A stretch of 40,327 nucleotides of DNA, from assembly GCA_050050035.1 (NCBI GenBank), contig JASFVB010000002.1:1-40327 (forward strand). Direction: 5' to 3'. Shown piece after piece: positions 1 through 40,327 of the stretch. Made by a program: the position numbers and the translations under genes. The notes below the pieces were generated by a model that saw nothing but the letters and a program-made list of their open reading frames with translations, ran no database searches and was not told the origin of the DNA. This stretch comes from Acidimicrobiia bacterium (lineage in GTDB: Bacteria; Actinomycetota; Acidimicrobiia; Spongiisociales; ZC4RG35). The number at the start of each line of letters is the position of its first letter. The stretch's first letter is position 1.

Positions 1-37
1 AATCCGTCGGTTGCAGGTTCAAATCCTGCCGGGCCCA
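1..37 (+). tRNA. Partial tRNA gene, 3' end only; the 5' part lies outside the window and the isotype cannot be determined
   Basis: T-arm GCAGG/TTCAAAT/CCTGC at 13-29, a 7-nt acceptor 3' strand CGGGCCC at 30-36, and discriminator A at 37. CCA is not encoded. Confidence 0.5.
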
Positions 38-167
38 CGCGGACTGTCCGCTGCTCTGCCGCGTCCTCGCAGTGTTGACTCGTGATGGCCGTCGGTTGCA
101 GGTTCGAATCCTGCCGGGCCCACGCGGACTGTCCGCTGCTCTGCCGCGTCCTCGCTGTGTTGACTCG
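4..167 (+). repeat. Tandem direct duplication of a 79-bp unit (4-82 and 89-167, 6-bp spacer). The unit comprises the last ~34 nt of the tRNA plus 45 nt of 3' flank.
   Basis: Base-by-base comparison shows 2 mismatches: pos 21 a vs 106 g, and 71 a vs 156 t. The second copy has the T-arm (98-114) and acceptor 3' strand (115-121) but no matching 5' acceptor strand upstream, so it is not a complete tRNA. Confidence 0.9.
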
Positions 168-203
168 GCCTACCCGACAGGCAGACACCGTTGGGTGTCT
201 ACA

Positions 204-845
204 TTGCGTGGGGTGCCGACAGAATCCACTCTCCTGGTGTTCTCCGGTGTCGCGCTGGTGCTTCTGCTGGTTCCGGGGCCCGCAGTCATCTACATCACGA
301 CGACGGCGGCTACCCATGGCCGTCGCGCCGGGTTCATCTCTGTCGCTGGCATTCACCTCGGCACCTTCGTTCACATCGGCGCGGCGGTGCTCGGCCTGTC
401 GGCGATCGTCGTGACCTCTGCGACCGCGTTCACGGCGGTGAAGCTGGCAGGTGCGGTGTACTTGGTCGTGGTCGGCGCGCGGATGATGCTGGGGCGTCAG
501 GCAGGGAAGACACGACAGACCCGGTCCGGGTCCAGCGATCGACGGTTGTTCTTGCGCGGGTTTCTCGTGAACGTCCTCAATCCCAAGACGGCGGTGTTCT
601 TCCTCGCCTTCGTCCCGCAGTTCGTCGACGTGAGCGCGGGTAGTGCCACCACCCAGCTGCTCATACTGGGCCTGGCATTCGTCACGCTCGGCCTGGTGAC
701 GGATGGGATATATGCGCTCGTGGCCGGTTGGGCGGGTCCCAAGGTCCTCGGCTCGGCCGGACTGCTCCGACGCAAGGACCAGATAGCCGGAGCCATCTAC
801 GTTGGTCTTGGGGTCACGACGGCAGTGACTGGCTCGGGCGAGTGA
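204..845 (+). CDS. LysE/RhtB-family amino-acid exporter
   Basis: The translation has VPGPAVIY, the NVLNPKTAVFFLAFVPQF motif and about 6 TM segments. The track ORF starts at 72 inside the tRNA repeat. TTG 204 or GTG 213 gives a typical length of about 213 aa, so the start is uncertain. Confidence 0.8.
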   Translation: MRGVPTESTLLVFSGVALVLLLVPGPAVIYITTTAATHGRRAGFISVAGIHLGTFVHIGAAVLGLSAIVVTSATAFTAVKLAGAVYLVVVGARMMLGRQAGKTRQTRSGSSDRRLFLRGFLVNVLNPKTAVFFLAFVPQFVDVSAGSATTQLLILGLAFVTLGLVTDGIYALVAGWAGPKVLGSAGLLRRKDQIAGAIYVGLGVTTAVTGSGE

Positions 846-854
846 TTCGAGATA

Positions 855-870
855 GCGGGGCCGACCCCGC
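855..870 (+). terminator. GC-rich hairpin GCGGGG-CCGA-CCCCGC just after the LysE stop
   Basis: Perfect 6-bp stem with a 4-nt loop, 10 nt after the stop. No U-tract follows, so this is weak as an intrinsic terminator. Confidence 0.35.
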
Positions 871-911
871 GCGGGTAATGTCCGGCCACCGTTCGACGTA
901 GGAGGTAACAG

Positions 912-1292
912 ATGGGGTTCCTTGACTTCTTCTGGCTCATGTTGTGGTTCTTCCTGTGGATCATCTGGATCTGGCTCTTGATCAAGGTGTTCGCAGACAT
1001 CTTCCGTTCCGACGTGTCGGGTTGGGCGAAGGCCGGCTGGATGGTCTTTGTGCTGATCCTTCCCTATCTGGGTGTCTTCGTGTATCTGATAACCCAGGGC
1101 AAGGCCATGGCCGAGCGGGACGTCGCCACGGCGCAGGCCATCGAGAAGGCACAGCGTGACTACATCAAGGACGCAGCCGGTACCGGGGGAGGCGGAGTGG
1201 CCTCCGAGCTGGAGAAGCTGGCAGGTCTGAGAGACAAGGGAGTCCTCAGCGCAGAAGAGTTCGAGGCCCAGAAGGCGAAGCTGTTGGCGTAG
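912..1292 (+). CDS. Small membrane protein with a PLD-nuclease-N-like TM region and a C-terminal SHOCT domain
   Basis: N-terminus reads FFWLMLWFFLWIIWIWLLIKVFADIF...LPYLGVFVYL and the C-terminus reads LRDKGVLSAEEFEAQKAKLL (SHOCT signature). An AGGAGG RBS lies at 899-904. Confidence 0.8.
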   Translation: MGFLDFFWLMLWFFLWIIWIWLLIKVFADIFRSDVSGWAKAGWMVFVLILPYLGVFVYLITQGKAMAERDVATAQAIEKAQRDYIKDAAGTGGGGVASELEKLAGLRDKGVLSAEEFEAQKAKLLA

Positions 1293-1326
1293 ACGCTGGC
1301 GCACCTCTGTCTGAGGGCAATTCGGG

Positions 1327-2028
1327 ATGGCGGCCGAGCAGGACAAGCAGCTCGCTCTGGGAGCATCAGACCGGATCGAGCTGCTCGCGACCATCGTGAT
1401 GGCTGCGGCCGCCATTCTCACGGCCTGGGCTGCGTTTCAAAGCTCCAAATGGAGCGGTGTCCAGGCCATCGAGTACTCCAGCGCGAACGCGGCCCGGATC
1501 GAATCGACGAGGCTCGACACACAGGCCGGCCAGCTCACCTCGATCGACGTCGACGTGTTCCTGTCTTGGCTCGAGGCCGTGCAATCCGAGCTAGACCGGG
1601 GGTTGGAGGTCGTCACGGACGACGGCTATGTGCCGCTGGAAGGCACGTTGTCCGCCTTCTTCTATGAGCGAATGCGTGACGAGTTCAGACCGGCCCTCGA
1701 CACCTGGTTGGCCGACAGGCCATTGCTCAACCCCGATGCCCCGGCGACACCGTTCGACACCGGGGAGTACGAGCTGGAAGCGGCGCGGGCAGCGGACGAC
1801 AAACTCAGCGAAGCCAGTGAGCACACTTCGCTGGCACTCGATGCAAATCAGAACTCCGACAGCCACGTCCTGGTGGCCGTTGCGCTCGCGCTCGCCATCT
1901 TCTTCGCCGGTGTCAGCTCGAAGCTGGAAGCACGTCGCAATCGATGGATCGCGATAGCCCTGGCCACTCTGATCTTCCTGGGTGCTGCCGCGACTCTGGC
2001 CGCCCTGCCCAAGGTCTCGCCCTTCTAG
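1327..2028 (+). CDS. Hypothetical membrane protein (N- and C-terminal TM helices, acidic middle region)
   Basis: Long ORF with GC-rich third codon positions and TM segments at both ends. I do not recognise a family. Confidence 0.6.
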   Translation: MAAEQDKQLALGASDRIELLATIVMAAAAILTAWAAFQSSKWSGVQAIEYSSANAARIESTRLDTQAGQLTSIDVDVFLSWLEAVQSELDRGLEVVTDDGYVPLEGTLSAFFYERMRDEFRPALDTWLADRPLLNPDAPATPFDTGEYELEAARAADDKLSEASEHTSLALDANQNSDSHVLVAVALALAIFFAGVSSKLEARRNRWIAIALATLIFLGAAATLAALPKVSPF

Positions 2029-2357
2029 CTCGGCGGACCATCGTCGAGGTCTGACCTGCGTCTCTCGACCGTTCTGGCGACCAGGAAGTTGAGGAACGCG
2101 AGTATGAAGCCGACCCCGGTCAGGATCAGGATGATGGTGAACCCGCGGGACAACGGGCTCGACGGTGCGAAGTCCCCGTAGCCGACGGTGGTGAGGGTGA
2201 CGACGGTGAAGTAGAGGGAATCCAAGACACTCCATCGTTCCACCCAGGTGTAGAAGACGGTGCTGAAGGCGAATATCGTCAGAATCCCCAGCAGCATCCG
2301 ACGCCCAAGAGGGCTGCCCCACAACTCGCGCAACGTTGCCAGGACCTCACGGATCAT
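2025..2357 (-). CDS. Minimal two-TM potassium channel (KcsA-like pore only)
   Basis: Selectivity filter TTVGYGD is flanked by two TM helices. The protein is 110 aa with no cytoplasmic gating domain. Confidence 0.85.
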   Translation of the reverse strand: MIREVLATLRELWGSPLGRRMLLGILTIFAFSTVFYTWVERWSVLDSLYFTVVTLTTVGYGDFAPSSPLSRGFTIILILTGVGFILAFLNFLVARTVERRRSDLDDGPPS

Positions 2358-3324
2358 CGATCGACACCTCTCTTCTGGCGTGGCTCTCGTCGTGTCCGGG
2401 GATGTAGAGGTCGGGTTCGATGTAGATCTGCATCTCTAGTGGGACCGACCCGCGAAGTGCTGCCTCGACCTCGTCGATGGCCACGGTGAGCTGGGGGTTC
2501 GTGAGAGAACGGTCGAATTCGATCTTGCCGGCTACCAACAGTTCCTCGGGGCCGAGATGTTGAGTGCGGAGGTCGATCACCCTGGAGACGGTACCGACGC
2601 CGGCAACCGCGGCCCACATGGCGGAGACATGTTCCTGCGTGGCGGCCTCACCGATCAAGAGCGACTTCATCTCGATCGTCAACACCACCGAGATCGATAT
2701 GAGCAGAATGCCAATCGAGAGCGTGCCCAGCCCGTCCCAAAGTGTGTCGCCGGTGACGGCCGTCAGCCCGACCCCGCCCAGAGCGAGGACCAACCCGATG
2801 AGCGCCCCAGCATCCTCCAACAGGACCACTGGAAGCTCAGGTGTCCGGGACGACCTGACGAATCTCCACCACGACCGGGAGCCCTTGACCTGTCTCGCCG
2901 TCACCACCGCCGTGTGGAAGCTCCATGCCTCGGCGGCGATGGCGAACAGGAGCACGCCTATGGCCCATCCCACGGATTCGATCTCGTGAGGATGCCGGAT
3001 CTTCTCGATGCCCTCGTACATCGAGAAGAGCCCACCCAGGGCGAAGAGGACCATCGCCACGACGAATGCCCAGAAGTAGCGCTCACGACCAAAGCCGAAC
3101 TGATGCCTGTCGTCGGCGATCCTTCTCGCCCGATGCCCGCCAATCAGCAACAGCCCTTGGTTCGAGGTGTCGGCCACCGAGTGGATCGACTCTGCGAGCA
3201 TCGATGCCGAGCCTGTCACGACATATGCGACCAATTTCGCGACCGCGATTCCCGCATTCGCGGCCATTGCCGCGAAGATCGCCCGAGTACTGCCGCCAGC
3301 CGCCATGACGGCAGTATGGCCCAT
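2347..3324 (-). CDS. Cation diffusion facilitator (CDF) family metal efflux transporter
   Basis: From MGHTAVMAAGG onward the translation has the CDF signature LAESIHSVADTSNQ, FGFGRERYFWAF, 6 TM segments and a C-terminal cytoplasmic domain. The 494-aa track ORF is an upstream extension that runs antisense into otsA. ATG 3324 (or 3306) is the plausible start. Confidence 0.85.
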   Translation of the reverse strand: MGHTAVMAAGGSTRAIFAAMAANAGIAVAKLVAYVVTGSASMLAESIHSVADTSNQGLLLIGGHRARRIADDRHQFGFGRERYFWAFVVAMVLFALGGLFSMYEGIEKIRHPHEIESVGWAIGVLLFAIAAEAWSFHTAVVTARQVKGSRSWWRFVRSSRTPELPVVLLEDAGALIGLVLALGGVGLTAVTGDTLWDGLGTLSIGILLISISVVLTIEMKSLLIGEAATQEHVSAMWAAVAGVGTVSRVIDLRTQHLGPEELLVAGKIEFDRSLTNPQLTVAIDEVEAALRGSVPLEMQIYIEPDLYIPGHDESHARREVSIDDP

Positions 3325-3348
3325 TGCCGAGTTGGATAGGTTGAGCCC

Positions 3349-4725
3349 GTGAACCAGAACGGAAGAAGCGTCGTAGTCGTCGCCAACCGGCTTCCGGTGA
3401 CCTTCAGCGACGAGACAGGGGAGTGGAGTACGAGCCCCGGAGGGCTCGTTTCCGCGCTCACTCCGATCCTGCAGAGGACGCACGGCAGCTGGGTAGGCTG
3501 GAGTGGGGTTGCGGGCCAGGACTTCGAACCCTTCTCTCACAATGGCATCAGACAGGTGCCGGTCACCCTGGAGCAGAAGGACTACGAGGAGTTCTACGTC
3601 GGCTTCTGCAACGGGACACTTTGGCCGCTCTACCACGACGCCGTGCGGGCCCCGCAGTTTCATCGTCATTGGTGGCGTCCCTACTACGCCATCAACGAGC
3701 GATTCGCCGTGGTAGCGGCTGCGACGCTGACCCCCGACGACATCGCCTGGGTGCAGGACTATCAACTCCAGTTGGTTCCGCGGATGATCCGGACTCTGAC
3801 AAAGGTGCACAGGATCGGCTTCTATCTGCACATACCGTTCCCACCGATGGAGCTTTTCGCCAAGCTGCCGTGGCGGAGACGGGTCCTGGAAGGTCTCCTT
3901 GGAGCGGACGTGCTCGCATTCCAGTCGAGGACCAGTCGACGCAACTTCGCCTATGCGGCGCGAGAGCTGGCCGGGGCAGGTGGCACGTCAACCCGACTCG
4001 AATGGGATGGGCGGGAGATCGCGCTCCAAGTCGCTCCGATCGGGATTGACACCTCCGCCTTCGAGGACCTCGCCAAGTCGGAGGAGACAGCGACGGCAGC
4101 CAGGAAGATCCGGGCACGTCTCGGCGCTCCAGAGACCGTCATCCTGGGTGTCGACCGGCTCGACTACACCAAGGGCATCGATTTGAGGATGCGGGCACTC
4201 AAGACGCTCCTGGATCGTCGCCCGGATCTGGTGGGCAAGGTCTCATTCGTGCAGATCGCGGTCCCGAGCCGGGAGGATGTCGAGGAGTACAAGCTGATGA
4301 GAGGTCGGATCGACGGTCTCGTCGGCCGGATCAACGGTGACTTCGGCGAGGTGGGGCGGCCACCGATTCACTATCTCTACCGGAGCGTGCCGTTGGAGGA
4401 GCTCGTCGCCTACTACCGAGCCGCCGACGTGATGTTCGTGACACCGCTTCGCGACGGGATGAACCTCGTGGCCAAGGAGTACGTGGCGACTCGTTTCGAC
4501 GACACCGGTTCCCTGATCCTGTCTGAGTTCGCCGGGGCCGCCGAACACATGAGGCAGGCACACATAGTCAATCCCTACGACCTGGACGGGCTTGCCAAGA
4601 CACTCGAGCAGGCGATCGACGGCTCGGACGGCGTCGGGACGCATATGCGGGCCCTTCGACGCTCCGTGCGTTCGCACGACGTCTTTTGGTGGGCCGATCG
4701 GTGTCTGGGGGCTCTCGACCTTTGA
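3349..4725 (+). CDS. otsA: Alpha,alpha-trehalose-phosphate synthase (GT20)
   Basis: [11 protein letters not shown]-terminus, plus GFFLHIPFP-like ([10 protein letters not shown]), [12 protein letters not shown] and [13 protein letters not shown] motifs. GTG start. Confidence 0.9.
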
Positions 4726-5468
4726 GTCTCCGGGAGGCAGTCGATGAGCTGATGGCTCGGGACCGGGTTCTGGTGGGAACCGACTTCGACGGAGTGGTCG
4801 CGCCCTTGGTCCAGACTCCCGACGAGTCGGTGCCGGACCCCCGTGCAATGGCGCTGTTGGCCGGTTTGGGTGGTCGGAGAGGTGTTCAGGTCGCTGTGGT
4901 CTCGGGTCGAGCTCGCGACGACCTCGCAGTTCGTCTCGGTGAGCTGCCGGGTGCGATCCTGGTGGGAGAGCATGGCAACGACATGGGGCAGGTCGTCGAG
5001 ATTCCCCAGGTACTTGGCGAGGCGCGTCGGTTCATCCACGAGCTGCATGGCAACATGCCGGAGGCGACCGTCGAGGACAAGCGGATGTCGGTGACCTTTC
5101 ACACCCGCAACCTCGACAATCGGCGAAGTGCGGCGGCGAGTAGCGCCATTCGGGATTGGGTCGGCGGTCGCCGGGGCATAGCGCTTCTGGAAGGCAAGGA
5201 GGTGTGCGAGCTCACGGTGGCGACGCGCACCAAGGGCGATGCGATGCGAGACCTGGCCAAAGACGTCGACGGTGTCGCCTACCTCGGCGACGACTTGACC
5301 GACGAGACGGTGTTCGAGTGGCTGCGGCCCACAGACGTCGGAATCAAGGTCGGCCCCGGCGAGACGGCCGCCGAATACCGGGTTGGCGACGTGTCGGGCG
5401 TGGTCGAGGTGCTCGAGTGGATGACGTCGGCTCGAGTGAGAGTCGAAGCAGGGATCGTTGATGGTTGA
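4722..5468 (+). CDS. otsB: Trehalose-phosphatase (HAD superfamily)
   Basis: VLVGTDFDGVVAP motif I and a GDDLTDE motif. Candidate starts are GTG 4686, TTG 4722 (TTGA overlap with the otsA stop) and ATG 4752; the start is uncertain. Confidence 0.8.
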   Translation: MSLREAVDELMARDRVLVGTDFDGVVAPLVQTPDESVPDPRAMALLAGLGGRRGVQVAVVSGRARDDLAVRLGELPGAILVGEHGNDMGQVVEIPQVLGEARRFIHELHGNMPEATVEDKRMSVTFHTRNLDNRRSAAASSAIRDWVGGRRGIALLEGKEVCELTVATRTKGDAMRDLAKDVDGVAYLGDDLTDETVFEWLRPTDVGIKVGPGETAAEYRVGDVSGVVEVLEWMTSARVRVEAGIVDG

Positions 5469-7014
5469 GCAGAGAGGTCGTCTCGACGGCATCCTGGGAA
5501 CGGATCAGTACCAACTCACCATGGCACAGGTCTACTGGAAGGAGGGCCTGGCCGAGAGACCCGCCCAGTTCGACTACTTCTTCCGGAGATACCCCGACTA
5601 CGGGACACACCAGGCGGGCTATTGCGTCACAGGCGGCCTCGGATGGCTCCTCGAGTGGATGGAGAACGTTCGTTTCGAGAAGGCCGACCTGGAGTTGCTC
5701 GGTGACCAAGAGACGTCTCAGGGGGAAAGACGCTTCGACTCGGGATTCCTGGACTGGCTCGCCGACCATGGCGATCTGTCCGGAATCGACGTCGAAGCGG
5801 TACCCGAGGGTCGCGTCGTCCATGCCCATGCGCCGATTGCGACCGTTCGCGGTCCCATCGCCATGACACAGATCCTCGAGACGCCGTTTCTCAACAGAAT
5901 GAACTACCCGACCCTCATCGCGACCAAGGCGGCCCGTGTGACGGACGCTGCGCGCGGCCGCAACGTGCTCGAGTTCGGGATGCGCAGGGGACCCGAATCC
6001 GGTGCCCATGCTGGAGGAAGGGCGGCACTGGTGGGGGGAGCCGATTTCTCGTCGAACGTCGCTCTCTCGCATCTGCTGGGGCTCGACCCGAAGGGGACAC
6101 ACGGCCACTCGATGGTGCAGGCGTTCATGGCCCTCGGCGACTCCGAGCTCGAGGCGTTCAGGAGGTACGCGGCCATCTATCCGGACGAATGCATCCTCCT
6201 GGTCGACACCATCGACGTCGAGCGGTCGGGTGTGCCGAACGCCATCGCCGTCTTCACCGAGCTCAGGGCCTCGGGACACCAGCCGGTAGGCATAAGGATC
6301 GACTCTGGAGACCTGGCCTACATGGCGATCCAGGCGGCGCTGCTTCTCGACGAGGCCGGATTCGAGGACGTGGCGATAGTCCTGTCCTCGGACCTGGATG
6401 AGCTGGTGATCTGGCAGATACTGTCCCAGCTGGAGACGGAGGCGCCCCGTTACGGGCTCGACCCCGATTCGCTCGTGGCACGTCTCACGTTCGGCGTGGG
6501 GACACGGCTCATCACCTCTCACGGCGATTCCGCCCTTGGAGGCGTCTACAAGCTCGTGGCCATCGACGACGCAAGAGGCACGATGCGTCCGGCCCTGAAG
6601 ATCTCGGAGAACACCGAGAAGATGGCCGTTCCCGGGGACAAGCGGGTGTTGCGGCTGTACGACGACCGGGGGCTGGCGACCGCTGACATCGTGGCCGCGG
6701 GTGACGAGGACCCGCTGGTAGCGGAGAGGCTGGAGCTGTTCCATCCGCACCGCGAGGCGCATCGTGTGCTCGAGACCTCCTCTCTGTCCGGCTCGGAGGA
6801 TCTGCTTCGGCCGGTGTTCACGGATGGGAGGCGTGCGGATGGTGCGCCTGGTCTGGACGAGCTCCGTGAACGACGGCGCCGGGACCTGGAACGGCTCGAT
6901 CCTGGTGTGCGACGGTTGGTCAACCCCCACATCTATCACGTCTCACTGACCCGTCGCGTGAAGGAGCTCCAGAGCAGGCTGGTGGGCGAGCTAGGTCACG
7001 ACGACGCCGGCTGA
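5461..7014 (+). CDS. pncB: Nicotinate phosphoribosyltransferase
   Basis: TDQYQLTMAQVYW N-terminus, GTHGHSMVQAF and IRIDSGDL motifs. ATG 5461 overlaps the otsB stop (5466-5468) by 8 nt. Confidence 0.9.
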   Translation: MVEQRGRLDGILGTDQYQLTMAQVYWKEGLAERPAQFDYFFRRYPDYGTHQAGYCVTGGLGWLLEWMENVRFEKADLELLGDQETSQGERRFDSGFLDWLADHGDLSGIDVEAVPEGRVVHAHAPIATVRGPIAMTQILETPFLNRMNYPTLIATKAARVTDAARGRNVLEFGMRRGPESGAHAGGRAALVGGADFSSNVALSHLLGLDPKGTHGHSMVQAFMALGDSELEAFRRYAAIYPDECILLVDTIDVERSGVPNAIAVFTELRASGHQPVGIRIDSGDLAYMAIQAALLLDEAGFEDVAIVLSSDLDELVIWQILSQLETEAPRYGLDPDSLVARLTFGVGTRLITSHGDSALGGVYKLVAIDDARGTMRPALKISENTEKMAVPGDKRVLRLYDDRGLATADIVAAGDEDPLVAERLELFHPHREAHRVLETSSLSGSEDLLRPVFTDGRRADGAPGLDELRERRRRDLERLDPGVRRLVNPHIYHVSLTRRVKELQSRLVGELGHDDAG

Positions 7015-7569
7015 GACCAACTCCGCAACCGCGCGTGCTCCGTCCCCTGCCTTCAGCCCGACCGCTCGTGTGCCGTCGGCGAGGAGGATTGTCTCGAACC
7101 GTTTCACCGCATCGAGTGCTGTCTCCTTGACGCAGTAGTCCAGCGCGAGACCGACCACTACCACTCGGTCGATGCCGTCGAGCTGTTCGAACAGACCGGT
7201 GGAGCCGGTCTCTCCCGTGAGAGGGTCGCGGAGACTGAACGCCGAGTAGCCGTCTTCACCTTCCGTCCCTTTCTTGATGACGATGGCGTCATCGGCGACG
7301 TCGAGGTCCGGGTGGAACTCAGCTCCGAGCGTGTCCCTGACGCAATGCACCGGCCAGATGCCGCCCTCGGTGACGAAGTGCGGAGTCGACGGCGGATGCC
7401 AATCCTGGCTGTAGACGAGCCGGGCTCCGGCGGATAGCGCCTCAGTGATCTGCTCGTTGACGTATGGGACCACGTCTTCGCCGGACGGAACGTACAGAGA
7501 GCCTGTCGGATCGGCGAAGTCGTTCTGTACATCGACGACAATCAGAGCGGTCGACGAGTTGTAAGTCAT
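6991..7569 (-). CDS. pncA: Nicotinamidase/pyrazinamidase (isochorismatase family)
   Basis: ALIVVDVQNDFADP, WPVHCV and LALDYCV (catalytic Cys) motifs. Convergent with pncB, and the 3' ends overlap by 24 nt. Confidence 0.85.
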   Translation of the reverse strand: MTYNSSTALIVVDVQNDFADPTGSLYVPSGEDVVPYVNEQITEALSAGARLVYSQDWHPPSTPHFVTEGGIWPVHCVRDTLGAEFHPDLDVADDAIVIKKGTEGEDGYSAFSLRDPLTGETGSTGLFEQLDGIDRVVVVGLALDYCVKETALDAVKRFETILLADGTRAVGLKAGDGARAVAELVSAGVVVT

Positions 7570-7600
7570 GCACTCAAAGCTAGCTCTAGGCTGGCCGACC

Positions 7601-8380
7601 GTGGATCAGCCGGCACAGCTCCAGCCCTGGAAGCTGGTCGTCATAGGGCTTGGAGCCGGTCTGGTGGGAGGAGGCCTGGGAGTCGGCGGCGGAATCGTCC
7701 TCGTTCCAATGCTGTTGGCCGTGGGGGCTCAACGACATCGAGCGCACGCCACTTCGCTTGCCGCCATCGTCCTGATAGCCGTATCGGGAGCCGTGTCATT
7801 CGGCGTATCCGGCGAGCTCGACATCGTCCTCGGCATCACGATCGGCGTCGGCGGTGTGGTCGGGTCGACGGTTGGGGCGTCGGTGATGCATCGGGCGAGC
7901 GCTCGCACTCTGACCGTCGTCTTCGCCGTGGTTCTCCTGGTGGCGGGGATTCGACTCATCGCAGGCGCCGATCCAGTGGCCGGCACCTCGGGATTGTCCA
8001 ACGCCGGTGAGACGGCCATCGCCCTGGGAGTCGGTGTCGTCGCCGGCTTCTTCGCAGGGCTGGCCGGAATCGGTGGCGGTGTGGTGATCGTCCCGTCGGC
8101 CGTGCTTCTCTTGGGTCTCGAGCAACACGAGGCCCAAGGCACGTCCCTGGTCGCCATCGTCTTGACCGCTCTCGCCGGCTCGTATGTGAACTTCAGAAAC
8201 CAAAGAGTCCGCCCAATGGACGGACTCATGGTCGGGGTCGGCGGTGTCGTCGGTGCGTTGACCGGTGCGCGTGTTGCCCTTGGAGTCGAGGCACGCACCT
8301 TGTCGCTCGTATTCGGCTTCCTGGTGTTGTTCGTCGCGCTTCGGTCGTTGTACCGCGTCTACCGCCAACCGGCCGTCTAG
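7601..8380 (+). CDS. TauE/SafE (DUF81) family anion exporter membrane protein
   Basis: Two internally repeated halves with GxGGG motifs (GGGLGVGGGIVLVP and LAGIGGGVVIVP). GTG 7601 is preferred; ATG 7568 would overlap the pncA start codon. Confidence 0.8.
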   Translation: MDQPAQLQPWKLVVIGLGAGLVGGGLGVGGGIVLVPMLLAVGAQRHRAHATSLAAIVLIAVSGAVSFGVSGELDIVLGITIGVGGVVGSTVGASVMHRASARTLTVVFAVVLLVAGIRLIAGADPVAGTSGLSNAGETAIALGVGVVAGFFAGLAGIGGGVVIVPSAVLLLGLEQHEAQGTSLVAIVLTALAGSYVNFRNQRVRPMDGLMVGVGGVVGALTGARVALGVEARTLSLVFGFLVLFVALRSLYRVYRQPAV

Positions 8381-8610
8381 CTCGACTGCGACTCCTCTGA
8401 GTCCTCGTCTGACCGTCTGGCCCGCCAAACGAGCGGAGCCAGCACTGCGACGCCGACTGCGATGAACAGGAGTGGCCACACCCACGCGCTGGCGTCGGTG
8501 AACGCATCGATGATGTCACTCGGCTCCGGCAACACCAGGAAGGCGAGACCGATGCCCGTGGCCACCGCTCCCGTGATGAATGACAGAGCGTCGAAATCGT
8601 GCAGTTTCAT
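8377..8610 (-). CDS. Small two-TM membrane protein downstream of the PspC-domain gene
   Basis: 77 aa with two hydrophobic helices and an acidic tail, on the same strand 15 nt after the PspC-domain gene stop. No family recognised. Confidence 0.45.
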   Translation of the reverse strand: MKLHDFDALSFITGAVATGIGLAFLVLPEPSDIIDAFTDASAWVWPLLFIAVGVAVLAPLVWRARRSDEDSEESQSS

Positions 8611-8625
8611 GTCAGTGACCTTTCT

Positions 8626-9831
8626 CTAGCGCCCGATGTCGATATTGCCGAGATCGACATGGGCATCGAGGAACACGGTGCCGTCCTCGCCCGGTGTGTC
8701 CCAGTCGAGGGTTGGGTTGCCAAGACCGCCGGTGGATCGCCCCGGCTCGGAGACCATGCCGATGTCGACACTTGCCGAACCGACTATGCCCACGCCAACG
8801 GGGACGAACACCTCGAGGTTGCCGGCGTCGACGCTGGCATCGATGACGACCTCCTGACCATCCCAGGGCAGGGAGCGGAGATCGATTGTCAGCTCGCCGA
8901 CATCGATGGCGTATTGCGTCTCCAACTCCGTGAAGCTGGCCGGGCGAATCGTTTGATCGAAGTCATCGGAGCTCCAGTCGTATTCGAAGACCGGCGAGAA
9001 GACCAGTGTCGGCACGAGAATCGCTCCGACGAGGATCAGCCAGCGGGCCCGGCCTGCCACCGACCCAACCAGCAAGCCGACCCCGAGGATCGTCACCGAC
9101 AAGGCCACGTAGTGTCTGGGATGGGCCTCGATGGGCAGAGACTCGATGTTGTCGAGAATCGCCAGCACTCCGAGGCCGAGCATGACGAAACCGACCGTCA
9201 GACGACCCAGGATCGAGCTCTCACGCGTTCTCGCCGGCGGGAGCTCGGGCGGCGACGATGCGGGAGGTGGCGGAGGCTGTGGAGGTGACGGTATCCCGCC
9301 TGCGGGGGAGTCGCCCGCGGGTGTCTTCTCCATGTCGGTTGTGGTTGTCTGCGTGGATGTCATTCGTTGAACTCCCTCCTTTGACTCCGGGCTGTCGTCG
9401 GCCTTCGACTCGCCGGGCAGGTACCCGAGGTAGAGGAGTAGGCCGATGACGAGGAGCGCGGCGGCCCAGATGACCTCACCGGAGAGGATCGTGAAGTTGG
9501 ACAACACGATGATCCCGGCGATCACGATGAAGCCGATCCCGATCCACGAGCGGGAGCTCGAGGCTCCACCGAAGAATCTCTCTGCGGGCGACTCGGTCTC
9601 GTCCTCGGATCGAATGAATGCCCATCCGGCCGCGTAGAGCACGACACCAAACCCTCCGAAGAACGCCGTGACCACGAAGAAGACCCTGACGATCCAATCC
9701 GCGATCCCGAAGTTGTCGGCCACGCCCTTGGCGACGCCGGCGAGTATTCGACCCTCGCGAGGTCGTATCAGCTGTTTGCTGCGTTGCTGCCACCCGGACT
9801 GGTCCTTGGTGGCACCTTCTGTCTGTTCCAT
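8626..9831 (-). CDS. PspC-domain membrane protein with a C-terminal LiaF-like/beta-rich domain
   Basis: N-terminal PspC signature RPREGRILAGVAKGVADNFGIADWIVRVFFVV, several TM segments, a Pro-rich linker and a C-terminal repetitive beta region. Confidence 0.8.
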   Translation of the reverse strand: MEQTEGATKDQSGWQQRSKQLIRPREGRILAGVAKGVADNFGIADWIVRVFFVVTAFFGGFGVVLYAAGWAFIRSEDETESPAERFFGGASSSRSWIGIGFIVIAGIIVLSNFTILSGEVIWAAALLVIGLLLYLGYLPGESKADDSPESKEGVQRMTSTQTTTTDMEKTPAGDSPAGGIPSPPQPPPPPASSPPELPPARTRESSILGRLTVGFVMLGLGVLAILDNIESLPIEAHPRHYVALSVTILGVGLLVGSVAGRARWLILVGAILVPTLVFSPVFEYDWSSDDFDQTIRPASFTELETQYAIDVGELTIDLRSLPWDGQEVVIDASVDAGNLEVFVPVGVGIVGSASVDIGMVSEPGRSTGGLGNPTLDWDTPGEDGTVFLDAHVDLGNIDIGR

Positions 9832-9951
9832 GATCTCGATTAGGCCACAGAGACCGTCAGATGTGAATCGGTGACGACCCTGAACTCACCCTGAGTCGGG
9901 TCAGGGGGGTTCCCCATTGTCGTTTGTGCCGGATGAAGGCATCATTCGCAT

Positions 9952-11118
9952 GTGAGCTCGGTCACACGCGCCCGCGCCTTCTATCCGCATCGGCGGAGAA
10001 CCGATCGCGTCATCGCCGGTGTTGCGGGCGGCATCTCCGACGAGTTGGGCGTCCGAGACGGCTATGTGCGGGCGGCTTTTCTCACCCTCACCGTTGTCTG
10101 GGGTCTGGGCGTCGTCCTCTATTTGCTCTATTGGCTCATCACTTTCGAGCGCGTGGACGACGTCGAGGTGATTGAGGTCGACAATCGGGAGGCTGCCGGT
10201 CTCGGGCTGGCCTTCATGGGCTTTCTATTCATGCTCGGGGCATTGGGGGCCTGGCCCCACCCCTTTCTCGTCCTGACCGCCTTCACGCTCTCGTTCGGCA
10301 CGGCTGCAATCACCGATCCTGCCAGCCCGGGCCCCTTTGCCGCGCTCATGAACCCGGCTGTCGAGAAGGTGAGTCGCGTGCGCCTGCTCTTGGGTGCTGC
10401 GCTTCTCGTGGCGGGGATCATCATGTTCTCGACGGCGGTGGGCCAGGTCTTCGAGGGCGGAGTCGTGTTCCTGGCCATCTTCCTCACCGGTCTTGGCGTC
10501 ACGATTGCGTTCGGGCCTTGGGTGCGGCGTCTGCTCACCGACCTCAGCGCGGAACGGAACGAGCGAATCAGACAAGAGGAGCGAGCCGAGGTCGCTGCTC
10601 ACCTCCACGATTCGGTGCTGCAAACGCTGGCACTCATTCAACGTGCCGACGATCCGCACCGAATGGCCATCCTGGCTCGCCATCAGGAATCCGAGTTGCG
10701 GGACTGGCTGTACGGGACGGTCCCTCTCGAGGGCGTCGACCTCGTATCGACCGCTCTCAAACGGGCGGCTACGAAGGTCGAGAAGGACTTCCAGATACCG
10801 ATTGACGTTGTCACTGTCGGGGACCAACCGATTGGTGATCGTGAGAGGGCCCTCGTGGCCGCGGCAACCGAGGCCCTGGTGAATGCGGCCAAGCACTCTG
10901 GTGCGGGGCGAATGTCGCTGTACGCAGAGGCAGACGAAGACATGCTCGAGGTGATCGTCACCGACCAGGGCAAGGGCTTCGACGCAGACGCCGTCCCGAC
11001 CGATCGCAAAGGCATCTCCGAGTCGATCCGCAGCCGGATGGAGAGGGTCGGCGGTACCGTTGCCATCGTGAGCGAGCCGGGCGTGGGGACCGAAGTGATG
11101 CTCGAGATCCCGACATGA
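9952..11118 (+). CDS. Sensor histidine kinase with an N-terminal PspC domain (HisKA_3 / HATPase_c, LiaS-like)
   Basis: PspC signature RRTDRVIAGVAGGISDELGV, TM segments, H-box AAHLHDSVLQTL, N-box ALVNAAKHS and G-box DQGKGF. GTG start. Confidence 0.85.
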   Translation: MSSVTRARAFYPHRRRTDRVIAGVAGGISDELGVRDGYVRAAFLTLTVVWGLGVVLYLLYWLITFERVDDVEVIEVDNREAAGLGLAFMGFLFMLGALGAWPHPFLVLTAFTLSFGTAAITDPASPGPFAALMNPAVEKVSRVRLLLGAALLVAGIIMFSTAVGQVFEGGVVFLAIFLTGLGVTIAFGPWVRRLLTDLSAERNERIRQEERAEVAAHLHDSVLQTLALIQRADDPHRMAILARHQESELRDWLYGTVPLEGVDLVSTALKRAATKVEKDFQIPIDVVTVGDQPIGDRERALVAAATEALVNAAKHSGAGRMSLYAEADEDMLEVIVTDQGKGFDADAVPTDRKGISESIRSRMERVGGTVAIVSEPGVGTEVMLEIPT

Positions 11119-11750
11119 CTGTCAAGCTCTATTTGGTGGACGACCATCGGCTCTTCCTGTCGGGTGTGAAGGCGGAGCTAGACGAGGAATTCCGGATCGT
11201 CGGCACCGCGTACGACGTCGATACGGCCATCGAGGAGATCCGTGGCTACGACCCCGATGTGGTGCTTGTCGACGTGCACATGCCGGACGGCGGCGGGATT
11301 GCCGTCGTGGAGGGTGTGGGTGAGACCAACCCGGACGTGAGGTTCCTGGCTCTCTCTGTCTCCGACCAGGCCGAGGATGTGATCGCCATGATCCGGGCCG
11401 GTGCGCGCGGCTACGTGACGAAGACGATCGACCCGGCTGACCTGTCCGATGCCATCAGACGTGTAAACGCGGGGGATGCCGTCTTCTCCCCGCGTCTCGC
11501 CGGCTTCGTCCTCGATGCATTCGCAGGTGCGATTCCGTCCGACGACGACCCAGAGCTGGACCAGCTGACGTCACGTGAGAAGGATGTGCTTCGACTCATC
11601 GCACGCGGCTTTGCGTACAAGCAGGTCGCGCGCAAGCTCAACATCTCCATCAAGACGGTGGAGACTCACGTTTCCTCGGTTCTGCGGAAGCTCCAACTGT
11701 CGAACCGGCATGAGTTGGCTCGCTGGGCCAGCAAACGTCGAATCGTCTGA
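11115..11750 (+). CDS. NarL/LuxR-family response regulator (REC + HTH)
   Basis: DDH...D (VLVDVHMPDG) receiver motifs and a C-terminal LTSREKDVLRLIARGFAYKQVARKLNISIKTVETHV. ATGA overlap with the kinase stop. Confidence 0.9.
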   Translation: MTVKLYLVDDHRLFLSGVKAELDEEFRIVGTAYDVDTAIEEIRGYDPDVVLVDVHMPDGGGIAVVEGVGETNPDVRFLALSVSDQAEDVIAMIRAGARGYVTKTIDPADLSDAIRRVNAGDAVFSPRLAGFVLDAFAGAIPSDDDPELDQLTSREKDVLRLIARGFAYKQVARKLNISIKTVETHVSSVLRKLQLSNRHELARWASKRRIV

Positions 11751-11751
11751 G

Positions 11752-12678
11752 ATGGCCCGCGAGATAACCAGGGCCGACATAGCAGCAGCGGCAGAGCGGA
11801 TTGCGGGTCTGGTGCGGCGAACACCGACGATCGACCTGGGTAATGCCCTATCCGGCGAATGGGAGTTGATGCTCAAGCTCGAGCAACTCCAGGTCACGGG
11901 CTCCTTCAAACCGAGAGGTGCCTTCGCGATGTTGCGTTCAGTTGAGATCCCGGAGGGCGGGGTCGTCGCTGCGTCCGGAGGCAACTTCGGAGCCGCGGTG
12001 GCCTATGCCGCAGCGAGCCTTGGCTGTCTCGCAACGATATTCGTCCCGGAGTCGTCTCCACAGGAGAAGATCAATCGGGTTGTCGACCTCGGCGCCGACG
12101 TCAGGGTCGTCCCCGGGTTCTACGACGAGGCACTAGCGGAAGCCAAGACTCATGTCGCCCAGACCGGGGCCCTCGAGGCTCACGCATACGACCAGCCGGA
12201 GGTCATGGCGGGCCAGGGGACCATCGGCCGGGAGATCTCAGAGGAGTGCGAAGCGGACCATGTAGTCGTGGCCGTGGGTGGAGGTGGGCTGATCGGGGGG
12301 ATCGCCAGTTGGGCTCGCGACGAAATGACCGTCGTCGCCGCCGAGCCCGTGCTCTGTCGAAGTCTCAATGCCTCACTGAAGGCAGGTCGGCAGGTCGAGG
12401 TCGACGTTGGCGGAGTGGCTGCGTCGTCTCTCGGCGCGCGATCTGTCGGTGATCATCCTTGGGCGGCGAGACGGTGGATCGATCACTCGGTCGTTGTCGA
12501 AGACTCGGCGATCTCCGCCGCGCAAAGCTGGCTGTGGAGTGAGCTGAGGCTCCTCGTCGAACCCGCAGCTGCGACGACTATCGCCGTCTTGGCCACGGGC
12601 GCATTCGTTCCCCCACGAGGCTCCCGCGTCGTCGCCGTCTTGTCCGGCGGGAACGTGAGCCCTGCCGAGGTGATGTGA
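11752..12678 (+). CDS. PLP-dependent serine/threonine dehydratase family enzyme
   Basis: From MAREITRADI the translation has the PLP-lysine motif LQVTGSFKPRGA and a GGGGLIGG loop. The track ORF start at 11575 lies inside the regulator gene in another frame. ATG 11752 follows the regulator stop by 1 nt. Confidence 0.8.
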   Translation: MAREITRADIAAAAERIAGLVRRTPTIDLGNALSGEWELMLKLEQLQVTGSFKPRGAFAMLRSVEIPEGGVVAASGGNFGAAVAYAAASLGCLATIFVPESSPQEKINRVVDLGADVRVVPGFYDEALAEAKTHVAQTGALEAHAYDQPEVMAGQGTIGREISEECEADHVVVAVGGGGLIGGIASWARDEMTVVAAEPVLCRSLNASLKAGRQVEVDVGGVAASSLGARSVGDHPWAARRWIDHSVVVEDSAISAAQSWLWSELRLLVEPAAATTIAVLATGAFVPPRGSRVVAVLSGGNVSPAEVM

Positions 12679-12717
12679 ATCCTTGGCCGTGGTGATGGCC
12701 GGGGCCATACTCGCCGA

Positions 12718-13620
12718 GTGGTGATACAGCTCCTCAGGTATGTGGCCGGTGGGTTCTTCATGGGGGCGGCCGATCTGGTGCCCGGTGTGTCTGGTGGGAC
12801 GATCGCGCTGGTGCTGGGGCTCTATGAGAGGCTGGTCGACTCCATCAGGGAAGGCAGTTCGGCGCTGGGCAGTCTGCTCACGGGCAAGCGAGCCGATTCG
12901 CTGGCACACCTGAAGACGGTCGAATGGCGGCTGCTCGTCCCGCTGTTGGCAGGCATCGGCCTGGCCATCGTCAGCCTCTCGCGAGTACTTGGCGCTCAGC
13001 TCGACTCGAACCCAACCGTCATGGCCGGCGGATTCTTCGGTCTCGTGGTCGGTTCGATACTCATCGCGTGGCGTCTCGTGAAGGAGCCTGCTTGGCTCCA
13101 CGGTCTGATCGCAGTACTGGTGGGGGTGGCGATGTTCGTCGTACTGGGTCTTGGTGAGGAGGCCTCGATCGACAGTCCGTCGCTGTGGCTGTTTGCCGGT
13201 GCAGGGGCCCTGGCGGTGTGCGCCATGATCCTCCCGGGGATCTCGGGCTCATTGATCCTCCTGCTGATCGGGATGTACTCCGCAGTCCTCGGGGCCGTGA
13301 ACGAGCGCGACCTCGTCGCCGTGGGAGTCTTCGCCGCCGGCGCCATCGTTGGCCTTGCCTTGTTCTCTCAACTCCTGCATTGGGCGCTCGAGCAACACCA
13401 CGACGTCGTGCTGGCAGGGCTCATCGGCCTGATGGCCGGCTCACTTCGGGTCCTATGGCCGTGGCCAGGTGGTGTGGACAGCTCAGCTCTCGGAGCCCCG
13501 GCCGACGATCTCGGCGTCGTGGTGATCGCTGGTGCTGTCGGGCTCGGGCTGGTGTATGTCATCTCGCGACTTGCGCCGGCCGCCGAGGATGACGTCAGCG
13601 TGCCGCTGCAACCTGCGTGA
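12718..13620 (+). CDS. DUF368-family membrane protein
   Basis: GAADLVPGVSGGTIALVLGLYERL, repeated as LPGISGSLILLLIGMY, with multiple TM segments. Confidence 0.8.
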   Translation: MVIQLLRYVAGGFFMGAADLVPGVSGGTIALVLGLYERLVDSIREGSSALGSLLTGKRADSLAHLKTVEWRLLVPLLAGIGLAIVSLSRVLGAQLDSNPTVMAGGFFGLVVGSILIAWRLVKEPAWLHGLIAVLVGVAMFVVLGLGEEASIDSPSLWLFAGAGALAVCAMILPGISGSLILLLIGMYSAVLGAVNERDLVAVGVFAAGAIVGLALFSQLLHWALEQHHDVVLAGLIGLMAGSLRVLWPWPGGVDSSALGAPADDLGVVVIAGAVGLGLVYVISRLAPAAEDDVSVPLQPA

Positions 13621-14572
13621 CAGGCCCTTCCACCAGATGGTGATGGAGACGGCTCCATACGTCTGAGCGCGCCAGCGTTCGCTTCATGGAAATGAGTGTT
13701 CTCGTGAACGTGGCGACGGCGCGAGAAGAGTCCATCGGGTTGGGACGCATGGCGTTTTGAACCGACGGTGACGGGCTCAACGTCACAACGTCGCAGTGCG
13801 GCCACGCTTCCTTGATCATCTCGATCTCATGGGTCAGGGAGCGGATGCCGACACGATCGAACATCTTCTCGTGGAACAACGCCCGCTGTCGATTCACCTC
13901 CGCAGCCATCGGTGCGATGACAAGGACCAAGTCGAGACTCTCCGGATGACCGAGGACCACGTCGGCGTGAGTCCCGGAGGACACTCCGCCGTCGACGTAC
14001 AGCGTGTCGCCGATCGGGTACGGGCGGAAGATGAGTGGCACCGCCGACGAAGCTGCCACCGCATCCGCCAGCGAGACCGTGGGGGCCTCGTCGGTGCCGA
14101 AGGAGGCCCGCGTGCCCGACGTCATGTCGTAGGCAATGATGGCCGTTGGCTTGACCGGCCACGAGTCAGCGGCTCTCTCGCCGATGTGGTGGGTGACCCA
14201 TTCGCCAATTCCCACGGCCGAGTAAGGCGCCGGCGAGCCGAGGAACAACGTGAGACCAGGACGTTTGACACCAGGCACGATGCCGTATCGCACCCACTTG
14301 CGCACGCCGACTCTGTTCCCCTTGGTGTACACGTGGCTGCGGATGCGCTCGGCGACGTCCTCGCGGTCGTCGTCATGGAGCACGAGCGAGTCCAACGTCA
14401 GTGCGTGATTGCGGACGAGCGCGCTGACGAATGCCCCGGATGACGTGCCAACGACCACGTCGGCATCGTCGGGGTCCCAGCCGGTGGCTAAGCGGATCGA
14501 CATGAGTGCCGCCATCTCATAGGCGGCCCCGGTGATCCCACCCCCGCCGAGCACGAGTCCTACCCTGCTCAC
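13595..14572 (-). CDS. Patatin-like phospholipase
   Basis: GGGGITG oxyanion motif, GTSSG nucleophile elbow and a DGG catalytic Asp motif. Confidence 0.85.
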   Translation of the reverse strand: MSRVGLVLGGGGITGAAYEMAALMSIRLATGWDPDDADVVVGTSSGAFVSALVRNHALTLDSLVLHDDDREDVAERIRSHVYTKGNRVGVRKWVRYGIVPGVKRPGLTLFLGSPAPYSAVGIGEWVTHHIGERAADSWPVKPTAIIAYDMTSGTRASFGTDEAPTVSLADAVAASSAVPLIFRPYPIGDTLYVDGGVSSGTHADVVLGHPESLDLVLVIAPMAAEVNRQRALFHEKMFDRVGIRSLTHEIEMIKEAWPHCDVVTLSPSPSVQNAMRPNPMDSSRAVATFTRTLISMKRTLARSDVWSRLHHHLVEGPVTQVAAAR

Positions 14573-14688
14573 AGGGACAACCCTAAATGCGAACGAAGCG
14601 TTACGTTCGGCTTACACCGAGGTGTCGAAGACCGGCCATCGACACATCCATTGACAGGGCAACGGGATGGGTGACGTCAGAGAATGTC

Positions 14689-14898
14689 TCAGCCGAAGGC
14701 TCTGCCACAACCCCCGCAGCGACGGTCGCTCTCGTGAGTGGGGGCATAGCACCAGGGGCAAGGGAGGTCATCGGTCCGATCATCGGCTTTGGAGGTCACC
14801 AGATCGTGATGGGCTCGAAAACGGTGGCCGCCCCCGAACCCTTTGGCGAGCACCACCAAACCGGCCATCGCCGCAGCCACCACGAATGTCTCAAACAA
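14689..14898 (-). CDS. Possible small membrane-anchored zinc-ribbon protein
   Basis: 69 aa with an N-terminal hydrophobic helix and a CPWC-x(11)-CGGC motif. It sits co-directionally between the APH-fold and patatin genes. No homology known to me. Confidence 0.3.
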   Translation of the reverse strand: MFETFVVAAAMAGLVVLAKGFGGGHRFRAHHDLVTSKADDRTDDLPCPWCYAPTHESDRRCGGCGRAFG

Positions 14899-14972
14899 TG
14901 TCCGCTACTCCTTGCCAGAGCTGTGGACAGGCTAAGAGACCCCTGTGGAAAACTCGTGGATTTCGAGCTGCG

Positions 14973-15803
14973 CTACGTCCCCATCACGGCTTCGGTCAGA
15001 TCGGCCACGAGGTAGTGGAGATCGCCCAACCTGCCCTGCCGCACCTCGGCCGCGTCCAGCATCATCATTGCGGAGTGATACGCCACCCAGGAGCGATATC
15101 TGCTCTCGGGAAGCTCGGCGCCATAACCCTTGCGAAACGCGGCGGCGGCGTCCTCACCGTGGTTGACCGCAAACTGCCAGACGGCGAGAGTGAGGTCCCA
15201 TTCGGGCGGGCCCAGGGTCGCCCACTCCCAGCCAACGAGGGTCACATCCCCCTCCTCGCTGACAACGAATTTCGAGGGCGTTGGCCGAGTGTGTGACGGC
15301 ACCGGGTCGGTCGCCAGTGGGGGCTCGATGTCGAGCGCTCGATCGAGGACGATTTGTTGCATCCCAAAGCGACGTCTGAACCGGCCCAGTCGTTCGATCG
15401 TCGAGCGGTAGTGGCTCTTGACATAGTCGCTGTCGATCCCGACCACGAGATTGGTTATGTCGGCCTGGGCGGAGTGGACATTGCGGAGTGTTCGACCCGC
15501 CTTCTCCACCACCTCGAGGTTCTTTGGGAGCGTTGAGAGATTCCAACTGCCACCGTCGGACATCTTCATCCAGGCGAGGTCGCCATCGATCCCATGGTTG
15601 AGGATGGTCGGCAATCCCTCGACGCCGGACAGCGCCTCGAGTGCGTGCCGTTCGCGCTTCTCCCGAGACGGGACACCGTAGATCTTGACGATGGAGTTCT
15701 CGGTCTCGTTCTCTGTGATGCGAAAGACGTGATTGGCTCCCGAAGCGAGCTCTCTTATGCGCGCCGACGGGTAGAGCTGTTCGACGAGTCCCCTTGCATT
15801 CAT
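14973..15803 (-). CDS. Aminoglycoside/choline-kinase-fold (APH family) protein, with catalytic residues apparently substituted
   Basis: The overall APH pattern is present (IVKIY lysine strand, ...H-x-x-x-x-x-x-x-F, then xGWEWAxLGPPEWDL). The usual HGD...N and IDWE Asp positions read HTR...K and VGWE instead. Confidence 0.75.
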   Translation of the reverse strand: MNARGLVEQLYPSARIRELASGANHVFRITENETENSIVKIYGVPSREKRERHALEALSGVEGLPTILNHGIDGDLAWMKMSDGGSWNLSTLPKNLEVVEKAGRTLRNVHSAQADITNLVVGIDSDYVKSHYRSTIERLGRFRRRFGMQQIVLDRALDIEPPLATDPVPSHTRPTPSKFVVSEEGDVTLVGWEWATLGPPEWDLTLAVWQFAVNHGEDAAAAFRKGYGAELPESRYRSWVAYHSAMMMLDAAEVRQGRLGDLHYLVADLTEAVMGT

Positions 15804-15890
15804 GCCTTGTTCACCTGGTTAGTCAAAGGTGGCGACTGAGGGAGGCCGCCGAGTTACCCTGCCGCAGGCTAGCTAGACACAGGCTCATAC

Positions 15891-17816
15891 GTGGATCTTC
15901 GATTGCCCGACAACACAATTCTCACCCACGACGAGGGCGCGACCGGACTCGAGGTCGCCGAGTCCATCGGACCCGGGCTGGCAAGGGCCGCGGTGGCGGT
16001 GAAGGTGAACGGTGTGCAGATGGATTTGTCGACTCCCATCACAGGGGGTGGGGACTTCGAGGTGCTCACCCTGGACTCGCCGGAGGGGCTTCACATACTG
16101 AGGCACTCCGCTGCACACGTGCTGGCTCAAGCCGTCCTGGACCTGTACGAAGAGGCGACATTCGCCATTGGGCCACCCATCGAAGACGGCTTCTACTACG
16201 ACTTCGAAGTCGGCGATCCTTTCACCCCTGACGACCTGGACAGGATCGAGACGCGCATGCGGGAGATCGTCGGCGAAGACCAGCCTTTCGAGCGTGTCGC
16301 CATGAGCAAGGACGAAGCCCTGGACGTGTTTGCCGACCACAAGTTCAAAGTCGAGATCATCGAGGACGTGGACCCTTCGGAGGTGAGCGGTGGCGACGAG
16401 GTGACCGCGTATCGAAACGACGGCTTCATCGACCTCTGCCGCGGACCGCATCTGCCGTCGACGGGGCGGATCCCCGCTTTCAGGATCCTGCGTAGCTCGG
16501 GCGCATACTGGCGAGGTGATCAGGACCGGGAGCAGTTGCAGCGGATCTATGGAACGGCGTGGACCACGAAGAAGGAGCTCACCGACTACCTGAGGCGTCT
16601 CGAGGAGGCCGAGGAGAGAGACCACCGCAAGCTGGGTCCCGAGCTGGACCTCTACAGCTTCCCCGAGGATCTCGGATCCGGCCTTGTGATCTGGCACCCC
16701 AAGGGAGGTCAGCTACGCAAGATCATGGAGGACCACAGTCGGGCCCTTCACGAGCGTTTCGGTTTCGATTTCGTGGTGACCCCGCACGTGGCAAAAGCCG
16801 AGCTGTGGGAGACGTCGGGCCATCTCGACTACTACGCGGAGAACATGTACCCGCTCATGCAACATGGCGACGACCCCGCATATGTGGTCAAGCCGATGAA
16901 CTGCCCGGGCCACATACTCATCTATCAGAGTCGGTCGCGCTCCTATCGGGACCTGCCGTTGCGGTACGGGGAGTTGGGAGGGGTGTATCGCTACGAGAAG
17001 TCAGGCGTGGTCCATGGTCTGTTGCGGGCCAGGGGCTTCACTCAGGATGACTCACATGTCTTCTGCACCGAGGATCAGCTCGAGGACGAGCTGAAGCTGC
17101 ATCTCGACTTCGTTCTGACCTGGCTCAAGGACTTTGGGTTCACCGACTTCGAGGCCGACTTGAGCACCAAGCCCGAGAAGTCGGTAGGTGAGGCCAGTCG
17201 CTGGGAGATCAGCCAGAGGTATCTGGCGAACACGCTCGAGGACTCCGACATCCCGTATCGCGTCGCAGAAGGTGAAGGCGCCTTCTACGGGCCGAAGATA
17301 GATGTGCACGTCAAGGATGCCATCGGGAGGCGCTGGCAGCTGTCGACCATCCAGCTCGACTTCAACGAACCGGAGCGCTTTCAACTGGAGTACACAACCG
17401 CGGCCAACGTCGGGGAGCGCCCGTACATGATCCACTGCGCCAAGGCCGGTTCGATGGAGCGATTCACCGGTGTCCTGGTGGAGCACTATGCCGGCGCTTT
17501 CCCGATGTGGCTTGCACCGATCCAGGTCTCGGTCGTGCCGGTGGCTGCTCGCCATGACGAGTACGCCGGTGACGTCAGGCGAAGGCTGGCCGACGCCGGG
17601 CTCCGGGCGGAGGTCGATCTCTCCAATGAGACGGTTGGAGACAAGATCCGCCGTGCCCTGACCCAGAAGTACCCGGCGGTCGTGGTGGTGGGTGACGACG
17701 ACGTCGCCAACGCGACGGTGGGTCTGCGATTCTACGGTGAAGACGAAGACACGAGGGATGTGCCGCTCATCGAAGCCACCAACCGGCTCTCCGAAATGGC
17801 GCAGAGACCGTCATGA
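15891..17816 (+). CDS. thrS: Threonine--tRNA ligase
   Basis: TGS domain at the N-terminus, second additional domain HSAAHVLAQA, class II motifs (YRDLPLRYGELG, FTQDDSHVF, MIHCA) and a C-terminal anticodon-binding domain. Confidence 0.95.
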   Translation: MDLRLPDNTILTHDEGATGLEVAESIGPGLARAAVAVKVNGVQMDLSTPITGGGDFEVLTLDSPEGLHILRHSAAHVLAQAVLDLYEEATFAIGPPIEDGFYYDFEVGDPFTPDDLDRIETRMREIVGEDQPFERVAMSKDEALDVFADHKFKVEIIEDVDPSEVSGGDEVTAYRNDGFIDLCRGPHLPSTGRIPAFRILRSSGAYWRGDQDREQLQRIYGTAWTTKKELTDYLRRLEEAEERDHRKLGPELDLYSFPEDLGSGLVIWHPKGGQLRKIMEDHSRALHERFGFDFVVTPHVAKAELWETSGHLDYYAENMYPLMQHGDDPAYVVKPMNCPGHILIYQSRSRSYRDLPLRYGELGGVYRYEKSGVVHGLLRARGFTQDDSHVFCTEDQLEDELKLHLDFVLTWLKDFGFTDFEADLSTKPEKSVGEASRWEISQRYLANTLEDSDIPYRVAEGEGAFYGPKIDVHVKDAIGRRWQLSTIQLDFNEPERFQLEYTTAANVGERPYMIHCAKAGSMERFTGVLVEHYAGAFPMWLAPIQVSVVPVAARHDEYAGDVRRRLADAGLRAEVDLSNETVGDKIRRALTQKYPAVVVVGDDDVANATVGLRFYGEDEDTRDVPLIEATNRLSEMAQRPS

Positions 17817-18301
17817 GTGACCACGAGCGCCGAGTCGACCTGGAGGGAATCCACATCGATCGCGACCTGGCCGACGAGGTCGCGATCGAAGAGGACCTGG
17901 ACTCGAACGTCGTCGGCCCATATCTGTTCCCCTCGCCAAGCAGGAGACGCATTGCCGGGTGGGTCTATCTCTTCGTGGGGCTGGTGGCGACGGTTTCCAT
18001 CGACGATGGCTGGTGGATCGGGCTCGGGCTGGCGTTGCTGGCCGCGTGGCAGTTCGCTTCTTCATGGCCTCTCGACGTCGATGAGCACGAGGCGATGACG
18101 CGTGCCGCGACCGTCGTGGGCTTCCCGGTCGGGCACTCGTCGGCGGTGGTGCGTTTTCACGGCTGGAGGTCACGTCCTCGATGGTCCGTCGTCATGTACT
18201 CGGCTTCGGAGCCGCCCGATCAGAGGGCACTGGTCGTTGTCGACGCGGTGACGGGTGAGATCGTCGAGAAGCCGTACGTCGAGAACATCGTGGCCGTGTG
18301 A
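17813..18301 (+). CDS. Hypothetical two-TM protein translationally coupled to thrS
   Basis: ATGA overlap with the thrS stop, GC-rich third codon positions and two adjacent TM helices. No family recognised. Confidence 0.6.
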   Translation: MSDHERRVDLEGIHIDRDLADEVAIEEDLDSNVVGPYLFPSPSRRRIAGWVYLFVGLVATVSIDDGWWIGLGLALLAAWQFASSWPLDVDEHEAMTRAATVVGFPVGHSSAVVRFHGWRSRPRWSVVMYSASEPPDQRALVVVDAVTGEIVEKPYVENIVAV

Positions 18302-18317
18302 TCTCTTTCTACGCGGC

Positions 18318-18341
18318 GTAGGGACGAAATACCGTCCCTAC
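18318..18341. terminator. Bidirectional hairpin between convergent genes: GTAGGGACG-AAATAC-CGTCCCTAC
   Basis: Perfect 9-bp stem with a 6-nt loop, located between the stop at 18301 (+) and the gltA stop at 18357 (-). Confidence 0.6.
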
Positions 18342-18356
18342 AGCATTAGGAAGAGC

Positions 18357-19640
18357 TCAGCGTTCGTCGATGGGGACGAAAGGGCGTGTCTCCGGCCCCG
18401 TGTACACCTGACGCGGGCGGAAGATGCGTGCGCTCGGGTCTGCGGAGAGCTCTCTCCACTGGGCAAGCCAGCCGGGCAGTCTTCCCAAAGCGAAGAGGAC
18501 CGTGAACATGTCCGTCGGGAATCCCATGGCTCGATAGATGATCCCGGAGTAGAAGTCGACGTTCGGGTATAGCTTGCGCTCGACGAAGTAGTCGTCGGAG
18601 AGCGCCACCTCCTCGAGCTGCATTGCCAGTTCGAGCAACGGATCGTCGACGCCGAGAGCCTGGAGGACCTCCTCGGCCGCCCCTTTGATGATCCGAGCAC
18701 GCGGATCGAAGTTCTTGTAGACCCTGTGGCCGAAGCCCATCAACCGAAACGGGTCGTCTCGGTCTTTGGCACGTTTCACGATCGTGTCGAGATCCTCGCC
18801 GGAGGCGACGATCGCGTCGAGCATCTCCAGGACTGCCTGGTTTGCCCCGCCGTGGAGGGGCCCGGAGAGCGCCTGGATTCCCGCCGATATCGAACTGAAG
18901 ATGTTGGCGTGTCCCGAGCCGACGAGACGCACTGCCGACGACGAGCAATTCTGCCCGTGGTCGGCGTGCAAAATCAGAAGCATGTTGAGCGCCTTTGTGA
19001 CCACGGGGTCGGGCTCATAGGGCTCGGTGGGGACCGAGAACATCATCTTCAGAAAGTTCGCCGGGTAGCTCTGGGAGTTGTCCGGGTACACGTAAGGCTG
19101 GTGCACCCCGTACTTGTATGACCAGGCGATCATCGTTGGCGTCTTCGCGATCAACCGTCGCGAGCTGACATCTACAGCGTCTGAATCGAGTGGGTCGAGG
19201 GCGTCCGGGTAGTACGTCGCCAGGGCCGAAGTGGCCGATGCGAGGATTTGCATGGGGTGGGCCCGATGCGGGAAAGCCTCGAAGAGATGCTTCATGTCTT
19301 CCCTGAGCAGGGTGTGATAGGTGATCGAGTCGTCGTATTCGGCGAGATCGGACGCGTTGGGAAGCTCGCCGTACTGGAGGAGATAGGCGACCTCCAGGAA
19401 GGAGGCCTTCTCGGCGAGATCCTCGATGGGGTAGCCCCTATAGCGGAGAACCCCCTCCTCACCGTTGATATAGGTGACCGCGGAGGTTCCTTCGGCTGTG
19501 TTGCCGAACCCGCGATCGAGCGTTACGAGCTGGAGCTCGGAGCGAAGCTTGGAGACATCGAGGCCTGGCTCGCCATATGTCGCTTCCTGCACCGGCAGGC
19601 CGAGCTCCTTGTTCCCGTAGCGGAGCACCGCGTCGGTCAT
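18357..19640 (-). CDS. gltA: Citrate synthase
   Basis: LHADHGQNCS, GPLHGGAN and GFGHRVYKNFDPRA signatures. Confidence 0.95.
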   Translation of the reverse strand: MTDAVLRYGNKELGLPVQEATYGEPGLDVSKLRSELQLVTLDRGFGNTAEGTSAVTYINGEEGVLRYRGYPIEDLAEKASFLEVAYLLQYGELPNASDLAEYDDSITYHTLLREDMKHLFEAFPHRAHPMQILASATSALATYYPDALDPLDSDAVDVSSRRLIAKTPTMIAWSYKYGVHQPYVYPDNSQSYPANFLKMMFSVPTEPYEPDPVVTKALNMLLILHADHGQNCSSSAVRLVGSGHANIFSSISAGIQALSGPLHGGANQAVLEMLDAIVASGEDLDTIVKRAKDRDDPFRLMGFGHRVYKNFDPRARIIKGAAEEVLQALGVDDPLLELAMQLEEVALSDDYFVERKLYPNVDFYSGIIYRAMGFPTDMFTVLFALGRLPGWLAQWRELSADPSARIFRPRQVYTGPETRPFVPIDER

Positions 19641-19652
19641 TGGGTCTCCTTT

Positions 19653-21704
19653 CTAAGAGTCTTCCTTGGCAGCGGCTGCGATGACAGCCTGAGCCTCATT
19701 GTGAGGGACTTCCTCGTAGTGGTCGAATTCCATCTCAAAGGTGCCGCGACCGGAGGTGAACGACCTCAGCTCTGCCGCGTACTGTTGCATCTCAGCCATG
19801 GGCACCTCGGCGTTGACAGTCCTCAGAGTGCCCTCACCCTCCATGCCGAGGACCTTCCCCCGTTTCGAGTTGATGTCACCCATGACGTCTCCGAGATAGG
19901 CCTCGGGCACCGTCACTGCAATCTTCATGATGGGCTCCAGCAAGACGGGTCTCAGCCGATCCCCGGCGGTCCTGACCGCCTGGATCCCGGCCATTCGGAA
20001 CGACATCTCGTCGGAGTCCACGGCGTGGTACTTGCCGTCGTACAATTCGGCGGCGACGTCGACCACCGGGTACCCGGCGAGTATCCCCCTGTCCAATGCC
20101 TCCTGGATGCCCTTGTCGACGGCCGGTATGAGACCACGAGGGATGGCTCCACCTTTGACCGAGTCGATGAACTCGTAGCCCGTACCTCTCGGGCGTGGTG
20201 AGAACCTGACGAGGGCCACTCCGAACTGTCCACGGCCCCCCGACTGCTTCTTGTGCTTGCCCTCGGCCTCGGCGGTCGCCATCACCGACTCCCGGTAGGG
20301 GATCTTCGGGATGGTCGAGTCGATCTCGACCCCGAACATGCGCTTGATACGAGCCAGTGTGACGTCGAGATGGGTATCACCCATCCCGGAGAGGATCGTC
20401 TCCCCGGTCTCGGGGCGCCGCTCGACCTTGATGGTCGGGTCGCTCTCCGCCATGCGGCGGAGGGCAGTCGACATCTTCTCGTCGTCGTGATGCGAGTGCG
20501 GTGCGATCGCCAGCTCGGTCACCGGTCGGGGGAACTCCACGGGGTCGATGACGGCAGTGAGCCCGGGCGAGCGCAACGTGTCGCCTGGGTGGAGGTCCTC
20601 GACCTTGGCGACGGCCCCGATTCCGCCCACCGGGAGCTCGGAGACGTCGTCGTGCTCCTTTCCCTGGAGCTTGAAGAGGTTGTGCATCCGGACCTTGCCG
20701 CCACGGGCCAACTCGAGCTCTTGGTCGGCCTTGGCCGTGCCCGAGTAGATGCGGAACAACGAGATACGCCCGACGAAGGGGTCAGAGACCGTCTTGAAGA
20801 CATAGGCGAGGACGGGACCGTCCGCCGAGGGCTCGATGGGGTCGCCCTCGGCCAGGGGCGGCAGGCTCCGCTCGAGAGGGTTCGGGCCGTAGTCGAGGAT
20901 GAACTCGAACAGGGTGTCGATCCCCACGAGTTTCTCGGACGAGGTGACCATGACGGGATAGATGTCGCCGGCGACGATGCCGTTGTGGATCGTGTCGACG
21001 ATCTGATCCCGGGTCGGCTCGGTGCCTTCGAAGTAGGCCTCCATCATCTCGTCGTCTGTCTCGACGACGGTCTCAATCAGTGCGGTGTGAGCTTCGTGGA
21101 CGAGAGGGGCGACGTCGTCCGGCAAATCGGCTTGAGTCCCCTTGGCTGAACCGCCCGAGTAGATGTAGGCCCTCTCACTTGCCACCCGCACCAAGCCGCT
21201 GAGGGAGGTCTCCGATCCGATCGGCACCTGGATCGGTGCGATCGACTTGCCGAAGCTCTCTCTGAGCTGCTGGATCACACGTTGATACGACGCTCGCTCG
21301 CGGTCCAGCTTCGTGATGACGATGGCCCGGGGGATGCCCTCCTCCTCGGCGGCCCGCCAGAGGACCTCCGTCTGCACCTCGACACCGTCGACGGCGGAGA
21401 CGGCGAACAGGGCCAGGTCGGCCGCGCGCAAGGCCGTGTGGGCATCGCCGCTGAACTCGGTTGCACCCGGTGAGTCGATGATGTTGACGCGAGTGCCATT
21501 CCACTCGGTCGTCGCTACGGCCAGGCCGAGGGAGATCGTGCGGTCGATCTCCTCGGGCTCGTAGTCGAAAGTGGTGGTCCCGTTCTCGACCGACCCCATG
21601 CGCTTGATCGCCCCGCCTGCATACAGCAAGGCCTCCGCCAGCGTTGTCTTCCCGCTTCCGCTGTGACCGACCAGCGCGATGTTTCGGACCTTCTCGGGGA
21701 TCAC
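19653..21704 (-). CDS. Elongation factor G paralogue (EF-G2-like translational GTPase)
   Basis: Full five-domain EF-G layout with G1 GHSGSGKTT, G3 DSPGA (not DTPGH) and G4 TKLD. GTG start with an AGGAGG RBS upstream. Confidence 0.9.
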   Translation of the reverse strand: MIPEKVRNIALVGHSGSGKTTLAEALLYAGGAIKRMGSVENGTTTFDYEPEEIDRTISLGLAVATTEWNGTRVNIIDSPGATEFSGDAHTALRAADLALFAVSAVDGVEVQTEVLWRAAEEEGIPRAIVITKLDRERASYQRVIQQLRESFGKSIAPIQVPIGSETSLSGLVRVASERAYIYSGGSAKGTQADLPDDVAPLVHEAHTALIETVVETDDEMMEAYFEGTEPTRDQIVDTIHNGIVAGDIYPVMVTSSEKLVGIDTLFEFILDYGPNPLERSLPPLAEGDPIEPSADGPVLAYVFKTVSDPFVGRISLFRIYSGTAKADQELELARGGKVRMHNLFKLQGKEHDDVSELPVGGIGAVAKVEDLHPGDTLRSPGLTAVIDPVEFPRPVTELAIAPHSHHDDEKMSTALRRMAESDPTIKVERRPETGETILSGMGDTHLDVTLARIKRMFGVEIDSTIPKIPYRESVMATAEAEGKHKKQSGGRGQFGVALVRFSPRPRGTGYEFIDSVKGGAIPRGLIPAVDKGIQEALDRGILAGYPVVDVAAELYDGKYHAVDSDEMSFRMAGIQAVRTAGDRLRPVLLEPIMKIAVTVPEAYLGDVMGDINSKRGKVLGMEGEGTLRTVNAEVPMAEMQQYAAELRSFTSGRGTFEMEFDHYEEVPHNEAQAVIAAAAKEDS

Positions 21705-21780
21705 ACGACCTCCTTGTGGAAAACGCCGATCCTAACCCTGATGCGAACCGTGTTCCGAGGCCGGTGCTACTTTCACCGAC

Positions 21781-22350
21781 GTGATCGACATGCGTGTCCG
21801 GCCCCACGTGACCCGGTACCTGGACGCCATCGGAAGAACTCTGGCCAAAGTCGGAATGACACCGACCGCGATGACCGCGCTCGGGCTGGCCCTGGTTCTC
21901 GCGGGATCGATCATGGTGGCGACCGGCAGGCTCGTTTCCGGGGCTTGGGTCATAGCGCTGGGGTCAGCCCTCGACGGTCTCGACGGGGCGGTGGCGAGAG
22001 CGTCGGGAAAAGTCTCGCCCCGCGGTGCATTTCTCGACTCGGCGTTCGATCGCATAGGAGAGATAGCCGCATTCGCCGGCCTCGCATTCGCCAGGGCCGG
22101 GGAGGCGCGGATCCTGCTACTCATCGTCATCGCCGTGGGTGGCTCGATGCTCGTCCCCTATATGCGCGCGAAGGCCGAGGCGGAGGGTCTCGTGGGCACC
22201 GGCGGGCTCATGGGCCGGACCGAGCGTCTCATCGTCTTCTGTGCGGGTCTGGTATTCGGAGTCGTGGAGCCCATGCTCTGGGTTTACGTCGTCCTGGTGT
22301 GGATGACGGCGTTCACCAGGTTCATCCGCTCGTACCGATCCATCAAGTGA
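21781..22350 (+). CDS. pgsA1: CDP-alcohol phosphatidyltransferase, likely phosphatidylinositol-phosphate synthase
   Basis: DGLDGAVAR...G...D...D motif (ALDGLDGAVARASGKVSPRGAFLDSAFDRIGE). Synteny with the acyltransferase and pimA matches the mycobacterial PIM locus. Confidence 0.8.
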   Translation: MIDMRVRPHVTRYLDAIGRTLAKVGMTPTAMTALGLALVLAGSIMVATGRLVSGAWVIALGSALDGLDGAVARASGKVSPRGAFLDSAFDRIGEIAAFAGLAFARAGEARILLLIVIAVGGSMLVPYMRAKAEAEGLVGTGGLMGRTERLIVFCAGLVFGVVEPMLWVYVVLVWMTAFTRFIRSYRSIK

Positions 22351-23228
22351 AGGCCTACCTCGCGTATCTCGGCCTGCGCGCCGGTGTGAGTCTCGTGGGC
22401 GTCCTCCCGTGGAGGGTCGTCCGGGCCCTGGGAAGAGGCTTTGGTTCTGTATGGGGTCGGGTCGATCGAACACGCCGTGCCATGGCCTCGCGTCATCTGT
22501 CACGTGTGCGGGGCAGCGGAGGAGACCTCCGTGTCGGCTCTCTGGAGATGATGCGCTCCTATGGCCGGTATTACGCCGAGGCGTTGTGGGCCAGGGCGAG
22601 GCGCATCGAAGGCATGCTGGGAGCGACCGAGGTTGAAGGGCTGGAGCACATCGTCGCGGCTCGGGATGCGGGCACGGGAATGATCTACGCCCTGCCACAC
22701 ATGGGGAACTGGGAAGCTGCGGCGCCAATAGCGGTGACCATCGGTGTTCCCGTGGTCGCAGTGGCCGAGGTCCTCCCCAATAGGAGAATCACGGATTGGT
22801 TCACCGAGATGCGTGCCGAGTTCGGGATCGAGATCATCCTGGCAACAGGCCGACTCGAGGTCATGAGGGGGCTCGAGCAGGCAATCGCCGACAACAAGGC
22901 CGTGGCCTTGCTCAGCGATCGTGACCTGGGAGGGAGAGGTGTAGAGGTCAGTTTCTTCGGTGAGCCCACGACCCTGCCTCCGGGCCCGGCCACCCTCGCG
23001 GTGAGAACGGGGGCGCCACTCCTGCCCGTTGGCTGTTACTTCGTCGACGGTGGATATCGGGTTGTGGTCAGACCCCCTCTCGAGGTGCCCGGCTCCGGCT
23101 CCAAGACGGAGAAGGTCGCGACTCTGACCCAGGAGCTTGCCTCTGCCCTGGAAGAGCTCATCGGAGAGGCTCCCGAGCAATGGCACCTCGTACAGCCCAA
23201 CTGGCCGTCGGACCGACAGGGGGACTAG
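22347..23228 (+). CDS. LpxL/HtrB-like lipid acyltransferase, likely phosphatidylinositol-mannoside acyltransferase
   Basis: The start is taken as GTG 22347 (GTGA overlap with the pgsA1 stop). The 521-aa track ORF is an upstream frame extension. The translation has PHMGNWE (HxxxxE/D) and LSDRD motifs and sits between pgsA1 and pimA. Confidence 0.75.
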   Translation: MKAYLAYLGLRAGVSLVGVLPWRVVRALGRGFGSVWGRVDRTRRAMASRHLSRVRGSGGDLRVGSLEMMRSYGRYYAEALWARARRIEGMLGATEVEGLEHIVAARDAGTGMIYALPHMGNWEAAAPIAVTIGVPVVAVAEVLPNRRITDWFTEMRAEFGIEIILATGRLEVMRGLEQAIADNKAVALLSDRDLGGRGVEVSFFGEPTTLPPGPATLAVRTGAPLLPVGCYFVDGGYRVVVRPPLEVPGSGSKTEKVATLTQELASALEELIGEAPEQWHLVQPNWPSDRQGD

Positions 23229-24257
23229 GTGCGAGTCGGCATCGTTTGCCCCTACGACATGGGAAGACCTGGTGGGGTTCAGAGCCAGGTTCGTGGGTTG
23301 GCCCGAGCTCTGGCAGAGCACGGAGACGAGGTGGCCATAGTCGCTCCAGGGCCCGCTGTGGGCGATGCAGGTGTCTCCGTGGGCGGGTCGGTGAGAATTC
23401 CGGTCAACCGGTCCCGTGCTCCGATTGCGCTGGATCCTCGATCAATCGGCCGCGTCGAGGCGGCGGTCCGGAGATTCGACGTCCTGCACGTCCATGAGCC
23501 GTTGGTGCCCTTCGTCTCACTGGCAGCGCTCCGCGCCGGTCCGGCAGTCGTCGCCACGTTCCATGCGGCTCCGTCACGCTTCGGACGAGGGCTCTACGGA
23601 CTGAGCCGTCCCTGGATTCGGCGCATCATGAGGCACAACGTGCGTCGCGTCACTGCCGTTTCCGAGACGGCAGCCAGCACTCTGCCCGACGATCTCGAGG
23701 TCGTGATCGTCCCCAACGGCATCGACGTCTCGGCGTTCGACGTCGATGAGCCACACGTGAGGCGACGTGTCTCGTTTCTCGGGAGGGATGAGCCACGAAA
23801 AGGGCTCGACGTGTTGCTTCGGAGCTGGGGGGAGGTGTCGAGGGCAATGCCCGAAACAGAGCTGGTGGTCATGGGTGCGGATCGTGGTGTCGCGGGGATC
23901 CGTTGGCTGGGGCCCGTCGACGATGACACGAAGATCGCGACCCTGGGAACCTCTCAGGTCTACGTGGCGCCGAATCTGGGTGGGGAGTCGTTCGGCATCG
24001 TGGTCCTCGAGGGCATGGCGGCCGGGGCAGCCGTGGTCGCGTCCGATCTGGAAGCGTTCCGCAGTGTCGGTGGAGAGGCTGTGCTCTACTTCGGCACAGG
24101 GGATGCCGACGCATTGGCCCAGACGCTGATCGACCTTCTCGGCGATGAGCAGAAATGCGCGGAGTTGTCGAAGCTGGGACGGGCCAGAGCCGCCGAATTC
24201 GACTGGGCTGTGGTGGCGCCTCGATACCGCTTGCTGTACGAGGAAGCGCTCTCTTAG
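23229..24257 (+). CDS. pimA: GT4 glycosyltransferase, likely phosphatidyl-myo-inositol mannosyltransferase
   Basis: [22 protein letters not shown]-terminus and an E-x7-E-like [15 protein letters not shown] motif. It starts immediately after the upstream stop. Confidence 0.8.
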
Positions 24258-24289
24258 GAGTCGAACCGAGCGAGCGGTACAATTCAGAT

Positions 24290-25192
24290 GTGCCAAAGGA
24301 GCTCGAAATCGTGGAAACAGGTACCGATCGCGTGAAGCGAGGTTTGGCCGAGATGCTCAAGGGCGGCGTCATCATGGATGTCGTCGACGCGGAGCAGGCT
24401 GCCATAGCGGAGGCGGCGGGAGCGGTCTCTGTCATGGCCTTGGAGCGTGTGCCTGCTGACATCCGCAAGCAGGGTGGGGTGGCACGTATGTCCGATCCGT
24501 CGAAGGTCTCGGAGATTCAGAGCGCAGTGTCGATACCCGTGATGGCCAAGTGCCGTATCGGGCACTTCGCGGAGGCGGCGGTGCTCCAGTCCCTCGGTGT
24601 CGACTACATAGACGAGTCCGAGGTCCTCACACCTGCCGACGAAGAGCATCACGTCGACAAATGGGCCTTCACTACCCCGTTCGTGTGTGGCGCGCGAAAC
24701 CTCGGTGAAGCGCTTCGGCGTATCGGTGAGGGTGCGGCGATGATCCGAACAAAGGGCGAAGCCGGCACAGGAAACGTCGTTGAAGCGGTGCGGCACATGA
24801 GGACCGTCACCAACGAGATGCGAGCCGTTGCGGCGATGGGCGATGAACAGCTCATGACCGCGGCACGCGACCTGGGGGCTCCCTATGAGTTGGTGCGTGA
24901 GATCGCCGACACCGGCAAACTCCCCGTGGTCAACTTCGCCGCAGGGGGCATAGCCACACCCGCCGACGCCGCGCTGATGATGGGTCTCGGGGTCGATGGC
25001 GTGTTCGTTGGCTCCGGCATCTTCAAGAGCTCCGATCCGGAGGGATACGCCCGCGCCATCGTCGAAGCCGTCACCTTCTGGAACGAGCCCGACGTCGTTG
25101 CCAAGGTCTCCAGAGGCCTCGGCGAGGCAATGCCCGGTCTCGAGATGGAGACGCTGTCCGAAGCGGAACAGCTGGCCCGGCGAGGCTGGTGA
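24290..25192 (+). CDS. pdxS: Pyridoxal 5'-phosphate synthase, lyase subunit
   Basis: [25 protein letters not shown] and [10 protein letters not shown] motifs. GTG 24290 gives about 300 aa; the track start at 24155 lies within the pimA 3' end. Confidence 0.95.
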
Positions 25193-25193
25193 C

Positions 25194-25757
25194 GTGACCC
25201 GCGTCGGTGTCCTGGCCCTCCAGGGCGACGTTCGCGAGCACATTCGGGTTCTGGAGTCGCTCGATGTCGAGGCGGCCGAGGTCAAGATCCCCACGCAGCT
25301 CGATTCGGTGGATGGACTGGTGATACCGGGCGGAGAGTCCACGACCATCGCCAAGTTGGCGGTTCGATTCGGGCTATTGGAGCCCTTGCGGAGAGTCATC
25401 GACGACGGCATGCCCGTCTACGGCACATGCGCCGGGATGATCTTCCTCGCCGGTGCGGTGACCGACGGCGATCAACCCCTGTTGGGCGGGCTGGACGTCG
25501 TTGTGAGGAGAAACGCGTTCGGACGCCAAAACGAGTCGTTCGAGGCTGAGCTCGACATCGCCGGCTTGGGCACTCCCTTCCACGCCGTGTTCATCCGGGC
25601 CCCCTGGATCGAGAAGGTGGGTGGCGAAGTGGAGGTGCTGGCTTCGATAGACGATCACCCGGTGATGGTGCGTCAGGACTCGGTGCTCGCGACGTCGTTC
25701 CACCCGGAGCTGACCGACGACGATCGCATCCACCGGATGCTGCTCGAGCTGATCTGA
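25194..25757 (+). CDS. pdxT: Pyridoxal 5'-phosphate synthase, glutaminase subunit
   Basis: VGVLALQGDVREH, GTCAGMI (catalytic Cys) and TSFHPE motifs. GTG 25194 lies 1 nt after the pdxS stop. Confidence 0.9.
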   Translation: MTRVGVLALQGDVREHIRVLESLDVEAAEVKIPTQLDSVDGLVIPGGESTTIAKLAVRFGLLEPLRRVIDDGMPVYGTCAGMIFLAGAVTDGDQPLLGGLDVVVRRNAFGRQNESFEAELDIAGLGTPFHAVFIRAPWIEKVGGEVEVLASIDDHPVMVRQDSVLATSFHPELTDDDRIHRMLLELI

Positions 25758-25763
25758 GGAGAC

Positions 25764-26513
25764 ATGGCTGGACATTCCAAATGGGCAAACATCAAGCACC
25801 GCAAGGGACGTCAAGACGCCAAACGCGGAAAGCTGTTCGGCAAACTCGCCAAAGCGATCGAGGTCGCCGCGAGAGAGGGTGGCGGGAGCACAGACTTCAA
25901 TCCAGCCCTGGCCACCGCCGTGGAGAAGGCGAAGGCGGCCTCCATGCCCAACGACAACATCGACCGGGCAATCAAGCGGGGAACGGGTGAGGTCGAGGGT
26001 GCCACCTACGAGGAGTTCTTCTACGAGGGCTACGGGCCAGGCGGAGTGGCGCTCTACGTCCATGTGCTGACCGACAATCGCAACAGAGCCGCATCGGACG
26101 TGCGCTCGACGTTCTCCAAACACAACGGAAACCTCGGCGAGCCCGGATCGGTCGGGTATCTGTTCGAGCAGAAGGGGCTCATCTTGGTGGACGGCGACGA
26201 GGATGACGTGATGCTTGCGGCACTCGAGGGCGGTGCCGAGGACGTCCGTGACGCCGGTGACCGCACCTGGGAAGTGATCACCGAGGCCGGCGACATGCGC
26301 GGGGTCAAGGAGTCTCTGGCAGCAGGGGGTTTCGACATTCAATCGGCTGATGTGACCCAGTTGCCGTCGAACCTCGTTCCGGTCGAGGAGAGTGATGCCA
26401 AGAAGGTGCTTCGGCTCATCGACGCCCTCGACGATCTGGACGACGTCCAGTCCGTCTTCTCCAACTACGACATCGAAGACTCGGTCATGGAGAAGGTCCT
26501 GGCCGAGACGTGA
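25764..26513 (+). CDS. yebC: YebC/PmpR-family transcriptional regulator
   Basis: MAGHSKWANIKHRKGRQDAKRGKLF N-terminus and the full-length family pattern. Confidence 0.9.
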   Translation: MAGHSKWANIKHRKGRQDAKRGKLFGKLAKAIEVAAREGGGSTDFNPALATAVEKAKAASMPNDNIDRAIKRGTGEVEGATYEEFFYEGYGPGGVALYVHVLTDNRNRAASDVRSTFSKHNGNLGEPGSVGYLFEQKGLILVDGDEDDVMLAALEGGAEDVRDAGDRTWEVITEAGDMRGVKESLAAGGFDIQSADVTQLPSNLVPVEESDAKKVLRLIDALDDLDDVQSVFSNYDIEDSVMEKVLAET

Positions 26514-26923
26514 GCGACTCCGAGTCTCGCCTGTTCGCCATCAGCCGGAGACTCGCAGAGATCAAAGCGGCGCTGGCCGGGGAGTCCCGGGAGCCGTCGC
26601 CGGAACATCTCGCCCTGCTCCGGGAGCGAGACGCCCTACGGGACGAGGCTGCCGAGTGCAGGACGAATCGAAACGCCTCGCGCTCGACCCAGGAGTTGGA
26701 AGCGGAGTTGACCGAGCTACGGAAGCGGCGCGCCATCCTGGTCAGATCGCACACGGGGTATGCCACCAGCAAGGGAGGCGGTAGCTCGAGCCCGTCACCC
26801 GGCGAATGGGTGATGCTGGCTGCCATGGCGCGTGAGACGGGGGAGTTGGGCGGGATGGACGCCAGAATCAGCGAGATCGAGAGTGAGTTGGTCAGTCGCG
26901 AGACAGGGGATCAACCCCGATAG
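26510..26923 (+). CDS. Hypothetical coiled-coil protein translationally coupled to yebC
   Basis: GTGA overlap with the yebC stop and GC-rich third codon positions. Two heptad-like helical stretches flank a Gly/Ser-rich linker. No family recognised. Confidence 0.5.
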   Translation: MSDSESRLFAISRRLAEIKAALAGESREPSPEHLALLRERDALRDEAAECRTNRNASRSTQELEAELTELRKRRAILVRSHTGYATSKGGGSSSPSPGEWVMLAAMARETGELGGMDARISEIESELVSRETGDQPR

Positions 26924-26939
26924 CCAGTTGCTCCTGGGC

Positions 26940-27131
26940 TCAGGCCACCTCGCGTCTGCGACGGTCGAGAGGGGCGTTTGGAGTCTCGCAATAGCGGCGG
27001 GCGCGAGATCGGTCCGTGCATGCCACGACGTGCAGGATGGCCTCGGTGACACCGATGGCCTGAGTACCGGGACCGAGCGCGGTGCGCAGGTCACATTGGA
27101 GACTTCGCCTCCTTGTCGCGTCCAGACTCAT
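26940..27131 (-). CDS. Possible 63-aa ORF directly downstream of the acyltransferase gene
   Basis: The ATG lies 10 nt after the acyltransferase stop on the same strand, with moderately GC-rich third positions. No RBS or family recognised. Confidence 0.25.
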   Translation of the reverse strand: MSLDATRRRSLQCDLRTALGPGTQAIGVTEAILHVVACTDRSRARRYCETPNAPLDRRRREVA

Positions 27132-27141
27132 GGTCTGAATT

Positions 27142-28203
27142 CTACTCGACGACCCGGGTGCCGAACACCGCTTCTGAGTGCTCGTCGATCCATCGATCGA
27201 CTGCTTCCCACTGTGCCCACAACCAATCGGCTTCGGCGCGGCGATCGTGGCTGGTCGGTGGTGGCGGTGTCCAATAGGCGGCTTGGACGGTGCGTCTGAT
27301 CGGCACCCGGGCCCAGAGATCACGCAGTGAGAAGATGTCGTCGAGCCCAACATGAGCCACGAAGACCACGCTGGCGTGCGGAGCGGCATCCAAGGCGGCA
27401 AGGGTGCCGGCGGTCCTCGGTGGGAGGACATGTGTCATACGTCTCGCAGTGTCGGCACGGTCGACCTGGCCCCGAGCCTCCAACCTCTTCAGGGCCTCCG
27501 TCCTGCGTCTCGGTGTGAAGTTGCCGCCCTCCGGGAAGATGATCAACGCCCCGTCGGCTTCGATGGTCGCCGCCGAATGGCTCACCTCGTCCAACTCTCG
27601 CTGAGGATCGGGAGGATTCTGTTCGCAGAAGTGGAAAGGGAGACGACGGACCACGTGGTTGAAGAAGGGATCCCAGAGGAGCTTGGTCGTGCCGAGCATG
27701 CGCACCCGTCGCTTGTGGACCCTGATCAGCGAGTGCGCAACGAGTAGGGCATCGCCGGGCCCCGCATGACGGCTGAACACGAGAACGGGGCCTTCGGGCA
27801 GATTCTGATGGGGAAACTCGAAGTCGAACCCGATGAAGGTGCGGATCGCGGCCGTGATCATCTCGAGCCAGACGCCGAACACCCAGTGGTGGAGACGTTG
27901 GATCGGCCCGGACCTCATCCACAGCCCGAACCCGGACGCGACCCAGAGAACGAAGGCCATGAGGAGGCCAAACGTCTCCACGACGCAGAACGCGATGCCA
28001 AGCCCCACGATGCGGGTGAATCGCCAGTTCCTCCGGTCGAGGAGGTCGATGATGGCGAGAACGAGATGGAGGACAGGCGAGAGGATCGTCACGACCAGAG
28101 CACCGACGAAGGTGATCGGTGTGACGACCAAGGCCCGAACTGCGGGTGGAGGGACCCTCACATACACGTTGCCGAGGCTACGCGGCGCGGGTTGTGCGAT
28201 CAT
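27142..28203 (-). CDS. Membrane-anchored lysophospholipid (PlsC/AGPAT-like) acyltransferase
   Basis: N-terminal TM helices, then SRHAGPGD (HxxxxD block) and IFPEGGNFT (block III). ATG 28203 was chosen; the 502-aa track ORF extends antisense into the SRPBCC gene. Confidence 0.75.
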   Translation of the reverse strand: MIAQPAPRSLGNVYVRVPPPAVRALVVTPITFVGALVVTILSPVLHLVLAIIDLLDRRNWRFTRIVGLGIAFCVVETFGLLMAFVLWVASGFGLWMRSGPIQRLHHWVFGVWLEMITAAIRTFIGFDFEFPHQNLPEGPVLVFSRHAGPGDALLVAHSLIRVHKRRVRMLGTTKLLWDPFFNHVVRRLPFHFCEQNPPDPQRELDEVSHSAATIEADGALIIFPEGGNFTPRRRTEALKRLEARGQVDRADTARRMTHVLPPRTAGTLAALDAAPHASVVFVAHVGLDDIFSLRDLWARVPIRRTVQAAYWTPPPPTSHDRRAEADWLWAQWEAVDRWIDEHSEAVFGTRVVE

Positions 28204-28209
28204 CCCGGA

Positions 28210-28659
28210 ATGACCTATCCCGTCAGACCGGTGACCGTCACCGCCCGAGTCGAGGCGGACCCCGACGAGGTGTTCGCCTTCGTGTCGGATACCAGGAACG
28301 ACCCCGTCTGGTGCCCAAACGTGACCGACGTCTCCCAAACCGAGGGGAGCGGTGTGTCCCTTGGGTCGCGGTTTCGGTTCCATCAATCGGTGGAGACGGG
28401 CGGCAGGACGCTCGTCTCGGATGTCGACGTGGAGGTCGTGGAACTCGCAGAGAGATCGATCGTGTGGCGGGTCGAGGACCGTTTCCAGATTCGGGAGATC
28501 AGGCTGTCGGTGGCCGATGAGGACGAGGCTTCGCTGGTCACACAGACCACGAAGGCAGCGTTCAAACGCAAGCCGGGTTTGACCCGGTGGGTTTACCCGA
28601 TGATGGCGAAGCGGGTGTTTCGCGACCAGCTGAACCGGCTGGCCGAGCATTTCGGCTAG
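28210..28659 (+). CDS. SRPBCC (START/polyketide-cyclase-like) ligand-binding protein
   Basis: From MTYPVRPVTVTARVEADPDEVFAFVSDTRNDPVWCP the translation shows the typical SRPBCC N-terminal pattern at about 149 aa. The ATG lies 6 nt from the divergent acyltransferase ATG. Confidence 0.7.
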   Translation: MTYPVRPVTVTARVEADPDEVFAFVSDTRNDPVWCPNVTDVSQTEGSGVSLGSRFRFHQSVETGGRTLVSDVDVEVVELAERSIVWRVEDRFQIREIRLSVADEDEASLVTQTTKAAFKRKPGLTRWVYPMMAKRVFRDQLNRLAEHFG

Positions 28660-28975
28660 CAGTCCTTCTGGATTCCTTTCGCGATTGGCCTGGTTCGGGA
28701 CTGAATCCGTCCCACCCCCGTTGTTGGATGGTGGGTATGGACCGGATGACTTGCTATCCGGGTCGGGCGGGGGCCCAAATGGCCGAGTCAGCGACCATCA
28801 TCAACGCCGAGCTCGCCCGTTTCTGCGATCTGTTGGTAGAGGCTGACGTCAACCATGCTGACCGAGGTGGCAACACCAGACACGGAATTGGAGCTTTTCG
28901 AGGAGATGGCAAGACCGCCGTCGTCCGAGGTCAGGTGGGTTCCTCAGAATCGCTTTGAGTCTGCCTTTCGAGCCG

Positions 28976-29008
28976 GAAACGCCGGTTCGAATCCGGTCGG
29001 GACTGCCA
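28976..29008 (+). other. Orphan tRNA-like 3' half: T-arm, acceptor 3' strand, discriminator and encoded CCA, with no detectable 5' half
   Basis: GCCGG (28981-85) / TTCGAAT / CCGGT (28993-97), then CGGGACT (28998-29004), G, and CCA (29006-08). No AGTCCCG-type partner, D-arm or anticodon arm was found at tRNA distance upstream. Confidence 0.5.
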
Positions 29009-29107
29009 CCTCGTTCGCAGGCGGCCCGTGCGCATAGTGCTCCCCGGTGGGACATGTGTGGCTGGCGAAGAATCGGCGGTGCTTTGTCAACTTCGGCTTG
29101 GGCCGCT

Positions 29108-29869
29108 TCAGCCCTCGTCAAGCTTGTCGCCCATCAACGCACCCTCCTGTGAATGGGGTCCGCGAACAGGGTCCATCTCGCCGCCACAGACGAGGTTGTT
29201 CGCATCCGGGATGGACAGGCTCAATGCGGTAGGGCGGTCCTCACATGCGACGCCGCGGGTTTCGATCCAGGTGGCCAGACGGGGATCGGGTCGACCTGCC
29301 AGCATCTCGAACGCCCGAAGCCTTCGAACGGCGACTCTGCCCAATGCCGGTGGCAACGGGAGCCCGGAGACACCCTGCTGTATGACCAGCGCGATGCCCT
29401 CGACCGCCCGCTCATTCCAAGGGACCTCCTTACTCCGCCACGCGGTGTAGCCGTTCTCTTCCATGAACCGCTCCCGAAGCTCCTCGCTCACATTCGCCCT
29501 CTCCCATGCATGCGCCAGCTCGTGCTCGAACACCACGTCCACATCATCGGAGCAGATAGCGATCTGCCACGGCATCTGGTCGGTTCTGAACAAGCCTCTC
29601 GCACCTCCGCATGACTCCCTGTTCGGGTGGAATACAACCTCGAGGTCGGGCAATCTCAACCCGACGCTGACGTAGCGGCCGACAGGGGTCGCAAGACGTT
29701 CTTCCTGAGATGGTGTGGCGTCGACGAAGGTGAACACCGGCGTCAGCGATCCCGCGGACCCCGCCTCGTGGGCGACGACAGAATCGGCTGTGGTGAGTGT
29801 CCCCGTTCCAAGCACGAATAGGCCAGTGGCGATAGCCAGGATGGTGATGCGAGCAGACATGTCCCGCAC
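29108..29869 (-). CDS. Secreted putative zinc metallopeptidase (HExxH)
   Basis: Signal-peptide-like N-terminus (ARITILAIATGLFVLGTGTLTTA) and a single HELAH motif within VVFEHELAHAWE. The start is GTG 29869 or ATG 29860. The family was not recognised beyond the motif. Confidence 0.7.
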   Translation of the reverse strand: MRDMSARITILAIATGLFVLGTGTLTTADSVVAHEAGSAGSLTPVFTFVDATPSQEERLATPVGRYVSVGLRLPDLEVVFHPNRESCGGARGLFRTDQMPWQIAICSDDVDVVFEHELAHAWERANVSEELRERFMEENGYTAWRSKEVPWNERAVEGIALVIQQGVSGLPLPPALGRVAVRRLRAFEMLAGRPDPRLATWIETRGVACEDRPTALSLSIPDANNLVCGGEMDPVRGPHSQEGALMGDKLDEG

Positions 29870-29886
29870 CGTCCGGGACAGGCCTC

Positions 29887-29926
29887 AATCGGCGGCGAAA
29901 TCGGATTAATCGGCGATTAATCGGGC
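29887..29926. promoter_or_regulatory. AT-rich direct-repeat array (4 x AATCGG, the last two forming an 11-bp tandem ATTAATCGG-NN) in the divergent promoter region
   Basis: AATCGG occurs at 29887, 29899, 29908 and 29919. ATTAATCGGCG (29905-15) and ATTAATCGGGC (29916-26) are a tandem pair. The array lies 17 nt from each flanking GTG start codon. Confidence 0.4.
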
Positions 29927-29943
29927 CCGGATACACCAGCACC

Positions 29944-32900
29944 GTGACTCAGAGCAGCGAGGCCAAGACACAAGCCGTTAGGTTCCCGACGCACGAATCG
30001 GAGGAACCCTTGAGATTGGGCTTGCTCGGGCCACTCTCGGTGGCTCGCAACGGGTCGGAACTCGACGTGAGCGGCCCAAAACGTCGTGCGCTGCTGATAC
30101 TCCTCGCGATCAACGCCGGCGAGCCGGTCAGTGTCGATCGGATCGTCGAGTCTCTGTGGCCTGCCGAGCGCACCGGACGCGAGGAGTCCACGTTGCGCGT
30201 CCACGTCTCTCATGTGCGCGATGCGCTGGAGCCTGGTCGGGACGGGAGCCCGCGGGTCCTACTCACCCAGGGTTCTGCATACGTGCTCTCGCCCGATGAG
30301 GTGGAGGTCGACGCTCTTCGTTTTCTCGAGCTCACTGCGCGGGCCCGCGGTGAGCTCGAGTCACGGCCCGAGACTGCACTCGAACTGCTCAACGAAGCCT
30401 TGACCCTGTGGCGGGGGAGAGCTCTCCAGGACGTCGAATACGAGGAGTTCGCCCAGGAGGAGATACGCCGACTGGAGCAGGCGAGGAGCGAGGCCATCGA
30501 AGATCGGGCCCAAGCCCTAATCGAGCTCAACGAAGACTCTTCTGCCATCGAGGACCTCGAGTCACTAGTTCGTACCGACCCGACGAACGAGCGACCGGTG
30601 CAGCTCCTGATGAGGGCCCTCTACAGGACTGGGCGGCACAGCGAGGCGTTGCGAGTGAGTCGGCGGCATCGTCGCCATCTCGCCGAGCTCGGCCTCGAGC
30701 CTTCACCACGACTCACCCATCTGGAGGACCAGATTCTCCAGCACGATCCCGCTCTCCTCCCGGACGGCGCAATCGGGCCCGCCGATGTCAGACCGGGGCG
30801 CTCGATACGCGGATATGAGCTGAGGGAGGAAGCCGGCAGTGGCTCGGTGGGCGTGGTCTACAGAGCGTTCCAGCCCGCCGTAGGCCGTGACGTCGCGGTC
30901 AAGGTGATCGACCCACTCCTCGCCCAAACCCCGGACTTCGTGAGACGGTTTGCCGAGGAGGCGAGGATCATCGCCAGCCTCGAGCATCCGCACATCGTGC
31001 CGCTCCACGACTTCTGGCGGGAGCCCGGTGGGGCGTTTCTGGTCATGCGTTGGATGGACGGGGGAAGTCTCGGCGATCGACTGAGTCAACCATGGGCTCC
31101 GGACGCGATAGCGCGAGTGTTCGGCCAGCTGACCGCAGGTTTGGGCTATGCCCACGAGTCGGGGGTGATCCACCGAGACGTCAAGCCCTCGAACGTCCTG
31201 TTCGACTCGACCGGCAACGCCTACCTCTGTGATTTCGGTCTCGCGGTCACGCGTCTCGGCAGTGGAGCGGCCGATGGCCGACATCCAACTATCGAGCCTC
31301 CGTATGCCTCACCTGAAGTGCTGCGTGGAGAGGGCCCGTCGGTCGCCTCAGACATATTCGGACTCGGGGTGATGCTGGCCGAGGCGGCAGCCAGCAACGG
31401 CTATGAAGGCAGTAGCACCGCCATCGAAGGAGCGCTGGGAGAGGTGATCCGGGTGGCCACCTCACCGAACCCTGGTGACAGGTATCCCGACATGGATGCG
31501 TTTGGCGCAGCGATCCGCGACGCTCTGGGCTCGACCGTCGCTCCCGCTCCCCGCCGGTTGCGTCGTAATCCATTCAAAGGCCTCGAGGCCTTTGAGGAGG
31601 GTGATCAGGCCGACTTCTACGGTCGGGACGACGTGATCGAGAGCCTGGTCGGATCGGTCGCTGGTCACGGGCTCACGGCGGTTGTTGGCGCCTCCGGAAG
31701 CGGCAAGTCGTCAGTGGTCATGGCGGGTCTCGTGCCCGAGCTGCGCAAGGGTGCGCTCCCAGGCTCGGACGAGTGGTTCATCGTGAGAATGGTGCCGGGG
31801 GTGGATCCGTTCGACGAGTTTCACATCGGGCTTCGCAGCGCTGCCGTGGGTCGTGGGCAGACATCATCCACCGAGCGATCCCGTGAGCTGCGTGATGGGT
31901 TCATAGCTGCCCTCGATGGACCAAACTCCAGAGCGCTTCTCGTCGTCGACCAGTTCGAGGAGCTCTTCTCCAGCGCCGTCGACGGCGATGTCCGAGGACG
32001 CTTCATCGAAAACCTGGTCGACTTGGCGACAGACCCGGCACATCGGGTGAGGATCATCGTGACGTTGCGAGCCGACTTCTCGGATCGACCGCTGGCACAC
32101 CCCCGGCTGGGTGACCTCATGTCCAAGGCATCCGTTCTCCTGGCGCCGATGCGGCCCGAGCAGGTAGAGGAGGTCGTCCGCAAACCGGCAGCCAGGGTCG
32201 GCGTCCAGGTCGAGCCGGGTCTCGTCGCCGAGATCACTCGCGATGTCACCACCTCGCCGGCCTACCTCCCGCTCCTCCAGTACGTGTTGTCGGAGCTGTT
32301 CGAGCGGAGAACCGAGGACCGGTTGACGGTGAGCGCTTATCGATCGCTCGGAGGTGTCCAGGGTGTTCTCGAACGTCGCGCCGAGGCCACCTATTCATCG
32401 CTCGATCGAGGAGCTCAGCTGGCGTCCCGGCAACTGTTCCTCCGAATGGTGCACCTTGGCGAGAGCGGAGAAGAGACCAGGCGGCGATTGCCGCTGACGG
32501 AGCTCCATGGGCTGGCCGGGCGCGCTGATGCCGACGGGGCGCTGAGGGCGTTCTCCGATGCGAGGCTGCTCACATACGACCGGGACCCGGTGACCCGGAC
32601 GCCCACTGTCGAAGTGGCGCACGAGACGGTTATCGGCCGCTGGGCTCGTTATCGGATCTGGATCGACGAGGCGCGTGCAGATCTGCTGTCCCACCGCCGG
32701 ATTGCGGCAGCAGCGAGGACCTGGGAGGAGTCTGGGGAAGACCCCTCTTATCTGCTGACAGGTGGGCCATTGACCACCGCGCTCGAAGTGGTCGCCGGGG
32801 AACACATCCATCTCAACGACCAGGAGTCGAGATTCGTCCAGGAGAGCCGGTGGGCTGACGACGAGAGGAGCCAGGCCGAAGAGGAGCGCCGGCTGCATGA

Positions 32901-35166
32901 GCGGGAGGTCGAGGCACGTTCCCGACGTCGGTTGATCATCGGTATCGGATCTGCGGTCGTTGCAGTGGCAATCGGTGTTCTGGCCGTCTTCGCCTTTCTT
33001 CAGCGCCAGCGTGTCAACGATCTCGCCGAGGCACAGGAACGGCAAAACACGGCTCGGGAGTTGGCGGCGGCAGCCATTACCAATCTCGACTCGGCCGATC
33101 CGGATCTGAGTCTGCTTCTCGCCATCGAGGCCGCCGAGCAGAGCATCGAGGCTGGCGAGGATGTCCTTCCCGAGGTGGTCGACGCACTTCATCGCTCGCT
33201 CGTCAATCCCCGTCCGGATTTGATCATCGAGGGGGCCGGCAGCGACCTGGGTGGACAGGTCATCTCTTACTCACCAGGGGGCACTCACCTGGCCATGGTC
33301 ACCGGGGACGGAGGTGCCGTCGTCGTTGAACCCGAGACCGGGGAGGTCCTCGGTGAGGTGCCACCCATCGAAACCCCGGCGTGGGGTGTCGATTTCCACT
33401 TCGACCGAACTCGAATCCTGACGGTACATGACGACGGTGTGCGTCTCTGGGACTGGCGGACCGGTGAGATGACACTCGAGGCCAAGTCTGAGACTCAAGT
33501 AACTGCAGGCCTTCTCTCCCGGGACGGGAACCTCATCGCCATGGGGCACGATGACGGCTCCATGCGGGTGGTGCGCTCGGGCTCCGGTGAGCTCGTGAGT
33601 GAGTTTCAGGCACACGAGGGACGGGTAACGACCATCGACTTCAGCCCAAGCGGACAGAGGCTCGTCTCGGGTGGGACAGACACCAAGACCGCAGTCTGGG
33701 ACGTGACGACCGGCGAGTCGGTGACCATCGCCAACACTCCCACGATCATCCTCTCGATCGGTCACGTTGCCTGGATCCCGTTTGGGGAGCTTGCGGTGGC
33801 GACAACCACCCAAGGAGAGACGTTCCTGTTCGACACTCTCACCGGGGAGCGTCTCAACTCGTTCGGCAATGGTCAGAACTTCAACAATTCTGTTGCCTTC
33901 AACAGCTCGGGAAGCCTGCTGATCGCCGCCGGCGGCGATGGTGTCGCCCGACTCTACGGGTCACTGGTCGGAGGTGAAGTCGCCGGCGAGCTGCCCACCG
34001 GAGGGGTCCCCCTCCGAGATGCCGAATTCGCGCCCGGCAGCTTCGCCACCGTTGCCACCGCCGCGGTTGACGGCAAGGTGCGCATCTGGAAGGACATCCT
34101 GCAATCGGAGCTACCAATACGAATTACACCCACGCTCTATCCGACCATGGCCATCACCGATGACATGAGCCGGTATGCAATAAACGCGAATGCCCTCCAT
34201 CTGGAGTTCCCCGCCGACTTTCCGTCGACGATCGACGTCATCGACTCAGGGACGGGAGATGTCGTCCTCAGCAGACCCACCTGGAGGGGCTGGTACACGT
34301 TGGGTGAGCCGGCCTTGACCGGAGACGGACGGTTGGTTGCCTTTGCCGGGCCGACGGGGGAGATCGAGATCGTTCAAGTGGATACGGGATCGTCCGTGAC
34401 CATTCCTGAGTCGAGCTCGTACACCGTCGACCTCGCCTTCAGCTCCGATGGGATGATGCTTGCCGGTGCCTCACTGATCGGTGAGATCGGTATCTGGTCC
34501 ACCTCGACCGGAGAGATTGTGACGAAGCTCGAAGGACACGGTGATAGGGCGGCGGCCAATGCAAGCGCACCGACCCAGCGCGACCGAAGTGCGCCAACAT
34601 TGTTCGCGCCGCAAAGAGTCAGCGAAGTGGTCTGGCACGAAGGAGGCGAACGACTCGTTTCGGCCGGTTTCGACGGCACCGTCCGCACCTGGGACCTTTC
34701 AACCGGCGCGAACACCGTGCTGGCTGAGTTCGACTATGAGCTCTATGCGGTCGCTCTCACTCCCGACGGCGAGCATGTCGTGGCGATGGATCGAAGCGGC
34801 GCCGTCGGAGTGATCGATCCGGCTGGCGGGGGCATTGTGAGGGAGCTCGAAGACATCTCCAGCGGTGGGCGCATCAGCTTCTCTCCGGATGGTCGCTATC
34901 TGGCCGGCGCCGGTCGTGCTGGAACCTTCCTCTGGGACTTCGAATCCGGACGTGTGATCAGAGAGTTCCAAGGAGCCGTATACCCGCCGAGCGACATCGA
35001 GTTCATCGAGGATGGAAGCAAGATCCTGGTGGCGTCGGGGGAGGGGATCATCAGGAGCTACCTCCTGGATCCCTTGGATATGGTGATGCTCGCCCGGTCC
35101 GAGGTATCCCGAGGGTTGACCGACGACGAGTGTCAGCTCTATCTGGAACGCTCTTGCGGAGGCTGA
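29944..35166 (+). CDS. 1740-aa multidomain signalling protein: SARP (wHTH + BTAD), Hanks Ser/Thr kinase, STAND P-loop NTPase, TM helix and about 14 WD40-like blades
   Basis: wHTH is at aa 22-115 (nt 30007-30288) and BTAD at aa 120-268 (30301-30747). The kinase is at aa 289-530 (30808-31533) with GSGSVGVV, VAVK, HRDVKPSN, DFG and SPE. The NTPase is at aa 541-900 (31564-32643) with NPFKGLEAF..FYGR, Walker A GASGSGKSS (31687-31713) and Walker B LLVVDQFEE. The hydrophobic helix is at aa 996-1019 (32929-33000). Blade-like repeats span aa ~1095-1705 (33226-35058). An alternative TTG start lies at 30010. Confidence 0.9.
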   Translation: MTQSSEAKTQAVRFPTHESEEPLRLGLLGPLSVARNGSELDVSGPKRRALLILLAINAGEPVSVDRIVESLWPAERTGREESTLRVHVSHVRDALEPGRDGSPRVLLTQGSAYVLSPDEVEVDALRFLELTARARGELESRPETALELLNEALTLWRGRALQDVEYEEFAQEEIRRLEQARSEAIEDRAQALIELNEDSSAIEDLESLVRTDPTNERPVQLLMRALYRTGRHSEALRVSRRHRRHLAELGLEPSPRLTHLEDQILQHDPALLPDGAIGPADVRPGRSIRGYELREEAGSGSVGVVYRAFQPAVGRDVAVKVIDPLLAQTPDFVRRFAEEARIIASLEHPHIVPLHDFWREPGGAFLVMRWMDGGSLGDRLSQPWAPDAIARVFGQLTAGLGYAHESGVIHRDVKPSNVLFDSTGNAYLCDFGLAVTRLGSGAADGRHPTIEPPYASPEVLRGEGPSVASDIFGLGVMLAEAAASNGYEGSSTAIEGALGEVIRVATSPNPGDRYPDMDAFGAAIRDALGSTVAPAPRRLRRNPFKGLEAFEEGDQADFYGRDDVIESLVGSVAGHGLTAVVGASGSGKSSVVMAGLVPELRKGALPGSDEWFIVRMVPGVDPFDEFHIGLRSAAVGRGQTSSTERSRELRDGFIAALDGPNSRALLVVDQFEELFSSAVDGDVRGRFIENLVDLATDPAHRVRIIVTLRADFSDRPLAHPRLGDLMSKASVLLAPMRPEQVEEVVRKPAARVGVQVEPGLVAEITRDVTTSPAYLPLLQYVLSELFERRTEDRLTVSAYRSLGGVQGVLERRAEATYSSLDRGAQLASRQLFLRMVHLGESGEETRRRLPLTELHGLAGRADADGALRAFSDARLLTYDRDPVTRTPTVEVAHETVIGRWARYRIWIDEARADLLSHRRIAAAARTWEESGEDPSYLLTGGPLTTALEVVAGEHIHLNDQESRFVQESRWADDERSQAEEERRLHEREVEARSRRRLIIGIGSAVVAVAIGVLAVFAFLQRQRVNDLAEAQERQNTARELAAAAITNLDSADPDLSLLLAIEAAEQSIEAGEDVLPEVVDALHRSLVNPRPDLIIEGAGSDLGGQVISYSPGGTHLAMVTGDGGAVVVEPETGEVLGEVPPIETPAWGVDFHFDRTRILTVHDDGVRLWDWRTGEMTLEAKSETQVTAGLLSRDGNLIAMGHDDGSMRVVRSGSGELVSEFQAHEGRVTTIDFSPSGQRLVSGGTDTKTAVWDVTTGESVTIANTPTIILSIGHVAWIPFGELAVATTTQGETFLFDTLTGERLNSFGNGQNFNNSVAFNSSGSLLIAAGGDGVARLYGSLVGGEVAGELPTGGVPLRDAEFAPGSFATVATAAVDGKVRIWKDILQSELPIRITPTLYPTMAITDDMSRYAINANALHLEFPADFPSTIDVIDSGTGDVVLSRPTWRGWYTLGEPALTGDGRLVAFAGPTGEIEIVQVDTGSSVTIPESSSYTVDLAFSSDGMMLAGASLIGEIGIWSTSTGEIVTKLEGHGDRAAANASAPTQRDRSAPTLFAPQRVSEVVWHEGGERLVSAGFDGTVRTWDLSTGANTVLAEFDYELYAVALTPDGEHVVAMDRSGAVGVIDPAGGGIVRELEDISSGGRISFSPDGRYLAGAGRAGTFLWDFESGRVIREFQGAVYPPSDIEFIEDGSKILVASGEGIIRSYLLDPLDMVMLARSEVSRGLTDDECQLYLERSCGG

Positions 35167-35549
35167 GGGGTTGGCTGCGCGGGCCTAACGGATCGGCTGC
35201 GAACTCTATCGGATTGGAGCTTCGAGGACGATCCCTGAGACCGGCTTCTGCCACAGTCTCGTGTCGCCGTAGGTGAGGGTCACAACTGATGTGTCCGCGG
35301 GAGCGGGCCCACAACTGAGAGTGCCAGGAATCGAGCCGAAGGCGTTGAGATTGCAGGTAGCTCTGGGCCCGCCGGATCGGCGAGCGAACCCTTGAGCTGT
35401 GCTGGGTCCCTTCTTCGTCTACGACTTGGCCCTCGGTGACGTAGTGGAGACGAGGATCGCCAAGGATCGAGAGTATGTGATCGGTCTGACGCGTACAGGC
35501 TTGTCCGTCGAATGCCTTCGCAGGGTCCGCCCTATCGATTACCGTCATA

Positions 35550-35561
35550 GAACATATGTTC
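35550..35561. promoter_or_regulatory. SOS (LexA) box-like perfect palindrome GAAC-ATAT-GTTC overlapping the ruvC start codon
   Basis: The context reads TAGAACATATGTTCGT, and the ATG at 35556-58 is the ruvC start. It matches the Gram-positive/actinobacterial GAAC-N4-GTTC LexA consensus. Confidence 0.6.
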
Positions 35562-36038
35562 GTCCTGGGGATCGATCCCGGCTTGTCGATCACCGGCTAT
35601 GGCCTGGTGGTGGGTGGTCACCCGCCGCGTGGGATTCGGGCCGGGGTAATACGCACCGACAAGGATGACACGACCTCTTCCCGGCTCGCCGAGCTGCACG
35701 CCGGCCTCGTGGAGGTGATCGGAGACGCGTCGCCGGACGCGATCGCGATCGAGACGGTATTCACCAACCGCAACCTGCAGACGGCGATGTCGGTGGGTCG
35801 GGCTTCGGGCGTCGCCCTGCTGGCCGCGGCACAGGCCGGAGTACCCGTGTTCGAATATGTGCCGACAGCCGTGAAAGCCGCGGTGACCGGGGACGGGTCG
35901 GCTAACAAGAAGCAGGTGCAGACGATGGTCGCCAGACTGCTCGGGCTCGCCGAGGCGCCGAAACCGGCCGATTCCGCCGACGCGTTGGCCCTGGCCCTCT
36001 GTCATCTCCGCGCCGCGCCACTCGAGGCCAGCCGATGA
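35556..36038 (+). CDS. ruvC: Crossover junction endodeoxyribonuclease RuvC
   Basis: MFVLGIDPGLSITGYGLV N-terminus, AIETVF, and ADSADALALALCH at the C-terminus. Confidence 0.9.
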   Translation: MFVLGIDPGLSITGYGLVVGGHPPRGIRAGVIRTDKDDTTSSRLAELHAGLVEVIGDASPDAIAIETVFTNRNLQTAMSVGRASGVALLAAAQAGVPVFEYVPTAVKAAVTGDGSANKKQVQTMVARLLGLAEAPKPADSADALALALCHLRAAPLEASR

Positions 36039-36604
36039 TCGGTCGTTTGCGAGGTCTGTTGGTGTCCAACAAGGAGTCCGGTATCACCATCGAGGTGGCC
36101 GGCGTCGGCTACGACGTCGCCATGACCACCAGGGATCTCGCGTCGCTTCCCGGCGTGGGAGAAGAGATCGTCGTCCACACTCACACCCACGTGCGGGAGG
36201 ACGAGATCAGCCTCTACGGCTTCGCCTCCGAGAACGACCGGGACCTCTATCGCATCCTCCTGACGGCGGCAGGCGTGGGCCCCAAGGTCGCGATGGCGAT
36301 ACTCGCCTCGCTGTCTGGGGAAGAGATCGTGCGTGCAATCACTGGTGACGACCCCGACAAACTGACGGTCGCGCCAGGAGTGGGGAAGAGGGGTGCACAG
36401 AAGATCGTGCTCGAGCTCGGGCCCAAGTTGGCGGGCAGAGAAACAGAGATCGTCGGCAGCCGCGCATTGGGCGGCGTGCGGCAGGCCCTGGAGGGCCTGG
36501 GCTACTCGACTGCGGAGATCAACTCGGTCGTCGCAGACCTCGACCCGGCCGCCTCGATCGAGACCCAGGTCAAGACGGCGCTCCAGATCCTCGGGAAGAC
36601 ATGA
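36035..36604 (+). CDS. ruvA: Holliday junction DNA helicase subunit RuvA
   Basis: MIGRLRG N-terminus and HhH motifs ([27 protein letters not shown]). ATGA overlap with ruvC. Confidence 0.9.
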
Positions 36605-37617
36605 GTCGCGAAGAGAGTCTGCTCAGCCCCACCGTCGTGGACCTCGACGAGGTCACGCTCAGACCCCGCCATCTGGATGACTTCGTCGGCCAGGTACCGG
36701 TCAAGGAGCGTCTTCAGATCTCGATCGACGCGTCCAATGCGGAGGAGCGCGCGCTGGACCACATCTTGTTCTCCGGTCCGCCCGGACTGGGCAAGACGAC
36801 CCTGGCCGGCATCATTGCCACCGAGAAGAGCGTCAACTTCAGGGTCACATCGGGCCCCGCCCTCGAGCGTCCTGGCGATCTAGCCGCGATCCTGTCCAAC
36901 CTCCAACCTCATGACATCTTCTTCATCGATGAGATCCACCGGCTCCCGCGTGCGGTCGAAGAAGTGCTCTACCCGGCGATGGAGGATTTCCAGCTCGACG
37001 TCGTCCTTGGCAAGGGGCCGACCGCACAGTCGATTCGGATCGACCTACCCCGTTTCACGTTGGCCGGCGCCACGACACGGAAGGGCAAGGTGACGGCTCC
37101 GCTTCGTGATCGGTTCGGTATCGAGGAGAGGCTCGACTACTACGAGCCCAACGACCTCGCCCTGATAGTCAAACGCTCGGCTGGGATCATCGGAGTCGAG
37201 ATCGCCGACGATGCGACCACTCTCATCGCGCATCGCAGTCGTCAGACCCCCCGAATCGCCAATCGTCTCTTGGCCCGCGTGCGCGATTTCGCCGTTGCTC
37301 GCGCCGATGGGGCGATCACCATGGACGTGGCGACCGAGGCTCTGGTCGTGTACGAAGTGGACGACCTCGGGCTGGACAAAGTCGATCGGGCCATACTCGA
37401 CGCCATCGTGCACAAATTCGGGGGCGGGCCGGTTGGCCTGTCCACCCTCGCCATAGCCGTCGGAGAGGAGCCCGAGACCGTTGAGGATGCATACGAGCCG
37501 TTTCTTCTCCAATCTGGGCTCATAAAACGCACACCCAGAGGCCGGGTCGCAACCGCAAACGCCTACGGCCACCTCGGTTTGGAGCCACCCACCGATCCAC
37601 AGGGGACTCTGGTCTGA
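36601..37617 (+). CDS. ruvB: Holliday junction DNA helicase RuvB
   Basis: [12 protein letters not shown], Walker [10 protein letters not shown] and Walker B FIDEIHR. ATGA overlap with ruvA. Confidence 0.95.
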
Positions 37618-38612
37618 AGGTCTCCGAGTTCGTCTACGACTTACCTGAAGAAGCCATAGCGCAGAGTGCCATCGAGCCGAGACACGACGCCCGGCTTCTC
37701 GACACACGGGACATGAGCGATCACAGCTTCCTCGAGCTGTGTGACCTCCTCGAACCGGGAGATCTGCTCGTGGTCAACGAGACGAAGGTCCGCTCGGCGC
37801 GTTTGTCGGGTCGGCGGGCCGATACCGGCGGCAGGGTGGAGCTCGTGTTGATCGGGAAGACCGAGGACGGACTTTGGGAGGCCATTGCCCGCCCGACCCG
37901 CCGTTTGCGTGACGGCGTTTCTCTCCTGTTCGACGGTCTGACGGCCACCGTCCGTGACAAGGACCAGGGGGTCCTCACGCTTTCACTCGACGCCGACGAC
38001 GAGGAGGAGGCGATCGCTCGAGCCGGTGAGATGCCGCTACCGCCCTATTTCACCGGTCGGCTCGCCGACGATGAGCGCTATCAGACGATCTTCGCCAACA
38101 GCCTCGGCTCGGCGGCGGCGCCGACGGCCGGGCTCCATTTCACACCAGAGGTGATGTCGCGACTCGACACCAAGGGCATCGGCATCGCCAAAGTGGACCT
38201 CCGCGTCTCCCTGGACACATTTCGGCCGATCAGGGCTCAAACCATCGAGGAGCACGAGATGCACTCGGAATGGTGCGCCGTGCCAACCGAGACCGCCGAA
38301 GCCGTAGGAGACGCACGACGAGTCATCGCGGTCGGGACCACGGTCGTCCGCACCCTGGAGTCGTTCGCCGACGGCGAAGGGGGAGTCGAGGCAGGGGAGA
38401 TGAGCACCAGTCTCTTCCTCAAGCCGGGCAGCAGATTCTCGGTCGTAGATGGCCTGGTCACCAACTTCCACATGCCTGGCTCGACTCTGCTGGTGTTGCT
38501 GGCCGCGTTCATGGGCGAGAGATGGCGCAACGTCTACGAGACGGCTCTCCAGCGCGGATACCGTTTCCTGTCCTTTGGTGACTCGATGTACGCCGAGCGA
38601 GGAGGGACCTAG
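37614..38612 (+). CDS. queA: S-adenosylmethionine:tRNA ribosyltransferase-isomerase, with an apparent CTG start
   Basis: The track ORF begins at ATG 37713. However, the in-frame upstream codons read [30 protein letters not shown], which is the conserved QueA N-terminus. The only candidate initiator is CTG 37614, which overlaps the ruvB stop (CTGA). Confidence 0.85.
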
Positions 38613-38621
38613 CCTCGGCTG

Positions 38622-39749
38622 ATGGCGGCGGTGAGATGGGAGCCGAAAGAGACCGACGGGGCTGCGCGTGCGGGGATCCTGCACACGCCACACGGACAAG
38701 TCGCCACTCCAGCATTCATGCCGGTCGGGACTCGAGCCGCGGTCAAGGCGGTGGACACCGACGACCTTCGCGACGTGGGCGCTGAGATCGTCCTGGCGAA
38801 CACATACCACCTGATGCTCCGGCCCGGTGCCGATCTGATCGCCCATCTCGGGGGTCTCCACGGCTTCATGGGCTGGGACGGCCCGATACTCACCGACTCC
38901 GGCGGATTCCAGATCTACTCCCTGAGCCCGCAGATCGCCGAGGAGGGCGCCACCTTCCGATCGGTCTATGACGGTTCGACCGTCCACCTGTCACCCGAGG
39001 AGGCAACGCGCATCCAGGAGAGACTCGGCGCGGATATCGCCATGGTCCTCGATGTGTGTGTGGGGCTCCCCGCACCGAGACGAGAAGTCGAGGAGCAGAT
39101 GCGGAGGACGTTGCGCTGGGGGCAACGCGCTATCGAAGCCCACTCCAGAGATGACCAATCCATATTCGGCATCGTCCAGGGAGGCGTCGATCTCGAGCTT
39201 CGCGCCGAGAGCGCGCGGGAGACGGTTGCGCTCGGTTTCGACGGGATCGCCCTGGGTGGTCTCTCCGTTGGTGAGCCGCCCGATCAGCGCAATGCAGCGA
39301 TATCTGTGGCGATGGCGGAGCTACCAGACGACAAACCCCGCTACCTCATGGGTCTCGGGGACACGGACGGCTTGCTGGATGCGATTGCTCGGGGTGCCGA
39401 CATGTTCGATTGCGTGATCCCCACCAGGGTTGCGCGACACGGTCGGGCACTCACCACCGTAGGGGACTTCAACGTGAATCGAGTCGAGTACGCCGACGAT
39501 GAGTCGCCCCTCGATGACGATTGCGGCTGTCTGACGTGTCGGCGGCACAGTCGGGCGTACTTACGACACCTGGTCAGGATGAGCGAGCTCGGTGCGCATC
39601 GTCTCCTCACGATCCACAACCTGGCATACACGCAGGATCTCGTGGCGGGGGCGCGTGCGGCGATCGCAGCCGGAGATCTATCCGGATACGTAGCCTCCGT
39701 TCGGGAGAGACGTCGCTCAGGTTCGGCGTATAGGCCCGACGAGGCCTAA
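38622..39749 (+). CDS. tgt: Queuine tRNA-ribosyltransferase (tRNA-guanine transglycosylase)
   Basis: TPAFMPVGT, LTDSGGFQ, GGLSVGE and the Zn site CxCxxC...H (CGCLTCRRHSRAYLRH). Confidence 0.95.
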   Translation: MAAVRWEPKETDGAARAGILHTPHGQVATPAFMPVGTRAAVKAVDTDDLRDVGAEIVLANTYHLMLRPGADLIAHLGGLHGFMGWDGPILTDSGGFQIYSLSPQIAEEGATFRSVYDGSTVHLSPEEATRIQERLGADIAMVLDVCVGLPAPRREVEEQMRRTLRWGQRAIEAHSRDDQSIFGIVQGGVDLELRAESARETVALGFDGIALGGLSVGEPPDQRNAAISVAMAELPDDKPRYLMGLGDTDGLLDAIARGADMFDCVIPTRVARHGRALTTVGDFNVNRVEYADDESPLDDDCGCLTCRRHSRAYLRHLVRMSELGAHRLLTIHNLAYTQDLVAGARAAIAAGDLSGYVASVRERRRSGSAYRPDEA

Positions 39750-39784
39750 CCTCGACGCTCGTTCTACCCACCTTCGGAGGAACT

Positions 39785-40081
39785 GTGGAATCTGTCGTGC
39801 TCGCTCAAGAGACGTCGGCAAGTGGCTGGACATCGATCATCTTCCTGGCCGTCATGGTCGGGGTTTTCTACCTGCTCATCATCCGCCCTCAACGCAAGAG
39901 GGCTCAGAAGCAGAAGGAGATGGCGGCGACGCTCGAAGTGGGGGCCGAGATCCGCACGATCGGAGGCATACACGGGACGGTGGTGAGCATCGATGACGAC
40001 AGTGTCGTCCTGAAGGTCGAGGACGGCCGGATCAGGGTGACCAAACGAGCCATCGGGACCCGGGTTGGAGAAGACGCCTAG
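39785..40081 (+). CDS. yajC: Preprotein translocase subunit YajC
   Basis: A single TM helix followed by YLLIIRPQRKRAQKQKEM and GGIHGTVVSIDDD. GTG start preceded by GGAGG. Confidence 0.85.
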   Translation: MESVVLAQETSASGWTSIIFLAVMVGVFYLLIIRPQRKRAQKQKEMAATLEVGAEIRTIGGIHGTVVSIDDDSVVLKVEDGRIRVTKRAIGTRVGEDA

Positions 40082-40327
40082 GTGACACGGAGGCTGATCG
40101 GCCTGATCATCGTCCTCGCGATCGCGTGGGGCGGTCTCGGGGCGATCATCGCCACCGACAACACCCCTCGTTTGGGGCTCGACCTGCAGGGCGGCACTTC
40201 TGTCGTGCTGACGGCGCCCGAAGGGACCGATCCGGAGCTGCTCGAGGTCGCGACCGAGATCATGACCCGACGCATCGAAGGGTTCGGCGAGGTCCAAGAG
40301 CCCGACATCGCCATCTCCGGTGACGAC
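40082..40327 (+). CDS. secD: Protein translocase subunit SecD, 5' partial (runs off the window)
   Basis: My own translation from GTG 40082 reads VTRRLIGLIIVLAIAWGGLGAIIATDNTPRLGLDLQGGTSVVL...RRIEGFGEVQEPDI, a SecD N-terminal TM segment plus the LGLDLQGG motif. The frame is open to the end of the window. Confidence 0.8.
   Translation, partial: MTRRLIGLIIVLAIAWGGLGAIIATDNTPRLGLDLQGGTSVVLTAPEGTDPELLEVATEIMTRRIEGFGEVQEPDIAISGDD

What the first reader, a model, noticed from the sequence alone, without database searches (positions are those of the whole stretch)
29944..35166. Giant single-polypeptide fusion: SARP DNA-binding module + active-looking Ser/Thr kinase + STAND NTPase + TM helix + two WD40-like propellers
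The module order can be read directly from the translation. A winged helix (LRLGLLGPLSV ... LWP ... LRVHVSHVR) is followed by BTAD (LWRGRAL ... LMRALYRTGRHSEAL). Next is a Hanks kinase with every catalytic signature intact (GSGSVGVV, VAVK, HRDVKPSN, DFG, SPE). Then comes a STAND-type P-loop NTPase with the NPFKGL-x-F ... FYGR lead-in, Walker A GASGSGKSS and Walker B LLVVDQFEE. A 24-residue hydrophobic helix follows, then about 14 blade-like repeats (7 + 7). In Streptomyces, AfsR (SARP + NB-ARC-type NTPase + TPR) is phosphorylated in trans by AfsK, a kinase with a C-terminal beta-propeller. This ORF looks like both partners fused in cis, a Rosetta-stone type fusion. Its NTPase lead-in motif is, to my recollection, typical of WD40-linked STAND proteins from conflict/defence-like loci, not of SARP regulators. 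I do not know of a characterised protein with this module order. It would link ligand sensing (propellers), nucleotide-dependent oligomerisation, phosphorylation and promoter binding in one chain.
Basis: partly seen in the sequence, partly recalled or inferred. Interest (0 to 1): 0.85.

Follow-up and report, generated by a model that had tools for sequence, protein, structure and literature searches.

The report
Membrane-spanning SARP–kinase–STAND–WD40 giant regulator
This is a real, conserved 1,740-residue actinobacterial protein that appears to join an outside-facing double-propeller sensor, through one membrane helix, to an ATP switch, a protein kinase and a DNA-binding activator that probably turns on its own gene; the family is common in sequence databases, but I found no study of it.

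Summary
ORF 29944-35166 (+) is uninterrupted, and profiles support every module: Trans_reg_C, BTAD, Pkinase, nSTAND1 (PF20703, 377 bits), one TM helix and a tandem WD40 double propeller (AF2 pLDDT 91; best PDB matches are double propellers, including Apaf-1).

The fusion is not a chimera. At least 112 full-length relatives (34-80% identity) share it, with conserved junctions, kinase catalytic residues and Walker motifs. These come from Acidimicrobiia MAGs and from Nitriliruptor and Jiangella isolates.

New points:
1. The TM helix is conserved (110/112) and obeys the positive-inside rule (108/111), so the propellers are probably extracytoplasmic.
2. A tandem 11-bp repeat (GATTAATCGGC|GATTAATCGGG, 29904-29925) sits 6 nt upstream of a −10-like hexamer. 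It is footprint-conserved in ten loci, which is SARP-box geometry and suggests autoregulation.
3. A divergent gene for a secreted HExxH protein of an orphan family is a conserved neighbour.
4. Kinase–nSTAND1–TM–WD40 without SARP is equally common among the nearest relatives.

The AfsR+AfsK reading holds only as an analogy, because the NTPase is nSTAND1 rather than NB-ARC and there is no TPR. The context is housekeeping, not defence or a BGC. I found no functional description. Verdict: a new variant of known kinds.

The parts
29944..35166 (+). Giant ORF of 1740 codons from GTG. An alternative start is TTG 30010, giving 1718 aa.
   Evidence: P0001 = 1718 aa gene call.
29904..29925 (+). Tandem 11-bp direct repeat GATTAATCGGC|GATTAATCGGG, the candidate SARP box. 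Each GATTAATC core is palindromic. Extra AATCGG copies lie at 29887-29892 and 29899-29904.
   Evidence: unique in the window, 0.04 expected by chance; invariant TTAA-N7-TTAA in 10 loci.
29932..29937 (+). -10-like hexamer TACACC, 6 nt after the repeat. Relatives have TAGCCT, TAACCT, TACTCC or TATTCC.
   Evidence: T, A and C are invariant columns. The geometry matches the SARP rule given in PMC10936776. No -35 consensus was found.
29999..30012 (+). GGAGGAA Shine-Dalgarno sequence followed by TTG 30010, the alternative start used by the database gene call.
30076..30285 (+). OmpR-type winged-helix DNA-binding domain (Trans_reg_C), aa 45-114.
   Evidence: The closest solved relatives are AfsR 8hvr and EmbR 2fez.
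30307..30738 (+). BTAD domain, aa 122-265. Together with the winged helix it forms the SARP module.
30814..31521 (+). Hanks-type Ser/Thr kinase domain, aa 291-526, with all catalytic signatures.
31570..32745 (+). nSTAND1 NTPase (PF20703), aa 543-934. Walker A is GASGSGKSS (aa 582-590) and Walker B is LLVVDQFEE (aa 665-673). Family conservation continues to about aa 990.
   Evidence: No solved relative was found by sequence.
32932..33000 (+). Single transmembrane helix, aa 997-1019, preceded by an RSRRRL cluster.
   Evidence: present in 110/112; 142/150 representatives; positive-inside rule in 108/111.
33001..33213 (+). Conserved three-helix linker after the TM helix, aa 1020-1090 (ARELAAA...DPDLSLLLAIEA).
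33220..35064 (+). Tandem WD40 double propeller, aa 1093-1707, about 14 blades. It is the most variable region of the family.
35071..35163 (+). C-terminal helical cap carrying two invariant cysteines (aa 1730 and 1738; motif LT..EC..YL...C).
29108..29860 (-). Divergently transcribed partner gene of 250 aa. Its product has a signal-peptide-like N-terminus, an invariant HExxH motif and two invariant cysteines. It belongs to an orphan family.
   Evidence: (adjacent in 7 distinct related loci).

Best explanation
The gene encodes a membrane-anchored signal transducer and transcription activator in a single chain.

**Shown by sequence and profile analysis.**
- The N-terminal ~1000 residues are a SARP DNA-binding and activation module, a catalytically intact Hanks kinase and an nSTAND1 P-loop NTPase.
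- A single conserved TM helix follows.
- The C-terminal ~720 residues are a helical linker plus a tandem WD40 double propeller.

**Inferred.**
1. Topology is N-in, C-out, so the propellers sense an extracytoplasmic or cell-envelope ligand.
2. Ligand binding is relayed through the TM helix, most simply by clustering or re-orienting receptor chains. Clustering would allow nucleotide-dependent oligomerisation of the nSTAND1 modules.
3. Oligomerisation brings the kinase domains together for trans-autophosphorylation and for phosphorylation of the NTPase or SARP parts. This is the reaction AfsK performs on AfsR and PknH performs on EmbR in trans.
4. The side-by-side SARP domains then bind the tandem 11-bp repeats that replace a -35 element in front of the gene itself. 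They recruit RNA polymerase while the protein stays at the membrane, as ToxR and CadC do. The result is positive autoregulation.
5. The repeat units are palindromic and lie in a shared divergent intergenic region. The neighbouring gene for a secreted HExxH (zincin-like) protein is therefore a probable co-regulated target.

The system looks like a stand-alone envelope or environment sensor. It does not look like an antiphage system or an antibiotic-cluster regulator.
For: **Modules and catalytic residues:**

**The fusion is conserved.** It is found in at least 112 full-length relatives from several actinobacterial classes, with conserved junctions.

**Topology.**
- The TM helix is present at the same alignment position in 110/112 family members and in 142/150 nearest representatives.
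- K+R averages 5.95 on the N-flank and 3.05 on the C-flank, with N>C in 108/111.
- Kinase-TM-periplasmic WD40 is a recognised bacterial topology (PMC11032199).

**Ectodomain.** It is a confident double propeller and the least conserved region, as expected of a sensor.

**Cis-element.**
- A tandem 11-bp repeat lies 6-7 nt from a TAnnCn hexamer. TTAA-N7-TTAA and the hexamer's T, A and C are invariant in 10 loci, while the flanking DNA has diverged.
- The 11-bp offset is specific. Ten of 28 SARP-bearing loci score >=9/10 at offset 11, and none do at offsets 8-10 or 12-14. Shuffles average 0.17 loci. One of 26 non-SARP relatives scores >=9/10.
- The box is unique in the window. In 93 loci it occurs only upstream of this gene, apart from one stray hit.
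- The geometry matches the published SARP rule: repeats 11 bp apart, 3' repeat about 8 bp from the -10, and no good -35 (PMC10936776; no sigma-70 consensus).

**SARP module.** Its closest solved relatives are AfsR and EmbR, both matched end to end.

**Partner gene.** It is adjacent and divergent in 7 distinct related loci. HExxH is invariant.

**Context.** The surroundings are housekeeping genes: pdxST and yebC upstream, ruvCAB, queA and tgt downstream.
Against: - Nothing here is biochemical. Topology, DNA binding and kinase activity are all predictions.
- The strong repeat statistics come mostly from one clade of about 10 related loci, which are not independent. Among 18 more distant SARP-bearing loci only 4 reach >=8/10 at offset 11, against about 1 expected.
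- The repeat core is palindromic, which is unusual for SARP sites. It could instead be the operator of an unrelated dimeric regulator.
- A STAND sensor separated from its NTPase by a membrane cannot autoinhibit it by direct packing, as it does in Apaf-1, MalT or AfsR. The coupling step is therefore speculative.
- A DNA-binding domain held at the membrane by a chain of about 1000 residues may need proteolytic release, which I cannot assess.
- The partner is conserved only in the Acidimicrobiia clade. The Nitriliruptor neighbour also has HExxH, but homology is not demonstrable (hhalign probability 4.8%).
- The partner's fold has no significant PDB match (best E 0.11).
Confidence: 0.55

Rival explanations
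1. It is an nSTAND1 conflict or antiphage system. The propellers recognise an invader-derived molecule, the NTPase oligomerises, and the kinase is the effector, with the SARP module inducing further defence genes.
For: - nSTAND1 was defined in predicted counter-invader systems whose N-terminal effectors include S/T/Y kinases (PMC8195603).
- DGR-diversified nSTAND1 sensors exist (PMC10907252).
- WD40 'Apaf-1-like' sensors occur in defence-associated STAND clades (PMC13581612).
- The kinase matches PADLOC kinase models PD-T4-6 and mad6.
- The propellers are the most variable region.
- Some genomes carry paralogs.
Against: - The PADLOC hits are generic kinase similarity. The NTPase and sensor half (aa 540-1740) matches no defence STAND model.
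- The neighbourhood is core housekeeping in the window and unremarkable in Nitriliruptor and Jiangella.
- The sensor is predicted to lie outside the cytoplasm, where intracellular phage proteins are not found.
- The output module is a transcription activator with its own conserved autoregulatory box, not a toxic effector.
Confidence: 0.12
2. It is a protease-gated regulator. The protein is an inactive membrane-tethered precursor, and signalling works by cleavage that releases the soluble SARP, with or without the kinase, to act on DNA. The cleaving enzyme could be the co-conserved secreted HExxH partner acting on the ectodomain, followed by intramembrane proteolysis.
For: - The divergent HExxH secreted protein is a conserved neighbour in 7 distinct loci.
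- A trypsin-like secreted protease sits in the same position in a distant locus (L089).
- Membrane tethering of a 1000-residue cytoplasmic part makes release attractive.
- Weak fold similarity of the partner to zincins: YbeY, SprT and astacin.
Against: - No cleavage site or intramembrane protease is identified.
- ToxR- and CadC-type regulators work while tethered.
- The partner's fold match is not significant (E > 0.1), and the partner is absent outside one clade.
- Neighbours in other clades are heterogeneous.
Confidence: 0.15
3. The SARP module is an evolutionary passenger. The working unit is the kinase-nSTAND1-TM-WD40 receptor kinase, which signals by phosphorylating other proteins. The upstream repeat is the operator of an unrelated palindrome-binding regulator.
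For: - Kinase-nSTAND1-TM-WD40 without SARP is the commonest architecture among the nearest representatives (62 of 150).
- SARP presence is interleaved on an nSTAND1 tree, with at least 18 changes.
- The repeat cores are palindromes.
Against: - The SARP module is as conserved as the other domains and is matched end to end to AfsR and EmbR.
- 11-bp-period repeats are found upstream of SARP-bearing relatives and not of SARP-less ones (10/28 against 1/26).
- Non-palindromic 11-bp repeats occur in distant SARP-bearing loci, L092 and L061.
- Some apparent SARP-less representatives may be N-terminally truncated metagenomic gene calls.
Confidence: 0.13
4. It is an assembly or annotation artefact: two or more genes joined by a mis-assembly or a missed frameshift.
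For: Only the unusual length and module count. The window is a metagenome-type contig (the longest_contig value equals the window length).
Against: - The same end-to-end architecture occurs in at least 112 independent clusters, including the isolate genomes of Nitriliruptor alkaliphilus and Jiangella aurantiaca.
- The junctions are conserved and nearly gap-free.
- Composition is uniform along the ORF, and the window has no Ns.
Confidence: 0.01

Closest known systems
AfsR (Streptomyces 'large SARP') with its kinase AfsK
   Same: - The N-terminal SARP module is homologous (E 2e-28 to AfsR structures, full domain).
- In both, a STAND-type NTPase follows the SARP.
- Both link a SARP to a Ser/Thr kinase.
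- Target sites are two 11-bp direct repeats overlapping the -35 position. The AfsR repeat is CGTT(T/C)ATCGNN (PMC10972967) and the repeat here is CGATTAATCGG.
- In AfsR the NOD and TPR domains autoinhibit the SARP, ATP relieves the inhibition, and phosphorylation by AfsK alters ATPase activity and oligomerisation (PMC10936776).
   Different: - The NTPase is nSTAND1, not NB-ARC.
- There are no TPR repeats.
- The kinase is in cis, inserted between BTAD and the NTPase.
- A TM helix and an outside-facing WD40 double propeller replace the cytosolic TPR sensor.
- The AfsR equivalog model is far below its cut-off (114 against 1430 bits).
- The gene is not in a BGC or afsK/afsS context.
EmbR with PknH (Mycobacterium tuberculosis)
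   Same: The SARP module is homologous (2fez, E 1e-26). The SARP is controlled by a transmembrane Hanks receptor kinase that has an extracellular sensor.
   Different: EmbR docks to the kinase through an FHA domain and is a separate protein. It has no NTPase and no propeller.
Receptor Ser/Thr kinases with extracytoplasmic beta-propellers (PknD of M. tuberculosis; kinase-TM-WD40 proteins of Planctomycetota, PMC11032199)
   Same: A cytoplasmic Hanks kinase, a single TM helix and an outside beta-propeller sensor. The SARP-less relatives of this protein are this kind of protein with an NTPase added.
   Different: Here a ~450-residue STAND NTPase lies between the kinase and the membrane, and a transcription factor is fused at the N-terminus.
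nSTAND1 conflict-system NTPases (Kaur et al. 2021, PMC8195603) and Apaf-1-type STAND-WD40 sensors
   Same: - Full-length membership of PF20703.
- The order is N-terminal output, central NTPase, C-terminal repeat sensor.
- The double propeller structurally resembles that of Apaf-1.
   Different: - The sensor is separated from the NTPase by a membrane.
- The output is a kinase plus a transcription activator, not a death or effector domain.
- There is no effector-associated domain.
- There is no defence neighbourhood.
ToxR/CadC/TcpP-type membrane-bound one-component activators
   Same: An N-terminal OmpR-type winged helix in the cytoplasm, one TM helix and an outside sensor domain, with transcription activated from the membrane.
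   Different: Those proteins are small (about 300-500 aa) and have no BTAD, kinase or NTPase. The resemblance is topological and rests on my own knowledge. It was not tested here.
PknK (M. tuberculosis) and MalT/LAL regulators
   Same: A kinase, or a DNA-binding domain, fused to a STAND-type ATPase that acts as a ligand-gated switch.
   Different: They are cytosolic, belong to a different NTPase clade, have TPR or SUPR sensors, and carry a LuxR-type HTH at the C-terminus. This comparison rests on my own knowledge and was not tested here.

Membership tests
SARP family (OmpR-type wHTH + BTAD) | A Trans_reg_C winged helix followed by BTAD, both above the Pfam gathering scores | tested here: met
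   38.1 bits (cut-off 26.2) and 122.4 bits (cut-off 22.1); end-to-end match to the AfsR and EmbR SARP domains.
SARP family (OmpR-type wHTH + BTAD) | Target promoters carry direct repeats 11 or 22 bp apart, with the 3' repeat about 8 bp from the -10 element (PMC10936776) | tested here: met
   This was met computationally only. The repeats are at 29904-29925, the core TTAATCG ends at 29923 and the -10-like hexamer starts at 29932. Binding was not tested.
AfsR-type large SARP (SARP + NB-ARC + TPR) | Central NB-ARC-clade NOD | tested here: not met
   the NTPase is nSTAND1 (PF20703), and no NB-ARC model is among the 25 best Pfam hits listed; the AfsR equivalog aligns only to aa 16-274 (114 bits against a cut-off of 1430).
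AfsR-type large SARP (SARP + NB-ARC + TPR) | C-terminal TPR sensor | tested here: not met
   the C-terminus is a WD40 double propeller, and no TPR model is among the 25 best Pfam hits listed.
Hanks-type Ser/Thr protein kinase (active) | Pkinase profile plus G-loop, VAxK Lys, alpha-C Glu, HRD Asp, Asn, DFG and APE | tested here: met
   (140 bits); all motifs are present in the query and conserved in 103-112 of 112 relatives. Enzymatic activity cannot be tested with these tools.
nSTAND1 (PF20703) STAND NTPase | Full-length profile match with intact Walker A and Walker B | tested here: met
   377 bits, profile positions 1-378 of 379. GKSS and DQFEE are invariant.
nSTAND1 conflict or defence systems | N-terminal effector or effector-associated domain, and a defence or conflict gene neighbourhood | tested here: not met
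   no PADLOC STAND model matches aa 540-1740; housekeeping or unrelated neighbours. Only the generic kinase matches PADLOC.
Apaf-1-like STAND with WD40 double-propeller sensor | Tandem beta-propellers C-terminal to the NOD | tested here: met
   Apaf-1 3shf gives TMq 0.49 and E 3e-34; 2ymu gives E 1e-40.
Apaf-1-like STAND with WD40 double-propeller sensor | Sensor in the same compartment as the NOD, contacting it directly (AP-ATPase clade) | tested here: not met
   a conserved TM helix lies between the NOD and the propellers. The NOD is nSTAND1, not AP-ATPase.
Transmembrane receptor kinase (kinase-TM-extracytoplasmic sensor) | Single TM helix C-terminal to the kinase, N-in and C-out | tested here: inconclusive
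   Hydropathy and the positive-inside rule support it. No dedicated topology predictor or experiment was available.

The most novel reading that the evidence does not exclude
This family, together with its SARP-less kinase-nSTAND1-TM-WD40 sisters, may define a class of transmembrane NLR-like receptors. An extracytoplasmic Apaf-1-like double propeller would control a cytoplasmic STAND NTPase across a single membrane helix, without any direct contact between sensor and NOD. The signal would then pass through a cis-linked kinase straight to a membrane-tethered SARP that activates its own promoter and a neighbouring secreted-protein gene. Surface-receptor logic, NLR logic, Ser/Thr phosphorylation and transcription would all sit in one polypeptide that is widespread in Actinomycetota.
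Probability: 0.4. Interest if true: 0.8.

Novelty: new variant of a known kind. Interest (0 to 1): 0.6.

Why it matters
- **SARP classes.** Reviews and a 2026 phylogenomic survey recognise only small SARPs, NB-ARC or NB-ARC/TPR SARPs and SARP-LALs. This adds a fifth class that is membrane-spanning and carries its own kinase, and it occurs well outside Streptomyces.
- **STAND mechanism.** It raises a question for STAND/NLR biology: how is an NTPase switch controlled when its repeat sensor lies on the other side of a membrane?
- **Evidence from the fusion.** The cis-fusion is independent, Rosetta-stone-type support for the long-debated functional coupling of Ser/Thr kinases to SARP regulators (AfsK/AfsR, PknH/EmbR).
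- **Testability.** The conserved 22-bp box gives an immediately testable DNA target. Two cultured species, Nitriliruptor alkaliphilus and Jiangella aurantiaca, carry the same architecture.
- **Limits.** The family is already abundant and auto-annotated in databases, so the novelty lies in recognising and interpreting it. No new fold or chemistry is involved.

Tried and rejected
- **PADLOC, whole protein and aa 540-1740.** Only generic kinase similarity was found and no defence STAND model matched, so I dropped assignment to a known defence system.
- **Sigma-70 promoter scan of 29000-35700.** No consensus promoter was found. This fits an activator-dependent promoter but is uninformative on its own. 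Neither of the two terminator-like hits lies downstream of the ORF end, so none follows the gene.
- **Rfam and tRNA scans of the window.** Nothing was found.
- **Single-protein scan of genome contigs.** It found only 9 close loci, all unnamed MAGs, so the taxonomic range rests on the source names.
- **Partner protein.** Pfam found nothing. Foldseek against the PDB gave no significant hit (best E 0.11, zincin-like), so 'metallopeptidase' remains an inference from the invariant HExxH. hhalign of the partner family against the Nitriliruptor neighbour gave probability 4.8%, so homology is not established.
- **Supplements of PMC13581612.** None are held, so I could not see how that STAND phylogeny classifies this clade.
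- **NJ tree of nSTAND1 domains.** SARP presence is interleaved, with at least 18 changes. Resolution is low and truncated metagenomic gene calls are a risk, so I draw no conclusion on gain versus loss.
- **Divergent neighbours in distant loci.** They are mostly secreted or envelope proteins but heterogeneous, which is suggestive only.
- **Assembly chimera.** Considered and rejected.
- **BGC regulator.** Considered and rejected: the genes annotated across the window include no recognisable biosynthetic cluster.


Full report
**1. Observation.**
The window has a single uninterrupted ORF at 29944-35166 (+), 1740 codons from a GTG.
- Trans_reg_C, aa 45-114: 38 bits.
- BTAD, aa 122-265: 122 bits.
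- Pkinase, aa 291-483: 140 bits. NCBIfam extends the kinase match to aa 526.
- nSTAND1 (PF20703), aa 543-934: 377 bits over essentially the whole profile.
- WD40 and beta-propeller models from about aa 1107.

The database gene call for this contig is 1718 aa. It starts at TTG 30010, which is preceded by GGAGGAA. The start is therefore ambiguous by 22 codons.

**2. The fusion is real and conserved.**
A search of 5.8 billion proteins returned more than 112 full-length cluster representatives (1650 aa or longer). They range from 80% down to about 34% identity and mostly cover 98-99% of the query. All 120 listed hits carry Pkinase and nSTAND1, and nearly all also carry BTAD, Trans_reg_C and WD40. 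They come from many Acidimicrobiia MAGs and from the isolate genomes of Nitriliruptor alkaliphilus and Jiangella aurantiaca. NCBI names them 'BTAD domain-containing putative transcriptional regulator'.

In a MAFFT alignment of 112 of them, the kinase catalytic residues are kept in 103-112 sequences and the Walker A and B motifs are invariant. GC and GC3 are flat along the ORF, and the window has no Ns. An assembly chimera or frameshift is effectively excluded.

**3. A membrane passes through the protein.**
The hydrophobic segment at aa 997-1019 is the only TM-like segment. It is present at the same alignment position in 110 of 112 relatives, with variable sequence but conserved hydrophobicity. 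It is also present in 142 of the 150 nearest 50%-identity representatives of the NTPase module. Arg and Lys are enriched on its N-terminal side (5.95 against 3.05 in 15 residues, with N>C in 108 of 111).

The N-terminal part binds DNA and ATP, so it must be cytoplasmic. The C-terminal 720 residues are therefore predicted to be extracytoplasmic.

The AF2 model of this part is confident (pLDDT 91.2, pTM 0.86). It has a three-helix linker, 55 strands (about 14 blades) and a helical cap. Foldseek ranks tandem double propellers first: Nostoc 2ymu (E 1e-40), Apaf-1 (TMq 0.49) and Aip1 'two seven-bladed propellers'.

The whole protein has only three cysteines. Two of them (aa 1730 and 1738) are invariant and lie in the outside C-terminal cap. 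The propellers are the least conserved region. Kinase-TM-periplasmic WD40 is a known bacterial topology (PMC11032199).

**4. A conserved SARP-box-like element in front of the gene.**
The 148-bp region between the divergent neighbour (ATG at 29860, minus strand) and TTG 30010 contains GATTAATCGGC|GATTAATCGGG at 29904-29925. This is followed 6 nt later by TACACC at 29932-37.

Relatives at 52-66% identity have the same arrangement, for example:
- L001: CGATTAATCGC|CGATTAACCGC, then TAGCCT.
- Nitriliruptor: GCCGGTTAACT|GCCGGTTAACG, then TACTCC.

In an alignment of ten upstream regions, TTAA-N7-TTAA and the T, A and C of the hexamer are invariant while the surrounding DNA has diverged.

Quantitatively, 10 of 28 SARP-bearing loci have a tandem self-match of at least 9/10 at offset 11. 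None do at offsets 8, 9, 10, 12, 13 or 14. Shuffles give a mean of 0.17 loci, and SARP-less relatives give 1 of 26. The box is unique in the 40-kb window, with 0.04 expected by chance. In all 93 fetched loci it occurs only upstream of this gene, apart from one stray hit.

This is the published SARP promoter geometry: direct repeats 11 or 22 bp apart, the 3' repeat about 8 bp from the -10, and a poor -35 (PMC10936776). No sigma-70 consensus was found here. The AfsR repeat, CGTT(T/C)ATCGNN (PMC10972967), also looks similar. I treat that similarity as a lead, not a test.

Two caveats apply.
- Nine of the ten high-scoring loci belong to one clade. In the 18 more distant SARP-bearing loci only four reach 8/10 or better. 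These include a perfect CGGTGTCGCCG x2 in L092 and a triple TCACnCGC in L061.
- The GATTAATC core is palindromic, which is unusual for SARP sites.

**5. Neighbours.**
The window is core-genome territory. The gene order is thrS, citrate synthase, an EF-G-like gene, pgsA, a GT4 glycosyltransferase, pdxS, pdxT and yebC; then an acyltransferase/SRPBCC region, the divergent 250-aa gene and the giant gene; then ruvC, ruvA, ruvB, queA and tgt. There is no defence island and no BGC.

The divergent gene product has a signal-peptide-like N-terminus, an invariant HExxH and two invariant cysteines. It belongs to an orphan family of 68 clusters, all 'hypothetical'. It is adjacent and divergent in 7 distinct related Acidimicrobiia loci. 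Its AF2 model is confident (pLDDT 87), but it has no significant PDB neighbour. The weak top hits are zincin-type hydrolases.

The Nitriliruptor neighbour also has HExxH, but homology cannot be shown. In more distant loci the divergent neighbour is often a secreted or envelope protein, but the proteins are heterogeneous: a trypsin-like protease, a Vgb-lyase-type propeller and an FtsX-like permease.

**6. Place in the nSTAND1 family.**
The NTPase module alone finds 47,727 representatives at 50% clustering, of which 16,650 have E <= 1e-30. Among the nearest 150:
- 62 are kinase-nSTAND1-TM-propeller.
- 56 are SARP-kinase-nSTAND1, with or without the TM helix and propeller.
- 7 have SARP without a kinase.

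On an NJ tree of the NTPase domain, the SARP-bearing and SARP-less proteins are interleaved (low resolution, and some sequences may be truncated). So the chassis is a kinase-nSTAND1-TM-WD40 receptor, and the SARP is a frequent and labile N-terminal module. nSTAND1 was defined in predicted conflict systems (PMC8195603). However, the NTPase and sensor half matches no PADLOC STAND model.

**7. Mechanism (inferred).**
- Outside propellers bind a ligand.
- The signal crosses by TM-helix-mediated clustering or re-orientation.
- The nSTAND1 modules oligomerise on nucleotide binding.
- The kinases trans-phosphorylate the NTPase or SARP parts.
- Paired SARP domains bind the 22-bp box and recruit RNA polymerase from the membrane.
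- The result is positive autoregulation and probably expression of the divergent secreted HExxH protein.

Only the module identities, their conservation, the predicted topology and the conserved cis-element are shown. Every coupling step is inference by analogy with AfsR/AfsK (PMC10936776), EmbR/PknH and ToxR-type regulators.

**8. Comparison and novelty.**
The SARP module is a true SARP, with AfsR and EmbR as its closest solved relatives. The protein fails two defining features of AfsR-type large SARPs, NB-ARC and TPR. The nSTAND1 module has no solved relative by sequence.

SARP reviews and a September 2026 survey list only small SARPs, medium (NB-ARC) SARPs, large (NB-ARC+TPR) SARPs and SARP-LALs. 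Full-text searches found no description of this architecture.

It is therefore an undescribed but abundant variant that combines known kinds. I score interest at 0.6. The parts and the fusion logic are familiar, but the membrane-split STAND and the self-contained path from sensor to promoter are unusual and directly testable.

Noticed in passing
window 27142-28659: Two long ORFs overlap on opposite strands, and both have Pfam hits. The minus-strand ORF 27142-28650 has an Acyltransferase domain (aa 281-381). The plus-strand ORF 27766-28659 has Polyketide_cyc2/SRPBCC (aa 156-296). The domains map to non-overlapping DNA, so the real genes are probably shorter than the ORFs.
   Followed up: no
window 15891-40000; L003 1-10000: The giant gene, its partner and the acyltransferase/SRPBCC region interrupt the conserved actinobacterial block thrS...pgsA-GT4-pdxS-pdxT-yebC | ruvC-ruvA-ruvB. 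In Nitriliruptor the gene pair sits at the thrS end of the same block, so it is in the same neighbourhood at a different insertion point.
   Followed up: partly
L007 and L010 (both from MAG SMAG_U1779): One genome carries two paralogs of the giant gene. Both have the TTAA-type 11-bp tandem box upstream, but only L010 has the HExxH partner. Upstream of L007 there is a MetE-like gene on the same strand.
   Followed up: partly
L092 about 2896-2917; L061 about 1186-1218: Distant SARP-bearing relatives have different, non-palindromic 11-bp-period repeats upstream: CGGTGTCGCCG x2 (perfect) in L092, and CGCTCACACGC|CGATCACGCGC|GAGTCACGCGA in L061. This hints that box and SARP specificity co-evolve.
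   Followed up: partly
window 29862-29903: Upstream of the main box there are two further AATCGG copies in the window (29887-92 and 29899-904). In relatives there is a semi-conserved GTGAA...AAA about 11 and 22 bp upstream. These may be additional half-units for a higher-order SARP oligomer, or the divergent gene's promoter.
   Followed up: no
window 35131-35157 (aa 1730 and 1738): The 1740-aa protein has only three cysteines. Two are invariant across the family and lie 8 residues apart in the predicted extracytoplasmic C-terminal cap (LT..EC..YL...C). They could form a disulfide or bind a metal.
   Followed up: no
family alignment, columns of query aa 410-414: About 8-10 of the 112 full-length relatives have a degenerate catalytic loop (HRD changed to HGN or similar, and the catalytic-loop Lys changed). 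They are probably pseudokinase members of the family.
   Followed up: no
window 32554-32559 (aa 871-872 in 1718-aa numbering; VEVAHE): An invariant His-Glu lies in the C-terminal part of the NTPase module. It may correspond to the MHD/'HD' activation switch described for AfsR and plant NLRs, and is a candidate site for autoactive mutants.
   Followed up: no
window 19653-21704 (minus strand): An EF-G-like GTPase of 683 aa with all five EF-G domains lies next to citrate synthase, away from any ribosomal-protein or str operon context. It may be an EF-G paralog.
   Followed up: no
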